DNA of 53,850 nt, from contig DYGT01000001.1 in the NCBI GenBank assembly GCA_020724555.1, positions 1-53,850 on the forward strand, written 5' to 3'. Shown piece by piece: positions 1 to 53,850 of this stretch; positions within the stretch are counted from its first letter, which is position 1; the number at the start of each line of letters is the position of its first letter. This DNA comes from Candidatus Microgenomatus sp. (GTDB taxonomy: Bacteria; Patescibacteriota; Microgenomatia; UBA8517). The notes below the pieces were generated by a model. It did not search any database. It was not told the DNA's origin and worked only from the letters and a program-made list of their open reading frames with translations. The position numbers and the translations under genes are program-made.

Positions 1-151
1 CTCCCAAATCCAAAACATGTGCCCTATTTGGATCTTGACTGCCTAAATCCGGGTTTCCATCTGCTACCAAAGCAGAGTCAATGGCTGTACCAATCATAAC
101 TCCTGCCGCCAGAATTCTTACTCCGTCTTCAAGTTTCAGTCTATCTTTCAT
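1..151 (-). CDS. Hypothetical protein, 5' end only (continues beyond the left edge)
   Basis: An ATG at 151-149 (minus strand) opens the frame MKDRLKLEDGVRILAAGVMIGTAIDSALVADGNPDLGSQDPNRAHVLDL..., which is still open at position 1. It is too short for the supplied ORF track. No family recognised. Confidence 0.3.
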   Translation of the reverse strand, partial: MKDRLKLEDGVRILAAGVMIGTAIDSALVADGNPDLGSQDPNRAHVLDLG

Positions 152-278
152 CCTAGAAGTTCACCTGCCCTATAATATCAGATTATTTTGAATTTTTCAA
201 ATTTTTGTGCTGGAAAAATATATGACAAACAATAGTTCCATACAAAACTAGTGAACCAGTCCACCTTCCCCAAAAACT

Positions 279-1520
279 CTAAACTGTTTTGAGGGAGTTT
301 AAGAAGTCTTTATTGCTCTCCGTTTTGGCTAAGCGCTCCAACAAGGTTTCCGTGCGCTCGTCTTCAGGCATCATCTCAAGCATGCGCCTTAAGGTGTGGA
401 CCTGTTTAAGCTCCTCCTCGGTATACAAAAGCTCCTCCTGGCGCGTACCAGAGCGCGTGACATCAATCGCAGGAAAAATACGTTTTTCGGCTAAACGGCG
501 GTTCAAATGAAGTTCCATGTTTCCTGTCCCCTTAAACTCCTCATAAATTAGGTCATCCATACGGCTACCCGTATCTACCAAGCAGGTGCCGATTATCGTT
601 AACGAACCTCCGCCTTCAATTTTGCGGGCTGCACCAAAAAATCTTTTAGCCGGGAACAAAGCTTCTGGATCAAACCCGCCGGTTAAAGTCCTACCCGAAG
701 TCGGAAGCGCCAAATTATAAGCACGCGCCATGCGGGTTATAGAATCCAAGACCATAACCACGTCTCCACCCTGTTCAACGATGCGTTTGGCACGCTCAAG
801 CGCCAGCTCTCCCACGCGGGTCTGGTTGGTTGGCGGTTCGTCAAAATTGCTGGCAGCCACTTCGCCCATATTGTTAGTGACTGCTGCCATATGGCGTTTA
901 ATATCCGTTACTTCCTCCGGTCGCTCGCCGATCAAAACCGCAATCAGGTGCGCTTTTCTTTTTTTGCCTTTACCGGATTCGGGGTAATTGGCGGCAATGC
1001 CGGAGATGATGTCTTTAAGCAAGTAGGTTTTGCCTGCTTTTGGCGGAGAAACGATCAGTCCCCTTTGGCCAAAACCGATCGGTGAAATCAAATCAACCAC
1101 GCGCGTACTCAATGGCTCTTTACCGGTTGAAAGATCTATTTGTTCATCAGGGTAGATTGCCAAAAGTTCTTCAAAATCCGTCCTATTTTGCATCTCAACT
1201 GCCGCCCCCCCATTTACTTTTTCAACTTTTAAAAGCCCCCAGTACCGCTCGTTCTCTTTTGGACGTCGGGCAAGACCGGATATCAGGTCTCCATTTCTCA
1301 GGTTAAAACGCCTGATTTGTGAGGCTGAAATATAGACATCACGGTTACTGGCGGCATAATCCGGGCGCAGCAGGCCCGAGCCCTCATTGGCAATATCCAA
1401 AATTCCTTGAATATTTTCCGTGGGAAGCCCCGAATCCGGAAGGACACGGTCATCAACCACTAATCTGGGTTCACCAGCAGAAGAATCTTTAACACCCTCG
1501 TTGTTATTATTAATAACCAT
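279..1520 (-). CDS. rho: Transcription termination factor Rho
   Basis: 413-aa ORF. It has an OB-fold RNA-binding segment (GILDIANEGSGLLRP..DVYISASQIRRFNLRNGDLISG), a Walker A motif PPKAGKT, and a RecA-type core with a C-terminus (TGNMELHLNRRLAEKRIFPAIDV) typical of Rho. Confidence 0.9.
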   Translation of the reverse strand: MVINNNNEGVKDSSAGEPRLVVDDRVLPDSGLPTENIQGILDIANEGSGLLRPDYAASNRDVYISASQIRRFNLRNGDLISGLARRPKENERYWGLLKVEKVNGGAAVEMQNRTDFEELLAIYPDEQIDLSTGKEPLSTRVVDLISPIGFGQRGLIVSPPKAGKTYLLKDIISGIAANYPESGKGKKRKAHLIAVLIGERPEEVTDIKRHMAAVTNNMGEVAASNFDEPPTNQTRVGELALERAKRIVEQGGDVVMVLDSITRMARAYNLALPTSGRTLTGGFDPEALFPAKRFFGAARKIEGGGSLTIIGTCLVDTGSRMDDLIYEEFKGTGNMELHLNRRLAEKRIFPAIDVTRSGTRQEELLYTEEELKQVHTLRRMLEMMPEDERTETLLERLAKTESNKDFLNSLKTV

Positions 1521-1601
1521 AAGTTTATATATTTTTGTAAGTTAGCTTTGAAAGTATGTCAGAAGCAATTAAAGCTATTATAAAGCACCAATCTTAGGCG
1601 G

Positions 1602-2258
1602 TCAAGAGGGCTTTGCTAACACCAAAAGCCGCTTACTGCTTGTACCCGGAGGCCAACAGGTTTGTAAAATCAAAATATCACCTTGATGGTTAAGCCAACT
1701 GGTATCATCTGGCTCAACAATGTGTTTTTCCAAGACTTTATAAGTATATTTACGGTCAGCATAAAACACGATTATCTCGTCCCCGGCCTCAAGTTCGTGG
1801 AGACGAAAAAACACGGCATTAAAGCGCACCACATTGGCCAGAGAATCTGTCGAGTGGGCAAACAAATAAACCATTTTTCCGCGCCCGGGAAAAGACGTGC
1901 CTTTGGCATGGGCAACACCCTTTTTTAATGCTTCCTCATATGCGTCTTTATTCAAAGGATCCACATCCATAATTACATTGGCAGCGGCAGAAATTTTGGG
2001 CACCACCACAGAAAAAAATGAATCAACGCCCCACCTACCGGCTTCTTCTTTAATCTGCCCGTAAGACAAATTTTCTGTTTCAATTTTAGCAGCCTTACTA
2101 ATTTTTTGAGGCTGAATGTCCAAGTTTTGTGTATCGAAAAATACTTTTATTTCCTGGGCATAAAGGCTTTGATAATGCGGGTTGTACATTAAAATAATCG
2201 CCGCGAGGGAAAACGCAAAAAGCGCATTGCCGACAAATTGAAAACTAAAAATTCTCAT
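1602..2258 (-). CDS. Sortase-family transpeptidase
   Basis: 218 aa with an N-terminal TM anchor. The catalytic triad context is LFAHS (His), ILILQTCWP (the TLxTC-type Cys) and KRLLVLA (Arg). Its start overlaps the stop of the upstream LPDTG gene by 14 nt. Confidence 0.8.
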   Translation of the reverse strand: MRIFSFQFVGNALFAFSLAAIILMYNPHYQSLYAQEIKVFFDTQNLDIQPQKISKAAKIETENLSYGQIKEEAGRWGVDSFFSVVVPKISAAANVIMDVDPLNKDAYEEALKKGVAHAKGTSFPGRGKMVYLFAHSTDSLANVVRFNAVFFRLHELEAGDEIIVFYADRKYTYKVLEKHIVEPDDTSWLNHQGDILILQTCWPPGTSSKRLLVLAKPS

Positions 2259-2781
2259 GGTTTGAAAACTTTTTTATAGTAAGCCCAAGTGCTCCGACCC
2301 CGATTAAAGCCAAGGCAGCATACCCGGGACCGGTGTCCGGCAATTCCCCACCCTTGGGCACGGGAGAAGGAGAAGAAGTGGGCGTTGGCGTGGCTGAGGG
2401 TTTTGTGGGAGTGGGGGTTGCAAAATTGGGGTCCCCCGCTTTGTATAAATCACAATTATTATCATTTTCTTTTACGCGTACACTACAGGCGCTATTTGAA
2501 TCCGAAGAAAAATAATTTACCTGCCCACAACCGGATGTGGGATTGGCACAAAAAGAATCGTTTCTGGCGTCAGTCAAGCGCGCCTTTTCATCTTTTAGGT
2601 CACAAAGGCCGTCTTTGTTTGTGTCACCCTGAGGGCAGTCAAAAGTTTGGCAGCGCACGATATCTTTCCCGTCCGGACATTGAGACCAGGCAGTTTGCGA
2701 CTGGGCGGACAGCGTATTTACGCTTAACAACAAACTTAAAGACCAAAAGATAGCTGCCGAAAATAATATTTTTATATTCAT
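2245..2781 (-). CDS. Cys-rich secreted protein with a C-terminal LPXTG (LPDTG) cell-wall sorting signal
   Basis: Signal peptide (MNIKILFSAAIFWSLSLLLSVNTLSAQS), 12 Cys, a TPTPT linker, then LPDTG followed by a hydrophobic stretch (PGYAALALIGVGALGLTI) and a KK tail. Confidence 0.75.
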   Translation of the reverse strand: MNIKILFSAAIFWSLSLLLSVNTLSAQSQTAWSQCPDGKDIVRCQTFDCPQGDTNKDGLCDLKDEKARLTDARNDSFCANPTSGCGQVNYFSSDSNSACSVRVKENDNNCDLYKAGDPNFATPTPTKPSATPTPTSSPSPVPKGGELPDTGPGYAALALIGVGALGLTIKKFSNHENF

Positions 2782-2863
2782 GCTTAAAAATTAGCGGTGG
2801 CAGAAAAATCATCTAAATGAAGAAATCTTGTAATTATATAAGAATATTAATTTCTGTCAAGGA

Positions 2864-3394
2864 CTAAAGCGGTTCATAAAAACCATGCTCGGTCCAACTT
2901 TCACAACTATGGCGTGTTCCTGGAGGTGTACCTTCCGGGTAACAAAGCATACCTGCACGCCTATCAATAGTATCGTAGTAAATATAGGGTACTTCATCGT
3001 CTTCGCAGCGTGATTTATAGACTTCAGACTCAAGCGCGGTGAACACCATAGCGCACAAAGGTGTAATTCTTCTATGGTAGCACCAACCATTTTCATTATA
3101 GCGTGTACAATCATAATAACCACTTGAGTGGGGGATCTCGTCTGGCATTGCAACTAAATCTCCATTATCTACAAGCTGCTGAAGCCAGTTGTCTGTACGC
3201 GGAAAAGCATTATGGGTAATATAATATGATTCAACTGCCCTTCCTATCTGTACAATACCATTAATCCTGCCTGCATCCCGGCTTCTGGCTATACGCTCCA
3301 GAGGATTTACTGCCAATAAAACCACAACGCCCAATGTCCCGATTATTGCAATTACTATCAAAAGCTCGATTAAAGTGAAGCCAAAGCTTTTCAC
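2864..3394 (-). CDS. Type IV pilin-like / pseudopilin protein (prepilin-type N-terminal cleavage/methylation motif)
   Basis: Contains the motif G|FTLIELLIVIAIIGTLGVVVLLAV. The supplied ORF starts at ATG 3466, which would give a 29-aa hydrophobic leader. A GTG at 3394 gives the classical short leader MKSFG|FTLIELL and overlaps the upstream TGA stop (GTGA). The exact start is uncertain. Confidence 0.7.
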   Translation of the reverse strand: MKSFGFTLIELLIVIAIIGTLGVVVLLAVNPLERIARSRDAGRINGIVQIGRAVESYYITHNAFPRTDNWLQQLVDNGDLVAMPDEIPHSSGYYDCTRYNENGWCYHRRITPLCAMVFTALESEVYKSRCEDDEVPYIYYDTIDRRAGMLCYPEGTPPGTRHSCESWTEHGFYEPL

Positions 3395-6300
3395 CTCTTT
3401 AGTATTAAATATGAGGCAACAAAAAGCAAACTGGCAAAACCAATAAACTGCAGTAACTGAGGCCAATAAAAAATATAAATTGTGTATTCACCTTGTGGCA
3501 CCTCCCAGGCATTTGCCCAGTTGTTAAATTTAAGATGTTTAAAAACTGTAAATTTTTTATCAAACGCAATCCATCCCTCATCGTAACCCTGAGAAAGAGC
3601 TACAATCCCCTCGCCACTAACTTCTGCTTTATAGGAAGTTGTGCCGAATTTTTTAGTGCCAGTTACTTCAAGGCCGTTACTTATTATTTCTTGATCATCG
3701 TTTGCTATTTTTATCTTAGAAAGCCACTCTAGAGGTACCGGGTAGGCAGCTACTAAATCTACTTCGTTGATACTTTTTTCGTGCCCGAAGGAACGGGTTT
3801 CGAGATTAAGAGTATAGTTGTCTTTGCTTGCAAAAGGCCAGCTTAAAATCGAGAAATAGTTGTCAAAAGAGTTTGGCGAAAGGAGCACCTCAAGATCATT
3901 TTTTTGCGTTGTTGGGTTAAAAAGATATGCTTTAAGACTTCTCCCCTCTTTATTTTCCCCCCTGATACGCAAGACAAAGCTCTCTTCCGGTGCCAAATAG
4001 CCCAATATTGAATAGTCGCACGATGCGCCTCTTTCTTCTGCAGTATAGATAACTTTATTGTCATTAACTTTTTTTGACACCCCTCCCCTTTGAAAAAGGT
4101 CACAGTTTTTTTCACTTTGCAGGCCTCCATTTATAAAATCTATATAAATTTCTTTAGTCGGAATGTTTAAGGTAAGGTTATCAATGTCACCGATTGGAAT
4201 TTTTAATTCATTTATGAGTTTATCCCAATTAGAATTGAAAAATGTAATATCAGCAGTTTTATTCATCAAAGAAATATTGATAGGGCGGTAAAAAATAGTT
4301 GTTTCAGCTCCGGCTTCCTCAGGAGGACGAGCCGCAAGAACCAACCAATAATTGGCAGTCTCGGGTACAATCATTTCGCGCACAACTAATTCCCAATCTT
4401 TTGATGTGGGGGTTTTATAAAAAATTTCTTCATGGATACATTCGGACTCGCCTTCTTTTACTACACAGAAATGGGGCTTTGCGCCGCTATCCGACCTATA
4501 TGGCAACGAGATTTTCAAAAGCGAATCTTTTTTGAGATTGCCGATTTTTTGAGATGAGCAGGCAACCATGTCTTTTACCTCTATCTCAAGGGCATTGTCT
4601 AACTTTTCAAGGTTAAAGCTCCCTTTTTTATTCTCTCTCTGCCAACAATTTACAAATTCCGAATCAAAAAAAGAAATATCTAATATTTCGCCAGGTGTTT
4701 CGTAAATTTTTATTTGCAGAGATTTATTGGGGTCCAAAAGAAAAGAGGTTAATTCTTTTTTTTCTCCTTGAATAAGATTAGTAACTTTTCCGTTTATAAA
4801 TAGCGCAATGGAGACTGGCTTATCTTTAAGTGTTATATAAAAAGGTTTGAAAAAATTAATCGGAGCCACGTTTTCGAAAGACACGGGGTCAAACAGATTG
4901 ATTGTGATAAGATTATCTTTCAAAGAAACACTTCCATATGCTCTAAACGGATTTTTTAAGGGTGGAATTAATAATTCTTTTCTATCCTGATTGAAGTTTA
5001 TTTGTGATGATATGGATAAAAAAGTTGATCCGTCTATGCTTAACTTTGCTTTTATATTGTTTGGCTTTTCCCTAAGAAGATTTCCAAAGGGATAAACAAA
5101 TTTTTTTGAGGAGACATAGTTACCATACTCCATATAAACAGGGTCGTGTCTTGCATAATCAAGGTCGATATCCGCAGACACGTAAGTTTTGGGTGCATAA
5201 ACAAAGCCGTCTGCTAATGGGACTTTGTAAACTGATAAAAAGCTCTTTTCCCATACCTTTTGAGCACCAATATCGCTTAAAAATTTTTCTGTTTCTTTGA
5301 ATCTTAAAATGTTTGGGTCTCCCCCGGGAACTATTACACTTTTGTCGATCAGAGCGTAGGCGACATCGTATTTATCAAACACCTTTTTAAAAGCATTTTT
5401 GTCTTCGCGGTAGAGCGCTGTTGAGATTTCGTGATAGTAGCCTTCGTTGTATGGGCTCCAGACGTCAAAGGCTCGATCCAAAATCGGCTGCTCAATTCCA
5501 TACCAGAGAAAGCCGCTTCCCCTGTATCCCCAGTCATAAAAATCCCAACCCCAGAATGTTTGGACAGGAAAACGTGCTATCCTCGCCTGCCGGGGCTGAG
5601 ACTGGAAATATTCAAAGAGAAAAAAGTATTCCTCTGGATACTTAACCTGCATTGAATTCGAGATCAAATGTCCTTTAAAGAGCGGTCTTAATTGCAGTGC
5701 AGCAAGTACGGATATAAGTAAACAAAAAATAAATGCAGTGACTAAAGTGTATTTTTTTACCAGCTTACTTATGTAAGCGACAAACAATCCTGCTCCTAAA
5801 GCAAAGCTTAGAGCGTATGAGGTAGACCATTTTGTGAACACGGACCGAAACATTTGGCCAAAAAGCGGCACCGCACGAGACATTGTGTTGTAAACTACAC
5901 CAAGTACGCCTTCTCCTGCCGTAAGCATAAGAAAAGATAAAATAAACATCGCAAAAAGTGATAGTTCCCATCTGTTTCTTCGTAGAAAAGCACCAAATAA
6001 AAAGCCTGCTAGAGATATCGCAAACATACCAATACCAATAATCTCAAATGTGTCAGTACTTACATATTCGCGCCAAAAAGGCATGAGGTAATTAAATTCA
6101 CCGTTTAATTCATCACTATATTCCAGCCAAAAACCCCTCATAAGCATGATGTTTTCGGGATCCCCAAAACCTTGGTTCATAAGTTTTACTTCGGCTGTTG
6201 GAAGAATGCTTGTCTTTGCGCTTGTAAGCACTTCGGATCCGCTAAAGGCAAAATATGCTACCGGGATTGACCAAAATGCTGTGGAAAGAGCTGTAATTAT

Positions 6301-6972
6301 TCCAAGTTTTATTACGCTACTAAATAATTTTTGTTGTTTTGAAAAACAGTATTCGACAACAAAAAGAGATAAAAGCATGATAAAAACTACAAAATGTGTT
6401 TGTATGTAGAATGCTGTCGCACCCAATAACAGTGCCGTGGAATAATACAATAAATATCTTTTCTTTGCCTTTTCTAAATATAAGATCGCTAAATAAATAA
6501 AAAATGGTAAAAATCCGTAAAAGGTGATAAATGATTCAAAAGGAACAAAAAATGTCTGCACCGTTGCCATGTTCATAAGATATACCAGTCCGCCGGCTAG
6601 AGCGGCGAAATTATTACGAGTGACATGCCGTGCCAGTAGGTATCCCCCAAGCGGTCCAAGTAGAAGCATTCCAAAAGCCCAAACATAGCGCAATGCTTCG
6701 CGCGGAACAGCAAAGGAGAGCACAGTAAACAACAATTGCCGCGGCAAGTCCGCCGCGTGCGCCATCCCGCCCAGAAGCCCAACTCCCTGATACTCCTGCC
6801 ACACCGCATTAAGTGATCTTGCAATGTTAGCGGAAATATTAAACTCCGGGTGCAGGTTATCCCAACCAGACAAAACAGTACCTTCGGCAACCGTGCTGGA
6901 AATTATTAAAAACCAAGCAAAAACTATTACTATCGGCGCGATAAGTTCCAGTATAGAACGAAACTTAAGCAT
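3391..6972 (-). CDS. Large polytopic membrane protein, GT-C-fold glycosyltransferase-like (YfhO/AftD-like), with a large extracytoplasmic C-terminal domain
   Basis: The first ~450 aa hold about 12 predicted TM helices, followed by ~700 aa that look soluble. Its N-terminal extracytoplasmic loop is the feature suggesting a GT-C-type membrane glycosyltransferase. The ATG at 6972 is preceded by GGAGGA with a 5-nt spacer; the supplied TTG 6984 start is less likely. Family assignment is tentative. Confidence 0.55.
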   Translation of the reverse strand: MLKFRSILELIAPIVIVFAWFLIISSTVAEGTVLSGWDNLHPEFNISANIARSLNAVWQEYQGVGLLGGMAHAADLPRQLLFTVLSFAVPREALRYVWAFGMLLLGPLGGYLLARHVTRNNFAALAGGLVYLMNMATVQTFFVPFESFITFYGFLPFFIYLAILYLEKAKKRYLLYYSTALLLGATAFYIQTHFVVFIMLLSLFVVEYCFSKQQKLFSSVIKLGIITALSTAFWSIPVAYFAFSGSEVLTSAKTSILPTAEVKLMNQGFGDPENIMLMRGFWLEYSDELNGEFNYLMPFWREYVSTDTFEIIGIGMFAISLAGFLFGAFLRRNRWELSLFAMFILSFLMLTAGEGVLGVVYNTMSRAVPLFGQMFRSVFTKWSTSYALSFALGAGLFVAYISKLVKKYTLVTAFIFCLLISVLAALQLRPLFKGHLISNSMQVKYPEEYFFLFEYFQSQPRQARIARFPVQTFWGWDFYDWGYRGSGFLWYGIEQPILDRAFDVWSPYNEGYYHEISTALYREDKNAFKKVFDKYDVAYALIDKSVIVPGGDPNILRFKETEKFLSDIGAQKVWEKSFLSVYKVPLADGFVYAPKTYVSADIDLDYARHDPVYMEYGNYVSSKKFVYPFGNLLREKPNNIKAKLSIDGSTFLSISSQINFNQDRKELLIPPLKNPFRAYGSVSLKDNLITINLFDPVSFENVAPINFFKPFYITLKDKPVSIALFINGKVTNLIQGEKKELTSFLLDPNKSLQIKIYETPGEILDISFFDSEFVNCWQRENKKGSFNLEKLDNALEIEVKDMVACSSQKIGNLKKDSLLKISLPYRSDSGAKPHFCVVKEGESECIHEEIFYKTPTSKDWELVVREMIVPETANYWLVLAARPPEEAGAETTIFYRPINISLMNKTADITFFNSNWDKLINELKIPIGDIDNLTLNIPTKEIYIDFINGGLQSEKNCDLFQRGGVSKKVNDNKVIYTAEERGASCDYSILGYLAPEESFVLRIRGENKEGRSLKAYLFNPTTQKNDLEVLLSPNSFDNYFSILSWPFASKDNYTLNLETRSFGHEKSINEVDLVAAYPVPLEWLSKIKIANDDQEIISNGLEVTGTKKFGTTSYKAEVSGEGIVALSQGYDEGWIAFDKKFTVFKHLKFNNWANAWEVPQGEYTIYIFYWPQLLQFIGFASLLFVASYLILKR

Positions 6973-8230
6973 TCTTTCCTCCAATCAACTGTACATACTT
7001 TTCCCCCGTGTGTTTCCAGGAACGTTTATTTCGAATTATCTCCGAGTAGTTTGCTAGCTTGCGAATTAATCTTTTGTCGTTCAATCTGGTAATAAGGTTT
7101 TCGAATCCTTCATCGGTTAGCGGAAAAATCATGTTGTCTGCTATTAGGCCACTCGCTTGCAAGCCTTCCTTCATATCTTCTGTCACAAAATAGCCGCGAA
7201 GCTCATCTGATAAAACCACCGGCTTACCGTAGGAAAACGCCCAGGATAGCGGCCCGCTGCTACTGACAAATGCCCGATAAGGCATAACAAGTACATCGCT
7301 AGCTGCGAAATAAAGTGAAAAATCACTCTCCGGAACAAAACCCGTAATTGTTATTTTGTCTCTATGTTTGCGGACTTTGGTATGAATATCTTTGATCATC
7401 GCTCGATATTGTTTGTCTTCTTTAAATCGTGGATTTTCTCCCCCGGCAATTAGAAGTCTGATCCTTTGATCGGGATTTTTCTCCAGATACCTGCTTACTG
7501 TACCCACAAGCCAATCTGCCCCTTTGTACCAAATAAGAAAGCCGAAATACATTAGCACCAGTTCATCTTCAAACCCAAGCTTTTTCCGGGCTTTTTGGCG
7601 ATGCATAATATCTTCTACCTCATCCACTCCATGGGGAATTGTGACAAGTTTGTTCTTCTTTCTGGTAAGTTTGATTAATTCTTGGCGCAAACCCTCTTCA
7701 AATAAAACCATATAGCTACTTGCAAAAACAGTTAACCAGTAGTAACTCTTTAGTGCGAGTGACAGTAGTTTTGTCTTCATGCTTCCCTTCTTTGCCCCCA
7801 CTTGGCCCGCTACGCTGTCCGCGTCAAGAAGTACTGCGTGAGATATGAAAAACACCCGCTTACCCATGAGTCGCATTGCGGCAATCATCACAGGTACGAA
7901 TGCCAAGTGCCAGCGCTTGTCGCTAAACATCGACCACTCAAACGCAAACAGCACATCCTTAATATCTCTCTCGTTATAAATTGCCCTGAGTATTTCCCAA
8001 TACAGATTAATCTTTCCCCGTTTCCAAAAACGCCGCACTTCAATACCGTCTTCGCTATATGCCTCCCTCTCCCCTTCGGCTTCAGCAAGCACAACAATTT
8101 TCCCTTTCAAATGTTTCTTTAATTGCAGAAGGGTGTTTTTGGTGTACGAAGCAGCGCCGGTCATAGTGTGGCCGTAAAGACTTCCCTTTGGCGGGTATGC
8201 GGAGATAACCAGGAAGGAGCGCTTTACCAT
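6965..8230 (-). CDS. Glycosyltransferase, GT-B fold (family 1/4-like)
   Basis: 421 aa. The C-terminal half (LLIAGGENP...ITITGFVPESDFSLYFAASDVLVMPYRAFVSSSGPLSWAFSYGKPVVLSD) matches the glycos_transf_1 pattern. Its stop overlaps the start of the GT-C gene (ATGCTTAA). Confidence 0.7.
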   Translation of the reverse strand: MVKRSFLVISAYPPKGSLYGHTMTGAASYTKNTLLQLKKHLKGKIVVLAEAEGEREAYSEDGIEVRRFWKRGKINLYWEILRAIYNERDIKDVLFAFEWSMFSDKRWHLAFVPVMIAAMRLMGKRVFFISHAVLLDADSVAGQVGAKKGSMKTKLLSLALKSYYWLTVFASSYMVLFEEGLRQELIKLTRKKNKLVTIPHGVDEVEDIMHRQKARKKLGFEDELVLMYFGFLIWYKGADWLVGTVSRYLEKNPDQRIRLLIAGGENPRFKEDKQYRAMIKDIHTKVRKHRDKITITGFVPESDFSLYFAASDVLVMPYRAFVSSSGPLSWAFSYGKPVVLSDELRGYFVTEDMKEGLQASGLIADNMIFPLTDEGFENLITRLNDKRLIRKLANYSEIIRNKRSWKHTGEKYVQLIGGKNA

Positions 8231-8250
8231 ATTTCCAGTCTAGCTTCTTT

Positions 8251-9060
8251 TTATGATTTGGTATAGAGATACACTTTCTCTATAAGAAGTGAGGGGCTAA
8301 AGCGCGGTTTGGGTAAACAATATATACCTTTAAGATCGTTTATTTTAATAATAAGTATCTCATATAACCCTCTAGCCACATCTCTTAGCACTCCCACCTT
8401 GCTTGAATCAACATGCTTCCAAACAATCGGCAGCTCGATAATACTGTATCCGAGCTTATTGGCAATATAAAGAACCTCTGGGTCAAAACTCCAGCGCTCT
8501 TGGGTAATCCTGGGGTAAACGGTTTTGCACGCTCGGCGGGAATAAATCTTAAAGCCACCGGTTACGTCTGCAAGCGGCAACCCCAACACCCGGCGAACCA
8601 AAAAGCTGTATCCCCAGCCGAATACCTTCCGGGGTAAACTGCGCTTCACAAGTGAAACCGAGCTGGCAAGCCGCTTACTGCCAACGAGTACATCGTAATT
8701 ATTCACCATGTAAGGCACAAACGTTTTGAGGTTTGCAAACGGTATGGACATATCCGCGTCAATGATAAGGCCGTAGTCGCTCTCGACACGCCTCATTCCC
8801 TGCTTTAAGGCATAGCCTTTGCCGCGGTTTTTGGCATAGCTGACGATTTCTATCTTGGCTCTACTCGGAAGCTTTCCTTGCTTTTTTTGCTTATATTTAT
8901 TAAGCATTGCAAGCGTGTTGTCGCGGCTGCCGTCATTTACAAAGACTATTTTCTCCACGCGAACACCGCGCGGGTTTTTGAGTTTGTTGACCGCGTTAAA
9001 GCTAAGCTGAATACGCTTCTCCTCGTTATAAACTGGTATTACTACTGTTAGTGTTTTCAT
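8251..9060 (-). CDS. Family 2 glycosyltransferase, polyprenol-phosphate sugar synthase-like (CsbB/GtrB/DPM1-like)
   Basis: Shows VVIPVYNEEKRI, VNDGSRDNT and the IDADMS (DXD) motifs of GT2. At 269 aa it has the size typical of lipid-carrier-charging GT2 enzymes. Confidence 0.8.
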   Translation of the reverse strand: MKTLTVVIPVYNEEKRIQLSFNAVNKLKNPRGVRVEKIVFVNDGSRDNTLAMLNKYKQKKQGKLPSRAKIEIVSYAKNRGKGYALKQGMRRVESDYGLIIDADMSIPFANLKTFVPYMVNNYDVLVGSKRLASSVSLVKRSLPRKVFGWGYSFLVRRVLGLPLADVTGGFKIYSRRACKTVYPRITQERWSFDPEVLYIANKLGYSIIELPIVWKHVDSSKVGVLRDVARGLYEILIIKINDLKGIYCLPKPRFSPSLLIEKVYLYTKS

Positions 9061-9241
9061 ATAGGTTGGTTTTTAACCACCTTAGCTAAGATGATTAAAA
9101 ACAAACCCACAACCCCAACGAACACTTCTCTAAACACACATCTCACACTTTTTTGCATCAGCAAACTGACGCAAGCGTGAGACGGCCAGAGAAGGTCGTC
9201 GAGGTTGTGGTTAATAGGCAACTTGCCTACGGACTTGCGTA

Positions 9242-10513
9242 CTAGCAAGGGCGAAGCACTGCGACTTCCGCAATGCCCGACCAACCAGGCGGGATGCCTG
9301 TTTTTGCGTCGGATTGACCCTCCATCATTTCGTGCTCGGCGATCGTGTATCCGCCCTGCCAGCACTGGGTGCTGTTCGTTATGCTGTGCGGACCAGTTGT
9401 CTGCCAGCAAGCATTTTCACCCGGGCACTGGGTGAGCATGGTTTCAGCAGGAATGCCAAACAATGCACGCACGGTGCTTTCGCTCCAGTCGGTGACGACC
9501 GGGGCTGCGGGTACGGGTGCGGCCGGGGCGGACGGGGCGGACGCAGCGGGCACGAGCGTCGGGGTAGCTTCAATGGGCGTAACATTTACGACCCACCCGG
9601 CGACCCATATGGTCGATCCGTCCGCCATATACACCCGGTACCATTCTTTATCATCGACTACGACGAATCCATCAGAAGTTGCTTGAGCACCAGGCGCTAA
9701 GCCACCAACTCTGGTAGCGTTTTCGCTTGGTTCCATCCGCAAGTTGACTGGCTGGTCGCCCAAGTTGCGGAGCGTAAAGCTCTGCACCTCGTCGCATGGC
9801 CGGAGCGTGATCATCATTGCTTCGACGCGGTAGCTGCGCGGCGGAATACTGATGTATTCCCCTTCTGGATGCTCCGAAAAGTCCGGCCTTACCTCACCCG
9901 GCTGGGTGCGGTATCCATCTACCCAATTCGAGCAGACGTTCGTGATCAACCACGACTCGCCTTCAATTTCCGGCACTTCCCACGACTGAAGACCATGGAG
10001 TTTGATCTCAGCATCCGGGCCTTGCAGATCGTAGAACTCGCGTGCTTCTTCTAATGTCCACTGGACCTCGTTTTCGCCTCGCAGCTCCAAGCTGGTCTGC
10101 TGTTTGGGAGCCAACGGGCGTGCCACGAGCACCTCAACAAAACACTGAGGTGTTGTCTCGTAGTTTGGCGGGATCGAAATCCTGTCTGCGCGCTGCATAG
10201 CGGCGTATGCTGGACGTATCGGGCCTGCACATCTCCTGTACCCGTCCACCCACTGATCGTGGGGGTTGGTCATCTGGATCGTGCCGGTGAACTTCCAGCA
10301 TTCGGGCTCAATTGCGCCTTCGTACTCGCACTCGGCGAACTCGTAAGTCCCCGAAATTGAGTACAGGGCAATGGCTGCCTCGACTGTCCACGCTTCGGGC
10401 GTGAGGGTAGGTGTTGGCCCGCCCTGAGCGAATGTCGACGGCACAAGTGCCATCGACACCAGGGTCGCGATCATTAGAAACGCGACCAAGAATACCAAAA
10501 CGCTTTTGCGCAT
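9242..10513 (-). CDS. Secreted repeat protein with an SH3b-like domain (GC-rich island 1)
   Basis: Strong SD (AAGGAGGA) and a signal peptide (MRKSVLVFLVAFLMIATLVSMALVPSTFAQG). There are three ~90-aa repeats sharing the pattern W..EA...Y....W.....W.(D)GY......RP......I(S)IPP......(L)RP(C). The segment KEWYRVYMADGSTIWVAGWVV resembles bacterial SH3. Composition is about 60% GC against about 40% in the flanks, from hand counts of several 60-nt lines. Confidence 0.6.
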   Translation of the reverse strand: MRKSVLVFLVAFLMIATLVSMALVPSTFAQGGPTPTLTPEAWTVEAAIALYSISGTYEFAECEYEGAIEPECWKFTGTIQMTNPHDQWVDGYRRCAGPIRPAYAAMQRADRISIPPNYETTPQCFVEVLVARPLAPKQQTSLELRGENEVQWTLEEAREFYDLQGPDAEIKLHGLQSWEVPEIEGESWLITNVCSNWVDGYRTQPGEVRPDFSEHPEGEYISIPPRSYRVEAMMITLRPCDEVQSFTLRNLGDQPVNLRMEPSENATRVGGLAPGAQATSDGFVVVDDKEWYRVYMADGSTIWVAGWVVNVTPIEATPTLVPAASAPSAPAAPVPAAPVVTDWSESTVRALFGIPAETMLTQCPGENACWQTTGPHSITNSTQCWQGGYTIAEHEMMEGQSDAKTGIPPGWSGIAEVAVLRPC

Positions 10514-10856
10514 CGCATCCTCCTTTTGAGGTGCTGGTGACCCGAATGGGTCGTTTTGATCCAGCTCCTCGAAACTAGCGCACGGAAGGAAGAACTTATC
10601 GTTCCGCCCTCGGCGCGCTAGTTAAGGAGTAAAGTTGCCTATTTGTTAAAGTGCCTCGAAGTACAAGAGAGTGCTCCCACAAATGGGATTATCTCTAATG
10701 TTTTCGAGTTAAAAAGCTGCCCGATACCTTGGCTGACGCTTTCGACAACTAGGCATCCAAAGGCAGAGGAAAACCACGAAACATACTCGGAACTTTCCTC
10801 TACTTTTGATATCTGGTTGCAATGGCCAGTTTTCTCACGTTAAGAGCCAGTCGACT

Positions 10857-11126
10857 TTAACGATTAACTTCAAAAGACCTATGGTCTTTTTTATTTTTAA
10901 AATAAATAAGGGGTGCTGAAGCCAACAAAGCTAAGCCAATTAAACGCAAGTCTTCGGCCAAACCGGCAGCTACTATCTCTTCTGGCTCTTCAAAACTTTT
11001 TTTGCCACAAACAACTCCCTGCCCATAAGAGGTAGTACATACTTCCCGCTCATCAGCATAGACATTTCCAGGTAAGGTTAAAAACAAGGTTAAAACTAAA
11101 GCTAAACTAAGTATTAAGTTTTTCAT
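10857..11126 (-). CDS. Small secreted protein with a C-terminal hydrophobic anchor and basic tail
   Basis: 89 aa. Signal peptide MKNLILSLALVLTLFLTLPGNVYA; C-terminus ...EEIVAAGLAEDLRLIGLALLASAPLIYFKNKKDHR. It has its own near-consensus promoter and lies directly downstream of a sortase gene. Confidence 0.5.
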   Translation of the reverse strand: MKNLILSLALVLTLFLTLPGNVYADEREVCTTSYGQGVVCGKKSFEEPEEIVAAGLAEDLRLIGLALLASAPLIYFKNKKDHRSFEVNR

Positions 11127-11185
11127 ATATATTTTTGTTTATAAAAAATCCGGCCTTATCCAAAATCTTTGCCGGTAATTTGAGT

Positions 11186-11214
11186 ATAATATCATGATTG
11201 TTAAATTTTGTCAA
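11186..11214 (-). promoter_or_regulatory. Sigma70-type promoter for the 89-aa gene
   Basis: Minus strand reads TTGACA (11214-11209), then a 17-nt spacer, then TATTAT (11191-11186). It lies about 60 nt upstream of the ATG at 11126. Confidence 0.5.
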
Positions 11215-11275
11215 TACTACAGGATGTAATTTATACAGCATAATTGCGTCTGTAATATCATACATCTAGGACGAT

Positions 11276-12052
11276 TTAGACGCGAAGGAGCTTTGCATAT
11301 TTAAAAATCCGAATGTTACTTGTTAAATCGCGACACGTATATAGGATGAGGTCTGCACTATAATCTTCAATCTTTTCACCCTCGCTTTCGCCGTAAATGG
11401 CATATTTATATTTTCTTTGTCTCCAGATAACTTCGACCGTATCCCCATTTTTAAGCTTAGGTAAATTATAAAACGAATTGCGCCGACGAAAGATATTGCT
11501 CCAACGCAAATATCCATATCTATGGGCTACTAATATGGTAGGCTTTTCCCTTTTATCCGGTGTACCAAAATCGGGTGCTCTCCAAACCCCTTTTTTCAAT
11601 ACTTCCTCGTAATCTTCATAGCTACTAACATGGATTTGGCTTTCCACCCCAATCGCAGGTATTAAAAGCATGTTTTCCATGGGCAAACTGGAGTCGAGCG
11701 GAGGTTGCCAATTGTCTTGAATCTCCTTAATACCAGGAAGCTCGCTTTGGTCCAAATTGCTGACATACCGGCTCCAAAACTGGCTTCCCTGAGCTCGGGC
11801 CGTATAATAAATTGAGGGAATGTAGCTGCCAATGACCAAAATTATACCTAAAGCTGCAATTATTGAGGCTAATCTGTGCTTGGCAAAAAACTTTCTTAAT
11901 TTAGGAAATCTGGGTATACGACGCTTATTTAAGCTCGGTGTTGCAACATGCAAAACTTCCAAAGCTTCCTTTGGCTGCCTATTTTCAATACCTACCAGAG
12001 TGTAAGTATCTACTGGGAATGACGGAAAATAAAACATAACTCTCTTAAACAC
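11276..12052 (-). CDS. Sortase-family transpeptidase (second copy)
   Basis: 258 aa with a TM anchor (ASIIAALGIILVIGSYIPSIYY). Catalytic motifs: ILVAHR (His), DLILYTCRD (Cys) and NIRIFKYA (Arg). Confidence 0.75.
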   Translation of the reverse strand: MFKRVMFYFPSFPVDTYTLVGIENRQPKEALEVLHVATPSLNKRRIPRFPKLRKFFAKHRLASIIAALGIILVIGSYIPSIYYTARAQGSQFWSRYVSNLDQSELPGIKEIQDNWQPPLDSSLPMENMLLIPAIGVESQIHVSSYEDYEEVLKKGVWRAPDFGTPDKREKPTILVAHRYGYLRWSNIFRRRNSFYNLPKLKNGDTVEVIWRQRKYKYAIYGESEGEKIEDYSADLILYTCRDLTSNIRIFKYAKLLRV

Positions 12053-12208
12053 CTATACCAAAATCGGCTCCAAAAAGAGTGGGTAGTGAGCCTGCCCTAC
12101 ACACCACCCACCCTTTCTAGAGCCGAATAATCGCGCTTTTTTGCGCTTACCAAAAAGAAGCTCTTGACAAAGACTGTGAAAACTGTCTAGTCTATTAATG
12201 ATTTACCT

Positions 12209-12331
12209 TTTTCTCTGCCTGTCCTAAGGTAAATTAAATAAAAAGAGCATTGCTAGTCGTGCTAGCATCCTTTCTCGTTGAGACGAAAGAGTTGCTGCAG
12301 CGATGGTGATGCTCTTTTTTTTATTCTAAAG
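12209..12331 (+). ncRNA. Candidate ~120-nt structured RNA, or a bidirectional terminator of radA
   Basis: A possible promoter reads TTGACA (12173-12178), an 18-nt spacer, then TAGTCT (12197-12202). Downstream come a hairpin TTTACCTT/AAGGTAAA (12211-12242), a hairpin TGCTAG/CTAGCA, and a long-range stem GAGCAT (12254-12259)/ATGCTC (12318-12323) followed by T8 (12324-12331). The same stem on the minus strand is followed by TTTTTATTTAATTT, so it may simply terminate radA. No known RNA family recognised. Confidence 0.3.
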
Positions 12332-12493
12332 ATCTGAAAGTATTATACTTCCGACTCCCCAATTTTGTCAAATCCTATAAGAATTATAATCACAAATTTT
12401 ATTATTCCTATAATATTTTATATGCAAAAAATAACGAATTAAAGGCTTTTTTTAAATAACACTTATGTTTGTGGATAACTTGTAGAGAAATAA

Positions 12494-13807
12494 TTATTTT
12501 ACAAATTGCTTTACTACAGAGGTCAGGGTGTCAAAATCTTCACTAGAGATATAAGTCTTATAACCTTGTCTATTTGCTTGCTTTTTACGTTTAGCTGCGG
12601 CAAATACAGGCCTTAAGCCCCCAGACAAATCCAGCTCCCCCACGCAAACCGCTTTTGGCATAGCTTTTTCTTTAAAAGAGCTTATTAAAGACAAAGCCAC
12701 TGCCAGATCGGCCGCCGGTTCTTTTACATTAAACCCACCTACAACGTTTAAATATACGTCTTTTTCCCAAAAAGGCAGATGCAGCCTTTGCATTATCACT
12801 GCCAGTATTACCTCTAGTCTTTTTGAGTCTATTCCTTGTGCAATACGCCTTGGATATGCCGTATGTGTGGGCACTACCAAAGATTGTATTTCCACCAAAA
12901 CCGGTCTTGTGCCCTCCATCACACAGGTGACGGCAGATCCGGCAACTTTTTTGTTTGAGTCTGTAACAAAAAGTTTTTCGCTTTCTTCTATACTGATAAG
13001 GCCCTTTTCCTCCATTTTAAATAGACCAATCTCATCTGTGGGGCCAAAGCGGTTTTTAACACTTCTTAAGGTACGAACCAGAAGCTCTTTATCTCCCTCA
13101 AACCAGCAAACTGTATCCACCATGTGAGCTAGTGTTGCCGGACCCGCTACTGTTCCTTCTTTGGTGGCGTGACCCACCAATATCAGCGGAATTCCCAAGG
13201 CTTTTGTCGTTTGTATTAAACGGAATGCCGACTCCCTTACCTGTCCCACGGAGCCAGCCATACCAGACAGGTCAAGCGTGGACATGGTTTGAATTGAATC
13301 TATGATGATTACATTTGGCCGCACTTTTTTAGAAGAATAGGAGTTTATAAGCCCCACTATCGCGTCTGTATTTGTTTCCTCTAAGATATCTATATTACCC
13401 GATTGCACTCCCAGCCTATCTGCCCTTATTTTAATCTGGCCGACAGATTCCTCTCCCGACACATACAAAGCTCCGGCCAAATTATCTGAGAGCTGAAGTA
13501 GTAAGGTTGATTTGCCAATACCGGGCTCACCTGCCAACAAAACCACCTGACCCAGTACAAGCCCTCCACCAAGGACGCGATCCAGCTCGGATATTTTTGT
13601 ATTTATCCTTTGCGTATCTTGGGCTTTAACAGAACTGAGCTTTACAGGATCTTTTATTTGTGTTCGATTTCTACTTTTTTTACCTACTGTTGGGGATTCA
13701 AGTGTCTCCACCATCGTCCCCCAAGAGCCACATTCCGGGCATTTACCACTCCATCCTGTTTGGCTATAACCGCACTGTTGACATACATACTTACTTTTTT
13801 TCGCCAT
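12494..13807 (-). CDS. radA: DNA repair protein RadA/Sms
   Basis: N-terminal zinc finger CQQCGYSQTGWSGKCPECGSWG, Walker A GEPGIGKST, the KNRFG motif (VKNRFGPTDE), and a Lon-like C-terminal domain. Confidence 0.9.
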   Translation of the reverse strand: MAKKSKYVCQQCGYSQTGWSGKCPECGSWGTMVETLESPTVGKKSRNRTQIKDPVKLSSVKAQDTQRINTKISELDRVLGGGLVLGQVVLLAGEPGIGKSTLLLQLSDNLAGALYVSGEESVGQIKIRADRLGVQSGNIDILEETNTDAIVGLINSYSSKKVRPNVIIIDSIQTMSTLDLSGMAGSVGQVRESAFRLIQTTKALGIPLILVGHATKEGTVAGPATLAHMVDTVCWFEGDKELLVRTLRSVKNRFGPTDEIGLFKMEEKGLISIEESEKLFVTDSNKKVAGSAVTCVMEGTRPVLVEIQSLVVPTHTAYPRRIAQGIDSKRLEVILAVIMQRLHLPFWEKDVYLNVVGGFNVKEPAADLAVALSLISSFKEKAMPKAVCVGELDLSGGLRPVFAAAKRKKQANRQGYKTYISSEDFDTLTSVVKQFVK

Positions 13808-13838
13808 AACTTATTATACATACCAACAAATATGAAGA

Positions 13839-14981
13839 TTATTTATAAGCAACCGGTTTAGTGGTAAGAACCAACCCTAGCGCAATTTTGTGCTCATTTG
13901 CGTCCACTTCCTCGATGTACACCGATACTTCCTGGCCTTTTTTAAACTCCATGCTTGGTGGAATTTTCGTTATATGCAAAAGGCCCTCAACACCAGGTTC
14001 AAGTTCAATGAAAACGCCAAAGCTACTTTGTTTAACCACCTTACCCGTGTGTTTACTTTCCGCTGGATATTCAATCTCTACATCATCCCAAGGATCTTTT
14101 TTGGCTTGCTTTATAGACAGGGAAACCCGCCCTTCCTCTTGGGATACCTCGAGCACTTTAACCTCAACTTTGTCTCCCACTTTTAGACGGTTTTCGGCTT
14201 TTTCAATTTTATCCCAAGAAATTTCTGAAATATGCACCAAACCTTCAACCGGTACTTTCTGTTTATCAACTGCCGCGTCAATCTTTACAAAAGCACCAAA
14301 GTTAGTTAACTGAGTAACCTCGCCTATGTAAATTTCTCCTTCTTTTAAATTAGAGATAGCTTTGCTTTCAAGTTTTAGCTGGTCGGCCTCGGAAACCGCT
14401 TTTTCCGATAAAACCACGCGACCCCGTTTTGGATCCAACTCAACTATTTTAAGTTTAACCTCACTCTCAACGAGTTGGTCACCTTTTTCTAAGGCTTTTT
14501 TGCCTATATGAGACAGCGGCACAAAACCAATCATTTTGCCGGGTATTGTAACCACCATCCCTTTATCGCTAATGCTTTTAACTATCGCTGTTAGCGTTTT
14601 ACCCTCTTTTTGTGCTTTATAAAGTTCATCCCATTGGACGTTCGCTGCATATTGTTTTAATGAAAGACGCACATAACCTTCGCGGGTTTCAGCATCTACC
14701 ACTATGGCTTGCACTTTATCTCCCACTTTTAAACTTTGCGCAAAGTCTCGTACTTCATCGAACAAAAGCCCGGTCAAAATTCCCTCGCTTTTTCCACCTA
14801 TATTAAACATAATGGTTTGAGGGAAAACATCGGTTACTTCCGCCTCTATTTCATCCCCCTCTTGGAAGGACTTTATCTGAAAACCGGATTTTGCAAGCAA
14901 TTCTTCCATGCTAACAGGCTGGCTGGATGCGCCTTTAGAAGTTTTTTTGTCAGTTTTGTTAATTTGTTTTTTTGTTGCCAA
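13839..14981 (-). CDS. rpsA: 30S ribosomal protein S1 (four S1 domains)
   Basis: 380 aa with repeated S1/OB motifs (e.g. GEVTQLTNFGAFVKI, GKVVKQSSFGVFIEL). It uses a TTG start 9 nt after AAAGGTGG and starts only ~50 nt downstream of the 5S rRNA 3' end. Confidence 0.85.
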   Translation of the reverse strand: MATKKQINKTDKKTSKGASSQPVSMEELLAKSGFQIKSFQEGDEIEAEVTDVFPQTIMFNIGGKSEGILTGLLFDEVRDFAQSLKVGDKVQAIVVDAETREGYVRLSLKQYAANVQWDELYKAQKEGKTLTAIVKSISDKGMVVTIPGKMIGFVPLSHIGKKALEKGDQLVESEVKLKIVELDPKRGRVVLSEKAVSEADQLKLESKAISNLKEGEIYIGEVTQLTNFGAFVKIDAAVDKQKVPVEGLVHISEISWDKIEKAENRLKVGDKVEVKVLEVSQEEGRVSLSIKQAKKDPWDDVEIEYPAESKHTGKVVKQSSFGVFIELEPGVEGLLHITKIPPSMEFKKGQEVSVYIEEVDANEHKIALGLVLTTKPVAYK

Positions 14982-15031
14982 AATTCATAAACCACCTTTC
15001 TTTTTATTGCACTTAATTTGAATCCAAAATT

Positions 15032-15150
15032 GTCCCGGCAATGACCTATTTTCGCAGAGGGTTGCCCCAACACTATCGTCGGCGCTGATGCGTTTCACTT
15101 ATGAGTTCGGAATGGATCATGTGGTTCCACATCGCTATCTTCACCGAGAC
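15032..15150 (-). rRNA. rrf: 5S rRNA
   Basis: Minus strand reads GTCTCGGTGAAGATAGCGATGTGGAACCACATGATCCATTCCGAACTCATAAGTGAAACGCATCAGCGCCGACGATAGTGTTGGGGCAACCCTCTGCGAAAATAGGTCATTGCCGGGAC. It carries the conserved CCGAAC...GTGAAAC core, and its termini pair as helix I. Confidence 0.85.
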
Positions 15151-15194
15151 AGTTTTAGATTCAAATTAAAGTGCTGTTTGTTATTCTTTTATTA

Positions 15195-15216
15195 CTGAAG
15201 AGAAAAGTTCGCAAGT
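15195..15216 (-). promoter_or_regulatory. 3' strand of the 23S processing stem
   Basis: ACTTGCGAACTTTTCTCTTCAG (minus strand) is complementary to CTGAAGAGAAAGGTCGCAAGT at 19767-19747. This is an RNase III-type stem enclosing the 23S. Confidence 0.6.
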
Positions 15217-15327
15217 CGTTTCGACCGATTCGTACTGATACGCTTAACAGATTACTCCGCTTCCACGTCCAGCCGATCAACCTGGTGTTCTTCCAGGAGT
15301 CTAATGATGAACCCTAATCTTAGGGTG

Positions 15328-15360
<33 letters not shown>

Positions 15361-16000
15361 CATAGGAATGTAGCTACCCGGCGTTGCCGCTGACGCGACA
15401 ACCGGCACACTAGGGATTCCTCCAGCCAGGTCCTCTCGTACTGTGGCCAGCTCCCTTCAAGGTTCAAACGCATACACCGGATAGAGTCCGAGCTGTCTCA
15501 CGACGCTCTGAACCCAGCTCACGTACCACTTTAATGGGCGAACAGACCAACCCTTGGGAGGTGCTCCCCCCCCAGGATGTGGTGAGCCGACATCGAGGTA
15601 GCGAACCGCACCGTCGATATGAACTCTCGGGTGCGACTACTCTGTTATCCCCGGGGTAACTTTTATCCGTTAAGCCCCATCCATTTCCACAATGAGATGG
15701 GGGATCACTAAGACCTGCTTTCGCACCTGCTCCACCCGTCGGTGTCGCAGTCAAGCTGGCTTTAAGCTTTACCCTTTCTCCATGATTTCCATCCATGGTA
15801 AGCCAACCTTTGTGCCCCTGCGTTACAATTTGGCAGGGATCCGCCCCAGACAAACTGCCCATCTGACACTTTCCTTGGACCCGTCTTCAGGGCCCATAAG
15901 TAAGTCTTGTGAGCATTCCAAAGAGAGGTGTTTCATTGGCCCCCGCTAAGCGGGGTCCCTCCTACGCTAAACAATTGGAATGTCCAAAACAATGCCAGAA

Positions 16001-16033
<33 letters not shown>

Positions 16034-16131
16034 GTGTATGTAGGCCGCGTCTTCACAGCCAACGCAATTTCGCCGAGTGAAGGGTTAAGACAGTTGTCAT
16101 CTCGTTACGCCTTTCGTGCGGGTCGGAACTT

Positions 16132-16925
16132 CATGATGTTACTCAAATTTTCATTTGAGATCAGACTATATCTTCATCTTGCTATGAAGCTCCACGAGCT
16201 CACGCTCGTGGTTTCTTCTCAGCTCAGCTTCACAGATCAAAAGCTGTTCAGCTTTTGCTGATAAACTTTAGGAGTTGTTGTTTTTTATATTTTCTTTTTC
16301 CCGCACAATTCATTTGATAAGCTAAATCAATCACTTCATTTAAATATTTTTTATTTAAATGGTGTTTTGAAACAACAAGCTTACAGATCTTTGAAAATAA
16401 AAGAAAATCGTTTTTTTTTTGAAGTCTTAAGTCTATATTTTTCAAAATGAGGAATTATAACTTTAGTCAAATCATTGATCGATCTAACTTCGTATTTATA
16501 ATTTTGATCCTTCTTTGAAAACCTTATAGAACCTACACCAAAATAATTTCTTATTTCTCTAAGCACTGAAAGATTTCTCCTGTGCTGAGAAATAGAAAAA
16601 CTTGGTCTGACTTCAATATTTGTTACCATCTTACTTCTACGGTTAAAGGAAACACAAAAACTTCCTTCACCGTCAGTAAAACCGGTAATATAATTTTCAA
16701 ACTCCATGGTCTTTTTTTAATGCAAGAGCTGGCGTATTTCCCGACTTAGTCGGGACTCACCTTTCGGCTCAGTCGTTACGGCTCGATCACTTAGCATAAA
16801 GCATAATAATCTTGCCTCGGTATTGGCATACTCGTTTAACTTAATAGTAGCACGAGTTTAGCTTTCACCGATATTAGCCAGTTTACTTTCCACACATCGC
16901 TGTGGGTTCGGGCAAATTCCACTTT
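16132..16925 (-). mobile_element. Group I intron inserted after U1951 (E. coli 23S numbering), 794 nt
   Basis: The 5' exon ends ...CTTGTCGGGT (U). The intron ends ...GAAGATATAGTCTGATCTC...AACATCATG (terminal G). The 3' exon resumes AAGTTCCGACCCGCACGAA. AGATATAGTC is the conserved group I P7/P3 core motif. Confidence 0.75.
16248..16707 (-). pseudogene. LAGLIDADG homing endonuclease ORF split by a frameshift in an A10 run
   Basis: ORF 16381-16707 (MEFENYITGFTDGEGSF...HFEKYRLKTSKKK) and ORF 16248-16445 (..KKNDFLLFSKICKLVVSKHHL...GKRKY) together align along the intact paralog at 17011-17538. The frames switch inside T10 at 16411-16420. Confidence 0.7.
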
Positions 16926-16959
16926 ACCCGACAAGGAACTTCGCTACCGTAGAACAGTT

Positions 16960-17704
16960 CATTTATGTTAACTCCGATTCTCATCGGAGATCGGACTATA
17001 TCATTCCCGATTAAATCGGGACTTGGCGTGTAGTCTCTGGGGATTCCAAAACATCACTAATTGTATATTTTCGAGTTCTCCCTTTTCCTTTATTAATCTT
17101 TTCTCTAATTTCAAGCAATTCTTTTAAGCCTTCATCAGTAAGATGGCGCTTATCGTACATAATTTTTACTGCTCTTTTAAAAAGCGAAAAATTATACTTT
17201 TTATTGTTTGAAAAAAAATTATATTTATTAAAAAAAGGAATTATTCTTTCCTGAAGTGCTGTTGGATTTGTAACATCATAAGAATACAATCCATCTTTTC
17301 GTCTCTTAATGATTCCGCATTTAAAATGCCTCTTCATAAGAATCAGAATAGTTATGTCTCTTTGTGAAACATTAAATGATAGCACTGGTTGCCATTTCTG
17401 TTTATAATCTTGTTTATAGCGAAGAGAAATATTAAAACTTCCCTCACCGTCAACAAAACCTGCAAAATACCAACCAATCTTTTCAGGAACACTTACTCGA
17501 AATTGTTTTGGTCTTTCCTGCTGATTATCTCTATTCATCTGATTTTCACTTCTGATAAAACTTAAAATAAGTCTATCAGCAGTACAGATGACCTGTCAAG
17601 ATTTTCCAGCATATAGCCAAGTTTTTCCCCGCCCTTGGCGGGGGAATAGCGAATATCTATGAAATTTATTAATCATAGAGCTATTCTCAACTACTATGTT
17701 ACTA
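16960..17704 (-). mobile_element. Group I intron inserted after U1917 (H69 loop) of the 23S, 745 nt
   Basis: The 5' exon ends ...GGCAGCAGTAACTAT (U). The intron ends ...GATATAGTCCGATCTCCGATGAGAATCGGAGTTAACATAAATG (terminal G). The 3' exon resumes AACTGTTCTACGGTAGCGAAGTTCC. Only 34 nt of exon (16926-16959) separate it from the U1951 intron. Confidence 0.75.
17011..17538 (-). CDS. LAGLIDADG homing endonuclease (single-motif type), intron-encoded
   Basis: 175 aa with the motif WYFAGFVDGEGSFNISL. It lies entirely inside the U1917 intron. Confidence 0.85.
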   Translation of the reverse strand: MNRDNQQERPKQFRVSVPEKIGWYFAGFVDGEGSFNISLRYKQDYKQKWQPVLSFNVSQRDITILILMKRHFKCGIIKRRKDGLYSYDVTNPTALQERIIPFFNKYNFFSNNKKYNFSLFKRAVKIMYDKRHLTDEGLKELLEIREKINKGKGRTRKYTISDVLESPETTRQVPI

Positions 17705-18543
17705 ATAGTTACTGCTGCCGTTTACCGGAGCTTCGATTCAAAGCTATCCCCGCCGAAGCGGGGGTCACCCATCCTCTTAACTTACCGGCACTGGGCAGGC
17801 GTCAGCCCGTATACTTCGTCTTACGACTTTGCACGGACCTGTGTTTTTGATAAACAGTCGGATGACAATCGTTAGCTGCGCCCCGTGAGATAGCGCTTGC
17901 GCGGCATCTCATGGGGAGGACATCTTGCGAACTTACGTCCAGCTTGTTTGCCGAGTTCCTTAACCCTCCTTCTCTCGCTCGCCTTAGTCTTCTCAACCAG
18001 CCCACCTGTGTCGGTTTGCGGTACGGCTTATATTAAATCTTGCTGCGAGCCTTTTCTCGCGGACTGAATGGGTTGCCGTTGCCCTGATCTCTCAAGGCTC
18101 CGCACACTGCTCAATTGAACATTTCGGCGGATTTTCCAACCAAAACTATTTTGCAGCATGCACTCCACTTCACGAAGGAGCGACAATCATCCTGTCCTGT
18201 CAACCCCCAGCTCCATCCCGCAAAGCGGGACAAGCGATCTAATACAAGTACTGGAATTTTAACCAGTTATCCATCGACTACGCCATATGGCCTCGCCTTA
18301 GGAGCCGACTTACTCCTGGCAGACGAACTTCACCAGGAAAACCTTGGGCATTCGGCGGTCCGGATTCTCACCGGACTTGTACGCTACTCATACCGGCATT
18401 CTCACTCCCGCCCGGTCCACCACACTTTACAGTGTGACTTCACTCCTGGCGGGACGCTCCCCTACCCCCCGCCATCGGCGGGGCTCTAGCTTCGGCATTT
18501 AACTTGATCCTCGATACATCTTCGGCGCCCTACTCCTTGACCA

Positions 18544-18605
<62 letters not shown>

Positions 18606-19208
18606 GAGTCGAACTTCCTTTCAAACTTAGTTAAAATTTAGAGGCCTTAGCTGAAAGTCTGGGTTGTTTCCCTTTTGTCCCGGAAGCTTAGCCCTCCGGG
18701 GCTGTCTATTCTGCGTGCCGTAGCAGTATTCGGAGTTTGATTGAGATACCTCGCTTACGCTCAGCACCCCATCCAGTAGCTCTACCCCTGCTACGTTTTT
18801 GCTAGAACACGGTCCCTATAGACCTTTCGGGGAGAACCAGCTATCTCCAGGTTCGATTGGCATATTACTCCTAACCACAAGTCGTCCGAGCAAATTGCAA
18901 CTTACAACGGTTCGGGCCTTCCCCCGATTGTCGTCGGGGTTCACCCTGCTCATGGTTAGATCACCTGGTTTCGGGTCTGTAACATAGTACCTTAAGCGCC
19001 CTTTTAAGACTCGGTTTCCCTCTGCCTCCCCCCGTGAGATAGGTCCAAGCCGAAGTGGCTATGGACACATCTCACGGGGTTAAGCAAGCACTATGAAACA
19101 ACTCGCCGGTTCATTCTTCAATAGGCACGAGATCATCCCGCTAAGCGGGACTCTCTCGGTTTGTTCGCAAACAGTTTCAGGTACTATTTCAACGGGCTTA
19201 CAGCCCTG

Positions 19209-19247
<39 letters not shown>

Positions 19248-19746
19248 TACCAACTATATTTAGCCTTGGAGGATGGTTCCCCCAGATTCCCACGGTGTAT
19301 GTGCACCGTAGTACTCAGGAAATCCCTAGAGCCCCGTGAGATTTTGCGTACGAGATTTTCACTCTCTATGATTGGCTATTCCAAGCCATTCCGCTATCTT
19401 ACGGGGTCCCACATTGGGCTCCTACAACCCTCCGATAGCCCCAAAAGGGATCATCGGAGTTTGGGCTTTTGCCATTTCGCTCGCCGCTACTGAGGCAATC
19501 TCGCTTGATTTATCTTCCTCACCCTACTTAGATGTTTCAGTTCGGGTGGTACCCTTCCACTTGCTTAATATTCTGCCAAAGGCAAAAACTTGGGCAAGGG
19601 ATGATCCCGAGTAACCGGGACCGGGTTGTCCCATTCGGAGACCGCCGGGTCACAGGATCAAGACTCCTTTCCGGCGACTATCGCGGTCTTGTGCGTCCTT
19701 CATCGGTAGTTGATACCAGGGCATCCACTGTCTGCGTTTTGTAAAA

Positions 19747-19767
19747 ACTTGCGACCTTTCTCTTCAG
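19747..19767 (-). promoter_or_regulatory. 5' strand of the 23S processing stem
   Basis: CTGAAGAGAAAGGTCGCAAGT pairs with 15216-15195. Confidence 0.6.
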
Positions 19768-19906
19768 ATGTAAAAGAACAACGTCTTTCAAATAAACTAG
19801 TAACCAGCGACTCGCGTCTGATCCACATTTCAGCGCCAGTCGCCGTTTACCAGTTTACTTAAATTATTAATGATCCGATTCCGCAAAGCGGAAAATTCAA
19901 GTCCTG

Positions 19907-19980
19907 TGGACCTGACCGGGCTCGAACCGGTGACCTCTACATTGCAAATGTAGCGCTCTAGCCAACTGAGCTACAGGCCC
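19907..19980 (-). tRNA. tRNA-Ala (UGC)
   Basis: GGGCCTGTAGCTCAGTTGGCTAGAGCGCTACATTTGCAATGTAGAGGTCACCGGTTCGAGCCCGGTCAGGTCCA folds as a cloverleaf with anticodon loop TTTGCAA and the G3:U70 identity pair. No CCA is encoded. Confidence 0.9.
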
Positions 19981-20002
19981 CGTTCAGTCAGGTTCAAAGT
20001 AC

Positions 20003-20025
20003 AAAAAACCGACTCTTTGAGTCGG
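20003..20025 (-). terminator. Intrinsic-terminator-like hairpin between the rRNA promoter and tRNA-Ala
   Basis: Minus strand reads CCGACTC-AAA-GAGTCGG followed by TTTTTTG. It lies 23 nt upstream of tRNA-Ala. Confidence 0.45.
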
Positions 20026-20157
20026 TAGACCAACTTGAAGCTATTTATTCCGCTATAAACGCCCCAAAAGGGCATATTTATTGGTTATGTTTATTCGAAT
20101 GCTTCTCATTAAGTTTCCGAACTCAAAAGTTTCCTGGTAATTCCAGGAGGTAAGTGC

Positions 20158-20186
20158 ATTATACACAGGCAGACTACCCTCGTCAA
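20158..20186 (-). promoter_or_regulatory. Near-consensus sigma70 promoter facing tRNA-Ala-23S-5S
   Basis: Minus strand reads TTGACG (20186-20181), then a 17-nt spacer, then TATAAT (20163-20158). Confidence 0.55.
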
Positions 20187-20332
20187 CTCTAATCTAAATT
20201 AAGTACTATAGGTTGACTTTTAACTTAAAAAGCTAAAATGCGGGCATATTCACAAACTCGTGAATCCCCCTTTTTGCATTTGCAGGAGGGGTGTACGTTC
20301 AAAACAAAATAAGCAAAAAAGGAGTTGTACCG

Positions 20333-21571
20333 ATGAAACGTGGACTGGTAAGTGTAATTCTAGCGATCGCAATTCTGGTCGCTTGGGGCAACCTTTCAGT
20401 TGCCAAAGCACAAGGTAACGAACAACTTGCCACCGAACTCGGTCTTGTAAATGGCGCAGGGCAGATTGTCAATCAGTCTGGTGCCGTCTACTTCGACCCC
20501 CGTGGCAAAACGTTTAGTGTTACCGTTCCCGAAGGCTGCACAGCCTTATGGATCATCGGGTATGATACCGATAAATACGGTGACGACAGATCCCAAGGTT
20601 GGCGCGTAAACTGGGACGGTGGCTCGCTGGTTCTCCATTCAAAAAACAATGAATGGGTCGGGACCTCCGTGAACATAATGGGGCCGAACGAAATTTTGTT
20701 CGATAGCGGCGGCGATTCCCATGGAGCCAACGTTTCCCTGAATTGTTCACCACAGGATCCCTCAAATCCTACGCCGCAACCCACCCCGACTGATGAGCCA
20801 GAGGAACCTATCGTTCCTTCGGAACCAGAGGTCGAACTTCCGGTGAACACCATGTTCTGCCGGATGCCGAATACATTCGGTCTTGAACTGGGAAAATATT
20901 CCATGTTCAATCGTCCTATCGTCGAGGTCAAAGCCGAAGGTGTTGAAGTGACCATCGTCACCAATCAATCTTGGGAAACCGGCCCGTACCGAATCTATGG
21001 CGAAAACGGCCTTGTTGCCGAATTTACCATGGAGGTGGGTCGAGACGCCACGGGCAGCATCACTGGAATCAGCTGCGAACCAGCTTCCAAGCCGGAAGCA
21101 ACTGTTTTTCCCAGCACGTCGTGCTCAGAGGGATGCCCTCCAGCCATGGACGAGCGACCGAACGAGTACGGTCGCTACTGGCATTTTGATGGACTTGAAT
21201 ACATTGAGTCCTTCAAAGAGTTTGCTGTAGTAACCGTAGATGGGTACTATGTGCGCGCCGAAAAGCGTGAAACTCCGTTTGGACCCGTCTGGTATGTGGG
21301 TTCATTGAAACCGGGATTTATGGTCCAAGGCATGCGCCTGTCGGACCTTGCGCACTACCCTGGCCCGTGCAGCGTAAGCGTGGAGCTTACGCAGGTCGCG
21401 GTATATGGCGACCAGTGGCTGATCGAAGTCCTTCCTGGCCAATGGCCCAGCGTTTGGACCGAGTTCGGTCGCAGGGTGGGCTTTACTGAGGAGCTGAGTC
21501 TTCTCATGCTGCCTCAAATGGCACGCCAAGGAAGCATGATCGCTTTCTACCCGGAAAGTTTCAAAAATTAA
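20333..21571 (+). CDS. Secreted hypothetical protein (GC-rich island 2)
   Basis: The ATG at 20333 lies 8 nt after GGAG; the supplied GTG 20291 start is less likely. Signal peptide MKRGLVSVILAIAILVAWGNLSVAKAQG, with a Pro/Thr/Glu linker PSNPTPQPTPTDEPEEP. About 55% GC by hand counts. No family recognised. Confidence 0.6.
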   Translation: MKRGLVSVILAIAILVAWGNLSVAKAQGNEQLATELGLVNGAGQIVNQSGAVYFDPRGKTFSVTVPEGCTALWIIGYDTDKYGDDRSQGWRVNWDGGSLVLHSKNNEWVGTSVNIMGPNEILFDSGGDSHGANVSLNCSPQDPSNPTPQPTPTDEPEEPIVPSEPEVELPVNTMFCRMPNTFGLELGKYSMFNRPIVEVKAEGVEVTIVTNQSWETGPYRIYGENGLVAEFTMEVGRDATGSITGISCEPASKPEATVFPSTSCSEGCPPAMDERPNEYGRYWHFDGLEYIESFKEFAVVTVDGYYVRAEKRETPFGPVWYVGSLKPGFMVQGMRLSDLAHYPGPCSVSVELTQVAVYGDQWLIEVLPGQWPSVWTEFGRRVGFTEELSLLMLPQMARQGSMIAFYPESFKN

Positions 21572-21594
21572 CTTTTGCTTACTTATATGAACGG

Positions 21595-21661
21595 CCGCCT
21601 GGGGTTGAGAGTTGTCTTAAATACTTAGTATTTAACTCTCTTCTCTCAGGCGGATTTTTTT
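21595..21661 (+). terminator. Rho-independent terminator
   Basis: Long hairpin with outer stem CCGCCTG...CAGGCGG and inner stem GAGAGTT.../AACTCTC, followed by A and then T7. Confidence 0.7.
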
Positions 21662-21785
21662 AATTTATATTTGACCTGACACAACTACTCAAATATCTGG
21701 GCCGTGGGGTATATTATAATTTTTTTATTATTTATCCTCTTCAAAAGCGTTTTTTATGCTTAAAAAATTAACATACTTAAAATAA

Positions 21786-21814
21786 TTGTCATACAAGACT
21801 TATTAAGTTAAAAT
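21786..21814 (+). promoter_or_regulatory. Promoter for the tRNA-Ile / GIY-YIG array
   Basis: Reads TTGTCA, then a 17-nt spacer, then TAAAAT. It ends ~22 nt before the first tRNA-like sequence. Confidence 0.5.
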
Positions 21815-21836
21815 AATTGCGCACACACGCACACAG

Positions 21837-21891
21837 GGGTGTGTAGCTTAAGTTGGTTAGACCTGCCTGCCGGCAGGCAGGGCGCTGATAA
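21837..21891 (+). pseudogene. Crippled 5' portion of tRNA-Ile carrying a 20-nt palindrome
   Basis: GGGTGTGTAGCTTAAGTTGGTTAGA equals nt 1-24 of the intact copy apart from one substitution and one extra A. It is followed by CCTGCCTGCCGGCAGGCAGG, then GCGCTG--ATAA, which continues into the anticodon loop with 5 nt missing. Confidence 0.6.
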
Positions 21892-21895
21892 ATAT

Positions 21896-22117
21896 ATGAA
21901 TTATTTTGTTTATATCCTATATAACAAAATTGACAAAAAGTTTTACACTGGTACAACCAACGATTTATTACGCAGATTGATAGAACATAATAAAATTAGC
22001 GGTAGCACTAACACAACAAAATATAGATCGTCATTCATCTTAGTGCACGCTGAAGAATGTAGTAACCGTAACTTTGCTAGAACAAAGAGGAAAATTTTGG
22101 AAAAGCGGATATGGTAG
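21896..22117 (+). pseudogene. GIY-YIG nuclease-family ORF, copy 1 (degenerate, frame-disrupted C-terminus)
   Basis: Sequence MNYFVYILYNKIDKKFYTGTTNDLLRRLIEHNK... The in-frame stop is at 22115-22117. The +1 frame from ~22098 continues KSGYGRELRNKFVKNTGV, which is homologous to the C-terminus of copy 2, and stops at the TAG inside the intact tRNA-Ile (22156-22158). The conserved PW is replaced by SSF. Confidence 0.55.
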
Positions 22118-22147
22118 AGAGCTGCGAAACAAATTTGTTAAAAATAC

Positions 22148-22224
22148 GGGTGTGTAGCTCAGTTGGTTAGAGCGCTGTCCTGATAAGACAGAGGTCCTTG
22201 GTTCGAATCCAAGCACACCCACCA
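22148..22224 (+). tRNA. tRNA-Ile (GAU), intact, with encoded CCA
   Basis: GGGTGTGTAGCTCAGTTGGTTAGAGCGCTGTCCTGATAAGACAGAGGTCCTTGGTTCGAATCCAAGCACACCCACCA forms a canonical cloverleaf with anticodon loop CTGATAA. Confidence 0.9.
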
Positions 22225-22229
22225 ACTCC

Positions 22230-22478
22230 ATGCCTTGGTATACATATATACTCAGAAGTATTAAATCCGGTAAACATTATATAGGCTCAACTAATAACAT
22301 AGAACGTAGGCTACAAGAACACAATAGCGGAAAGACCAAATCAACACGAAATAAAGGACCTTGGGAAATCATTTATACTACAGAGAAATACAAAACCAAA
22401 ATTGATGCAAGAAAACGAGAACTTAAAATAAAATCCTATAAAGGAGGCAAAGCTTTTAAAAAATTAGTTCAGGGTTAG
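22230..22478 (+). CDS. GIY-YIG nuclease-family protein, copy 2 (catalytic domain only, 82 aa)
   Basis: MPWYTYILRSIKSGKHYIGSTNNIERRLQEHNSGKTKSTRNKGPWEIIY...ARKRELKIKS shows the GIY..YIG..R..EHN..E pattern. The ATG lies 5 nt after the tRNA CCA. The TAG stop lies in a tRNA D-arm-like GGTTAGAGCG. Confidence 0.85.
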   Translation: MPWYTYILRSIKSGKHYIGSTNNIERRLQEHNSGKTKSTRNKGPWEIIYTTEKYKTKIDARKRELKIKSYKGGKAFKKLVQG

Positions 22479-22551
22479 AGCGCCCCGCCGATGGCGGGGA
22501 GGTCCTTGGTTCGACAAAGCACCTGCTTTGCTCATTTTCCAAGCACACCCA
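22465..22551 (+). pseudogene. Crippled tRNA-Ile-like 3' portion (D arm to acceptor 3' strand)
   Basis: Reads TAGTTCAGGGTTAGAGCG, then CCCCGCC-GAT-GGCGGGG, then AGGTCCTTGGTTCGA, then a 24-nt insert CAAAGCACCTGCTTTGCTCATTTT, then CCAAGCACACCCA. The 5' acceptor strand is missing, the anticodon stem is closed onto GAT, and the T loop is interrupted. Confidence 0.55.
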
Positions 22552-22615
22552 CAAATTAGAACGGTCCGATTAAACCGGAATAGTACGAAGCAAAATACGA
22601 TAGTATAATAGTGTT

Positions 22616-24760
22616 ATGCAAAACGACCACCTTACGACACTATATTTAAAAGTTCCGAGAAACTCCGAAACCACACCAGAATCTGCTCAAACATTTCTGG
22701 CAACGCTAACTCAGATCAATTCTGTAACCAATTGGCAGAGGATCAGGGGTATGCGGCCCGAAGCATTATCCTTAGAAATAGTCTTAATCAACCAGCAAAT
22801 CCATTTTGCCATCACCTGCAGCAGAAGCTTAGCTCCTTTTGTCGAAACACAACTTCGCTCCAACTACCCCCTTGTAATTATTGAGTACGGAGCTGACCCT
22901 ATTGGCGACCGCGAATTGGAAGTCACCACTTTGACAACCAGAAAAGGTAATTACTATCCACTTGCTACTTATTCAAGCTTCCAAGATATAGATCCCCTTT
23001 CTTCGGTTCTGTCTGTTCTATCTAAAGGAGACCCGGATGAATTTGCTATTATCCAATTTGCCTTGGAAAGCACAAGTACCGGCTGGCAAAGCGCAGGTAA
23101 CAAATTTGCCGACACCGGAGGGGGTAAAACTGAAGAAGGAACTTATCTCAAACATCCGGATGAATCCATCATAAAAGAAAAAGTTTCGTACCCAGGTTTT
23201 AAATGTTCTATTAGGCTTGGTGCAAACTCAAAAAAAACCCTAACAGAAATCAAAAGTGCCATGGGAGTTTACACCAGAAGCGATGGTAATTCCCTTTCCA
23301 CCAAAAGTTCTTCTTTTTTTAAACGAGGAAGCTCCAAAGAGTATTTAAAAAAAAGAATGGTGACTGGACGCGATATCTTAAATATCGTGGAGCTGGCTAC
23401 CCTTTGGCATTTGCCAAACGAAAAAATTAAAACTGCAAGTATTGTGTGGGGCACATCTGTTCTTTCAGAGCCCCCTTCTAATCTTCCAATCTCTTTAGAC
23501 TTAAAAGAAGAAGATAAAAAAACGATCAATTTTTTTGCTAAAACTCCTTTTAAAAACCATGAATCTATTTTTGGCATCAAAGATCACGACCGTCGCCGCC
23601 ATATGTGGGTTGTAGGAAAAACCGGAACAGGAAAATCTACTATGATCGCCAATATGGTAATTGACGATCTTAAAAAAAATCGCGGTGTAAGTGTCATAGA
23701 CCCTCATGGAGATCTTTGTGAAACAGTCTTGGATTATATCCCCTCTCATAGAATTAATGACGTAGTGTACTTTAATCCTGCAGATCGTGACTTTCCCATT
23801 ATTATCAATCCTCTGGAAGTCACAAACCGTGAGGAAGCAGAACTTGTGGTTAGCGGCATTATGGCGGTATTCACCAAGGTGTGGGCCAATGTATGGAGCG
23901 CACGCATGGAATACATTCTTCGCAACTCTCTTTTGACATTGGCTCAAATTGACGGCACTACGTTGGCTGATGTTTTAAGGCTTTTAGCAGACAAAGGTTA
24001 CCGTAACAACGTCCTGCAAAAAATTGACGATAGAAACCTAATTGATTTTTGGAAGACGGAATACGACCAAATGCCGGATCGCCTGCAAAAAGAAGCCATT
24101 GCCCCTATCCAAAACAAAGTCGGACAATTTGTTACAAGCCCCATGATCCGCCGTATCATTGGCCATCCCAAAAGCACTATCCAAATAGACGACGTGATGA
24201 ATGAAGGAAAAATAATGCTTTGTAATTTATCTCAAGGAAGGCTAGGTGAGGACAATTCCGCCCTTCTTGGGGCCGTGTTGATCACCAAATTTCAACTCGC
24301 AGCCATGCACAGAGTGGAAACACAGGAAGACACACGCGTAGATCACTATCTATATGTCGACGAGTTTCAAAATTTTGCCACTCCTTCATTCATAAAAATT
24401 TTATCAGAAGCCAGAAAATACAGACTAAGCCTGATGCTTGCCAACCAGTATATGGCACAAATTCCCGAAGAAGTACAAAAAGCAATCCTGGGTAATGCCG
24501 GCACCCTCATTAGCTTTGCTATCGGGGCTGAAGACGCGGCCATTATCCACAAAGAATTTGCCGAGGTGTTTAGTGAAAACGATTTAGTTAACCTCAGTAA
24601 TTTCCAGATTGCCATAAAGCTTATGATTGACGGTCATGCTGCGAGGCCGTTTTTGGCAAACACCTTGCCGCTTCCGGCTTCACGAAACCAAAACCGAGAA
24701 AAAGTGTTAAAGGTCTCACGCGAGCGCTGGAGCTTAAAAAATAACTCAAATTCCGGGTAG
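22616..24760 (+). CDS. HerA/VirD4-like P-loop NTPase (DUF87-type ATPase core with a TraD/TraG-type C-terminal region) and an unknown ~330-aa N-terminal domain
   Basis: Walker A WVVGKTGTGKST followed by VIDPHGDL; Walker B LYVDEFQNF followed by ARKYRLSLMLANQYMAQI. No TM helices are evident. Confidence 0.7.
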   Translation: MQNDHLTTLYLKVPRNSETTPESAQTFLATLTQINSVTNWQRIRGMRPEALSLEIVLINQQIHFAITCSRSLAPFVETQLRSNYPLVIIEYGADPIGDRELEVTTLTTRKGNYYPLATYSSFQDIDPLSSVLSVLSKGDPDEFAIIQFALESTSTGWQSAGNKFADTGGGKTEEGTYLKHPDESIIKEKVSYPGFKCSIRLGANSKKTLTEIKSAMGVYTRSDGNSLSTKSSSFFKRGSSKEYLKKRMVTGRDILNIVELATLWHLPNEKIKTASIVWGTSVLSEPPSNLPISLDLKEEDKKTINFFAKTPFKNHESIFGIKDHDRRRHMWVVGKTGTGKSTMIANMVIDDLKKNRGVSVIDPHGDLCETVLDYIPSHRINDVVYFNPADRDFPIIINPLEVTNREEAELVVSGIMAVFTKVWANVWSARMEYILRNSLLTLAQIDGTTLADVLRLLADKGYRNNVLQKIDDRNLIDFWKTEYDQMPDRLQKEAIAPIQNKVGQFVTSPMIRRIIGHPKSTIQIDDVMNEGKIMLCNLSQGRLGEDNSALLGAVLITKFQLAAMHRVETQEDTRVDHYLYVDEFQNFATPSFIKILSEARKYRLSLMLANQYMAQIPEEVQKAILGNAGTLISFAIGAEDAAIIHKEFAEVFSENDLVNLSNFQIAIKLMIDGHAARPFLANTLPLPASRNQNREKVLKVSRERWSLKNNSNSG

Positions 24761-25933
24761 TATATCAATTGTGCCAAGCATTGCCTCAAAAATTATTTCA
24801 TTTTCGTCTGACATATTATCAGTAAAAGCAATTTGCATTAATTTACCGTTATACCAAACAGCTACAAAACTATACCATTCTCCATTGAGCTGACCTTTAA
24901 CTACGTGGGCAATTTCACTATCCACGCTCCGCAGGTCTATTTTTGGCTGAATTTTCCAACCGGGTAAGTTTTTAATAGAATTAATTAACTCCGCAGGCGT
25001 CATGTCCCCCTGGTCTCCCACTTCAAAAGTGATATGGGGCACATCTGATTCACCTTTATGAATAAGTAGTTGGCCATCCTGCTCCAAAGCCTGCCAATCG
25101 GAAGGGATTTTTATATCAAACCCCATGCCGGATTCATAATCACGCCAGTCATCTGTTAAATCTTCATCAAAAGAAAGGCTTCCGTAAACACCTTCAAAAA
25201 TTTCATCATAAGAAGCGTCCAAAAGGCTGATTAAATAAAACCTATCTGGACCTTCAAAGCTTAGCTTTTTAATGAATTTGGTTTGGCCTACTTGAGTTAT
25301 TTTTTGTAAAATTGCATCGTAACCTGAAACTGTTATTAATTCCTCTTCAACATCATCTCTAGCGTCTCCTTTCTGGTAGAGATTATTCCCAGACACCTCA
25401 AGTGCAATTACCGCTCCCTTGGGATCTTTGCATAAAGACTGGACGTCGCTTTCTATAGACAGCGCCGGAAATAAATACAAATCAAGCTCGCATTCCACCA
25501 ATGCCATATTTTCAGGATATGCAAATGAATAAGAAAGGTCAGAATTAAAATAAATTTTATTTTTAACAACTACTTTAGGGGTGGGTGCGGGGGTCGCAGG
25601 TATGAGGGTAGGCATAACAATATTTGTAGGAGCCTTAGGAAGACTGGACTTTAGGTACTCGTTTGTAAAATAACCTGCCAAAAAAATCGTAGCCAAAACA
25701 AATAGCGCCGGGATGATAAACATAAATTTACTCATGTGATTCCGTTTTGCTGGCCTGTTATTTTGCAAAACCATTGTTTGAGGTGGAATATTAACACCGG
25801 CAGGCGGTGTTGGTGCGGGAGGAAAATTCGCAGGCTCCACAGGCGGACTTACCGGTTGAGGCGGATTTTCAGGCTGAATTTCAATTGTTTTAAAACTGGG
25901 GCGGCGAGCAGGATCCATAACTTTTATTATCAT
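24746..25933 (-). CDS. Single-pass membrane protein with a Pro-rich cytoplasmic N-terminus and a large external domain (hypothetical)
   Basis: The start is taken at ATG 25933 (MIIKVMDPARRP...), because the supplied start at 26008 overlaps the 16S terminator. TM segment FMFIIPALFVLATIFLAGYF. No family recognised. Confidence 0.5.
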   Translation of the reverse strand: MIIKVMDPARRPSFKTIEIQPENPPQPVSPPVEPANFPPAPTPPAGVNIPPQTMVLQNNRPAKRNHMSKFMFIIPALFVLATIFLAGYFTNEYLKSSLPKAPTNIVMPTLIPATPAPTPKVVVKNKIYFNSDLSYSFAYPENMALVECELDLYLFPALSIESDVQSLCKDPKGAVIALEVSGNNLYQKGDARDDVEEELITVSGYDAILQKITQVGQTKFIKKLSFEGPDRFYLISLLDASYDEIFEGVYGSLSFDEDLTDDWRDYESGMGFDIKIPSDWQALEQDGQLLIHKGESDVPHITFEVGDQGDMTPAELINSIKNLPGWKIQPKIDLRSVDSEIAHVVKGQLNGEWYSFVAVWYNGKLMQIAFTDNMSDENEIIFEAMLGTIDILPGI

Positions 25934-26004
25934 AACAAATGAAACATTGTTTTGCTTTTGTGAAAAGATATATACCAACAATATATATTCATAAATTTTT
26001 GCCC

Positions 26005-26031
26005 ACAAAAAAATCCCGCTTGCGACGGGAT
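26005..26031 (-). terminator. Rho-independent terminator downstream of the 16S rRNA
   Basis: Minus strand reads ATCCCG-TCGCAAG-CGGGAT followed by TTTTTTTG. Confidence 0.6.
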
Positions 26032-26069
26032 AATTTTGTTGCTTTTTGAGGAAATTTAACTTTAACCTC

Positions 26070-26089
26070 CAATATGCGCCTGTAAAACG
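26070..26089 (-). promoter_or_regulatory. 3' strand of the 16S processing stem
   Basis: CGTTTTACAGGCGCATATTG (minus strand) pairs with the leader CAATATGCGTCTGTAAAGCG (28968-28949). It is 20 bp with two G:U or mismatch positions. Confidence 0.6.
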
Positions 26090-26235
26090 AATTTGGTTTT
26101 ATCGCAAACCCGTGCGGATCTGGTTTAGTTCGCCCTCAAAAGGGCCAGTCAATCCATGATCTAAAAACTGGGGTGTCATTATTCACTCCTTAGAAAGGAG
26201 GTGATCCATCCGCTCCTTCCAGAACGGATACCTTG

Positions 26236-26838
26236 TTACGACTTAATCCTCATCGCTGGATTCAGCTTCTCCCGCAACCTGCGGGATTCGGCTGCCCCCA
26301 ACTTTGCTGACTTGACGGATTGCGCTTCATCTAGATTATTGCGCGTTCCCGCTCCGGCGTGCGGCTTTCCCGCACCGGGCGAGCCGTAATGCTTGTTCAT
26401 GCTCAATTTAAACTCAGTTATATACTTGAGTTCATCTTTGGTAAGTTTGCGTATATCCTGCCTGCCTTTTACTACCTCAGCTATGCTGCAAAAAGCCTCA
26501 AAACTTTTTGCTTTGTAGCCTAATAGTTTGTGTTTTTGAAAAAACGGAATAATTACATTATAAATATCATCCCTTTTTGTAACTTCAAAAACATAAGCCG
26601 GCAATCGACCATTTTTAGCCGATTTCTTTTGATATACACTACCTATTCCAAAATATTGTTGAATACTTTCCAACAAAGGTTTATTTCCAATTGCTTGCGA
26701 GATAAAAAATCGTAAATCGATTCTGTTATTTTTTCGCAAAACAACTAAAAAACAACCCTCACCTTCAGTTAACCCAACAATGTATTGAGCCAAGAACATT
26801 ACGTATTTCCCTTCATCATTCATATTTTCATAGTACAA
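26236..26838 (-). CDS. LAGLIDADG homing endonuclease encoded in the 16S insertion
   Basis: Motif YIVGLTEGEGCFLVV; the rest aligns with the 23S intron ORFs (IIPFFQKHKLLGYKAKSFEAF...). There is no stop inside the insertion. The frame runs 82 nt into the 16S 3' exon and ends at the TAA of GGATTAAGTCGTAAC. Confidence 0.8.
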   Translation of the reverse strand: MYYENMNDEGKYVMFLAQYIVGLTEGEGCFLVVLRKNNRIDLRFFISQAIGNKPLLESIQQYFGIGSVYQKKSAKNGRLPAYVFEVTKRDDIYNVIIPFFQKHKLLGYKAKSFEAFCSIAEVVKGRQDIRKLTKDELKYITEFKLSMNKHYGSPGAGKPHAGAGTRNNLDEAQSVKSAKLGAAESRRLREKLNPAMRIKS

Positions 26839-27166
26839 ATATTACCCGAAAATATCAATGACTAATATGGAATCTGCTGACTTCCTTGCAAGCAATTATC
26901 TAGTAACTCACAAGGATCTCCCTGGGTCGCAGCAATTTCTGTTCCTGACATGAATGAAAAGCTTAATTTCGCAACTTCCTTCCGACCGCCCAACAGAAGT
27001 CGCTGTGCTTGTTTTTATTCATCCCTGCCATTTGTCTCACGCCCTCCACCCTTTTCAGTTACCTAAAAAGGACTGCGATTATTTTTTTTGACTATTCACC
27101 CCGTTCTACGGGGCAAAATGGGATTTTAACCCACTAGAAATTACTACTGCCAGGCGCGTTGTGCTT
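26318..27166 (-). mobile_element. 849-nt insertion in the 16S decoding centre (between C1402 and C1404, E. coli numbering; boundary ambiguous by 1 nt)
   Basis: The conserved GTACACACCGCC is followed by AAGCACAACGCG..., and the conserved sequence resumes as CGTCAAGTCAGC after ...GAAGCGCAATC. The boundaries lack the U(-1)/terminal-G signature seen in the two 23S introns. Confidence 0.7.
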
Positions 27167-28535
27167 GGCGGTGTGTACAAGACCTGAGAACGTATTCACC
27201 GCGGCATAGCTGATCCGCGATTACTACCAATTCCACGTTCAAGCCGCCGAGTTGCAGGCGGCTATCCCCACTGAGAGGCCGTTTGATGGGATTAGCTCCG
27301 CGTTTCCGCTTGGCAACCCATTGTCGGCCCCATTGTAGCATGTGTGTAGCCCCGGATATAAGGGCCATGCTGACCTGACGTCGTCCCCACTTCCTACCCG
27401 CATAGCGGGTTAGTCTCCCGAGAATATTTAACTCAGGACAGGGGTTGCGCTCGTTACCCCACTTAAGGGAACACCCCACGGCACGAGCTGACGACGGCCA
27501 TGCAACACCTGTGTAATCCCTGTCAACAAAGTTGACATTCCAACCTATCTCTAGGCGGCATTAAGAATTACATGTCAAACCCGGGTAAGGTTCTTCGGTT
27601 CGTTTCGAATTAAACCACATGCTCCACTGGTTGTGCAGGTCCCCGTCAATTCCTTTGAGTTTTACGCTTGCGCGCGTACTCCCCAGGCGGCTCGCTTCAC
27701 GCGTTAGCTTACGCCCATGATCCCATCCATTACCTGTAACAAACCAGAAATATAAAATTCATACAGAGAATGGATGGGACCAGGGGCTAGCGAGCATCGT
27801 TTACGGCTAGGACTACAGGGGTCTCTAATCCCTTTCGCTACCCTAGCTTTCGTCCCTGAGCGTCAAAGAATCCCTAGCTACCCGCCTTCGCCCTTGGAAT
27901 TCCTACCGATATCAACGGATTTCACCCCTACACCGGTAGTTCTAGTAGCCCCGAGATCTTTCTATCCTGGCAGTATTACATCCCCTCCTGAGGTTAAGCC
28001 CCAGTCTTTGAAATGTAACTTACCAAGACGCCTGCGAACGCTTTACGCCCAATAAATCCGGGCAACGCTTGCACCCTCCGTATTACCGCAGCTGCTGGCA
28101 CGAAGTTAGCGGGTGCTTATTCGCCATAGACTCTCACCTATGGCAAAAGAAGTTTACGACCCGAAGGCCTTCATCCTTCACGCGGTGTCGCGGCGTCAGA
28201 CTTTCGTCCATTGCGCACGATTCCCAGTTGCTGCCACCCGTAGGTGTATGGCCCGTGTCTCAGTGCCATTCTGGGGGGCCACGCTCTCACGCCCCCTAAC
28301 CGTCATTGTCTTGGTAGGCCATTACCCTACCAACTAACTGATGGTACGCAGGCTCCTCTCTCGGCGAATAGTTACATCCTTTCTCCCATCCTTCATCTGG
28401 GAAGACAATGTTACCATTATCTCACCAAAAGAAGGATGGGGCTTATGCGGTATTAACCCCGCTTTCGCGGGGCTATTCCCCACCAAGAGGTAGATTCCTA
28501 CGCGTTACTCAGCCGTTCGCGACTCCCTGTCCATC

Positions 28536-28799
28536 TTATGCTCTATTCAAACTATTACTGATTCTTAATTTCAGCTGTCTATATGAACTAGAAAACTTCT
28601 TCAAATTATTTTCTCTTTTTATGCTATCTTTCTTTGATAAAAAAGCTTCATAATAAACAAGTTTCCAAGGAATACCATATTTAGTAGATTTGTTTAAACC
28701 TTTGTTATGTTCATTAAATCTTTTTTTTAAATCTCTCGTAGAACCAATATAAATTCTTCTTTGGTATTTAGAACTTTTTAAGATATAAACATAATTCAT
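28536..28799 (-). CDS. GIY-YIG nuclease-family protein, copy 3, inside 16S helix 6
   Basis: Sequence MNYVYILKSSKYQRRIYIGSTRDLKKRFNEHNKGLNKSTKYGIPWKLVYYEAF...IKRENNLKK. The supplied ORF start at 28835 is an upstream in-frame ATG that abuts the rRNA stem. Confidence 0.8.
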   Translation of the reverse strand: MNYVYILKSSKYQRRIYIGSTRDLKKRFNEHNKGLNKSTKYGIPWKLVYYEAFLSKKDSIKRENNLKKFSSSYRQLKLRISNSLNRA

Positions 28800-28835
28800 A
28801 TTTATAAAATTATATGGCATTTTTATAAAGCACAT
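28536..28835 (-). mobile_element. 300-nt insertion forming the loop of 16S helix 6, consisting almost entirely of the GIY-YIG ORF
   Basis: It is closed by a perfect 11-bp stem, CCCTGTCCATC (28846-28836) with GATGGACAGGG (28535-28525). These sit where h6 lies, between GCAAGTGGAACG and AGTCGCGAACGGCTGAGTAACGCG. Confidence 0.7.
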
Positions 28836-28948
28836 GATGGACAGGGCGTTCCACTTGCATGCTTAATGCACACCGCCAGCGTTCACCCTGGGCCAGGATC
28901 AAACCCTCAAAAAGTGACGAGAACATGTGTTTACACAGTTCGTCTTTA

Positions 28949-28968
28949 CGCTTTACAGACGCATATTG
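28949..28968 (-). promoter_or_regulatory. 5' strand of the 16S processing stem
   Basis: Pairs with 26089-26070 (see that feature). Confidence 0.6.
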
Positions 28969-29056
28969 AATGTCAAAGTACTTAAAAATTCCTCTCACAA
29001 TTACTATTGAAGTTGTTACCCCGCCAAGCGGGGAAGTTAACCTTGTAGTGAAGATA

Positions 29057-29085
29057 ATTATACATGGCATTTCCCGTAAGGTCAA
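29057..29085 (-). promoter_or_regulatory. Near-consensus sigma70 promoter for the 16S rRNA
   Basis: Minus strand reads TTGACC (29085-29080), then a 17-nt spacer, then TATAAT (29062-29057). It lies ~145 nt upstream of the 16S 5' end. Confidence 0.55.
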
Positions 29086-29148
29086 TCTGTTATATTGCCG
29101 CCTCGCGGTGGCCGAAACAATTTGCCCGGCCACCTAAGGCGCGACAAC

Positions 29149-29412
29149 TTACTCTTCTTTAGGCGGACGTGCCATCTTAACGATTATGTTTCTTTCCTCT
29201 ACTTCTTTTTGATCCATTTCTTCTATTGCTTTTAAGGCTGATTCCTCTTTTGCGAATTCGACAAAACCAAATCCTTTGGATTTGCCGGTATCACGAAAAG
29301 TAATCACCACAGCATCTGTGATTTCACCAAAGGGGCTAAAAAGCTCTCTGAGTTGTTCATCACGAACAGACCAAGGAAGATTTCCTACGTAAATTTTTTT
29401 ATTGTTTTGCAA
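29149..29412 (-). CDS. RNA-binding protein, single RRM domain
   Basis: RNP-2 is IYVGNL and RNP-1 is KGFGFVEF. It uses a TTG start after GAGGAGGTGA. Confidence 0.85.
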   Translation of the reverse strand: MQNNKKIYVGNLPWSVRDEQLRELFSPFGEITDAVVITFRDTGKSKGFGFVEFAKEESALKAIEEMDQKEVEERNIIVKMARPPKEE

Positions 29413-29619
29413 ACCTAGCTCACCTCCTCAAATAGTTTTTTAGGAAAAAGAACTATCTGAACAAGTGAATAACTTGAAGAGTCTTTTTCTTACCGAAACT
29501 CATGACTATTCTAACACAAACGTACAAAAAAATCACTTTGCCCTTAAAACAGTCCTTAAGAGGCTCTGGAGAAATACGCCTTATGGAGTTTGCTCATGCA
29601 TAATGTTAAAATACAGCAC

Positions 29620-29691
29620 GGCCCCATCGTCTAGCGGTCAGGACACCGGGCTTTCATCCCGGCAACCAGGGTTCGATTCCCTGTGGGGTCA
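29620..29691 (+). tRNA. tRNA-Glu (UUC)
   Basis: GGCCCCATCGTCTAGCGGTCAGGACACCGGGCTTTCATCCCGGCAACCAGGGTTCGATTCCCTGTGGGGTCA has anticodon loop CTTTCAT. No CCA is encoded. Confidence 0.85.
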
Positions 29692-29983
29692 CTCACTTTC
29701 AAAATAAACCAATTCAGGAAATACTTGGGCAAGTGTACAGTTTTGCTGTTGTGGATTGCCAAACAAAAGGTAAATTATACCCTCTTTTTTTGAATGATCG
29801 GTAAAAAATACTACCTCCACGTCTTCTACAACTCTCCGGAGTTTTTTCCATGGCTTTGAGCATACCCGCAACTACTTGGGCTTCATAAAAGCTGTTTTCT
29901 TTTTTGTGAACTTATAGAATTTGCTGAAGATTCCGGTTTTTTGTGAGTATAAAAAAGTTTATAATATTATTTCCCACTTTAAT

Positions 29984-30012
29984 TTGCCCATATTTTTGTT
30001 TTGGGGTAAAAT
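29984..30012 (+). promoter_or_regulatory. Possible promoter for tRNA-Lys
   Basis: Reads TTGCCC, then a 17-nt spacer, then TAAAAT. It ends ~30 nt before the tRNA. Confidence 0.4.
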
Positions 30013-30041
30013 ATACGAGCCTAACTGGGCCTAATAAACCC

Positions 30042-30113
30042 GGCCCCGTAGCTCAATGGTAGAGCAACAGCCTTTTAAGCTGATGGTTGGAGGTTCGAGC
30101 CCTCCCGGGGTCA
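30042..30113 (+). tRNA. tRNA-Lys (UUU)
   Basis: GGCCCCGTAGCTCAATGGTAGAGCAACAGCCTTTTAAGCTGATGGTTGGAGGTTCGAGCCCTCCCGGGGTCA has anticodon loop CTTTTAA. No CCA is encoded. Confidence 0.85.
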
Positions 30114-30229
30114 CAAAAGTACAAAGATTAGCACGTACGCAAAAAGCTAATCAAACCACATCAAACTCAAAAGTTTATAAAAATATTATACTTTAACGAC
30201 AATTACAAATTCGTCGACTAACGGGTTAC

Positions 30230-30547
30230 TTACCAGGATCGGCCACCTCCACGATTTCCACCTTTTCCACCTCGGTTATAATCGTTTCTAGGCCTATCCT
30301 CCATGGGACGAGCCTCATTTACCGCTATTTTTCGTCCTTCGACTTCTGTGTTATTTAATTCTTTAATCGCTTTTTGGGCTTCCTCATCGCTTGACATTTC
30401 CACAAAACCAAAGCCTTTGCTTTGGTTGGTCGTACGATCAACAATAACTTTTGCCGAAACTACTGTACCAATCTTGGTAAACAGTTCTCGCAAACCATCA
30501 TCATCTAATTGATAAGAAAGACCTCCAACGAATAATCTATTTGCTAT
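30230..30547 (-). CDS. RNA-binding protein, RRM domain plus a Gly/Arg-rich tail; probable non-canonical start
   Basis: RNP-1 is KGFGFVEM. RNP-2 (LFVGGL) lies upstream of the first canonical start (TTG 30493) but in the same open frame. ATA at 30547 sits 6 nt after GGTGGTGA, and an in-frame TGA lies two codons upstream. Confidence 0.65.
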   Translation of the reverse strand: MANRLFVGGLSYQLDDDGLRELFTKIGTVVSAKVIVDRTTNQSKGFGFVEMSSDEEAQKAIKELNNTEVEGRKIAVNEARPMEDRPRNDYNRGGKGGNRGGGRSW

Positions 30548-30679
30548 TTGTAATCACCACCCTTTTATATATATGTGTTGGTAACGGTTTCTTCTATGAG
30601 TATTTAATATTACATATTTGAAGTACTTAAAAGAAGGTTAACATTAATCCAACATTACAGTAAGTATAACACACTTTAA

Positions 30680-32338
30680 TTATTGGTGGGTCCAGTTGGT
30701 CCACCCCATGTTTTTGCCGAATCCGATGCTTGAGGAGGTCGGAAAATTAGTACCGGCGTAGTAATTTACAAGCCAGGGGATCCAAGCATCATCACTACCC
30801 GGGGTAAAGCCAACTCTATAAAGAATATCCATTGATCGAACTACCGCATTCTCACCTGAATCAAAAGGTACAATACCAGCACGGTGCAAAAGTACAGCTG
30901 TAACAACATACCCCTGCATACCTTCCCACATATACCCGCTTCTGATTGGTGGCCATTGGAAATCAGCAGCTCTACGCCAATCTTCCGGCAGAACTCCAGA
31001 TACATCTTGCCCTTGAATTACTGCTCCTTTGCGGTTTACACCCCATTTATTAGTGAAGTCAGCATGCCAGGTGGTATCCGTACAGTAAAGATTATTAGTA
31101 ACTGCTTCACCAATAAACGCCCTATACGCCCTTGTAACGCGGTCAAGTAGTGCTTCATCATTCAAATAAAGTGCTGCAGCAGCTACAGATGCTCTTGCAT
31201 GACCTCCCCAGTTAGAGGCTGACCTGTAAGCCGTTATCTGAACGTCGCCTAGCCCTGACGGGGAGAGAGGCTGGCCGTAGGTATTACACAATTCTGAACC
31301 GCCGGAATGATATTGACCGGTAGGAGTATTAATCATATCCCGAACCCAACTTTCAAACTGTGGGGTTCGGTAACCGATCAGATCTGCAGCTATTATGTAA
31401 GTCTGTAATCCTCTTGAAAGCTCAAGAGCGCGCGAGATGTCCGAATTCATTGCAGACTGGAGGGCGTTTACTACCTTATCGTGCATCGCACTATCGCCGG
31501 TTCTTGCAGCAACAAGGGCACCTGCTAAAGTATATACGTCGTGATTAGAATTGTTGTCGTCTAGATGTGCAGTTCCCCAACTTGAGTTGGCTGCTGATAA
31601 TAAGTTTTCCCAAGCGGACCCAGAGGTTGGCAATTTAGCCAACTCTTCAGGTGAAATCCATAATCCTTGAGATACACCAGGAGGTGGTGTTGGACCACTG
31701 GTTGGAGTCGGTGTAGGTTTGGCTGTAGCAGTGGGTGTGGGTGTTGTGGTGGGCTTAATTGTGGGTGCGTTTGTTGGTTCAGCATCTGGGTTAAGTACTA
31801 CACTTACTGTTTGACCAGTTTGGATTAAACGGTTTCCTTCCTCTGAAACTACACTTGAATTTTGAGTATTAACGCTTATGTTAACCGTCTGATTTAAACT
31901 TGAAGTCGCACTAGTAAAGCGGAGAGTGGCCAATTGAATACTGCCCGTTGGTAAATTATCACGTTGCGCCGGATCTGCACCCAAAACAAACAGGATTGAC
32001 CCATTTTGATTTGCCTGATTTTGGGTGGAGACTTCTATTTGCCGACCAAACACGTTAGAAACGCTGGGATTTTCACTTAATTGAATTTTGCTCTCATCAA
32101 AATTCACCTCGGTTTTTACATAACCTAATTTGTTCCCATTTGCATTTATACTAACATTAACCACCAATGTCTCCCCTTCTTTAAGCTCACTATTGGAGAC
32201 TTGCAAGCCATATTCTACGTTGGCTGCACGAGATGGTAAAACCCCCATACCAGAAAGTAAAAGGTATAGCCCAACAGCCAAACCAGCAACCATAACAACC
32301 AATATTGCTATTCGTACTTTTTTATTTTTAATCTCCAT
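30680..32338 (-). CDS. Membrane-anchored cohesin-like domain protein with a C-terminal alpha-helical polysaccharide-lyase-like domain (tentative)
   Basis: N-terminal TM anchor. A cohesin-type pattern is present (LKEGETLVVNVSINANGNKLGYVKTEVNFDESKIQL ... GSILFVLGADP...PTGSIQLATLRFT), followed by a TPTPT linker. The C-terminal ~330 aa resemble alginate-lyase/heparinase-type domains, with low certainty. Confidence 0.55.
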   Translation of the reverse strand: MEIKNKKVRIAILVVMVAGLAVGLYLLLSGMGVLPSRAANVEYGLQVSNSELKEGETLVVNVSINANGNKLGYVKTEVNFDESKIQLSENPSVSNVFGRQIEVSTQNQANQNGSILFVLGADPAQRDNLPTGSIQLATLRFTSATSSLNQTVNISVNTQNSSVVSEEGNRLIQTGQTVSVVLNPDAEPTNAPTIKPTTTPTPTATAKPTPTPTSGPTPPPGVSQGLWISPEELAKLPTSGSAWENLLSAANSSWGTAHLDDNNSNHDVYTLAGALVAARTGDSAMHDKVVNALQSAMNSDISRALELSRGLQTYIIAADLIGYRTPQFESWVRDMINTPTGQYHSGGSELCNTYGQPLSPSGLGDVQITAYRSASNWGGHARASVAAAALYLNDEALLDRVTRAYRAFIGEAVTNNLYCTDTTWHADFTNKWGVNRKGAVIQGQDVSGVLPEDWRRAADFQWPPIRSGYMWEGMQGYVVTAVLLHRAGIVPFDSGENAVVRSMDILYRVGFTPGSDDAWIPWLVNYYAGTNFPTSSSIGFGKNMGWTNWTHQ

Positions 32339-35300
32339 AGACGTTTAACTCCGTATAATTGGCCAGCACCAGAGAGATATCAATAATATTAATTGTTCCA
32401 TCCCAGTTTACATCATATTTTTTGGTTTCCTGAGTGGGTACTACTGATAAGGCTGTATAAGCAGACAATATTGCAGAAACATCTTGAATGTCCAAAATAT
32501 TATCCTCATCAAAGTCTCCAACCAAAACCTGCTCAGCAAAAATAATTTCATTTTCTCCGGCTACCAAAACCACGTTTTCAACTTTCCGACGCAAGTGATA
32601 TGGACCTTTTACATACACATTATAAGTACCCGGAACGATACCTGCGGCTACAAATTCTGCTTCATATCTTCCATCCACCAATCCAAACAAGACATTCTCC
32701 TGAAAAACAGTATCTCCCTCAAACTCAGTCAAAGTAACACCGGTTTTAAGCTGGTGTTGAATCGTACCCTGAGTAATGCCCTGAGCAGAAAAACTTAATT
32801 TTAAAACAACATCCTCAGGCTCAGGGGAAGCAGTAGGAGTGACCTGCGGCGTTGCAGTTGGAGTAGGAGCTGGAGTTGAAGAGGGCCCCACGCTGCTTCC
32901 ATAAGTATGAAGCCAGATAACATAATCCACACCATCCACCACACCATCGCGGTTGAAATCTGCATCCCTTTGGCCACCACTAACATTTTGGTCGCGATTA
33001 TTGTTCCAGATTACAAAATCGTCCTCATCCACATCTCCGTCTAAATCTGCATCTCCAATATATTCACCTAGCGGGCTTTGAGATGGGTTAGGCGTAACAT
33101 TAGTGCCTTCACCTGATATTTCCAAAGCAACTAACGCCCAGTCTGTGGCACTACTAATATTCCCTTCAAGCTGATAGGTATTAGCCTCAGTGACATTTGC
33201 ATAAGAAGCGGAAAGCCCAGCCACATCTCCTCCAGAGCCCGCAGATACTTCAGAAATTTCTTCAAACCCTCCTTGAGCAGAATGGGTTTTATTGCGAATG
33301 GCAACGGCGTTATAGATTATGCCAGTACCACTTGCATCAAAACTTACCGAATAGCTTTCTGAATCTGTTCCACCCGAACAAGCTCCACCCTCACCATTCG
33401 TATTTGCACCCAAGACAGATGTTACCGTGGCAGCATTAAAAACAGAAACTGAGATAACGGCGCTTGAGCGGGAACTGCCCAAATTTGCCGTTACACTACC
33501 ACCCTGAGACTGGCCAACCGCATACCACACGTCCACTCCCGTGGCATTTCTACCTGAACATTGGTAACTTGCTCGCGACCAATTAAGACCCAAGCCATTA
33601 ACAGATTCGACCTGCCCACTGGGCCTGGTGGAAACAGCAGCTATATACAGCAAAGAATTATTAGACGGGGAAAGAGTGCCAGATGACACCAAACTTGCCC
33701 CTTCAGATATACCTGTTACTGTTTGCAAATGAGAGCCACTTGAACCAGACGGCAAAGGTGCACCTGTGGCGGTGGCTGTAGGTGTAGGTAGGTTGGTCGG
33801 CTGATTTGTAGGTGAATTGGTAGGAGTATTGGTTGGCGTTACTCCTCCGGTTCCGCTTGAAGTTTTTTGAACTGTAAATTGGTCAATCACCTGTCCACTA
33901 ATATTTTTAAAGTAACCCTCAGCTTTGTATGGGTCTCCATCTACATTGAATTCGATAAATAAAGCCCCATATTCGGCATTTTGGTCCGAAGTATAGATAC
34001 TGGCCCATTCACCCTTGCAGCCATAGGGGTATGTATCTGGCTGGCACCGATCTTGGTTTCTGATACTATTTCCGCCAAGCCCTGACACAAAAGCAAACGT
34101 TCTCCCCTCAGAAACACACAAAGAATTTGGATCGGAACAGGTTGAATCTACAGTTTGATTTTCAAAGCTAGTAAGCGTCTTTGTACGCTCATAGCTATGT
34201 TCATGGCCGGTGGCAATTATAGCTCCAAAATCCATACAATTTTCATATACATTCCAGCCCATTTCATCGCTTTTTCCACCTACTTGCAGAGCTTTTTGGT
34301 TTTTGTGCCATGAACAAATTTTCCAAATATGATTATCGCTTTGCAGCTGATTTTGAATATATGGAGCATAGGTATTATTCCCCGCAGAGACTCCGTCTTG
34401 GCCCACAAATACCATCTTTAAGCCTTTATAGGTAGTGGTGTACATCTGATCATTAAGGTCCGTGCTATCCGGAGTCACATTCATGGCTTCCATGCGGTCA
34501 ACAAAAAAGTCTGCATAACATCCATCAGAATCTCCGCAGCCAGAATTCCATGAATCCTCGTCGTGGTTACCTACTGACCCTAAATAAGGGAAACTTGACC
34601 CAAGCTCAGAATTTACTACACCAAAAAAGTCATCGGCACGAAGAGAATAGTCAAAATCTCCTTGGTGCAATACCAAATCAGCGCCTTCGCTTTCAATTAA
34701 CCGGAGGACTGAACGAAAATTGCTGCCATATCCAGAGTCACCTATAAAGGCTACTTTTAGGTTAGCCTCGGTTGGGATTTCATCTCCACTGGGCGGATTG
34801 GTTGGGTTAGGTTGACCCGTGGGAGTTGGTATAACTGGTGGTGTAGTTGGTGAAATAGTTGGACCAGGAGTAAATCCACCCCTAGGATCCCAAGCTGTAT
34901 CAATCTCTAAATCTAAAGCGTTTGCGATAGTTTGCCAATTCACCACAGTTAAGGCATCGCTGTTACTGTTGTTGTGGGCCAAAAACATGCCATTTGGGTA
35001 TTTTGAACCAAAGTTGACGTTACTTACATCAATACCGTCGGTATCGCTTACTCCACTTATTCTAAAGGTATCTATATAAGCGTTAGAATTTCGGTCAAAA
35101 ACCATAAATTCATTGTTTCCCTGGTCTGACAAAATCAAATATCCAGTCCCGTCTGACTTGTAATATATTGTTACACCTTCAGCATCATCCCCGGAAAAGC
35201 CATAGTCCCCTTTGCCTAATACCTCCGTTCTACTGCTTGTGCTATCTGTTGGCTCAGCCCCATACCGCCAAAGGGCATTTTCTTCCTCAGCAAAATACAC

Positions 35301-35942
35301 TACCTGATTTTCATAATCGGCGACACAGCCTTCGGTCTGGCCACCAATGTCCCAATCTCGTACAACCGTACCCGTTATTTTTCCAGAAGAATTAGCAGAC
35401 AACTCAAACTGCTCTACTATGCCATTTCCGTAATGATTTAAAAATGCATAAAACTTACCTGAAGCAGGACTTTTGTAAAGACAAACACCATAATTTTCAC
35501 CAGAGGTTTCAATATCTCCATTGTCAATTCTTTCAAGATTGCGGGTTGAGGGATTTACCCGGTAAAAAAGCACCAAATCGGTATTTCGCTCATTTACCGC
35601 TACAATATCTGTGTTAGTTCCATTAACAGGAAAATTATAAGCCAAATCAATGTTGCCAGGTTGCCCCACCCCTGTAATAGTCTGGAGCAAATTCCCGTCC
35701 AGATCCCAGACAAAAATTTTATTCGCATACTTATCTGAACCAATAACAATACTTTTAGTTTTATCACTCGGATGTACCCAAATAGCCATATCATCGATGT
35801 CATCAGCACCGCTTCCTTGTAAAGTGTCTGCGGGAGAAACAGTTGTTTGCGCAAATACTGTTTGAGTAAGCCAGATAAAAGCTAGGATTACAAAAGTAAA
35901 AGTTAATACAGATCGGTAAGATAAGTTAACTTTTTTTGTCAT
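32328..35942 (-). CDS. Secreted multidomain protein: beta-propeller phytase-like, metallophosphoesterase, an unknown domain, and two dockerin-like modules
   Basis: Signal peptide present. BPP pattern: DDIDDMAIWVHPSDKTKSIVIGSDKYANKIFVWDLDG. Calcineurin-like motifs: IGDSGYG, HQGDFDY, GNHD, GHEHSYER. Dockerin repeats: GDADLDGDVDEDDFVIW...DADFNRDGVVDGVDYVIW and GDFDEDNILDIQDVSAIL...YDVNWDGTINIIDISLVL. Confidence 0.7.
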   Translation of the reverse strand: MTKKVNLSYRSVLTFTFVILAFIWLTQTVFAQTTVSPADTLQGSGADDIDDMAIWVHPSDKTKSIVIGSDKYANKIFVWDLDGNLLQTITGVGQPGNIDLAYNFPVNGTNTDIVAVNERNTDLVLFYRVNPSTRNLERIDNGDIETSGENYGVCLYKSPASGKFYAFLNHYGNGIVEQFELSANSSGKITGTVVRDWDIGGQTEGCVADYENQVVYFAEEENALWRYGAEPTDSTSSRTEVLGKGDYGFSGDDAEGVTIYYKSDGTGYLILSDQGNNEFMVFDRNSNAYIDTFRISGVSDTDGIDVSNVNFGSKYPNGMFLAHNNSNSDALTVVNWQTIANALDLEIDTAWDPRGGFTPGPTISPTTPPVIPTPTGQPNPTNPPSGDEIPTEANLKVAFIGDSGYGSNFRSVLRLIESEGADLVLHQGDFDYSLRADDFFGVVNSELGSSFPYLGSVGNHDEDSWNSGCGDSDGCYADFFVDRMEAMNVTPDSTDLNDQMYTTTYKGLKMVFVGQDGVSAGNNTYAPYIQNQLQSDNHIWKICSWHKNQKALQVGGKSDEMGWNVYENCMDFGAIIATGHEHSYERTKTLTSFENQTVDSTCSDPNSLCVSEGRTFAFVSGLGGNSIRNQDRCQPDTYPYGCKGEWASIYTSDQNAEYGALFIEFNVDGDPYKAEGYFKNISGQVIDQFTVQKTSSGTGGVTPTNTPTNSPTNQPTNLPTPTATATGAPLPSGSSGSHLQTVTGISEGASLVSSGTLSPSNNSLLYIAAVSTRPSGQVESVNGLGLNWSRASYQCSGRNATGVDVWYAVGQSQGGSVTANLGSSRSSAVISVSVFNAATVTSVLGANTNGEGGACSGGTDSESYSVSFDASGTGIIYNAVAIRNKTHSAQGGFEEISEVSAGSGGDVAGLSASYANVTEANTYQLEGNISSATDWALVALEISGEGTNVTPNPSQSPLGEYIGDADLDGDVDEDDFVIWNNNRDQNVSGGQRDADFNRDGVVDGVDYVIWLHTYGSSVGPSSTPAPTPTATPQVTPTASPEPEDVVLKLSFSAQGITQGTIQHQLKTGVTLTEFEGDTVFQENVLFGLVDGRYEAEFVAAGIVPGTYNVYVKGPYHLRRKVENVVLVAGENEIIFAEQVLVGDFDEDNILDIQDVSAILSAYTALSVVPTQETKKYDVNWDGTINIIDISLVLANYTELNVYGD

Positions 35943-36436
35943 TTTGCTAAAATTTCTAAATGAATCTCGGTTACACCATCATGATCTTCAAAAAAATAGT
36001 AACGCGTTTCTGACCCTTTTTGAACTGTCAAATAAAGCTCTGCATTTTCTAGATCTAATTCATCTGGATCTATAACTTGCCAGCCATCAGCTGTAAGGCT
36101 GTTATAGTACCAAGTGGCAATATCTGCCGGTGTATCGCCACTTGTCCAGCTTGCCTCATAACTCATACCACCCTCAACTTCTTTAGAATACGATCCTATT
36201 ACATCAGTATTGGGGTAGACTTCCACTTCAGGAAAACCATCTACAAGCCTACCTTCCATGGTTTCCATCCCAGGTTCTTCTAAAGACACAAAACCTTCAT
36301 TTTGGGGCTCTTTTTTGTTAAGAAGCGCCAAAATTGTTAATGCGATCAATGCTAACACTAAAACTGCCGCAAAAATATACAAACCTTTTGTTTTGGACTT
36401 TTCTGAAGTAACAACAGTCTGACTAGTTTCTTCCAT
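35939..36436 (-). CDS. Single-pass membrane protein (hypothetical), paralog of the next gene
   Basis: 165 aa with TM segment LYIFAAVLVLALIALTILALL. It shares FP.(V/M)YPN...(S/T)W(Y)...L...GWQV with 36438-36887. Its stop overlaps the start of the downstream gene (ATGA). Confidence 0.5.
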   Translation of the reverse strand: MEETSQTVVTSEKSKTKGLYIFAAVLVLALIALTILALLNKKEPQNEGFVSLEEPGMETMEGRLVDGFPEVEVYPNTDVIGSYSKEVEGGMSYEASWTSGDTPADIATWYYNSLTADGWQVIDPDELDLENAELYLTVQKGSETRYYFFEDHDGVTEIHLEILAK

Positions 36437-36437
36437 A

Positions 36438-36887
36438 TTAATTTCTTTTTACTATAAATAGTTCAACAGGGTCATCATCGTCCCCTGTGTGTTGCGTGTA
36501 AACACTTATTTCTTCCCCGTCACGAGTGGCAATAAAACCAGGCTCGGCAACTTCTGGTGTAATTTCAGATTTATTTTGAACTTGCCATCCTCGGGACTCA
36601 AGTTCACTCACATACCAGCTAATCACTTCATAAGGACTATCGTTAGAAATAATTAACGCTCGGTCTTCGGCTTCCAACCCTCCATTTGATGGTACTTTAC
36701 TATTTGGATACATTGGGAAATCAGATGCAATTTTTTCTACGCCATCGTTCAGATTTACGTTTTCAGAATAACTATTATTTCCCAACCTGAGTAAAAATAA
36801 AATCAACACTAGCACTACTACTAATAGAAGAAATAATCCCAGTCCGATAAATATTCGTTTTTGAGAACTTGTCATCTCTCTTTTCAT
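36438..36887 (-). CDS. Single-pass membrane protein (hypothetical), first gene of the surface operon
   Basis: 149 aa with TM segment IFIGLGLFLLLVVVLVLILFLL. It has the same C-terminal pattern as 35939-36436. Confidence 0.5.
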   Translation of the reverse strand: MKREMTSSQKRIFIGLGLFLLLVVVLVLILFLLRLGNNSYSENVNLNDGVEKIASDFPMYPNSKVPSNGGLEAEDRALIISNDSPYEVISWYVSELESRGWQVQNKSEITPEVAEPGFIATRDGEEISVYTQHTGDDDDPVELFIVKRN

Positions 36888-36963
36888 TTTCCATTTTCAT
36901 GAGGACTGAGTCAAGCATTAGTTCTAAATTAACGTTTTTGGCACAAATTTGTTACAATATCCT

Positions 36964-37017
36964 TGCCCGGTCGTCTGGCGCGTAGCGCAAAGGAGCGAAG
37001 CGACGCCATGGTAGGAC
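36964..37017 (+). pseudogene. Crippled 5' portion of tRNA-Gln with a 31-nt insertion in the D loop
   Basis: TGCCCGGTCGTCT, then GGCGCGTAGCGCAAAGGAGCGAAGCGACGCC, then ATGGTAGGAC. Both flanking pieces are identical to nt 1-13 and 15-24 of the intact tRNA-Gln 11 nt downstream. Confidence 0.5.
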
Positions 37018-37028
37018 TGTTACTTTAT

Positions 37029-37099
37029 TGCCCGGTCGTCTAATGGTAGGACAGCGGACTTTGGATCCGCTAATTGGGGTTCGAATCCCTGCCGGGCAG
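37029..37099 (+). tRNA. tRNA-Gln (UUG)
   Basis: TGCCCGGTCGTCTAATGGTAGGACAGCGGACTTTGGATCCGCTAATTGGGGTTCGAATCCCTGCCGGGCAG has the U1:A72 pair typical of bacterial tRNA-Gln and anticodon loop CTTTGGA. No CCA is encoded. Confidence 0.85.
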
Positions 37100-37155
37100 C
37101 TCACTCCGTTCGCTTACGTCATGGAATTCGAGGAGTGCAAAATTGTTATGCACAG

Positions 37156-37170
37156 CGAATCCCTGCCGGG
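37156..37170 (+). pseudogene. Duplicate of the tRNA-Gln 3' end (T loop to acceptor)
   Basis: CGAATCCCTGCCGGG is identical to 37082-37096 of the intact tRNA and lies 56 nt downstream of it. Confidence 0.4.
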
Positions 37171-37181
37171 TAACAAATTAA

Positions 37182-37709
37182 TCATTCAAATAAATCTTCA
37201 GGCAAGCCAAACTTAGGCACATCATTATTGTATTTACCAACTCTCGCAATTAAATCCTCTCTCAACCAGAGATAAGCCTCCTTTATTGCTTCTGGGTCGC
37301 CACTCCTATCTGGGTCATATTCTTCTGGCTCGCTTACATCATCCAAGCTAATGGCTACAGCTCTGGCACCTTCTTCAAATTCATCCATAGCCCACCCTTC
37401 TTTGCCTAGTATTACCTTATCCAAACCAATTGCCTTCATATGGTAAAGTACTCTTTGCCACATTATTTTTAAAGCTGGCCAATTGGCAGTTCTTAACTCC
37501 CCGCCAGTTAGCTTATATTCAGATAAAGTTCTTTCCGGGTGATGGATAAAATGTTCCAACGGATCGGCAATGATTGAAGTTATAAATTCAGGGCTACCTT
37601 CATCTTTAAAATTTTCAGGCACAGGCAAAAAAACCAAATTCCTATTAATTACTTCAAATTCATAAGGCGATTGCTTTTCAAACGTCTCGCCACTTTCAAT
37701 ATCAGACAT
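37182..37709 (-). CDS. Hypothetical acidic protein
   Basis: 175-aa ORF with coding-like composition. No motif recognised. Confidence 0.45.
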   Translation of the reverse strand: MSDIESGETFEKQSPYEFEVINRNLVFLPVPENFKDEGSPEFITSIIADPLEHFIHHPERTLSEYKLTGGELRTANWPALKIMWQRVLYHMKAIGLDKVILGKEGWAMDEFEEGARAVAISLDDVSEPEEYDPDRSGDPEAIKEAYLWLREDLIARVGKYNNDVPKFGLPEDLFE

Positions 37710-37769
37710 AATTTATTATAAACTCTTTAAATTAGCCCAGTTAATAAATAAATGTATTAAGATACAAAT

Positions 37770-39479
37770 ATGGCTTTTGTTAAAAAACATGCCTTTTTAA
37801 TCTCGCTTATATTTATAAGCCTACTACTGCGCACATGGTGGTTAAACCTTTTTCCCATTGGCATGGCGCATGATGAACTTAACTATGTGATGAACGCCCG
37901 CTCACTTTTTTTGAGTGGTAATAATATCCCCTGGACGGCTTCAGCCATTTTCTCTTGGGGAGAAACTCAATTTGATGTAGTAATTTCCGAACTTCCCGCG
38001 ATTTTAATTTCTCCCTGGATAGGTTTAACCAAGCTTAATATGTTTAATGTGCGCCTTCCCTATGCCATAGTCGGCACTATTACGATTCTCACATTCTACT
38101 TTTTAATAAAAAAGCTAACTAACATACAAATTGCCAGGTTTTCCGCACTTGCTTTGGCCGTAAACCCCTGGTCTATCCATTTTAACCGCACGGCATTTGA
38201 AATTAATTTCGCTATTTTGTTTTATTTACTTGGAATATATCTTGTGATTTCCCAAAAACGAAAAAAAATCCTTTTGGGTTTGCCCTTTTTTATAGCCGGC
38301 TTTTTAAGTTATTTTGGCGCTAAACTTATTTTTCTTCCTCTAATTGTCATCACGCTTATCTATGGTTATCTTGACCAAGACAAATTATCAATTAAAAAAC
38401 CATACATTTGGTTTTTTGCAATTAGCCTTTTGTTTTTTCTTTTTTATTACTTCACCCTTCCTTATCAACCGGCAGGAAGTAGAAAAGGAGAATTAATTTT
38501 TTTTAATAATCACTTTTTTTCTGAAACGGTTAATCTGGAAAGACAGCAAAGCCTCCCCAGTCCGTTGAATAATATTTTTTCCAACAAGCTAACCGTCTTG
38601 GGTAAAAAAATTGTTAATACTTATCTCCAAGCTTTTTCCACCCACTTTTTGTTTATAACTGGCGAGACTCGCGCAGCCTATTCTTTTTGGCAGCATGGCC
38701 CTTTATATATTATTGATTTTCCTTTTCTAATCCTGGGGGTTATTAGCCTATACACTCTCAAGCGCCGAGTTTTTTGGTATGTCTTAGGTATCATTGCCCT
38801 GGCTCCAATGGTATCTGCCATAGATCTGGTGGAGCAATCGTACGTAATCCGCGCGGCTTTGATGTTTCCTATGTTTATGGCACTGGTCGGCAGTGGATTT
38901 TATTTAATTAAAAATAAATTTATCAAAGTCGGTCTAATAGCGCTTTATTTAATTTCTGTTGCGAACTTTTTACACCTTTATTTTTTCCGTTATCCGGTTT
39001 ACGCGAGTGAGGGATTTTTCCTCAGCGACCGGATACTCTCAAACTATATTTTTCGCGCTCAACAGCATAGCCCCGAAACTGAAATTTTAATAATTACATC
39101 TGAGCCCAAAATAATTTTTGAAGAATATCTTTTTTTTAACAATCTTTACGCAGGGCGTGATGTTAAAAAAATTAATAACAAAATGAAACTAAAAGATTTT
39201 TCCTGGGATAAAGTAGACTTTAGTGATAAATGTCCCGAAGAAATTGGTGTTAATAAAATAGTTATCACAGACCAAAGGTATAATTGCCAAGAAAAAGAAA
39301 ACGGAGATCTAGGCATTGTCCAGCTGGCGGACGCCGGACTTATCTACTTAATCAAAAACGACAAGCTTTGCGATAATTATGAACTTGGCAATTACTATTA
39401 CCCACAAAGCCTAAAAGAGCTTAAAATTGAAAATTTAGAAGATGAAAGTTTTTGCAAAAGCTGGATTACTGCTCAATAA
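37770..39479 (+). CDS. GT-C-fold membrane glycosyltransferase (ArnT/PMT, GT39/GT83-like)
   Basis: The first ~400 aa are polytopic. The first external loop carries HDELNY, the Asp-Glu motif typical of PMT/ArnT enzymes. A soluble C-terminal domain follows. Confidence 0.65.
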   Translation: MAFVKKHAFLISLIFISLLLRTWWLNLFPIGMAHDELNYVMNARSLFLSGNNIPWTASAIFSWGETQFDVVISELPAILISPWIGLTKLNMFNVRLPYAIVGTITILTFYFLIKKLTNIQIARFSALALAVNPWSIHFNRTAFEINFAILFYLLGIYLVISQKRKKILLGLPFFIAGFLSYFGAKLIFLPLIVITLIYGYLDQDKLSIKKPYIWFFAISLLFFLFYYFTLPYQPAGSRKGELIFFNNHFFSETVNLERQQSLPSPLNNIFSNKLTVLGKKIVNTYLQAFSTHFLFITGETRAAYSFWQHGPLYIIDFPFLILGVISLYTLKRRVFWYVLGIIALAPMVSAIDLVEQSYVIRAALMFPMFMALVGSGFYLIKNKFIKVGLIALYLISVANFLHLYFFRYPVYASEGFFLSDRILSNYIFRAQQHSPETEILIITSEPKIIFEEYLFFNNLYAGRDVKKINNKMKLKDFSWDKVDFSDKCPEEIGVNKIVITDQRYNCQEKENGDLGIVQLADAGLIYLIKNDKLCDNYELGNYYYPQSLKELKIENLEDESFCKSWITAQ

Positions 39480-39490
39480 TGTAAAATACT

Positions 39491-40018
39491 GTGGTGGAAA
39501 AATTAAATTCAAAAATTTTAAGAGATTATGAGCCAACGGCCGAAGATTTAGCGCAAATCAAAAGAAATCCAATAGTTTTTGTGCTGGATGAAATTTTGGA
39601 CACTTTTAACATAGGAAGCATGTTTAGGCTGGCCGACGCCGTAGCTGCCGAAAAAATGTATTTGTGCGGCCGCATGGAAACTCCTCCGAGCTCGCGCATC
39701 CACAAAGCAGCCGTTGGTACGGAAAAATGGGTTTTCTGGGAACATTCCCCCTCCACGCTTAAAGTCGTAAAAAAACTCAAAAAAGAAGGGTACTTCGTAG
39801 TGGCAGCCGAACAAAGTGAAAATTCTGTTTCCGTCACAAAATTTAAGCCCACTTTTCCCTTGGCAATTGTTTTAGGGCACGAAAGCGACGGGGTAAAAAA
39901 TGAAGTACTAAATGCCGTGGATTTAACGGTTGAATTGCCCATGCTTGGCATTAATAACTCATTTAATGTCTGGGGAGTAGCTGCAGTTTTGGCTTATAAG
40001 GCTGTAGAAAAACTTTAA
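39491..40018 (+). CDS. SpoU/TrmH-family RNA 2'-O-methyltransferase
   Basis: Motifs: VLDEILDTFNIGSMFRLADA, LAIVLGHESDGV, and LPMLGINNSFNVWGVAAVLAY (the SPOUT knot). It uses a GTG start. Confidence 0.8.
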   Translation: MVEKLNSKILRDYEPTAEDLAQIKRNPIVFVLDEILDTFNIGSMFRLADAVAAEKMYLCGRMETPPSSRIHKAAVGTEKWVFWEHSPSTLKVVKKLKKEGYFVVAAEQSENSVSVTKFKPTFPLAIVLGHESDGVKNEVLNAVDLTVELPMLGINNSFNVWGVAAVLAYKAVEKL

Positions 40019-40022
40019 AATC

Positions 40023-41105
40023 TCACCAAGTTGGTGTTGGCTTGTCTAAATAATCCAAAACTTCCATCGCCGCCATACAACCAAATGCTGCGGCTGTAAT
40101 TGCCTGTTTATAGTAATAGTCGTGGACATCTCCTGCCACAAAAACACCTTTTTTATTAGTTGAACTTTTTGGATAACCCCCTTCTCCCGCTTTAGGATGT
40201 ATATAACCTTTTGGGTCCAAATCAACCTGACCGGCAAATATTTTGGTAGATGGACTGTGGCCAATGGCAACAAACATTCCATCAACCGGCAGCTCCCAAA
40301 ACAAAAGATCCTCTTCGGTTTCCATGAGAACATTGCCATGATATTTTTTTGCTCCTTCGGCAGCCAATATCTTTCCCTGTTGGGAATCTGCTTTAGTTTT
40401 TAGTTTTAATTTTTCCAAAGCTTCCCGACCTATAGCTTCGACCACTTCAGTATCCCAAATAATTTCAATTTTCTCATTGTTTTTTACTTTTTCTTGCATA
40501 GCCTGGCTGGCGCGAAGCTCAGACCTTCGGTGGAGTAAATAAACTTTAATCGCATATTTGGTTAACACCAACGCCTCTTCCATTGCCGAATCGCCTCCGC
40601 CAACTACAGCCACTATCTTATCTTTAAAAAAAGGAGCATCACACGGAGCACACGAACTTATGCCCCGGCCGCGAAGTTTGTCTTCCCCGGGAACCCCTAG
40701 CCACTTGGTTTCCGCACCCGTGGCAATAATTACACTTTTTGATAAATATTCTTCGGCATCAACTCTTACTTTTAACGGGATTTGCGAAAAATCTACGCTT
40801 GTGGCATTTCTTTCAATAAATTCTGCGCCAAAACGCTCAGCTTGAGCCCTTATCCGCTCCATTAATTCCGGCCCTTGTATGCCTTCGGGGAAGCCCGGGA
40901 AATTGTCAACAGTTGTAGTAAGCATTAACTGCCCTCCCCAAGAATCTCCACCAACGATCAAAGTAGAGGCAGCTCCGCGTGTAGTATAAATCGCAGCAGT
41001 CAGCGCCGATGGGCCCGAACCAATAATTATTACATCCCAAGGCTCACCTGGACTTGGTTTTTGCGTAAATACTTCTTGCATAATATTCTTTTGGGTTTTT
41101 GCCAC
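40023..41105 (-). CDS. trxB: Thioredoxin-disulfide reductase
   Basis: FAD motif VIIIGSGPSALTAAIY, redox CxxC in GISSCAPCDAPFF, NADPH motif VAVVGGGDSAMEEA, and C-terminal VFVAGDV. It carries an extra ~40-aa segment (KTKADSQQGKILAAEGAKKYHG...). Confidence 0.85.
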   Translation of the reverse strand: MAKTQKNIMQEVFTQKPSPGEPWDVIIIGSGPSALTAAIYTTRGAASTLIVGGDSWGGQLMLTTTVDNFPGFPEGIQGPELMERIRAQAERFGAEFIERNATSVDFSQIPLKVRVDAEEYLSKSVIIATGAETKWLGVPGEDKLRGRGISSCAPCDAPFFKDKIVAVVGGGDSAMEEALVLTKYAIKVYLLHRRSELRASQAMQEKVKNNEKIEIIWDTEVVEAIGREALEKLKLKTKADSQQGKILAAEGAKKYHGNVLMETEEDLLFWELPVDGMFVAIGHSPSTKIFAGQVDLDPKGYIHPKAGEGGYPKSSTNKKGVFVAGDVHDYYYKQAITAAAFGCMAAMEVLDYLDKPTPTW

Positions 41106-41156
41106 AGACCAAGGGGACGAATAACTTCGCTCCCCTTTTTTGGTCGTACAAATCCT

Positions 41157-41480
41157 TTAGGAATTTGTATTTGTATCGCCAGAAGACTCTCCACCCACCC
41201 TGGCAACAGGTGGTTGTGGAGGCACTCCCATAACAGGCTCTGCGGGTTCAACACTTGGTGCCACTGGTTCAGGTGCCTCGGGCACGTCAGGTGTTTGTGG
41301 CATTTGTGGCGTCGTAGCCGGTGTAGGCACAGTCGGCGCTGCAGGTGCTTCCGGCACTTGAGGTGCAGGAGGAACCGCAGCTGGTGTCGGTGCCTGTGGT
41401 GTCGCCACCGGAACTTCATCAATGCCTTGTGGTTGGCCAGATGGATCTTGATTTAAGTCTTGTGGATCATTATTTCCCAA
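41157..41480 (-). CDS. Possible proline-rich low-complexity protein between trxA and trxB
   Basis: The frame reads ...PVATPQAPTPAAVPPAPQVPEAPAAPTVPTPATTPQMPQTPDVPEAPEP.... A TTG at 41480 lies 7 nt after GGGGGTGA. All frames are open here, so coding status is uncertain. Confidence 0.3.
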   Translation of the reverse strand: MGNNDPQDLNQDPSGQPQGIDEVPVATPQAPTPAAVPPAPQVPEAPAAPTVPTPATTPQMPQTPDVPEAPEPVAPSVEPAEPVMGVPPQPPVARVGGESSGDTNTNS

Positions 41481-41494
41481 AAAAATCACCCCCT

Positions 41495-41815
41495 TTATTT
41501 AACAACCTTTCTAATTAAAGCTTCAAAAGCTCCTTTTCCGGCAAATCCGATTTGCCGGTCAATTTCTTTACCGTCTTGAAACAATATCGTCGTAGGGATA
41601 GACATTATACCGTAATTTTGCGCCATTGATTGATTTTCATCTACATTCATTTTTACAATTTCTACCTTCCCCTTAAACTCCTCCGCTAACTCCTCAAGCA
41701 CCGGAGCTGCCATTTTGCACGGTCCGCACCAAGGAGCCCAAAAATCAACCAGCGTAGGAATACCGGCTTGAAGCACTTTTGTCTGAAATTCGCTGTCGGT
41801 TACATCCTTTATCAT
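41495..41815 (-). CDS. trxA: Thioredoxin
   Basis: 106 aa with the WCGPCK active site. Confidence 0.9.
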   Translation of the reverse strand: MIKDVTDSEFQTKVLQAGIPTLVDFWAPWCGPCKMAAPVLEELAEEFKGKVEIVKMNVDENQSMAQNYGIMSIPTTILFQDGKEIDRQIGFAGKGAFEALIRKVVK

Positions 41816-41888
41816 CTTGCGTTCCCATAATACCCATTTTTCACAAAGGACGTCAAGGTGCAGTCTCTGAATCTATGAAAATTTATTC

Positions 41889-42713
41889 TTACGGAGCTGT
41901 GGTTTGAAGTAGATGTAAAGCTCCATACAAACCTCCTTCGTCTCCAAGGCTTGATGGAATTAATTTTGGAAAATACGGCAAATTGGACTTTGTGCCGACC
42001 ATCAAAGTTTCCGCCAAACCCAGATCATATTTATACGCCAAACCACCGCCGATGACGATTACCTCAGGGGACCAATACAAGGCAGTATTTACTAGACCAC
42101 AAGACAAAAATTTCACGCGTTCACGCCAAAAATCCGGCTCGTTAATTTCAACTGGGTTTTTGCCGGTTTGGCGCAATATTCCCCCACTTGATACCAAGCT
42201 TTCCAAATCCCCCCCGGCTGGAAAATCTTTACATGAAACAATTTGTCTGCCGATTTCAAAACCAAAATAACTGACGTCTATTTGTTTATTAACAATCCGT
42301 ACACCATTAAAGCCCGTGCTGACGGTGATGTATGCAACAATATTATAATTTTGACCAGAACCGCGCACTGCCTCTCCCAAGCCAACCTGAGCCGTATCGT
42401 TTTCCAAACCAACCGGACACTTAAAAATACCCACAAGATCTTTTTTTAATGGCTTACCATTCCAATCGCTAATGTTTGGAGCAGACACTATCCCGCTTTT
42501 ATCACCGTTTAATGGCCCGGCGATACCCACCATCGCCCTACCAATCGCACCACGCGCCAGACTCAGGACAGTTTTCTCAATCAAAAAGAGCCCTTGATCA
42601 TATTTTTGAGGAGTGACAAAAATTGCAGGCTCGCCAAAGGTGCTTCCGTCCTCGCTTATGGCAATTCTGGTCTTTGTGCCCCCAATGTCTATTAATGCCC
42701 AAGGTAAACTCAT
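41889..42713 (-). CDS. ROK-family sugar kinase (glucokinase-like)
   Basis: N-terminal ALIDIGGTKTRIAI phosphate-binding motif, LENDTAQVGLGEA, and C-terminal VIVIGGGLA. Confidence 0.7.
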   Translation of the reverse strand: MSLPWALIDIGGTKTRIAISEDGSTFGEPAIFVTPQKYDQGLFLIEKTVLSLARGAIGRAMVGIAGPLNGDKSGIVSAPNISDWNGKPLKKDLVGIFKCPVGLENDTAQVGLGEAVRGSGQNYNIVAYITVSTGFNGVRIVNKQIDVSYFGFEIGRQIVSCKDFPAGGDLESLVSSGGILRQTGKNPVEINEPDFWRERVKFLSCGLVNTALYWSPEVIVIGGGLAYKYDLGLAETLMVGTKSNLPYFPKLIPSSLGDEGGLYGALHLLQTTAP

Positions 42714-44668
42714 GAAACTAATTCCTCCAGTTTTTTTTGATAACTAAGCAAAGTAACGACAAACTCAGCATGGCTCCAAGCCAGGGGACTTGCCGACAAT
42801 TGAGTGCCAGTTACAGGATCGAATTGCTCAGATAAAATTCCCGAATGGGTAGCGCGCTCAACTACCCAGTCAAGGATATCCTCTGCTGGTTTTAAATCCT
42901 TTTTTTCTTTGGCTTTTTTTATAAGATACTGTGCTTTCCACAAAGTGGTTATCGCCCATGGATTACCAACGATATCATGGTTTTTAAAATAAATATCACC
43001 TTCAAAACGCGCGATGCCACCTATCCCACTGACCTCAAGTTTTTCAGTCATAACCTCATAGGCTTTTTGAATTTCCGGATCATCTATACTGTAAATGCCG
43101 AAGGTGTGCATACCGTAAAAACTACTGGCATCCACAGTTTCATCGTGCATTGCTTCCCCTTTGACAAAATCCAAATATTTATAAAAATATGAAATTTCTT
43201 GATTAAATAACCACTTTTTGCAGGCCTCCTTCACCTCAGTGGATGCTTGGCGGTAAAGCCCTGCGTCTTTTTCTTTACCAAGAAGCTGGGCGAATTCTGA
43301 GGCTACCCCCAAAGCGTGCGCAACCGCCGCCGCCGTATAACTGTGAATCCCGTATTTCATTTCCCAAATGTCATAGCTAGGAAACGGCAAATGGTTTTCT
43401 CCTCTAAAACCCATCATAAAATTGGCGGTTTTTTTGATTAAGGAATTGTAGATCGATTCGATAAACTCCAGATCTTTTACCACCTGGTAGTGATTCCATA
43501 GAGCAATTAATACCAATGCGGTTTCATCCTCTTGGATGGGCAACTGTTGGCGCCCGTTTCGGATCCATGGGTGCCAGCTACTCCCCAAAGAACCATCCGG
43601 GCGATATTTATGGAAAAAGAACCCCTCCTCGCTTACCACTTGGTTGCAATACTCAAAAAAGTGTTTGGTTGATTCCGGGTACCCTGCTTTGTCCAGGGCA
43701 ATTGCTATATAAGCTCCGTCTCTAGGCCAAACATAAGAATAATTATCCCGCCCGTACTGAAGCATTTGACTATCACCGGAGGCAATGATTCCTCCCGGCT
43801 TGTCTATATGTGCCCTAAGAATAAATAAGGATGTTTCAAATAGCTCAGCAAATTTTGGTTTTAATTTTAAATTCCGGTCGTATTTATTAATCCATGCGTT
43901 CCAATAATCGGTTGTCGTTTCAATCATATGCTCGCATGATTTTTCCAAGACCAATTTATGTAAATTTTTAGCTACTTTTAAACTTTTGGCAAATGTCACC
44001 CAAACAAAAAACTCGGCGTGCGATTGAGCGTCAAGTACTTTTTCAAAACCAATTGTCGAGTCTACCGACCCGTGTTCTATGGGGTTTTTACTAAGAACCC
44101 CATCTTCCGCATCCAACCACGTTCCTACTTTTCCTTCAATTCCACACAAGCCAACGGTATAATCGTCAAATGGCCGACCTTCAGTCTCACCTCCTGAAAT
44201 TATTGCCACGCGTCGGCCTTTGTAATGGACCAAAGTGTTGTCTTGCGGGTCGAAATATACGGTGTCTTTTTTTTGCGATCCATACATCTGAAACTGATGG
44301 CTAAAAAATAATTTCAAGCGGCGGGCTTTCTTTGCGTGATTTTTAACAGTAACGCGGCGAATAAAAATATTTTTTTCATTGTACAAAACGTCTTCAAAAT
44401 GAAGCTCCAACGCCAAGTTATCATTTATCGCCGTAGTGCTACCAACTAAAGTCTGCGGCCGATAACGCACAACAATCTGCCAGCTCGGATCATCAAGCCA
44501 AGTAATCATTCCCCCACTATCATTTTCCAGCCAAACACCTACTCTGTTTTTGGCGTCTTCCGCCATCTGGTTTTCCAAACCGACGTGGGGAAAATAAAAA
44601 TCACACACCTGCCCCCGGTCATCAAGACCTACAAAACTAGTGCCATTGGCAAGGATAACCGGACGCAT
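42710..44668 (-). CDS. Glycoside hydrolase family 15 (glucoamylase/glucodextranase-like)
   Basis: 652 aa with YSYVWPRDGAYIAIAL and an (alpha/alpha)6-type C-terminal domain pattern. Confidence 0.75.
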   Translation of the reverse strand: MRPVILANGTSFVGLDDRGQVCDFYFPHVGLENQMAEDAKNRVGVWLENDSGGMITWLDDPSWQIVVRYRPQTLVGSTTAINDNLALELHFEDVLYNEKNIFIRRVTVKNHAKKARRLKLFFSHQFQMYGSQKKDTVYFDPQDNTLVHYKGRRVAIISGGETEGRPFDDYTVGLCGIEGKVGTWLDAEDGVLSKNPIEHGSVDSTIGFEKVLDAQSHAEFFVWVTFAKSLKVAKNLHKLVLEKSCEHMIETTTDYWNAWINKYDRNLKLKPKFAELFETSLFILRAHIDKPGGIIASGDSQMLQYGRDNYSYVWPRDGAYIAIALDKAGYPESTKHFFEYCNQVVSEEGFFFHKYRPDGSLGSSWHPWIRNGRQQLPIQEDETALVLIALWNHYQVVKDLEFIESIYNSLIKKTANFMMGFRGENHLPFPSYDIWEMKYGIHSYTAAAVAHALGVASEFAQLLGKEKDAGLYRQASTEVKEACKKWLFNQEISYFYKYLDFVKGEAMHDETVDASSFYGMHTFGIYSIDDPEIQKAYEVMTEKLEVSGIGGIARFEGDIYFKNHDIVGNPWAITTLWKAQYLIKKAKEKKDLKPAEDILDWVVERATHSGILSEQFDPVTGTQLSASPLAWSHAEFVVTLLSYQKKLEELVS

Positions 44669-44669
44669 T

Positions 44670-45848
44670 TTATTTTTTAAGTTTTAAATTAATGTCAGAT
44701 AATACATTCATAAAATAACGGAAAGCGTCGTACGGAGAATCGTAGGGGTTAAAATATTTATGCACGTCCCCATCGGCAAACCATTTGGTACACATATAAT
44801 AAAAATGGTCCGAAGTGGTCAAATTTCGCCAAGCTTGTATCAAATCCTCATCGTTTGCGGAAAGTACATCATCGCGCAAGGAGTAAAGCTTATTCATAGC
44901 ATCCCTCTGCATGGCATTTGACAACCAAGCCGAAAGGTCGCGCTCGGTGTCTGCCCAAGAAATATAATTGGGGACATCAAGGCTACCTTTGGGAGTATAA
45001 CGTTCAATTGCTTCACTGGGAGTAACAAAATCGTTGTCCGGGTGCTTTAATATTTCTTCCGGAAGCTTATCCATAAATTTAAATATGCCACTATCTTCCC
45101 ATTGGTGTTCACCAAAAGTTTCATAGTCCATAAAAAGATTCACAATTTCGCCGCCACCGTTAATTTGGTTTACCCAATTGGCAAATTTTTCAGCGGTTAA
45201 CGGGTAATCGTTCCAGCTTTTTTCAGAAAAACGAAAAGCAATATCATCCGACAACCGGTAATTTTTCAAAAGTAGCCGGATCTTGCCGCCCGGTGGTGTG
45301 TATAAAAAGGCCGGGCTTCGCCAACCCAAAACATGGTCTGCCCCTTCTGCCAATACGCCTTTGTAACCCAACCTTTCAAGGTGGATGGCCAAATCGTTGT
45401 TATAAATAAGCTCAGTATTGCGAAATACTTTTGGCGTTTGTCCAAAGATACTTTCCACCTTTTTTTTGTGGAGTGCCACCTGTTCATCAAATTCTTGTTT
45501 TGATCCCAAAAACGAAAGCGAATGGTAATAAGTTTCAGATAAAATCTCAACCCTGCCGGTGTCAATGAGGGCAACAAAAGATTCCAAAACGCGAGGAGCG
45601 TATTTTTCAAACTGTTCAAGCACAACCCCTGAAAATGAATAAGCTACTTTAAGCTCCGGGTGCCGGTGCAGCAGCTCAAGCATCAAAGCGTTTGTAGGCA
45701 AGTAAGCTTTGGATGAAACTTTATTTAAAGTCTGGGCGTTTATTCCTTCGTCGTCAAAATAATCAATTTTTTTCCCGATATCGCTATAGCGGAATTTTTT
45801 TATCCGCCTGGGCTGGTGAACCTGAAAGTAAAAGCAAATTGAACTCAT
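44670..45848 (-). CDS. Glycoside hydrolase family 57 (alpha-amylase/branching-enzyme-like)
   Basis: The start is taken at ATG 45848 (MSSICFYFQVHQPRRIKKF, the GH57 N-terminal HQP motif). The supplied longer ORF would overlap the upstream gene by 149 nt. Confidence 0.75.
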   Translation of the reverse strand: MSSICFYFQVHQPRRIKKFRYSDIGKKIDYFDDEGINAQTLNKVSSKAYLPTNALMLELLHRHPELKVAYSFSGVVLEQFEKYAPRVLESFVALIDTGRVEILSETYYHSLSFLGSKQEFDEQVALHKKKVESIFGQTPKVFRNTELIYNNDLAIHLERLGYKGVLAEGADHVLGWRSPAFLYTPPGGKIRLLLKNYRLSDDIAFRFSEKSWNDYPLTAEKFANWVNQINGGGEIVNLFMDYETFGEHQWEDSGIFKFMDKLPEEILKHPDNDFVTPSEAIERYTPKGSLDVPNYISWADTERDLSAWLSNAMQRDAMNKLYSLRDDVLSANDEDLIQAWRNLTTSDHFYYMCTKWFADGDVHKYFNPYDSPYDAFRYFMNVLSDINLKLKK

Positions 45849-45861
45849 ATAATCTTTTGAA

Positions 45862-47061
45862 TCAAAGTTGGGAATAAATCCGTATACACTTTTCGGCTGC
45901 CGCTTCCCAGCTGGCAAGCATTGCTTCGTGGTGTCCGTTTTTTGCCAATTCGCGGCGCATACTGGGGTAGGTAATAACAGATAAAATCTTATCGGCCATA
46001 TCTTCCACATCCCAAAAATCTGTTTTTAAAGCATGGTGCAAAACCTCAGACACACCCGATTGTTTGGAAATTAATACCGGAGTATCGTGGAGCAAAGACT
46101 CCAAAGGGGTAAGACCAAAAGGTTCAGACACCGATGGCATCACAAATAAATCTGCGGCTTCAAATACTTCAGACAGTTCACGTCCGCGCAAAAACCCGGT
46201 AAAGATTACTTTGTCAGATATGCCAAATTCACTGGCCTGCTCCATCAGCCTTCCCTCCATATCTCCGGATCCTGCTACAACAAACAGGGTTTTGGGGTGG
46301 TGCTTCAGCACAATATTGGCTGCATTTATAAAGTAATCCGGACCTTTCATGATGGTTATGCGCCCCACAAACAAAACTATTTTATAGCCCTTCTTTTTAT
46401 AAGCCTTAAGGCCTGCGGGAATTGAAGCGTCTAGTTGGTAACACGTAGCATCAATGCCGTTATATACAACGTCAATTTTACTGTCTGAAAGACCATAATT
46501 TTGTATAAGCGTATTTTTGGTAAACTGGCTAACCGCTATTACCTTGTCAGCGCCATTTGTCCCTTCATATTCTTTTTTATAAATCAATTCATTGGGATGC
46601 CCCGCGGTCCTGTCTACTTCGGTGGCGTGGACGTGCGAAACTAAAGGCGACTTAATTGTTTTTTGTGCCGCAAGACCCGCTCCAAAACTCAACCAGTCAT
46701 GGGCGTGGATCACATCTCCGCGTATTTTTCTGGCAATCTTGGCGGCTGCCAATCCATATCTTTCTACTTCAGAAAATAGATCATTTGCATACACCCGGCT
46801 TTTTTGTTTTTTTCTTATCACTTTATACGTTTCTTCAGTCATATAAGGCATAAGAAAGCTATTTACTGCATAGACTTTGATGTTTGGCAAACTGGCAAAA
46901 ATCATCTTAAAATTTTCAGCGCCGAAATCTGCTTTTTTGGGCAGTACAAATGTCAAATCCACTCCTTTATCCACAAGCGCACGGGCGAGACCCTGACAGG
47001 CCACGCCCAATCCGCCGCTATTGTGAGGTGGATATTCCCACCCAAACATCAATACTTTCAT
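45862..47061 (-). CDS. Glycogen/starch synthase-like GT-B glycosyltransferase
   Basis: Sequence MKVLMFGWEYPPHNSGGLGVACQGLARAL, with a C-terminal ...VMPSVSEPFGLTPLESL motif (E-x7-E type). Confidence 0.7.
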   Translation of the reverse strand: MKVLMFGWEYPPHNSGGLGVACQGLARALVDKGVDLTFVLPKKADFGAENFKMIFASLPNIKVYAVNSFLMPYMTEETYKVIRKKQKSRVYANDLFSEVERYGLAAAKIARKIRGDVIHAHDWLSFGAGLAAQKTIKSPLVSHVHATEVDRTAGHPNELIYKKEYEGTNGADKVIAVSQFTKNTLIQNYGLSDSKIDVVYNGIDATCYQLDASIPAGLKAYKKKGYKIVLFVGRITIMKGPDYFINAANIVLKHHPKTLFVVAGSGDMEGRLMEQASEFGISDKVIFTGFLRGRELSEVFEAADLFVMPSVSEPFGLTPLESLLHDTPVLISKQSGVSEVLHHALKTDFWDVEDMADKILSVITYPSMRRELAKNGHHEAMLASWEAAAEKCIRIYSQL

Positions 47062-47147
47062 TACTAAACGATAAACTTTCCTGAGCTTGCGCCCATAATT
47101 TTTGTCATGTTCACTATCACTTTGTTAATGGCCTATATCTCCACGGC

Positions 47148-47684
47148 TTACACGATAAACGCAAACAAAACGACAAGTAAACAAACAATAAGCCACAAAA
47201 GCACTTCCTGATTTTTTTCCAACTTAAGCGAAGACTTTTGTCTCCAGCGTGAAAGGTTTCCAATTTCCTGAAAATCCACAAACTGATCAAACAAAAGATG
47301 AAGCATGATTCCCAAAACCACTCCCCTTCCAAACAAAGACCCGGATGAGGAGACAACCAAAAACATCAAAACGATTGCCACTAATTCAAAAATAAGAGAG
47401 TGGAAAATACAATAGGTACGCTCGTGTTTAGTGCGCGCCAAAAGGTCCATGGCACTACCCCATCTTTTATTTTTAAACAAATAAGCGGCACGCTGAGATG
47501 TAAGCTCGGAAGGGCGCAAAAATATAAAGTAAAGGAAGTGGTCCAAATCCGGCAAAAGTACGCCTAAAATTCCACCGAGCCAAAAAGTAAGATAAATAAA
47601 ATCGTCATACCAGCCACGAAATAAACTAATCATGAAGAAAAATATTAATAAAGAACCAAAATGGACAGTGAATTCTTTTTTCAT
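47148..47684 (-). CDS. Membrane protein, possibly a YdjM/DUF457-like metal-dependent hydrolase
   Basis: 4-5 TM helices, with the LLPDLDH motif at the end of a helix. The start may be ATG 47684 or 47711. Confidence 0.45.
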   Translation of the reverse strand: MKKEFTVHFGSLLIFFFMISLFRGWYDDFIYLTFWLGGILGVLLPDLDHFLYFIFLRPSELTSQRAAYLFKNKRWGSAMDLLARTKHERTYCIFHSLIFELVAIVLMFLVVSSSGSLFGRGVVLGIMLHLLFDQFVDFQEIGNLSRWRQKSSLKLEKNQEVLLWLIVCLLVVLFAFIV

Positions 47685-47749
47685 TAGTACCTCACTTAAA
47701 CCATTGTGCATCCTTTTGGGCTTAAGTTCAAGCCATAACTTCTAGAGCC

Positions 47750-48034
47750 CTAACTCTTAGTCGCATTTAGTTGCTTTAATTTCCACATAAACAGGGCGGC
47801 TTTGTTGCGGGCCGAATCTGCATCTTTTACAAAACGGCGGGCAGACTCCAGTTTGCCTCTGGGTGTAGTTTTGGCAAGCTTTATATAAAGGGATTTATGC
47901 TCCAAATCTCCAAGTTCAACAGCCAAATCATAACCATATTTTTGGAATTCACGACTGATATACTTATCTTCCTCTATTTCAAACCGGTCTAAAATATCAC
48001 TCAAACTGGAAAAGCCCTGTTTTTTACTGTTCAT
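47750..48034 (-). CDS. Hypothetical small protein
   Basis: 94-aa ORF. It overlaps the pth stop by 11 nt, suggesting an operon. No motif recognised. Confidence 0.4.
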   Translation of the reverse strand: MNSKKQGFSSLSDILDRFEIEEDKYISREFQKYGYDLAVELGDLEHKSLYIKLAKTTPRGKLESARRFVKDADSARNKAALFMWKLKQLNATKS

Positions 48035-48569
48035 TTAAATTTATTATATAGTTGCCGAGAAGCTCCAGCGTTGCCTTTCTTATAGTTTGCCTAAGCATAT
48101 CTAATTCTTCCGCTGGCAATAAACCTAGTACATAGGCTTCCCCAGGGATATCGCGCGCGCCTTTTCTGTTGTCAATTCCCAGGCGAATCCTCCAAAACCC
48201 GGCATTCCCCAAATTTTCTACGATAGAATTTAGGCCATTATGATCTTTTGGCCCAATGGTTTTTTGAATTTTATATTCACCCAAATTTATATCCAAATCA
48301 TCATGTGCAACAAAAATCTGCTCTGGCGTAACTTTAAAATGCCGGGACAGCCGAGCTATCACCCTCCCCGATCTGTTCATAAAGCTCAAAGGCTTAACGA
48401 CCAAAAGTTCTCCTTTTTTATACAATTCGGTATTGAATTTTTCCGATTTAACAAACGAAGCTCCCGGCAAGATATTTTGCAAAAAATAATCCGCAAATAA
48501 AAACCCGGCATTATGACGGGTGTCAACATAGCGGTCTCCCGGGTTACCTAGACCCACAACCATTTGCAT
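48024..48569 (-). CDS. pth: Peptidyl-tRNA hydrolase
   Basis: Shows VVGLGNPGDRYVDTRHNAGF, with the catalytic His context typical of Pth. Confidence 0.9.
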   Translation of the reverse strand: MQMVVGLGNPGDRYVDTRHNAGFLFADYFLQNILPGASFVKSEKFNTELYKKGELLVVKPLSFMNRSGRVIARLSRHFKVTPEQIFVAHDDLDINLGEYKIQKTIGPKDHNGLNSIVENLGNAGFWRIRLGIDNRKGARDIPGEAYVLGLLPAEELDMLRQTIRKATLELLGNYIINLNEQ

Positions 48570-48586
48570 ACCCTAGTATAACGTCT

Positions 48587-48919
48587 TTATAAAAACTTGC
48601 GAGCGTATTTTCCCAGTACGGGCAATTCCCACTCAACCCCTTGCGACGCTTGATAAATAAGCACAAGCCACAAGACAAACTCAGCAAGCATTAAAAACGG
48701 AACAATAAAATTTATTACTGGGATAATACCCAAAACCGTATTTACTACAAACACGGCTATGGAAAAAACTATTGATTGCATAGCGTGAAAACGAACAAAA
48801 GGATTACGTTCCATTAGCAAAAAAATTACACCGGTCACAATTAACAATACATACGACAATGCTGCCGCGGTTTCTTTTTTTAATCCAATGGGCGAAGATT
48901 GTGCTGCCAAATTAATCAC
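48587..48919 (-). CDS. Small integral membrane protein (DUF4870-like)
   Basis: 110 aa with three TM helices and an FHAMQS motif. Confidence 0.45.
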   Translation of the reverse strand: MINLAAQSSPIGLKKETAAALSYVLLIVTGVIFLLMERNPFVRFHAMQSIVFSIAVFVVNTVLGIIPVINFIVPFLMLAEFVLWLVLIYQASQGVEWELPVLGKYARKFL

Positions 48920-50306
48920 CTCCTTTGTGTTTTATTTCAATGAAATATTTTCTCCCATCTGATTTAATTTTAACTTTTATTTTTCGCTCCCCAACACCGC
49001 TTTTATAATCACTTAACGCTTTTGCTAAATCTCCATCTCCTGTTTCGGCGATTTTTCTGAGGGTATTTGCCCTAGCCAACTGTCTGCTATAAATATTTAC
49101 TAAATCTTGTGCTTCCGGCGTGATGCTCATTATTTCCCTGAACGCACGATATAAAAGATTAAAATTTTCCAAAATATCCCAAAAATCATCTTCTAGTACA
49201 CCCTCCGATCTTCTATCAAGTCGACCGCTAGCTTTATTAAGCTCGTTATATAACTTTTGTGGCTTATTTTTATACTTTTCTACTTTCTTTATAACCAAAT
49301 CATCTAAATTCCACTTATTGCGATGTTCGTCATACCACCCATAAAGTTTGTGTTCCCAGTTACGATACAACTTCTCAGCAATTTTGAATCGGTCAACGTT
49401 CGGTTTTTTGTCCTTACTTACATTGTCCATAAAATTCTCAGCTTCGTTTTGCAACAATTTATTGGCGCGCATAAATTGAGTCATGCGCCAACCAAGTACA
49501 AAACTTCCTCTGGGAAGATTATTTTGAATGTTTAAAAAAAGCTCTTGCCTTTGGGCCTGCATTCTTCTTAAACTCTTTTGATATTCATCGATATTAGCAA
49601 TATCAAAATTTTTAGGTTTTTTGAGCGCATCCGTAATTTTTTCAGCTTCTTTTCTAATTTCTTCAAGCAAAAATTCCTGCCTTTCGGTTCTTGTTAATTC
49701 TTCATCCTTAAGCTCTGTTTCTGTGGGCGGACGCAACGCCTCGATGGGTGGTGGAACAAAGGGCGGTTCGATAATTTCTGGCATAAGAACTTGCGGGTAA
49801 ATTGAGCCGGGAGATAAAACCGGACGTTGTATGGCTTCAAATTCTGGCGCTGAGGAAGGCATTGATATATCGTCATTTTTGCCGTCTTCGTGTTTTTGCG
49901 TATCGCTAGGAGCTGGGAGAGGATCATGATAACTACTTATTTTTCCTTCTTTTTCTGTAAGTTTTTGCTCAAAATCGGATAGTTTATCTTCCAGAGCCGC
50001 TAACATTTTGGGGTTTTCTTCTTTCAATGAATCTAAAAACACAGAATAATTCTCACGAACTTGTCGGTATTCTTCCTCATCTTTAGCTTCATCATCAATT
50101 AAATCCATAAATTTCACTCCCTCTTTTCCGCTTAGTCGAATTAAATAATTTAAATCCCCAAATGCTTCATGAATCTCCACGGCTTGCCCTTTTTCTTTTA
50201 AAGCAAAAAAACGCTGATATGCGTTTTCGTATCTGGTAATAAAATCCGCCGCTTGCGGTGCTTTTGGTGGATTTACTATTGTATCTGGTCCCATTTGGTT
50301 AATCAT
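48912..50306 (-). CDS. Hypothetical protein, charged and coiled-coil rich
   Basis: 464-aa ORF that overlaps the downstream gene by 8 nt. No motif recognised. Confidence 0.45.
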   Translation of the reverse strand: MINQMGPDTIVNPPKAPQAADFITRYENAYQRFFALKEKGQAVEIHEAFGDLNYLIRLSGKEGVKFMDLIDDEAKDEEEYRQVRENYSVFLDSLKEENPKMLAALEDKLSDFEQKLTEKEGKISSYHDPLPAPSDTQKHEDGKNDDISMPSSAPEFEAIQRPVLSPGSIYPQVLMPEIIEPPFVPPPIEALRPPTETELKDEELTRTERQEFLLEEIRKEAEKITDALKKPKNFDIANIDEYQKSLRRMQAQRQELFLNIQNNLPRGSFVLGWRMTQFMRANKLLQNEAENFMDNVSKDKKPNVDRFKIAEKLYRNWEHKLYGWYDEHRNKWNLDDLVIKKVEKYKNKPQKLYNELNKASGRLDRRSEGVLEDDFWDILENFNLLYRAFREIMSITPEAQDLVNIYSRQLARANTLRKIAETGDGDLAKALSDYKSGVGERKIKVKIKSDGRKYFIEIKHKGGD

Positions 50307-50339
50307 TTCAAATCATGCCTATTAGGTCAATTGTAGCTT

Positions 50340-51314
50340 TTAGAAAAACAGCTCCAGAGCCACAAAAACAAAATATAAAATAACGAGTAAAAAACCTTCC
50401 CAGCGCTCGAGTGAATGCTTGCTTCTGATAAAAAACCAAAAAACGCTAAAACAAACCAAAAAAGAAAGAGTGGCAATGGCGTATTCCGCTTTGGCAGCCA
50501 CATAAATGGGTGAAATTAAGGAAACCGTTCCAATAATTAAAGTTGAGTTTAAGATGATTGAGCCTAAAATATTCCCAAAAAACATACTTGGAGTATGATC
50601 TTCTAGGGATCGCAGGGAGAAAGCAATCTCAGGGAGGCTTGTCCCTACAGCTAAAATTATAAGTCCAATAACCAAAACCGGCAGATTAATAGCTAATGCC
50701 AAAACTTCGGAAATTCGCACAATCATGTCCGCGGAAAACAAAAGAAGGGCGATTCCTATAAATAAACGCATATAAACTCTGGTTTCTTTTCCGTCAATAT
50801 GGGTTAATTTATAAAAAAATTTATAAACTACGTCGCGGTCTGGTTCATCTTTGACTATCTGGGCAAAACGTTTTCTAAAAAGCCCGCTTGCATATACGCC
50901 GTATATTGCCAGAAGTATCAATCCGTCTACCCTGGTCAAATTTCCATCCAAAATAAATATTGCGGGCATAATACCGGCTATCAGAGCAATCAAAACATCG
51001 TGTTTTAAAAATGATCCATGAACTACTGCTTTTCCAGCAACCAAGGTAGTAATTCCCGCCACTAAAGATATATTGGCAATATTTGATCCGATAACCACCC
51101 CTAAAGACAAATTTGCTACCCCCTCTAAGGCAGAGGTCACACCCACAAACAGCTCGGGCAGGCTTGTGCTCAACGCCAACAAAACCGCCGAAAGGGCAAA
51201 GACGCCTGTTTTTGTTTTTTGGCTAATTTTTTTTAGGGCCAAAATTACAATATCAGCCGCCTTTATGATAACAAAACAAAAAACAACCAAAAGAATAATG
51301 TAAATCAGGGTCAT
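50340..51314 (-). CDS. Ca2+/Na+ antiporter, CaCA family (YrbG-like)
   Basis: Two alpha-repeat motifs, ALSTSLPELFV..GSNIANISLV and AVGTSLPEIAF..GNILGS, with about 10 TM helices. Confidence 0.8.
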   Translation of the reverse strand: MTLIYIILLVVFCFVIIKAADIVILALKKISQKTKTGVFALSAVLLALSTSLPELFVGVTSALEGVANLSLGVVIGSNIANISLVAGITTLVAGKAVVHGSFLKHDVLIALIAGIMPAIFILDGNLTRVDGLILLAIYGVYASGLFRKRFAQIVKDEPDRDVVYKFFYKLTHIDGKETRVYMRLFIGIALLLFSADMIVRISEVLALAINLPVLVIGLIILAVGTSLPEIAFSLRSLEDHTPSMFFGNILGSIILNSTLIIGTVSLISPIYVAAKAEYAIATLSFLVCFSVFWFFIRSKHSLERWEGFLLVILYFVFVALELFF

Positions 51315-51445
51315 ATTTATATTCTACAGATAAAAAGCAATTAACGAAAATGTGTTATATCCAAGATACTCCAATTTACAATTTTAGAAATAGTATTTTG
51401 GGTTCAAAATCTCTTCCGAGAATTGCAAATTCGAGTAAGAGGAGT

Positions 51446-53850
51446 TTATCGCCGCGCATAGACTTTAAGCAAATGCTTAAAAATTTCAATTGATAAAAAC
51501 ATTAAAGCAGATACTAAAAATATAGCACCCACGCTTAGAAAATTAAGGGCAGAAACTTCAAAAAATGAACGGAGAGGGGAAAACACAAAAGGTAAAAACT
51601 GTAAAAAAAGCCCTGCGACGACTGCCAGGTTCAGCCATTTATTAGCAAAAGGGTTTTCATGCCAAAATGGTTCTTTTAAAGTTCGCACCGAAAACACATA
51701 CACCAAAGAATTTACTCCTAAGGTGGCAAACGCCACAGACCGCGCCAAAACTACGTCGGCCGTATTTTTGTAAAACAAATAAAATACAATCAGTGCCGAA
51801 ATCCCCCCAAAAAACGAAACCATAGCAATAAGCTCCCTTACCCATCCGGTAACGACCTGCTCATCTTTACTCCGCGGCTTTTGCTTCATAATCCCCGGAG
51901 CTTTGGGATCTACCGTTAAAGCCAAATTCGGTAAACCGTCTGAAACTAAATTAATCCACAAAATCTGAGCCGCTGTCACAGGCATGGGAAGCCCGAGGAT
52001 TATCGTGCCTACAACCGCCACAATCTCTTCAAAAGCATCACTCATAAGATACAAAACCACTTTTCGGATGTTGTCAAAAATGCCACGCCCTTCCTCTATG
52101 GCCGCTACAATAGTATTAAAATTACTATCCAATAAAATCAAATCGGCTGTTTCTTTGGCGACATCCGAAGCCTCGGCCACAACAATGCCGATGTCTGCTT
52201 TTTTAAGCGCCAAGGCGTCATTCACACCATCCCCCATCATCCCCACCACTTCGCCTTTGCTTTTTAAAGCATCTATAAGTTTTTCTTTTTGCTGGGGAGT
52301 GGTGCGCGCAAAAAGCTTTATCCCGTTCCAATTGGAAAATAAATTTTCTATCTCCACCTGGCTTAAGCTGCCCAATTCTTCACCCAAGACTATGTCTTTT
52401 TCGTTGACTACCAAACTCAATTCGTTTAAAACATGCTTGGCGGTATCAGCATAATCACCCGTAATCACAACTAGCTTAATGCCCGCATCTTGGGCCTTTA
52501 CAAGACTTGATTTAACGCTTTTTCTAACAGGGTCACTAAAAGCAATAAGGCCTACCCAAGTCAAATCTTTTTTTATATCGCTTTCAACCAAGCTTTCTTT
52601 TTGCTTCGACACTTTTTTTCTTGCCATACCCATCACACGTTTGCCAGACATTGTCAATTGATTAATAGTTTTTGCAATTTGTTTTTTTTCGTCTGCGGAC
52701 AAATCAGACCACTGCAATAAATACTCAGGGGCGCCGTTTACATATATGCAATTATACGAAGCGTGACTATTTAAGGATGCATAAAAGCGGCTTGTAGAAG
52801 AAAAGGGCAAACTATCCAATTGCACATATTTTTTTCTTAAGACATCCGCATTTTTTTTCAATTGCCTTAATTTATCCATTCCCCAATCCCAGGTTGCCAA
52901 CGTTATCGGGTCGTCCAAATCATTTGCGAGCACGGCCTGTGTAGCAAGCCTTTTTTGGTTTCCCATTGTTTCCACAACGCTCATTTGCCCTTTGGTCAAA
53001 GTGCCGGTTTTATCCAAACAGATGGTTGTTACGCCTCCCAATGTTTCAGCCGACACCAGTCTTCTAACCAAGCCTTTTCTTTTGGTTATGCGCTGCATGC
53101 CAATTGCCAATACCGCTGTTAAACCAATCAATAATCCCTCGGGTATGGCAGAAACGGCAAGAGCCACGGAAACGGTAAAAGTTTCCTCTAAATCCCGGCC
53201 ACCCAAAAAACCAACAATAAAAACAAATATTGTTAAACCAAGGACTAAAACGCTTAATTGTTTGCTGAACCTTCTTATTTGTTTTTTAAGTGGCGTATCG
53301 TCATCTTTTTTCTGGATGCCTATGGCGATACTCCCCATTTTTGTATTTTTACCGGTTTTTGTAACCAGCATTTTTCCTTTCCCGGCAGTGACAACTGTTC
53401 CCATAAAAACTTCTTCTTTGTCTTTTTTATTTAAAGCTTTTGTTTCGCCGGTTAAAATTGCCTCATTAACATAAAACCGGTTAGCCTCAATGAGGATTCC
53501 GTCTGCAGGTATTTTTACTCCCTGATCCAAAATTACAACGTCTCCGGGAACCACCAGCTCCACACCCAAAGTTACGGCTATGCCATCCCGGATTACTTTT
53601 GCCTCGGGGTGCAAGAGCTTTTTTAAAGCAAAAATGACTTTATTTGCCCGGGATTCCTGAAAAAAACCCAGAAAGGAATTTATCACAATAGCGATAAAGA
53701 TAATTACCGTGTCTGAATAATCACCCAAAAAAAACGTTACCCCCGAAGCCGCCAGCAAAACGTACACCAACGGGTCTTTAAGCTGAGAAATAAAGATTAC
53801 AAAATTCGAAGGCGGTGGCGTTTCCGGAAGCGTATTTGTACCAAATTTAG
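51446..53850 (-). CDS. P-type cation-transporting ATPase (type II, Ca2+-ATPase-like), N-terminus beyond the window
   Basis: Motifs: ICLDKTGTLT (phosphorylation site), TGES-like LTGET, VITGDYADTA and MMGDGVNDALALKKADIG. The frame is still open upstream of the supplied start (..KFGTNTLPETPPPSNFVIFISQLKDPLVYV). Confidence 0.85.
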   Translation of the reverse strand, partial: KFGTNTLPETPPPSNFVIFISQLKDPLVYVLLAASGVTFFLGDYSDTVIIFIAIVINSFLGFFQESRANKVIFALKKLLHPEAKVIRDGIAVTLGVELVVPGDVVILDQGVKIPADGILIEANRFYVNEAILTGETKALNKKDKEEVFMGTVVTAGKGKMLVTKTGKNTKMGSIAIGIQKKDDDTPLKKQIRRFSKQLSVLVLGLTIFVFIVGFLGGRDLEETFTVSVALAVSAIPEGLLIGLTAVLAIGMQRITKRKGLVRRLVSAETLGGVTTICLDKTGTLTKGQMSVVETMGNQKRLATQAVLANDLDDPITLATWDWGMDKLRQLKKNADVLRKKYVQLDSLPFSSTSRFYASLNSHASYNCIYVNGAPEYLLQWSDLSADEKKQIAKTINQLTMSGKRVMGMARKKVSKQKESLVESDIKKDLTWVGLIAFSDPVRKSVKSSLVKAQDAGIKLVVITGDYADTAKHVLNELSLVVNEKDIVLGEELGSLSQVEIENLFSNWNGIKLFARTTPQQKEKLIDALKSKGEVVGMMGDGVNDALALKKADIGIVVAEASDVAKETADLILLDSNFNTIVAAIEEGRGIFDNIRKVVLYLMSDAFEEIVAVVGTIILGLPMPVTAAQILWINLVSDGLPNLALTVDPKAPGIMKQKPRSKDEQVVTGWVRELIAMVSFFGGISALIVFYLFYKNTADVVLARSVAFATLGVNSLVYVFSVRTLKEPFWHENPFANKWLNLAVVAGLFLQFLPFVFSPLRSFFEVSALNFLSVGAIFLVSALMFLSIEIFKHLLKVYARR

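Follow-up and report, generated by a model that had tools for sequence, protein, structure and literature searches.

A stack of small GIY-YIG genes and damaged tRNA copies around one working tRNA-Ile gene is probably the product of selfish, possibly partly domesticated, elements, each made of a minimal SLX1/UPF0213-like nuclease gene and a hairpin, which lodge within tRNA genes while one functional copy is kept. This explanation builds on the anatomy of the locus, its recurrence across the protein family, presence/absence alleles, a pairing of proteins with hairpins, and purifying selection on the proteins. The locus was analysed within a window of 53,850 nt from Candidatus Microgenomatus sp. 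(GCA_020724555.1, contig DYGT01000001.1, positions 1–53,850). It carries in order a putative promoter, a 5' pseudo-tRNA-Ile with a 20-nt palindrome, a frameshifted GIY-YIG gene (copy 1), the intact tRNA-Ile, an intact GIY-YIG gene of 82 aa (copy 2) and a 3' pseudo-tRNA-Ile in which a GC hairpin stands for the anticodon arm. All elements listed for this site in the original prediction were recovered base for base. The same locus was present in 8 further metagenome contigs from different samples (99.6–100% identity, no indels), so the frameshift in copy 1 is not an assembly error.

The promoter-like site (TTGTCA-N17-TAAAAT, 21786–21814, + strand) matched 10 of 12 positions. Such sites are not more numerous in the region than chance would give (4 seen vs 3.5 expected); the same motif also lies upstream of tRNA-Ile in two relatives, L095 and L096, and the site is likely to be the original promoter of tRNA-Ile, from which the whole array would now be transcribed. 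The 5' pseudo-tRNA-Ile (21837–21861, + strand) corresponds to tRNA positions 1–24, with one substitution and one extra base relative to the intact copy. At the D-loop/D-stem boundary follows the perfect 20-nt palindrome CCTGCCTGCC/GGCAGGCAGG (CCTGCCTGCCGGCAGGCAGG; 21862–21881), found once in the window even with 3 mismatches allowed (0 expected). The pseudo-tRNA then continues as GCGCTGATAA (GCGCTG..ATAA, 21882–21891, + strand), comprising the D-stem 3' strand and the anticodon-stem 5' strand and loop. This continuation has a 5-nt deletion and ends in the anticodon loop, 4 nt ahead of the copy 1 ATG (21896), a truncation point shared with four other loci (L089, L126, L127 and L145).

Copy 1 (21896–22157, + strand, Pfam PF01541 45.9 bits) is a pseudogene of the subfamily with the C-terminal motif LKSGxGR. 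Its frame is broken within about 22079–22097, at the catalytic Glu codon, and the open frame stops at 22117; as proposed originally, the homologous frame ends at the TAG at 22155–22157, which is U8-A9-G10 of the intact tRNA. The best matches of copy 1 were the loci that bear the palindrome. The suggestion that the palindrome is a repair footprint of a double-strand break was refuted, as the exact 20-mer recurs beside copy 1 relatives in 15 unrelated metagenome loci, with tRNA-Arg, Lys, Leu and Asn genes, and at the same place within the pseudo-tRNAs of these other isotypes.

The intact tRNA-Ile(GAU) (22148–22224, + strand) has an encoded CCA, alone among the five tRNAs of the window as previously noted; L095, a relative without a GIY-YIG gene, has a tRNA-Ile of 100% the same sequence. 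Copy 2 (22230–22478, + strand, Pfam 64.2 bits, C-terminal IKSYKGG subfamily) begins 5 nt past this CCA, and its stop is the D-loop TAG, in GGTTAGAGCG, of the 3' pseudo-tRNA-Ile. The latter (22465–22552, + strand) runs from tRNA position 8 to the 3' end, retains the ancestral 3' trailer and is orthologous to the 3' pseudo-tRNA of L096. Rfam scoring of the segments of the Infernal type, a check recommended at the outset, gave 75.9 bits for the intact tRNA and a sub-threshold 18.4 bits for the 3' fragment. The 17-nt hairpin CCCCGCC-GAT-GGCGGGG (22483–22499) occupies the exact slot of the 17-nt anticodon arm. This arm, described earlier as rewritten, is no product of decay: it is a conserved family hairpin, enriched near the genes and with covariation in its stem. 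A second hairpin, CAAAGCA-CC-TGCTTTG plus a tail, forms a 23-nt T-loop insertion (22515–22537, + strand) and has a homologous insertion in L096.

Directly downstream lies an older pseudo-tRNA-Ile relic, TTAGAACGGTCCGATTAAACCGGAATAG (22556–22583, + strand), consisting of the 3' part of a D-arm and the hairpin GTCCG-ATTAAA-CCGGA; 24 of its 28 positions are identical to the pseudo-tRNA segment GATTAGAGCGGTCCGGTTTAACCGGACAGG, which is present twice in L096. This relic, with its second hairpin type, was absent from the earlier list of elements. Beside the other four tRNAs of the window the only fragment was a 15-nt T-arm repeat after tRNA-Gln.

Other candidate readings of these features were rejected. 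A permissive Rfam search of 21500–22900 (E up to 10) detected no intron family and an intact tRNA stands between both fragments, which speaks against a group I intron as well as a split tRNA. A conjugative island bounded by tRNA-Ile, prompted by TraD/TrwB-like domains in the next gene, was dismissed because that gene has thousands of close Patescibacteria homologues and because it directly follows tRNA-Ile in insert-free relatives. Finally, the identical 17-mer in the 23S gene (18467–18483) aligns to a native 23S helix and so gives no evidence of hairpin spread. No tyrosine or serine recombinase was found at the locus border, the space between the tRNA copies being taken up by GIY-YIG genes and no others.

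A third paralogue, intact and 87 aa long, was detected at 28536–28799 (− strand, Pfam 55.6 bits). It lies inside a 301-nt insertion at the helix 6 tip of the 16S rRNA gene (model position about 80), in the orientation of the 16S rRNA. Copy 2, copy 1 and the 16S copy all exceed the PF01541 cut-off of 22.6 bits. Copies 1 and 2 share ~37% identity over 52–54 N-terminal residues (tblastn) and belong to different subfamilies. In copy 2 a single domain covers residues 3–69 of 82, and Y6, Y17, G19, R27, H31, N32 and E64 are invariant among 47 relatives. Its AlphaFold model (pLDDT 88) has a GIY-YIG fold, and the best PDB matches of the model were UPF0213 protein BH0048 and the SLX1 nuclease domain (TM about 0.7), followed by I-TevI and UvrC. 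The NCBIfam model TIGR01453 scored 28.5 bits against a cut-off of 56.05, with the match confined to the first 40 residues. From sequence and model together, the proteins are predicted to be minimal single-domain SLX1/UPF0213-like nucleases of ~80 aa.

The tRNA-nested GIY-YIG design is shared by ~130 further loci from many bacterial groups. In the copy 2 subfamily, sampled from GTDB species-representative genomes, a same-strand tRNA lay within 70 nt of the gene in 71 of 80 loci, where about 2.5% would be expected from the tRNA density elsewhere within the same loci. In the copy 1 subfamily a tRNA lay within 100 nt in 57 of 80 metagenome loci, on the opposite strand in none. About 30 tRNA species (anticodons) were involved across the sampled loci, and the hosts included Patescibacteria, Ignavibacteria, Bacteroidota, Omnitrophota and other groups. 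Gene and tRNA were always co-oriented. At most of the loci a partial copy of the same tRNA stands on the far side of the gene, a 5' part if the intact tRNA is downstream and a 3' part if it is upstream, so that the whole protein family has two canonical layouts, 5'-fragment/gene/intact-tRNA and intact-tRNA/gene/3'-fragment. The gene is wedged between tRNA sequences: it starts a few bases past a tRNA loop or 3' end (1–11 nt from tRNA 3' end to ATG in many loci) and usually stops at a TAG of the next tRNA copy; of 45 loci with a tRNA downstream, 32 have the stop within that tRNA. One complete tRNA always survives. Units can be stacked, as in L083, where four of 363 nt stand in tandem behind one tRNA-Pro. 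No paper tying small GIY-YIG genes to tRNA genes was found in the full-text literature, a coverage that omits most subscription journals; the tRNA-nested mini GIY-YIG design is apparently undescribed, although an earlier description cannot be excluded.

The pseudo-tRNAs are not products of random decay. A hairpin characteristic of the protein subfamily either stands in place of one arm or breaks into it. For the copy 2 subfamily the hairpin consensus is YCCCGCC..GGCGGGR. The pattern CCCGC-N2-8-GCGGG had a density of 3.25 per kb in the 140 nt next to the gene ends and of 0.067 per kb elsewhere (48-fold). The family hairpin stands exactly in place of the anticodon, D or T arm, and always on the side nearest the gene, whether that is 5' or 3' of the ORF. 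Covariation is seen at its closing pair, which is C·G in 43 cases, T·A in 34 and Watson-Crick in 91%; the next pair out is unpaired. Protein and hairpin go together: IKSYKGG loci had the hairpin in 58 of 80 cases and the palindrome in 1 of 80, while LKSGxGR loci had the palindrome in 18 of 80 (15 exact 20-mers) and the hairpin in 5 of 80. Of 50 loci, 8 retained the tRNA's own anticodon in the hairpin loop, as GAT is here, where 3 would be expected (p about 0.003). The excess comes largely from related tRNA-Tyr loci, and GAT loops are seen in tRNA-Pro contexts too; such retention is unproven as a rule.

Relatives of the site (L095–L098) were located through the gene downstream of tRNA-Ile. Two of them (L097 and L098) are empty and read promoter, tRNA-Ile, downstream gene; L095 has the identical tRNA-Ile and no GIY-YIG gene; and L096 is a differently filled allele of the same tRNA-Ile site. 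The comparison with related genomes, which had been advised for finding uninterrupted tRNA-Ile alleles, yielded empty sites in L097 and L098 and a GIY-free allele in L095. Nested insertion that keeps one working tRNA-Ile, as first proposed, is supported by this allele series, and the two halves of the locus, 5'-fragment/gene/tRNA and tRNA/gene/3'-fragment, are the family's canonical layouts. Certain loci pair a tRNA copy of their own with a foreign one; the pseudo-tRNA-His of L010, for instance, is closer to the tRNA of L009 than to the tRNA next to it. Such copies fit a cassette that carries tRNA sequence along. Flank comparison by blastn showed many syntenic pairs, while others had the unit alone in common, with flanks possibly too diverged for blastn. 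Much of the sampled diversity looks vertically inherited, given the syntenic flanks and a nearest-neighbour protein with the same tRNA anticodon in 39 of 55 cases. Only the allele series and a few mosaic loci therefore point directly to recent movement. Searches of phage and plasmid collections (tblastn) returned no relatives.

The mechanism of cutting and insertion that we propose for nesting nuclease-plus-hairpin elements is one that we infer from these arrangements, together with the nuclease activity, its substrate, the recombination route and the co-transcription. In the locus at least three generations of one small chromosomal element, of a kind that nests in structured-RNA genes, would lie stacked. 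One unit, about 300–360 bp long, would comprise the 80-aa GIY-YIG gene, the GC-rich hairpin of its subfamily and a disabled duplicate of the target tRNA. Unit 1 (5' pseudo-tRNA, palindrome and dead copy 1) would have been inserted in the 5' half of tRNA-Ile, and unit 2 (the intact copy 2 together with the GC-hairpin-bearing 3' pseudo-tRNA) on the 3' side, followed by the relic of a third unit. No promoter of the unit's own was seen, so it is probably carried on the tRNA transcript. The nuclease would recognise its cognate hairpin in folded, single-stranded form, as has been demonstrated for the Ssn family, which the elements may resemble in function. A break within tRNA-homologous DNA could then promote recombination with an intact tRNA gene, leading to tandem arrays or loss if the partner is a neighbouring tRNA and to spread if it is the tRNA of another genome. 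GIY-YIG enzymes are hydrolytic and have no means of rejoining DNA, so the model has to assume recombination by the host. Transfer RNA genes would provide homology in nearly every genome, strong transcription from their promoter, and a place where insertion does no harm provided that a full copy is regenerated. This explanation leaves the exact swap of a tRNA arm for a hairpin unaccounted for. The hairpins do not match the published Ssn-related motif, phage or plasmid carriers were not found, and the strong purifying selection would equally fit a host function.

Bolder, and in our estimation doubtful, is the idea of a distinct class of mobile element without transposase or integrase. A nuclease and its cognate hairpin would swap DNA hairpins between structured-RNA genes, using the single-stranded state and tRNA homology and rebuilding the target, and the overlap of stop codon and tRNA would let tRNA processing throttle nuclease expression.

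Classical homing is an unlikely alternative. Here the nuclease would cut element-free tRNA genes, repair would copy the gene in, and the hairpin would be an immunity scar in the spare copy. The presence/absence alleles at one site are as expected for homing; decay is frequent, as in copy 1, in L096 and in the first unit of L083, and fits a cycle of gain, decay and loss; protein lineages stay with one tRNA species; a replaced arm would mark the target; and T4 SegB offers a precedent (PMC2330249). Against this, every filled locus has an intact identical tRNA beside the gene, so a homing element would keep cutting its own host copy. A scar needs no conserved sequence, yet the 7-bp stem and the 20-mer recur across phyla and isotypes and track the subfamily. 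The proteins also lack a DNA-binding domain of the Seg/I-TevI type and score below the TIGR01453 cut-off.

A role in the host at the RNA level, which we consider quite improbable, would make the protein a resident structure-specific enzyme (acting for example on hairpins or R-loops at RNA genes) and the hairpins and tRNA remnants UTR elements that stabilise or process its mRNA. Expression would come from tRNA transcripts, and the intact tRNA would supply the RNase P/Z cuts. The values of dN/dS (0.04–0.16, purifying selection) and the syntenic flanks in several pairs, suggesting vertical inheritance, agree with such a role, as do the SLX1-like fold, the constant co-orientation of gene and tRNA and the short distance from tRNA to ATG; a gene-proximal hairpin, 5' or 3', could shield an mRNA end. 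The duplicate of the neighbouring tRNA, the absence of the gene at the same site in close relatives and the tandem arrays are left unexplained, however, and the subfamily is tracked by hairpin sequence and not by stability alone. An RNase P cut at the intact tRNA would moreover strip the upstream gene of its stop in the 32 of 45 loci with overlap. The related suggestion that the tRNA-like fragments are RNase P/Z punctuation fails for the fragments, since pseudo-tRNAs without an acceptor stem, one strand being missing, would make poor punctuation; it survives for the intact tRNA, which alone could serve. Highly improbable, lastly, is plain tandem duplication of a tRNA-Ile/GIY-YIG unit with random decay of the outer copies, no mobility and no role for the hairpins: three tRNA-Ile-derived segments do alternate with two homologous genes and tandem arrays do exist in the family, but the genes are too unlike (~37% identical, different subfamilies), the supposed decay consists of conserved subfamily-specific hairpins at arm boundaries, the same layouts occur at about 30 tRNA species in many phyla, and relatives have empty alleles.

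Few unnamed genes turn up as often in bacterial annotation as those for small 'GIY-YIG nuclease family proteins'. Two large subfamilies are now tied to a precise genomic niche, each with a candidate DNA partner. The nested elements also explain one source of the partial or odd tRNA genes that trouble tRNA annotation, some hairpin-bearing copies being called as tRNAs by ARAGORN. If the many natural protein-hairpin pairs are Ssn-like, they would provide a wider set of sequence-specific single-strand DNA cutters. The spread of an element whose only protein is an 80-aa nuclease becomes testable, as does the question of why tRNA genes attract selfish elements as landing sites in all domains.

Several known systems share features with these elements. 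Islands that integrases place at tRNA genes (attL/attR) likewise have an intact tRNA on one side, a partial direct repeat on the other and a regenerated target. Here there is no recombinase and the 'island' is one gene of 250 bp; the repeat, a 5' or a 3' part, can span almost all of the tRNA, and a hairpin has changed the spare copy. Phage T4 SegB is a free-standing GIY-YIG homing endonuclease in a tRNA cluster (PMC2330249), and the original prediction named it as a precedent. The analogy stands, in that SegB-type homing endonucleases share the GIY-YIG catalytic domain, the place among tRNA genes, the presence/absence pattern and the frequent decay. Family kinship does not: Seg proteins and I-TevI are 200–260 aa long with linker and DNA-binding modules, whereas the proteins here are single-domain, SLX1/UPF0213-like, 80 aa long and below the TIGR01453 cut-off. 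SegB also sits between tRNA genes with neither a tRNA duplicate nor a hairpin, both of which are present in this family, and it is a phage gene, whereas no phage relatives were found here.

RAYT and IS200/IS605-type proteins act on folded single strands, and their hairpins can land in RNA or protein genes; these proteins are HUH transposases with covalent intermediates, GIY-YIG nucleases being hydrolytic. In REP/BIME with RAYT, IS200/IS605 and Rickettsia palindromic elements, as here, small hairpin repeats are tied to one small protein (partly PMC11893778). Repeats of the REP/BIME type are mostly intergenic and dispersed, whereas the present hairpins are embedded in tRNA duplicates.

Ssn proteins are 94-aa single-domain GIY-YIG enzymes that cut single-stranded DNA beside hairpin repeats flanking their own genes, and an insertion-sequence-like architecture of gene plus hairpin was remarked on by the authors (Chenal et al. 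2025, PMC11893778). Common to both families are the single GIY-YIG domain of 80–94 aa without a DNA-binding domain, the GC-rich hairpins that flank the gene, with a stem resembling TTCCCGC..GCGGGAA, and the pairing of distinct protein lineages with distinct hairpins. The SRM pattern HGTCWY..YYVSBRH..WNVSBRG..RNCYNB, however, gave 0 hits in the surroundings of 80 genes and was likewise absent from the window. Ssn repeats are scattered in hundreds of copies, unlike the hairpins in this window, which sit in duplicated tRNA genes and replace their arms; tRNA is unmentioned in PMC11893778. By sequence and fold, the nearest solved proteins here are instead UPF0213 and SLX1.

Insertion sequences that are not introns and contain GIY-YIG genes have been described from the rRNA genes of CPR bacteria (Tsurumaki et al. 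2024, PMC11270868). The likeness lies in a small GIY-YIG gene at a helix tip of a structured-RNA gene without intron features, and the 16S insertion of the third copy, and of that copy only, fits this description. The published cases concern rRNA only, with tRNA unmentioned, and such genes were placed outside homing by the authors. The rRNA insert is tolerated in place, whereas the tRNA insert of the present family comes with a duplicate of its target gene.

The segment from 21400 to 23000 was examined with ARAGORN, Rfam, Pfam, a repeat finder and pairwise alignment, and every element that the original prediction had placed at the tRNA-Ile locus was reproduced. A promoter-like site (TTGTCA-17-TAAAAT, 21786-21814) is followed by a 5' segment of tRNA-Ile (21837-21861), the perfect palindrome CCTGCCTGCCGGCAGGCAGG (21862-21881) and then GCGCTGATAA. 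GIY-YIG copy 1 starts at 21896 and its frame is disrupted near 22079-22097; the TAG terminating the homologous frame forms positions 8-10 of the following intact tRNA-Ile(GAU) (22148-22224, 75.9 bits), the only one of the window's five tRNAs with an encoded CCA. GIY-YIG copy 2, intact and 82 aa long (22230-22478), stops at a D-loop TAG. In the 3' tRNA-Ile copy (22465-22552), CCCCGCC-GAT-GGCGGGG occupies the place of the 17-nt anticodon arm and the T loop is interrupted by an inserted hairpin. The locus is 99.6-100% identical in eight contigs of other samples, with zero indels, so the frameshift of copy 1 is real. Two contigs of this locus from other samples also mark a rearrangement breakpoint at 21573, just past a 426-aa gene: L002 starts at exactly 21573, and L004, a strain variant 99.7% identical from 21573 onward, has wholly different upstream sequence over its positions 1-569, with another gene ending at L004:552.

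Four related contigs were reached through homologues of the 714-aa gene downstream of tRNA-Ile, and uninterrupted alleles were found among them. L097 and L098 (downstream protein 75% and 74% identical) carry only the promoter, tRNA-Ile, about 50 nt and the gene, i.e. the empty state. L095 (90%) has the same promoter motif and a tRNA-Ile 100% identical to the window's intact copy, without GIY-YIG gene or tRNA fragments. L096 (93%) reads promoter, 5' pseudo-tRNA (a partial, disabled tRNA duplicate), intact tRNA-Ile, GIY-YIG gene and 3' pseudo-tRNA. Its 5' pseudo-tRNA has GTCCGG-TTTAA-CCGGAC in place of the anticodon arm and no gene after it; its GIY-YIG gene has a broken start and 44% identity to copy 2; and its 3' pseudo-tRNA repeats the same hairpin and adds the window's T-loop insertion. 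A 28-nt relic of this second hairpin type lies at 22556-22583 of the window, where the 3' pseudo-tRNA retains the ancestral trailer CACCCACAA and the intact tRNA-Ile has CCA and a new spacer instead. Taken together, these alleles, the relic and the trailer and spacer differences show several rounds of filling, alteration and partial emptying at the site since the lineages split, with a working tRNA-Ile kept throughout. In L095, a 227-aa ORF without Pfam match (2701-3384) begins 4 nt past tRNA-Ile; it is missing from the window and L096-L098, and may be another kind of tRNA-abutting insertion.

The association with tRNA genes was assessed in the two protein subfamilies, named by C-terminal motif, to which copy 2 (IKSYKGG) and copy 1 (LKSGxGR) belong. 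For IKSYKGG, 80 of the 312 loci found in species-representative genomes (GTDB) were sampled: 71/80 genes have an ARAGORN-called tRNA no more than 70 nt away, in every case on the gene's own strand, where about 2.5% would be expected from tRNA density elsewhere in the same loci. For LKSGxGR, six contexts were inspected, then 80 metagenome loci; in 57 of these a tRNA on the gene's strand lies no further than 100 nt away, and in none is there an opposite-strand one; no tRNA was found beside a sub-clade of these loci with the divergent C-terminus KTTYGKRYIK. About 30 tRNA species (anticodons) are involved across both subfamilies. By record title the hosts include Patescibacteria, Ignavibacteria, Bacteroidota, Omnitrophota, Marinimicrobia and others, some metagenome-bin labels being doubtful. 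The tRNA arrangement is a family trait and not an accident of the window locus.

Two layouts were distinguished. In the 'down' layout (45/80 GTDB loci, 5 of them also with an upstream tRNA; 44 metagenome loci), pseudo-tRNA, gene and intact tRNA follow in that order. The pseudo-tRNA retains the upstream region native to the tRNA, in which an extended -10 box can often be seen, and extends from position 1 as far as the T loop in IKSYKGG or the anticodon loop in LKSGxGR; the ATG comes a few bases later, and in 32/45 loci the gene's stop lies inside the intact tRNA, typically as a TAG at positions 8-10 or in the D loop. In the 'up' layout (29 GTDB loci including the same 5; 13 metagenome loci), the intact tRNA is followed by a gap of 1-11 nt (or about 45-60 nt), the gene, and a pseudo-tRNA spanning about position 8-18 through the 3' end. 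The partial copy scored well above shuffled controls in most loci by local alignment. In the window, copy 1 belongs to a 'down' unit and copy 2 to an 'up' unit, and the two share a single intact tRNA-Ile. A tandem array was seen in a Bacteroidales locus (L083, 2350-4150), where one intact tRNA-Pro(TGG) precedes four 363-nt units, each consisting of a spacer, a GIY-YIG gene and a pseudo-tRNA in which the family hairpin takes the place of the D arm; two gene-less relics lie upstream, and three hairpin-bearing copies are reported by ARAGORN as tRNA-Pro. Comparison of four related genomes (L046, L069, L078, L033) places a tRNA-Ser(TGA)/GIY-YIG unit at an inversion breakpoint, since from one genome to another the adjoining gene block is flipped with respect to the unit.

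In the spare tRNA copy of IKSYKGG loci, one arm is swapped for a hairpin of consensus Y-CCCGC-C..G-GCGGG-R: the anticodon arm for Gly, His, Ile, Thr, Tyr, Lys, Asp and Glu tRNAs, the D arm for tRNA-Pro(TGG) and the T arm at some tRNA-Ser loci. The density of CCCGC-N2-8-GCGGG is 3.25/kb within 140 nt of gene ends against 0.067/kb in the remainder of the loci. The stem is closed by C·G in 43 and T·A in 34 of 85 hairpins, with the next position outward unpaired: the 7-bp stem varies in a compensatory way. In class II tRNAs (Ser, Tyr) the D or anticodon loop often contains an inserted double hairpin, CCACCGCC..GGCGG followed by YCCGCC..GGCGG. The pseudo-tRNAs have been remodelled and are not products of decay.

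The window's exact 20-mer palindrome recurs in 15/80 LKSGxGR loci (18/80 allowing two substitutions), where the neighbouring tRNAs are tRNA-Arg (four anticodons), Lys, Leu and Asn. Its usual insertion point is the D-loop/D-stem boundary, the one used in the window and, for example, in L145 (..GGTAGA[palindrome]GCAG..). The palindrome occurs in 1/80 IKSYKGG loci, and the CCCGC hairpin in 58/80 IKSYKGG versus 5/80 LKSGxGR loci; the nearest relatives of copy 1 are palindrome-bearing loci. Other LKSGxGR lineages have longer hairpins, such as CCCGCCTCGACTCGC..GCGAGGCGGG at tRNA-Gln. Hairpin type thus tracks protein lineage, which argues for specific recognition and rules out the suggestion that the palindrome is a footprint of double-strand-break repair.

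Copy 2 has the full set of superfamily catalytic residues, invariant in 47 relatives, and its predicted structure is a bare GIY-YIG domain (pLDDT 88). The proteins closest to it in sequence and fold are BH0048 and EF2693, both of the UPF0213 type, together with the nuclease domain of the structure-specific endonuclease SLX1. Between orthologues dN/dS is 0.04-0.16, so the protein has been kept functional over long periods. Genes share the tRNA anticodon with their nearest-neighbour protein in 39/55 cases (4 expected) and the layout in 48/55 (27 expected); comparison of flanks indicates that much of this sharing reflects vertical descent. At some mosaic loci the pseudo-tRNA is closer to another genome's tRNA than to the adjacent one.

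Named homologues of the gene downstream of tRNA-Ile place the window in a Patescibacteria (candidate phyla radiation) genome near Woesebacteria. Its minus-strand rRNA operon consists of 5S, 23S, tRNA-Ala and an interrupted 16S, and the interval from tRNA-Ala to 16S houses the tRNA-Ile locus, encoded on the other strand; the divergent tRNA-Ala/tRNA-Ile arrangement recurs in relatives L095 and L097. A 301-nt insertion (about 28534-28846) at the tip of 16S helix 6, bounded by the inverted repeat CCCTGTCCATC/GATGGACAGGG and oriented as the rRNA, contains an intact 87-aa GIY-YIG gene (28536-28799, minus strand). At the 3' end of 16S, marked by AAGGAGGTGATCC at 26195 and the 1492R motif at 26231, the gene continues for about 900 nt past the end of the Rfam alignment; this stretch (26195-27118, minus strand) implies a large insertion near position 1400, with a LAGLIDADG gene at 26236-26838. 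The 23S gene (15207-19754, minus strand) is stretched by insertions to 4548 nt against a 2925-nt model, and contains a LAGLIDADG gene (17011-17538), a 132-aa ORF (15464-15862) and a 20-nt inserted hairpin of the pseudo-tRNA type (cuugUCCCGCUUUGCGGGAu, about 18210-18232). A 17-mer identical to the hairpin of the 3' pseudo-tRNA-Ile (CCCCGCCGATGGCGGGG on the rRNA strand; 18467-18483, minus strand) aligns to a native 23S helix, and a family-type hairpin (CCCCGCTTGGCGGGG, rRNA strand) lies in the leader at 29020-29034, about 110 nt upstream of the 16S 5' end. Elsewhere, 37156-37170 exactly repeats 15 nt of the tRNA-Gln T arm (positions 54-68), 56 nt downstream of that tRNA, and could be an old attachment-site scar or chance.

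The unit is compact, comprising a gene, its cognate hairpin and a disabled tRNA duplicate; it is always co-oriented with and abutting a complete tRNA, and is polymorphic between close relatives. We propose that it is transcribed from the tRNA promoter and that the nuclease would recognise its own hairpin as folded single-stranded DNA, by analogy with the Ssn nucleases. A break within tRNA-homologous DNA would then lead to recombination with an intact tRNA gene, the outcome being duplication, tandem growth, loss or transfer. Crossing over 5' of the hairpin would yield the 'down' layout and crossing over 3' of it the 'up' layout, and the two require slightly different element geometries. Because the gene ends within the tRNA, cleavage by RNase P would strip the upstream message of its stop codon, which would probably keep nuclease levels low. 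A role at the RNA level or in host function would fit the purifying selection and the hairpin's position at mRNA ends, but leaves the duplicates, empty alleles and hairpin specificity unexplained. Classical homing on intact tRNA genes is weakened, as the target tRNA is regenerated and the hairpins are conserved. Plain duplication and decay is contradicted by the data. The tRNA-nested arrangement is real. It is widespread and orderly, and apparently has not been described before; the window holds one example. We classify it among selfish GIY-YIG/hairpin elements; confidence is high for its anatomy and generality, and moderate to low for the mechanism proposed.

Within an incomplete coverage of the literature, where absence is not evidence, no description was found of tRNA genes that harbour small GIY-YIG genes together with pseudo-tRNAs in which an arm is replaced. 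Phage T4 SegB, a GIY-YIG homing endonuclease cited as a precedent in the original prediction, holds as a functional analogy but no further, copy 2 scoring below the intron-endonuclease family cut-off; integrase-borne tRNA islands are likewise a functional analogy only. Among described systems, Ssn and its hairpin repeats come closest: Ssn proteins are single-domain GIY-YIG enzymes of 94 aa, their target hairpins flank the genes, and recognition of the hairpin as folded single-stranded DNA has been demonstrated (PMC11893778). The published Ssn motif had no match to the hairpins here, and that paper is silent on tRNA, whereas the present hairpins lie within tRNA duplicates. GIY-YIG genes in non-intron rRNA-gene insertions of these bacteria were already known (PMC11270868), and the window's third copy, in 16S helix 6, is a member of that type.

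Follow-up and report, generated by a model that had tools for sequence, protein, structure and literature searches.

The insert and its site

The window analysed here (the whole stretch of 53,850 nucleotides, from Candidatus Microgenomatus sp.) carries an rRNA operon, and with it the 16S gene, on the minus strand. This 16S gene is interrupted at the decoding centre, a universally conserved site, by an insert of 849 nt. The upstream exon reads ...UUGUACACACCGCC up to the break and ends in ...GUACACACCGCC at 27167 (-). The downstream exon restarts with CGUCAAG at 26317 (-) and runs to the anti-Shine-Dalgarno end, and the junction is GUACACACCGCC/CGUCA with a break after C1402 or C1403. One C is common to both junctions: the insert comprises either 27166-26318 (break after C1403) or 27167-26319 (break after C1402), and the ligated product is the same. 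Coordinates and Pfam match agree with the first-pass annotation, in which a LAGLIDADG-bearing insert of 849 nt splits the gene at C1402/C1403, and the junctions likewise bear out its remark that the upstream exon does not end in U, nor the insert in G. As the genome (94% complete) contains a single 16S gene, the insert must be removed from the RNA, as had also been argued, and the interrupted gene cannot be a spare pseudogene.

A comparison of insertion sites across CPR 16S genes, as the first-pass annotation had suggested, was made by searching 139 genomes of the window's order at the DNA level, with copies extracted end to end. A homologous insert occupies the identical 16S site in 23 further genomes (24 copies with the window), and the insert is therefore no chance feature. 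Full-length relatives are ~68-75% identical to the window copy. Two of the copies (L020 in genome G020 and L024 in genome G010) are ORF-less, 404 nt long and possess only a short hairpin in domain 4 (D4), and a third (L019, 542 nt) is an intermediate in which only the last codons of the endonuclease gene are left. The 404-nt forms define the minimal ribozyme, and the three short forms together the RNA whose conservation does not depend on the protein.

The exact 5'-junction motif occurs in 36 stretches of a species-level genome collection, and 21 of these also match the family model for domains 5 and 6 (D5-D6). The double matches are CPR-type records (Woesebacteria, Blackburnbacteria, Microgenomates, "Patescibacteria group") and contigs labelled "uncultured Gammaproteobacteria". 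Across the phylum, sampled evenly with 400 genomes, the motif is confined to the family of the window. Because the motif was seen, among the genomes searched, only in CPR-type genomes or in this family, the intron is best read as a lineage-restricted subfamily of the wider 16IS9 class. The 5'-junction pattern was also encountered outside CPR (Komagataeibacter, Burkholderiaceae and others); these candidates gave no model match at E≤0.01, are most likely chance occurrences in ordinary 16S genes, and were dropped.

Among the records titled 'uncultured Gammaproteobacteria bacterium', L046, L048, L054, L055, L058 and L067 carry the CPR intron family. At least L048, L058 and L059 appear to be contigs of the window's own family, and the Gammaproteobacteria titles of L048 and L058 appear to be mislabels.

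Searches with Rfam models

Rfam group I and group II models have no match in the window insert at gathering score, and all 24 copies remain below the gathering scores. In a permissive scan, RF01998 (group II D2-J2/3-D3) reaches 30.5 bits on the insert against a threshold of 35 (E 0.0017), and aligns the invariant GUCAGC..CAUAnUAG (hairpin) GAAGG, the J2/3-D3 core, with high posterior probability. The same model gives 27-28 bits on two relatives and 71.8 bits on an Oceanobacillus IIC intron as positive control. RF00029 (D5-D6), RF02001 and the other group II models find nothing in the insert.

Further insertions are present in the rRNA genes of the window. The 23S gene (15207-19754) spans 4548 nt, compared with a model of 2925 positions, and contains two group I-like matches, both short of the Rfam gathering score:

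16142-16329, minus strand: group I-like match in 23S (43.1 bits, E 9e-9)
16972-17191, minus strand: group I-like match in 23S (34.3 bits, E 4e-6)

A second 16S insertion of ~301 nt, near helix 6, is filled by an ORF of 99 amino acids (28536-28835, minus strand), whose motif YVYIL..YIGST.DL..R..EH looks like a GIY-YIG nuclease domain. GIY-YIG genes are described from CPR rRNA insertions that are not intron-like in the survey of Tsurumaki et al. (PMC11270868).

Secondary structure of the insert

All six helical domains of the group II type (D1-D6) are present and supported by covariation among the 24 copies. The 3' part was taken from an alignment of the copies (A1). For the 5' part, from the exon to the 5' strand of D4, a hand-curated structure of 81 pairs was laid over a second alignment (A2, 24 copies). 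The features of the intron are as follows:

26319..27167, minus strand: whole intron, 849 nt (C1402 option, intron end ...AAU; 26318-27166 in the C1403 option; exon flanks the same in 24 genomes)
27158..27167, minus strand: 5'-terminal linker, 10 nt in the window (sequence and length vary in relatives)
27154..27157, minus strand: invariant GCGC, with the next base the GUGYG homologue, directly before the D1 basal helix (position matches GUGUG and D1 stem of Oceanobacillus IIC)
26922..27153, minus strand: domain 1 with basal helix, GGGUUAAAAUCCC-type hairpin, GUAA-capped arm and EBS1-bearing arm (covariation)
26985..26991, minus strand: EBS1 (and delta/EBS3-like) loop GGGCGGU (invariant in 24/24 copies, loop of covarying helix 14)
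26879..26920, minus strand: domain 2 hairpin (helices 15-16, 97-99% paired, 6 pairs compensatory)
26876..26878, minus strand: J2/3 linker AGC, invariant (aligns to J2/3 of Rfam RF01998, as does that of a true IIC intron)
26807..26872, minus strand: domain 3 with AUAUUA / GAAGG internal loop and extended hairpin (helices 17-19)
26385..26803, minus strand: domain 4, basal stem CGUAAUG/CAUUACG around the endonuclease gene (pairing in relatives)
26348..26383, minus strand: domain 5 with 10-bp lower helix including the CGC triad, AC bulge, 4-bp upper helix and GAAAG loop (99.6% paired, 5 compensatory pairs)
26322..26344, minus strand: domain 6, 4-bp helix with 15-nt loop (helix 3, all four pairs compensatory)

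In D1-D3, 90.3% of cells are paired, compared with 37-48% when the partners are slid by 1-3 columns; compensatory changes occur in 53 of the 81 pairs, and none of 500 shuffles reaches any of these measures. The basal helix of D1 is paired throughout (100%, three of its four pairs compensatory), and pairing reaches 92-100%, with compensatory changes, in most of the other D1 helices; helices 10-13 of the EBS1-bearing arm are weaker (50-82%). The basal stem of D4 pairs at 7/7 positions in 19 of the 21 scorable copies; L017 and L018 show compensatory changes there. For D5 and D6 taken together the paired fraction is 95.8%, compared with 34-41% in slid alignments, and nine of their 19 pairs are compensatory.

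On the evidence of the aligned copies, D5 is the strongest single argument for the group II class. Its 2-nt bulge lies on the 3' strand and reads UC in the relatives and AC in the window; the loop comprises 5-6 nt, and a GNRA tetraloop is absent from D5. In 23 of the 24 copies the G of the triad forms a G.U wobble. The window copy alone possesses G-C at this pair, together with one extra bulged A, and these changes could weaken catalysis. As the 16S gene is unique in the genome, the window intron is assumed to be active despite this unusual D5. Another deviating D5 is found in L003 (~1440-1480, minus strand, genome G065), where an extra 36-nt module is inserted in the 3' strand, facing the catalytic triad.

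D6 begins three bases after D5 and is followed by an invariant AAU and then by the exon. If splicing follows C1402, the 3' end before CCGUCA reads ...GCGCAAU in 24/24 copies, an AY-type end with D6 just upstream. The ...AAU end and the A of J2/3 (gamma), as in the Oceanobacillus IIC intron, would favour this C1402 option. The candidate branch point is the A at 26326, which is invariant and precedes the 3' end by 8 nt. In the window it is unbulged and lies at the loop edge; L016, L024 and L029 are the only copies in which, by eye, pairs enclose it on either side.

The 5' end of the insert and the exon-binding loop

A linker precedes GCGC in 24/24 copies. Counted from the end of CCGCC it is 9-56 nt long, and 10-57 nt long with the shared C assigned to the intron; it forms a hairpin in several relatives. 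The 3' end of the linker varies (AAC, UGC, AUC, UUC, AAA, CAC, UAC) and has no covarying partner by eye. The base after GCGC is already part of the covarying basal helix of D1. GUGYG is not found at the 5' splice site; its homologue, GCGC plus the next base, begins after 10 nt of intron (10-57 nt in relatives). The 5' end is thus non-canonical, because a variable linker separates the exon from the internal GUGYG homologue. The first-pass annotation had rightly noted that the ends look non-canonical; on the 3' side, however, ...AAU following D5 and D6 is what a group II intron normally has. A pairing of the 5' GCGC region with the D6 strand was considered and dropped, as the two do not covary.

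The linker and GCGC of the window (27153-27167, minus strand) closely repeat a segment of the D1 arm leading to the EBS1 hairpin (26998-27012, minus strand), with 13 of 15 positions identical. This 15-nt repeat was not seen in any relative inspected, and it may be due to chance or to a local duplication that created the window linker.

The loop GGGCGGU complements A1398-C1404 of 16S, ACCGCC(C), across the splice junction. EBS1 and IBS1 are both invariant, and their complementarity is without covariation support; by our own estimate, GGGCGGU has a chance expectation of ~0.05 in 849 nt.

The endonuclease gene in domain 4

D4 contains an endonuclease ORF and no reverse transcriptase:

26236..26799, minus strand: ORF of a single-motif LAGLIDADG homing endonuclease, 187 aa from ATG (Pfam and solved-structure matches)

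The ORF matches Pfam LAGLIDADG_1 with E 7e-20, and its residues 5-136 match solved endonucleases of the I-OnuI family (best E 5e-34). A longer reading of 200 aa from TTG at 26838 was dropped in favour of the ATG at 26799, which is kept in the relatives and sited at the D4 stem. Since the start codon belongs to the 5' strand of the D4 basal stem, ribozyme folding may mask the initiation of endonuclease translation. At 26797-26812 (minus strand), the conserved GAAGG of D3 is placed 8-9 nt upstream of the endonuclease start, at the position of a ribosome-binding site.

As had been read before, the ORF has no stop within the insert and terminates at a TAA at 26238-26236, 82 nt into the 3' exon. 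The catalytic domain corresponds approximately to residues 5-136, and the final ~45 aa stem from reading on through D5, D6 and 82 nt of exon; the solved-structure match stops at residue 136, just ahead of the 3' strand of D4. In every ORF-bearing relative the frame passes the closing strand of D4 into D5. The stops of the relatives are spread from 49 nt ahead of the 3' splice site to 82 nt beyond it, the tails are in differing frames, and the longest tail among the copies is that of the window. Because the stops are scattered, the frames differ and the structure match ends at residue 136, the extension into the exon (helix 44) is judged to be a tolerated, unconstrained tail. L004 contains an in-frame stop within the LAGLIDADG motif.

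Class, splicing and alternative explanations

The first-pass annotation had left the class of the element open. Group II covariance models and the comparison among CPR identify a group IIC-type intron: the insert is very probably a compact intron of this type with a LAGLIDADG endonuclease in D4, belonging to the 16IS9 class and sharing features of the rns-1396 family. The ribozyme would fold within the pre-16S transcript, where the EBS1 loop GGGCGGU would pair with ACCGC(C) and so place the 5' splice site at C1402/C1403, which precedes the GUGYG homologue by 10 nt. The intron would splice itself out and the exons would be ligated, ...CACCGC to CCGUCAAG, restoring CCGCCCGUCA. Spread would take place at the DNA level, with a homodimer of the endonuclease cutting intron-less 16S genes at the insertion site.

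For the first splicing step, hydrolysis, with a linear intron instead of a lariat as product, is slightly favoured, because the first intron base is not the conserved G, a 5' linker is present and the branch A is mostly unbulged. A further proposal, which we consider unlikely, is that in this CPR lineage the 5' splice site is set only by EBS1-IBS1, 10-57 nt ahead of the GUGYG homologue, with hydrolytic splicing, and that translation of the endonuclease and folding of the core are mutually exclusive. Such exclusivity would follow from the endonuclease frame, which starts in the D4 stem and always runs through D5 (and through D6 where there is no stop). If so, the intron would carry an internal switch between its own spread and the maturation of the rRNA, which is undescribed for group II introns.

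A group I intron that is degenerate or atypical, with its boundaries shifted, would be suggested by the LAGLIDADG gene, a type usual in group I introns, and by the group I-like character of the two 23S inserts of the window. A group I fold of this kind was the outcome that the first-pass annotation had named as speaking against its description, after finding no group I core. No Intron_gpI (RF00028) match is present in the insert even at E≤10, and the same model gives 43 and 34 bits on the 23S inserts; the exon end lacks U, the terminal G is missing, and the covarying fold contains D5, J2/3 and the EBS1 loop, not P3-P9. From sequence and fold, the group I reading is effectively refuted, with next to no probability left to it. 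Archaeal rRNA introns likewise carry LAGLIDADG genes, and an archaeal-type bulge-helix-bulge intron cut by a splicing endonuclease would share this gene type. No conserved pairing between the two junctions is visible by eye, the region of the 5' junction is variable, and a complete group II core is present instead; this explanation has an equally negligible probability.

The remaining alternatives concern the fate of the RNA. Fragmenting IVSs occur in bacterial rRNA, and removal by a host RNase (RNase III type) without ligation, or a dead ribozyme in the window copy, would result in a fragmented 16S. The unique change of the window copy at the catalytic G.U pair of D5 and its extra bulge would fit the latter. 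Across the family, however, the core and the exon-binding loop have been kept, with compensatory changes, which argues for selection for splicing; a long terminal duplex of the insert ends is absent from the minimum-free-energy fold, the 5' end varies in length and sequence, and it is difficult to see how a decoding centre broken between C1402 and C1403 would function. Fragmentation is accordingly regarded as very unlikely. Still less probable is splicing just before GCGC, with the linker (10 nt, up to 57 nt) kept in the mature 16S or trimmed separately. The GUGYG homologue is situated there, and some linkers form hairpins resembling expansion segments. The invariant EBS1 loop, however, matches the 16S exon and not the variable 3' end of the linker, the site is universally conserved, and characterised linker-bearing introns splice upstream of GUGYG (PMC4424553).

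Comparison with known systems

Class, site, endonuclease type and 5' linker of the intron are all already published. Mildly new are the escape of the subfamily from Rfam thresholds, the hallmarks that CPR copies share with those of Thiotrichaceae, and the window copy with its unusual D5. The main value is a correction: a seemingly unclassifiable element in the most conserved 16S stretch is an ordinary member of a published class. As minimal ribozymes, the 404-nt forms without an ORF would lend themselves to studies of how a group II core tolerates a 5' linker.

In CPR 16S genes, Tsurumaki et al. (2024, J Bacteriol, PMC11270868) report 53 "group II intron-like" inserts, only at position 1400 (site 16IS9), of which 39 encode LAGLIDADG. 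As described there, the 16IS9 inserts agree with the window intron in host group (CPR), site, LAGLIDADG_1 and lack of a reverse transcriptase; the main text does not seem to describe a secondary structure, a linker or D5/D6. That survey (PMC11270868) relied on Rfam models to call group II introns, and by this standard the window copy and the 23 relatives would probably have received no class. Since surveys at Rfam thresholds miss the subfamily, the number of group II introns published for CPR 16S is probably too low.

The bacterial 'rns-1396' IIC-LHE family is known from Thiomargarita (Salman et al. 2012, as cited in PMC13190283; Genome Biol Evol 2026). All its members possess a 5' terminal linker and a single-motif LHE in domain IV, and EBS2 is absent (PMC13190283). 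The window intron resembles this family, by its published features, in the IIC-type backbone, the 16S gene as host, the single-motif LHE in DIV, the 5' linker and the IBS1 and 3'-exon contacts. The family is reported only from Thiotrichaceae (Gammaproteobacteria), and its site number is probably the same position as 16IS9 under another numbering. The 2026 survey (PMC13190283) overlooked the CPR copies with 5' linker and single-motif domain IV endonuclease. A 3'-junction pattern search for the Thiotrichaceae rns-1396 intron retrieved three chance hits in protein genes and none in 16S.

IIC introns of the Oceanobacillus iheyensis type (L031, L034) have the D5 register in common with the CPR intron (CGC triad, G.U seventh pair, 2-nt bulge); in L031 the bulge is AC, with a U.G pair next to it. 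The D5 comparison was made by direct inspection; the family covariance model (D4-D5-D6-exon) misses the Oceanobacillus introns, a result that is uninformative because the model holds family-specific flanks. Further likenesses are J2/3 AGC, the D3 motif AUAGUA/GAAGG, the terminal ...AU and, near the beginning of D1, a GGG...CCC hairpin. The Oceanobacillus introns differ in carrying an RT gene, in having GUGUG right at the splice site after a terminator hairpin and in their strong matches to RF02001 and RF01998. In contrast, D1 of the CPR intron has no RF02001 match, and its D6 combines a short helix with a large loop.

Fungal rRNA group II introns, mostly with LAGLIDADG, splice 1-33 nt upstream of GUGYG and have lost EBS2 and the branch-site motif, according to PMC4424553 (citing Li et al. 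2011). The fungal mitochondrial IIB1 rRNA introns and C.te.I1 of C. tetani resemble the window intron in the extra nucleotides between 5' exon and GUGYG, and the fungal introns also in their rRNA hosts and mostly LAGLIDADG ORFs. Excision of the fungal introns is reportedly linear and hydrolytic. They differ from the window intron in backbone (IIB1 versus IIC-like) and compartment. Unlike the fungal IIB1 introns with their loss of the branch site, the window intron keeps an invariant A next to D6, by which branching would be possible.

Follow-up and report, generated by a model that had tools for sequence, protein, structure and literature searches.

A GIY-YIG nuclease gene enclosed by an RNA-selected stem in helix 6 of a 16S rRNA gene: a probable intervening sequence

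Helix 6 of the 16S rRNA gene in a contig of Candidatus Microgenomatus sp. (GenBank assembly GCA_020724555.1, contig DYGT01000001.1) is occupied by a 322-nt cassette that encodes a GIY-YIG protein. We analysed a stretch of 53,850 nt of this contig (the window), in which the 16S gene and the cassette are both on the minus strand. In our preferred reading, to which we assign a probability of roughly 0.6, the cassette is an ORF-bearing intervening sequence (IVS) and not an intron, and is probably cut out of the transcript by RNase III without religation. The features concerned are the following.

28525..28846, minus strand: whole cassette, 322 nt; the unit that is present or absent with respect to the syntenic relative L197
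28825..28846, minus strand: 5′ arm of the closing stem, with outer CCCTGTCCATC (28846-28836), an A-A mismatch (28835) and inner TGTGCTTTAT (28834-28825)
28525..28546, minus strand: 3′ arm of the closing stem, with inner ATAGAGCATA (28546-28537), overlapping the last codons and the stop, and outer GATGGACAGGG (28535-28525)
28536..28799, minus strand: GIY-YIG ORF of 87 aa plus TAA, predicted minimal nuclease of the Slx1/UPF0213 type that keeps the conserved family residues
28800..28835, minus strand: AT-rich leader of 36 nt, without a Shine-Dalgarno sequence
28809..28814, minus strand: TATAAT hexamer, candidate -10 element, 9 nt upstream of the ATG
26192..28914, minus strand: true extent of the host 16S rRNA gene, including the helix-6 cassette and a second insert of ~840 nt
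about 26326-27165, minus strand: second 16S insert of ~840 nt, with a LAGLIDADG ORF and a group-II-like match

As a side observation, Rfam misplaced the 3′ end of this 16S gene by ~930 nt.

In the Rfam alignment, 301 nt are inserted into the hairpin of model positions ~69-86, and mapping of the flanks places the cassette between E. coli 16S positions 68 and 100, that is, in helix 6. As in IVSs, the tip of a peripheral rRNA helix is replaced. The outer arms are perfectly complementary over 11 bp and enclose exactly 300 nt (28536-28835), made up of the 36-nt leader and the 264-nt ORF, and the TAA stop codon (28538-28536) abuts the outer arm. On these points an earlier note, made from the sequence of the window alone, was accurate. 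It was also right to place the stem at helix 6, but the stem is longer than the 11 bp it described. Past the single A-A mismatch ten more pairs are gained (28834-28825 with 28546-28537), and when two flanking 16S pairs are added the closing stem totals 23 bp with two 1x1 mismatches; the stop and the last codons are inside this extended helix. A long duplex (~20 bp or more) formed by the insert ends is likewise found in IVSs. The predicted fold of the cassette has a z-score of -5.5 against shuffled sequences.

The relative L197 is syntenic with the window (~90% identical upstream, the same tRNA-Glu, and 16S flanks that are 100% identical), and it supplies the empty allele that the earlier note had proposed to look for: an 18-nt hairpin, GTCCCGTTTCGGCGGGAC, is present where the window has 322 nt, and empty helix-6 rDNA of this type contains GGAACGGTCCCGTTTCGGCGGGACAGTCGCG. 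On the two sides 43 nt and 46 nt of flank are identical, the breaks in the alignment fall precisely at 28524/28525 and 28846/28847, and the comparison of the two alleles revealed no target-site duplication at helix 6. Because the whole stem is part of the indel, the stem is borne by the cassette, and the reading of the earlier note, a native helix-6 stem carrying the ORF in its loop, is rejected; the empty alleles have unrelated hairpins of 6-7 bp. L124, whose helix 6 (CCTTGTCTTCGGACAAGG) is like the outer arm in the window, is at most a possible deletion derivative: over 187 nt its 16S is only 86% identical to that of the window, and the remaining empty alleles are just as close.

Twelve further distinct assemblies have the same cassette at this site, giving 13 distinct sequences including the window, which were drawn from independent JGI, ENA and NCBI assemblies; the ORF is intact in 13/13. 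This recurrence indicates that the architecture is more than chance. Metagenome assemblies can be chimeric, but an assembly artefact, or a decaying pseudogene without function, has a negligible probability when the same architecture recurs in independent assemblies, and is already refuted by the selection on the ORF and the compensatory stem changes described below. Empty alleles were found in L197 and at least 120 other sequences, among which the filled ones are interspersed in the 16S tree. Every filled 16S has empty relatives that are closer to it than any other filled 16S: the window is 88% identical to the empty L143, and the filled L004 is 93% identical to the empty L147, versus 82% between the window and the filled L001. 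Such sporadic presence among close relatives is seen in IVSs, and the distribution is also that of a homing endonuclease gene, which is found at one site in divergent hosts while some of their relatives have it empty. The best explanation is that the cassette is a discrete unit inherited both horizontally and vertically.

The ORF (MNYVYILKSS..., 28799 to 28536; 264 nt) is recognised by the Pfam model GIY-YIG (PF01541) with E=1e-14 and 55 bits, against a curated cutoff of 22.6, which bears out its earlier description as an intact GIY-YIG ORF. It keeps the residues of the family (Tyr, Tyr-Ile-Gly, Arg, His-Asn and Glu), and Y5, Y17, G19, R27, H31, E51 and E63 do not vary among 24 sequences. The dN/dS values of 0.06-0.18 show that the ORF is under purifying selection. 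It is therefore a real coding gene and not the neutral expansion that the earlier note would have concluded from an absent or degenerate ORF in relatives. The AlphaFold model (pLDDT 87) has the GIY-YIG alpha/beta fold, and its best Foldseek matches are 1zg2, Slx1 (TM 0.63-0.68, rmsd 1.6-2.4 A) and At-HIGLE. 1zg2 is also the best match by sequence (E=2e-11). TIGR01453 scored 26 bits, under its cutoff of 56, and the match to I-TevI was weak (E=3e-3). Judged from sequence and model, the 87 aa comprise the catalytic domain and short C-terminal helices only, and a DNA-recognition module for a long target is absent, which makes a sequence-specific homing role doubtful. The protein is thus a predicted minimal GIY-YIG nuclease of the Slx1/UPF0213 type, and its probable role is to act on DNA so that the cassette is maintained or spreads.

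The cassette is not an intron. Only 36 non-coding nt are present inside the 11-bp stem, and a search of the insert against Rfam gave no match at E<=10; the same kind of search detected Intron_gpI at 16142-16329 and 16972-17191 and a group-II domain at 26808-26903 in other inserts of the operon. The earlier conclusion that there is no room for a ribozyme, and no trace of one, agrees with these results. Exons could in principle be ligated by an unrecognised route, a new small ribozyme or protein-dependent splicing, leaving the mature 16S continuous. Intron-like inserts do exist elsewhere in the same operon and Rfam is limited to described families, but we consider this highly improbable: 264/300 nt are under protein-coding constraint, the remainder being stem plus ~24 nt, the mismatches in the stem are single 1x1 ones without a bulge-helix-bulge, and 30/30 GIY-YIG-bearing inserts in the survey of Tsurumaki 2024 are non-intron.

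Across the family the closing stem is 18-28 bp long, and its 3′ arm contains the stop codon. In an alignment made by picking the best pairing register, and hence biased towards pairing, 94.3% of the cells are paired and compensatory changes occur in 21/25 pairs; this level of pairing was reached by 0/500 shuffles, and slid registers pair at 51% or less. Under a scoring that treats both mispairs alike, the 52 distinct family stems contain 95 G-U and 15 A-C mispairs (p = 2e-15). The large excess of G-U over A-C shows that the helix is selected in the sense-strand RNA and not as a DNA palindrome, and rules out that the stem consists of DNA terminal inverted repeats alone.

This asymmetry bears directly on the view that the cassette is a selfish element acting at the DNA level only, either a free-standing homing endonuclease gene or a tiny transposon, whose inverted ends are DNA sites of the nuclease and whose RNA stem is incidental. 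Such an element would account for the patchy distribution, in which filled 16S genes have closer empty relatives, for the C-run...CAC / GTG...G-run motif shared by stem ends at unrelated host sites, and for the partial tRNA duplications that flank tRNA-linked copies. A palindrome or cruciform would not, however, give the strand asymmetry, and the stem is mostly missing from tRNA-linked copies, there is no target-site duplication at helix 6 and the protein lacks a DNA-binding domain. We regard it as quite unlikely; it fails only as the sole explanation and is compatible with an excised IVS as an added layer.

Relatives of the cassette are found in other 16S and 23S helices, in P3 of RNase P RNA and beside co-oriented tRNAs, and some occur outside the candidate-phyla-radiation bacteria. 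In total, 52/80 related loci lie within rRNA, inside or next to RNase P RNA, or at most about 350 nt from a co-oriented tRNA, and Rfam scans of the orphan loci left ~25 stem-bounded relatives in no recognised RNA gene. Two of the sites occupied by relatives, E. coli 23S positions 540-553 (H25) and 1164-1245 (H45), are the classical locations of IVSs that RNase III removes (PMC11270868; for H45 in Coxiella, PMC4990558). One carrier that is available in culture, Deferribacter thermophilus BMA (L048), has two cassettes in its 23S. Two further GIY-YIG copies are associated with a tRNA gene of the window, and none beyond these three, intact or as remnants, was detected in the 53 kb.

21896..22117, plus strand: first GIY-YIG copy, 30 nt upstream of tRNA-Ile, without an enclosing stem
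22148..22224, plus strand: intact tRNA-Ile(GAU), between the two copies
22230..22478, plus strand: second GIY-YIG copy, 5 nt downstream of tRNA-Ile, with its stop codon in a partial copy of tRNA-Ile

All three GIY-YIG genes of the window are therefore in or against stable-RNA genes, as the earlier note had remarked, and the pattern extends to the related loci. The resemblance that it noticed between the 5′ junction of the cassette and positions 21888-21916 is present in the sequence; its deduction of a recent kinship between the rRNA-borne and the tRNA-borne copies is not supported, as only 39-41% of the residues and 50-55% of the nucleotides are shared. The similar 25 nt at the junction are best read as reflecting the conserved N-terminus (M-x-Y-x-Y-I-L) and AT-rich upstream sequence. 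Literature searches combining GIY-YIG with RNase P RNA, tRNA adjacency or Patescibacteria retrieved nothing relevant.

At the DNA level, the cassette has replaced the whole native helix-6 hairpin. Taken as an excised IVS, it would pair its ends in the precursor transcript as a ~23-bp helix standing in for helix 6, so that the 16S could fold normally. RNase III cuts helices of this length and kind, and the most likely fate would be excision without religation, yielding a 16S rRNA in two parts, a 5′ fragment of ~80-90 nt and a 3′ fragment of ~1.5 kb, joined by base pairing. The nuclease might be translated from the excised RNA, or from a transcript begun at a -10 element of the cassette itself. 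The earlier note had presented a choice between an expansion segment that doubles as an mRNA and removal at the stem; removal appears best supported, and the third option, a -10 element of the cassette's own, had been overlooked. According to PMC11270868, which cites Brown 2015, the rRNA inserts of these bacteria are taken out of the transcripts. The signature motif of RNase III was not found in the 53-kb window, which is uninformative for a piece of that size.

Alternatively, the mature 16S might keep the 322 nt as an enlarged spur at helix 6, with the stem acting only as an insulator; the ORF would then be translated from another transcript, if it is translated at all. As helix 6 forms the spur of the 30S subunit, on its periphery and exposed to solvent, a 300-nt extension is physically conceivable; moreover, a clamp function would explain the selection of the stem in sense RNA equally well, and cleavage is a step that we infer. 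Retention nevertheless seems unlikely to us, because a near-perfect duplex of this size (~23 bp) is a canonical substrate for RNase III, removal of inserts from transcripts is reported for these bacteria, and cassettes of the family are present at 23S H25 and H45, two sites of known IVS excision (PMC4990558, PMC11270868).

Concerning expression, an ATG at 28835-28833, in frame in the window, would give a 99-aa ORF filling the whole loop. This N-terminal extension is closed by a stop in relatives, so the 87 aa are the conserved protein. A leaderless mRNA starting at the ATG at 28835 after an RNase III cut at the loop base was rejected, since neither this ATG nor its frame is conserved (a stop in L001; TTG or no ATG in L004 and L006-L008). 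The motif TGnTAnnnT is located 5-9 nt before the ATG in 21/87 relatives, versus 0.8 expected, with a spacing peak at 6 nt. The candidate of the window is a plain TATAAT with a 9-nt spacer, without TG and without a -35 element, and because it has no -35 it was not reported by a two-hexamer promoter scan. A Shine-Dalgarno-like motif precedes 5/23 long ORFs of the window, a count based on a crude start-codon heuristic that does not discriminate. The cassette could have a -10 element of its own, near the ATG, from which a leaderless or nearly leaderless mRNA would be made; a promoter inside the 16S gene would also produce 5′-truncated 16S transcripts, which is a cost.

A wider reading, possible but one that we hold only tentatively, is that the helix-6 insert belongs to one widespread class of parasites that encode a protein and live in structured-RNA genes. 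Each cassette of ~300 nt would combine an RNA-selected stem, its own expression signal (an extended -10 giving leaderless mRNAs in candidate-phyla-radiation bacteria, a Shine-Dalgarno sequence elsewhere) and a minimal Slx1-like nuclease. The cassettes would reside at helix tips of 16S, 23S and RNase P RNA and, stemless, in tRNA genes with partial tRNA duplication; RNase III or tRNA processing would free both host RNA and cassette, and the nuclease, acting as a structure-specific enzyme, would drive a hairpin-for-hairpin replacement at the DNA level. If true, introns and inteins would be joined by a third means through which a selfish gene can reside harmlessly inside an essential gene. The cassette is a protein gene inside an essential RNA gene that, without a ribozyme, brings its own insulating or processing helix, and the occurrence of the family in rRNA helices, in P3 of RNase P RNA and in tRNA genes points to a general strategy. 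The same pattern hints at a function that could be tested for UPF0213/COG2827, a large and uncharacterised family with 25,047 cluster representatives (E<=1e-3). Such inserts lengthen the 16S genes of candidate-phyla-radiation bacteria, break assumptions about universal primers and gene length, and mislead rRNA annotation; if the stem is cut, the small-subunit rRNA would be in two pieces, which matters for RNA-based surveys and for work on ribosome structure.

Among known systems, the UPF0213/COG2827 proteins (BH0048, 1zg2; EF2693, 1ywl) and the Slx1 domain are the closest sequence and fold matches, and share with the cassette protein a stand-alone catalytic domain of ~90 aa. They have been described as ordinary chromosomal genes or as a structure-specific nuclease subunit, not as residents of RNA-gene helices. 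With I-TevI and the T4 Seg proteins the cassette protein has in common the GIY-YIG catalytic fold, a location near conserved genes including tRNA genes, and a patchy spread. These homing endonucleases, intron-encoded or free-standing, have 200-250 aa and a separate DNA-binding domain, and SegB is located in the T4 tRNA cluster. Unlike them, the cassette has no intron and its protein no DNA-binding domain.

The RNase III-excised IVSs of 23S rRNA, which are also carried by Salmonella and Leptospira, resemble the cassette in the replaced helix tip, the long end duplex, the lack of a ribozyme, the sporadic presence and the possible ORF, and its relatives use the same H25 and H45 sites. The cassette differs from them in that its host is 16S helix 6 and not 23S, that its cleavage is a prediction, and that its ORF is a GIY-YIG nuclease and not a member of the four-helix S23p/23S_rRNA_IVP family. 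The S23p ORF in the H45 IVS of Coxiella burnetii is decaying and apparently not translated (PMC4990558), in contrast to the strong purifying selection on the cassette ORF.

GIY-YIG ORFs in non-intron rRNA inserts of candidate-phyla-radiation bacteria are already published (Brown et al. 2015; Tsurumaki 2024, PMC11270868). Tsurumaki 2024 lists 15 for 16S genes and another 15 for 23S genes, in every case within an insert “not similar to either intron”, and describes them as sparse, enriched at no site and “outside the context of homing”, with no anatomy given. The host group, PF01541, the lack of a group I/II signature and the position at the tip of an rRNA stem-loop are common to those inserts and the cassette. 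What goes beyond that survey is the recurrent helix-6 site in 13 sequences, the covarying, RNA-selected stem, the filled/empty pair of alleles, the purifying selection, the -10-like element, and the relatives outside these bacteria and outside rRNA.

The sequence described in the earlier note at 28525-28846 is present in every detail. On the minus strand, this part of the 16S gene reads ...GGAACG, CCCTGTCCATC, 300 nt, GATGGACAGGG, AGTCGCG.... In the Rfam alignment, 301 nt are inserted in the hairpin spanning 16S model positions ~69-86, and the flanks, mapped to E. coli rrsH, locate the insert (hereafter the h6 cassette) between positions 68 and 100, i.e., in helix 6. The ORF at 28799-28536 encodes 87 aa followed by TAA and matches the GIY-YIG domain (E=1e-14); a 99-aa frame that starts at the ATG at 28835 is open here but not in relatives. 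The closing helix continues for 10 further pairs beyond one A-A mismatch and, counting two pairs of the flanking 16S, reaches 23 bp in total; the stop codon of the ORF falls within it. We consider the h6 cassette to be an ORF-bearing intervening sequence (IVS) of non-intron type, with a probability of about 0.85.

The claim that the insert contains no ribozyme was borne out: a permissive Rfam search of 28400-28950 gave no match in the insert. Comparable searches of the same operon detected Intron_gpI at 16142-16329 (43 bits) and 16972-17191 (34 bits), and a group-II D1-D4 match at 26808-26903 (30.5 bits), all adjoining LAGLIDADG ORFs. Since the search detects ribozyme remnants elsewhere in the operon, the h6 insert is different in kind. 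The genome is of the CPR (Patescibacteria) type, and its operon contains the following features.

Genes of the rRNA operon and large ORFs of the 16S-23S spacer
From 28914 downward, minus strand: 16S rRNA gene
24746-26008, minus strand: large ORF, spacer
22616-24760, plus strand: VirD4/TraG-like coupling-protein ORF, spacer
20291-21571, plus strand: large ORF, spacer
19754-15207, minus strand: 23S rRNA gene, 4548 nt versus 2925 nt in the model
Minus strand, as the 16S and 23S: 5S rRNA gene

The 23S gene contains two LAGLIDADG ORFs adjoining sub-threshold group I intron matches. At the 16S 3' end, the Rfam match stops at 27118, while the true end, GGATCACCTCCTT, is located at 26195-26207 (minus strand). 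An insert of ~840 nt begins after ...TTGTACACACCGCC (~27166, minus strand), and helix 44 picks up again at ~26325. This insert, which agrees with the '16IS9' type at position ~1400 (PMC11270868), carries the group-II match at 26808-26903 and a LAGLIDADG ORF (26236-26838) that extends past it into the 16S 3' exon. A second, ORF-less 16S expansion is present in the hairpin next downstream of helix 6 (28385-28440, minus strand; arms CCCATCCTTC / GAAGGATGGG), whose loop is 37 nt versus 3 nt in the Rfam model. The 5' part of the 23S (19030-19342, minus strand) has a 10-nt inverted repeat, ATCTCACGGG / CCCGTGAGAT, with arms 254 nt apart and no GIY-YIG ORF in the interval; this may be either a normal 23S helix or an insert lacking an ORF. 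A candidate operon promoter (TTGACC-17-TATAAT, 11/12 matches) is located at 29057-29085 (minus strand), ~143 nt upstream of the 16S 5' end. The 16S-23S spacer spans ~6.4 kb (19980-26190) and may be an integrated mobile element; its tRNA-Ile is inverted relative to the operon, and only tRNA-Ala (19906-19980) has the orientation of the operon.

A 16S allele with an empty helix 6, which the earlier note had proposed to look for, was found on L197, a metagenome contig of 2 kb. This contig is syntenic with the window, shares its tRNA-Glu, and matches it at 89.7% identity across 707 nt, which comprise the initial 68 nt of 16S plus upstream sequence. The 16S flanks are 100% identical over 43 and 46 nt, and L197 has GTCCCGTTTCGGCGGGAC at the place of 28525-28846. 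These boundaries imply that the perfect stem is part of the insert and that the native hairpin has been wholly replaced; no target-site duplication was found at helix 6 in this comparison. More than 120 empty alleles have the same flanks, all with hairpins of 6-7 bp or slightly longer. The same position is filled in 12 other distinct sequences (L001, L004, L005, L006, L008, L010, L011, L014, L055, L065, L078 and L087), which encode proteins 45-86% identical to that of the window; the assemblies with the closest cassette relatives are Beckwithbacteria, Levybacteria and Microgenomates-group. In a neighbour-joining tree based on ~600 nt of 16S, filled alleles are interspersed with empty ones, and for every filled 16S some empty relative is closer than the nearest other filled 16S (filled versus empty: window-L143, 88%; L005-L118, 90%; L004-L147, 93%; both filled: window-L001, 82%). 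Cassette protein identity correlates with 16S identity (r = 0.76). The patchy distribution is compatible with repeated loss as well as with transfer among relatives.

The closing helix covaries: 94.3% of the cells are paired and both sides have changed in 21 of 25 pairs, a value reached by 0 of 500 shuffles, with slid registers pairing at ≤51%, the register itself having been selected for best pairing. Conceivably, the stem could be maintained purely as an inverted repeat at the DNA level. However, 52 distinct stems contain 95 G-U versus 15 A-C combinations (p = 2e-15, under scoring neutral between the two), which argues against this explanation and indicates that the helix is selected as sense-strand RNA. 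The selected RNA must be a read-through host transcript, because transcripts started inside the cassette lack the 5' arm. A sense-RNA stem acting as a processing or insulating helix fits these data.

The ORF has a dN/dS of 0.06-0.18. Among solved structures, UPF0213 BH0048 (E=2e-11) and EF2693 are closest in sequence, with weaker matches to Slx1 and I-TevI; the AlphaFold model (pLDDT 87) superimposes best on BH0048, Slx1 (TM 0.63-0.68) and At-HIGLE. Scored with the group I intron endonuclease model, the protein remains under the cutoff. This is a very large family: a cutoff of E≤1e-3 gives 25,047 representatives and one of E≤1e-10 gives 5,626. A homing-like role for the nuclease seems unlikely to us.

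The motif TGnTAnnnT ends 5-9 nt upstream of the ATG in 21 of 87 upstream regions versus 0.8 expected, with a sharp spacer peak at 6 nt. Judged from sequence, this spacing is that of an extended -10 promoter with its start at the ATG, which would yield a leaderless mRNA. Cassettes of non-CPR hosts have GGAG-type Shine-Dalgarno motifs in its place. The window cassette has TATAAT at 28814-28809 with a 9-nt spacer, lacking TG and a -35, and it was not called by a consensus promoter scan; it is a plausible but weakly evidenced promoter of this copy, for which the use of an internal promoter is a tentative proposal with the odds somewhat against it.

The family extends to other host sites.

Contexts of 80 related loci (one genome per species), assigned via BLAST against the window rRNA, aragorn and Rfam
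16S helix 6: 7/80 loci
Other 16S sites: 5/80 loci (~h17, L013; h44 tip, L009; E. coli 137-243, L032, L038 and L061)
Directly upstream of the 16S 5' end: 1/80 loci (L039)
23S: 10/80 loci
RNase P RNA: 4/80 loci (Rfam match abutting the ORF in L031, L073 and L074; L024 from the GGAAAGTCC motif only)
At most ~350 nt from a co-oriented tRNA: 25/80 loci

Embedded copies and many 'orphan' copies share a plan: a stem 18-28 bp long, a 5' arm stopping 10-16 nt ahead of the ATG, a 3' arm beginning within the last codons, and outer stem ends that are alike across host sites (a C-run then CAC, paired with GTG then a G-run). Of the 23S loci, seven have the cassette at E. coli 540-553 (H25) and one at 1164-1245 (H45); non-CPR 23S carriers are Deferribacter thermophilus BMA, Tindallia, Desulfobacterales, Synergistetes and Dehalococcoidia. 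Cassettes in 23S outside CPR (L026, L048, L053, L060, L080, L081 and L086) occupy 540-553 (H25), 1164-1245 (H45), 268-290 and 1854-1875 in E. coli numbering; the cultured isolate D. thermophilus BMA (L048) has two in one 23S. In the RNase P RNA loci L073 (1964-2562), L074 (3001-3758), L031 (1005-1632) and L024, the cassette lies in or at the 5' part of the RNA and GGAAAGTCC directly follows its 3' arm. For L073 and L074, the P1 5' strand is upstream of the cassette and its complement is at the RNA 3' end, so that the cassette lies in helix P3. 'Orphan' stem-bounded cassettes were found at L016, L022 and L023 (Saccharibacteria) and ~20 further loci, at which Rfam recognised no host RNA gene; in the three named loci the helix runs on into the host flanks (ATGTGG...CCACAT), a hint that the host there may be a structured RNA not yet described.

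Among tRNA-adjacent copies, 29 of 30 ORFs have the orientation of the tRNA, and in 21 of 30 the tRNA follows the stop codon, with a gap of 4-88 nt in 20 of these 21. The stem is mostly absent from tRNA-linked copies, including both in the window (21896-22117 and 22230-22478, plus strand). The proposal that rRNA- and tRNA-borne copies are recent relatives is not supported: identity among the three copies in the window is 39-41% for residues and 50-55% for nucleotides, and the 25 similar nt at their starts reflect conservation of the N-terminus. The three copies are old paralogues or separate arrivals. The observations of the earlier note stand, and its interpretation does so in part only. An intact tRNA-Ile (22148-22224) lies between the two ORFs, and partial tRNA-Ile copies lie outside them (21836-22555, plus strand): 21836-21862 has the 5' 25 nt and then a GC hairpin, and 22464-22555 covers the tRNA from its D arm up to the 3' end; its anticodon arm is altered and its T loop contains 23 inserted nt. 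The arrangement looks like the outcome of a block 'GIY-YIG / tRNA-Ile / GIY-YIG' having split a resident tRNA-Ile and brought in a replacement tRNA. Of 28 tRNA-adjacent relatives, eight (L018, L027, L043, L050, L052, L070, L076 and L088) have a nearby second copy of ≥12 nt of the adjoining tRNA. In six of these eight it is the 5' part of the tRNA upstream of the ORF (e.g., tRNA-Trp positions 1-36 in L070), and the resulting order, 5' tRNA fragment, ORF, complete tRNA, equals the tRNA-Ile footprint of the window.

In the best explanation, the cassette encodes a selected minimal GIY-YIG nuclease and its stem takes the place of helix 6; RNase III would probably cut this stem. We favour the full mechanism, including cleavage, by a modest degree. 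Searches of the accessible literature did not retrieve the cassette anatomy, the RNA-level selection of the stem, the recurrent h6 site, a filled/empty pair, or the extension of the family to RNase P RNA, tRNA genes and non-CPR 23S.

The h6 cassette is a member of an already published kind. Tsurumaki et al. 2024 (PMC11270868) surveyed 380 16S and 348 23S CPR genes and found GIY-YIG ORFs in 15 16S and 15 23S inserts, all 'not similar to either intron'; they regard these ORFs as sparse and outside homing, and suggest that IVSs of the RNase III type are among the non-intron inserts. As cited there, Brown 2015 reported GIY-YIG in such inserts and their removal from transcripts. The Tsurumaki survey reports zero insertion sequences in Peregrinibacteria 16S; L038 and L061 (Peribacteraceae, Peribacteria assemblies) have a ~250-nt GIY-YIG cassette at 16S E. 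coli ~137-243. The characterised analogue of the cassette is the Coxiella H45 IVS (PMC4990558), which is 428 nt long, contains an ORF and is excised by RNase III, leaving the 23S fragmented.
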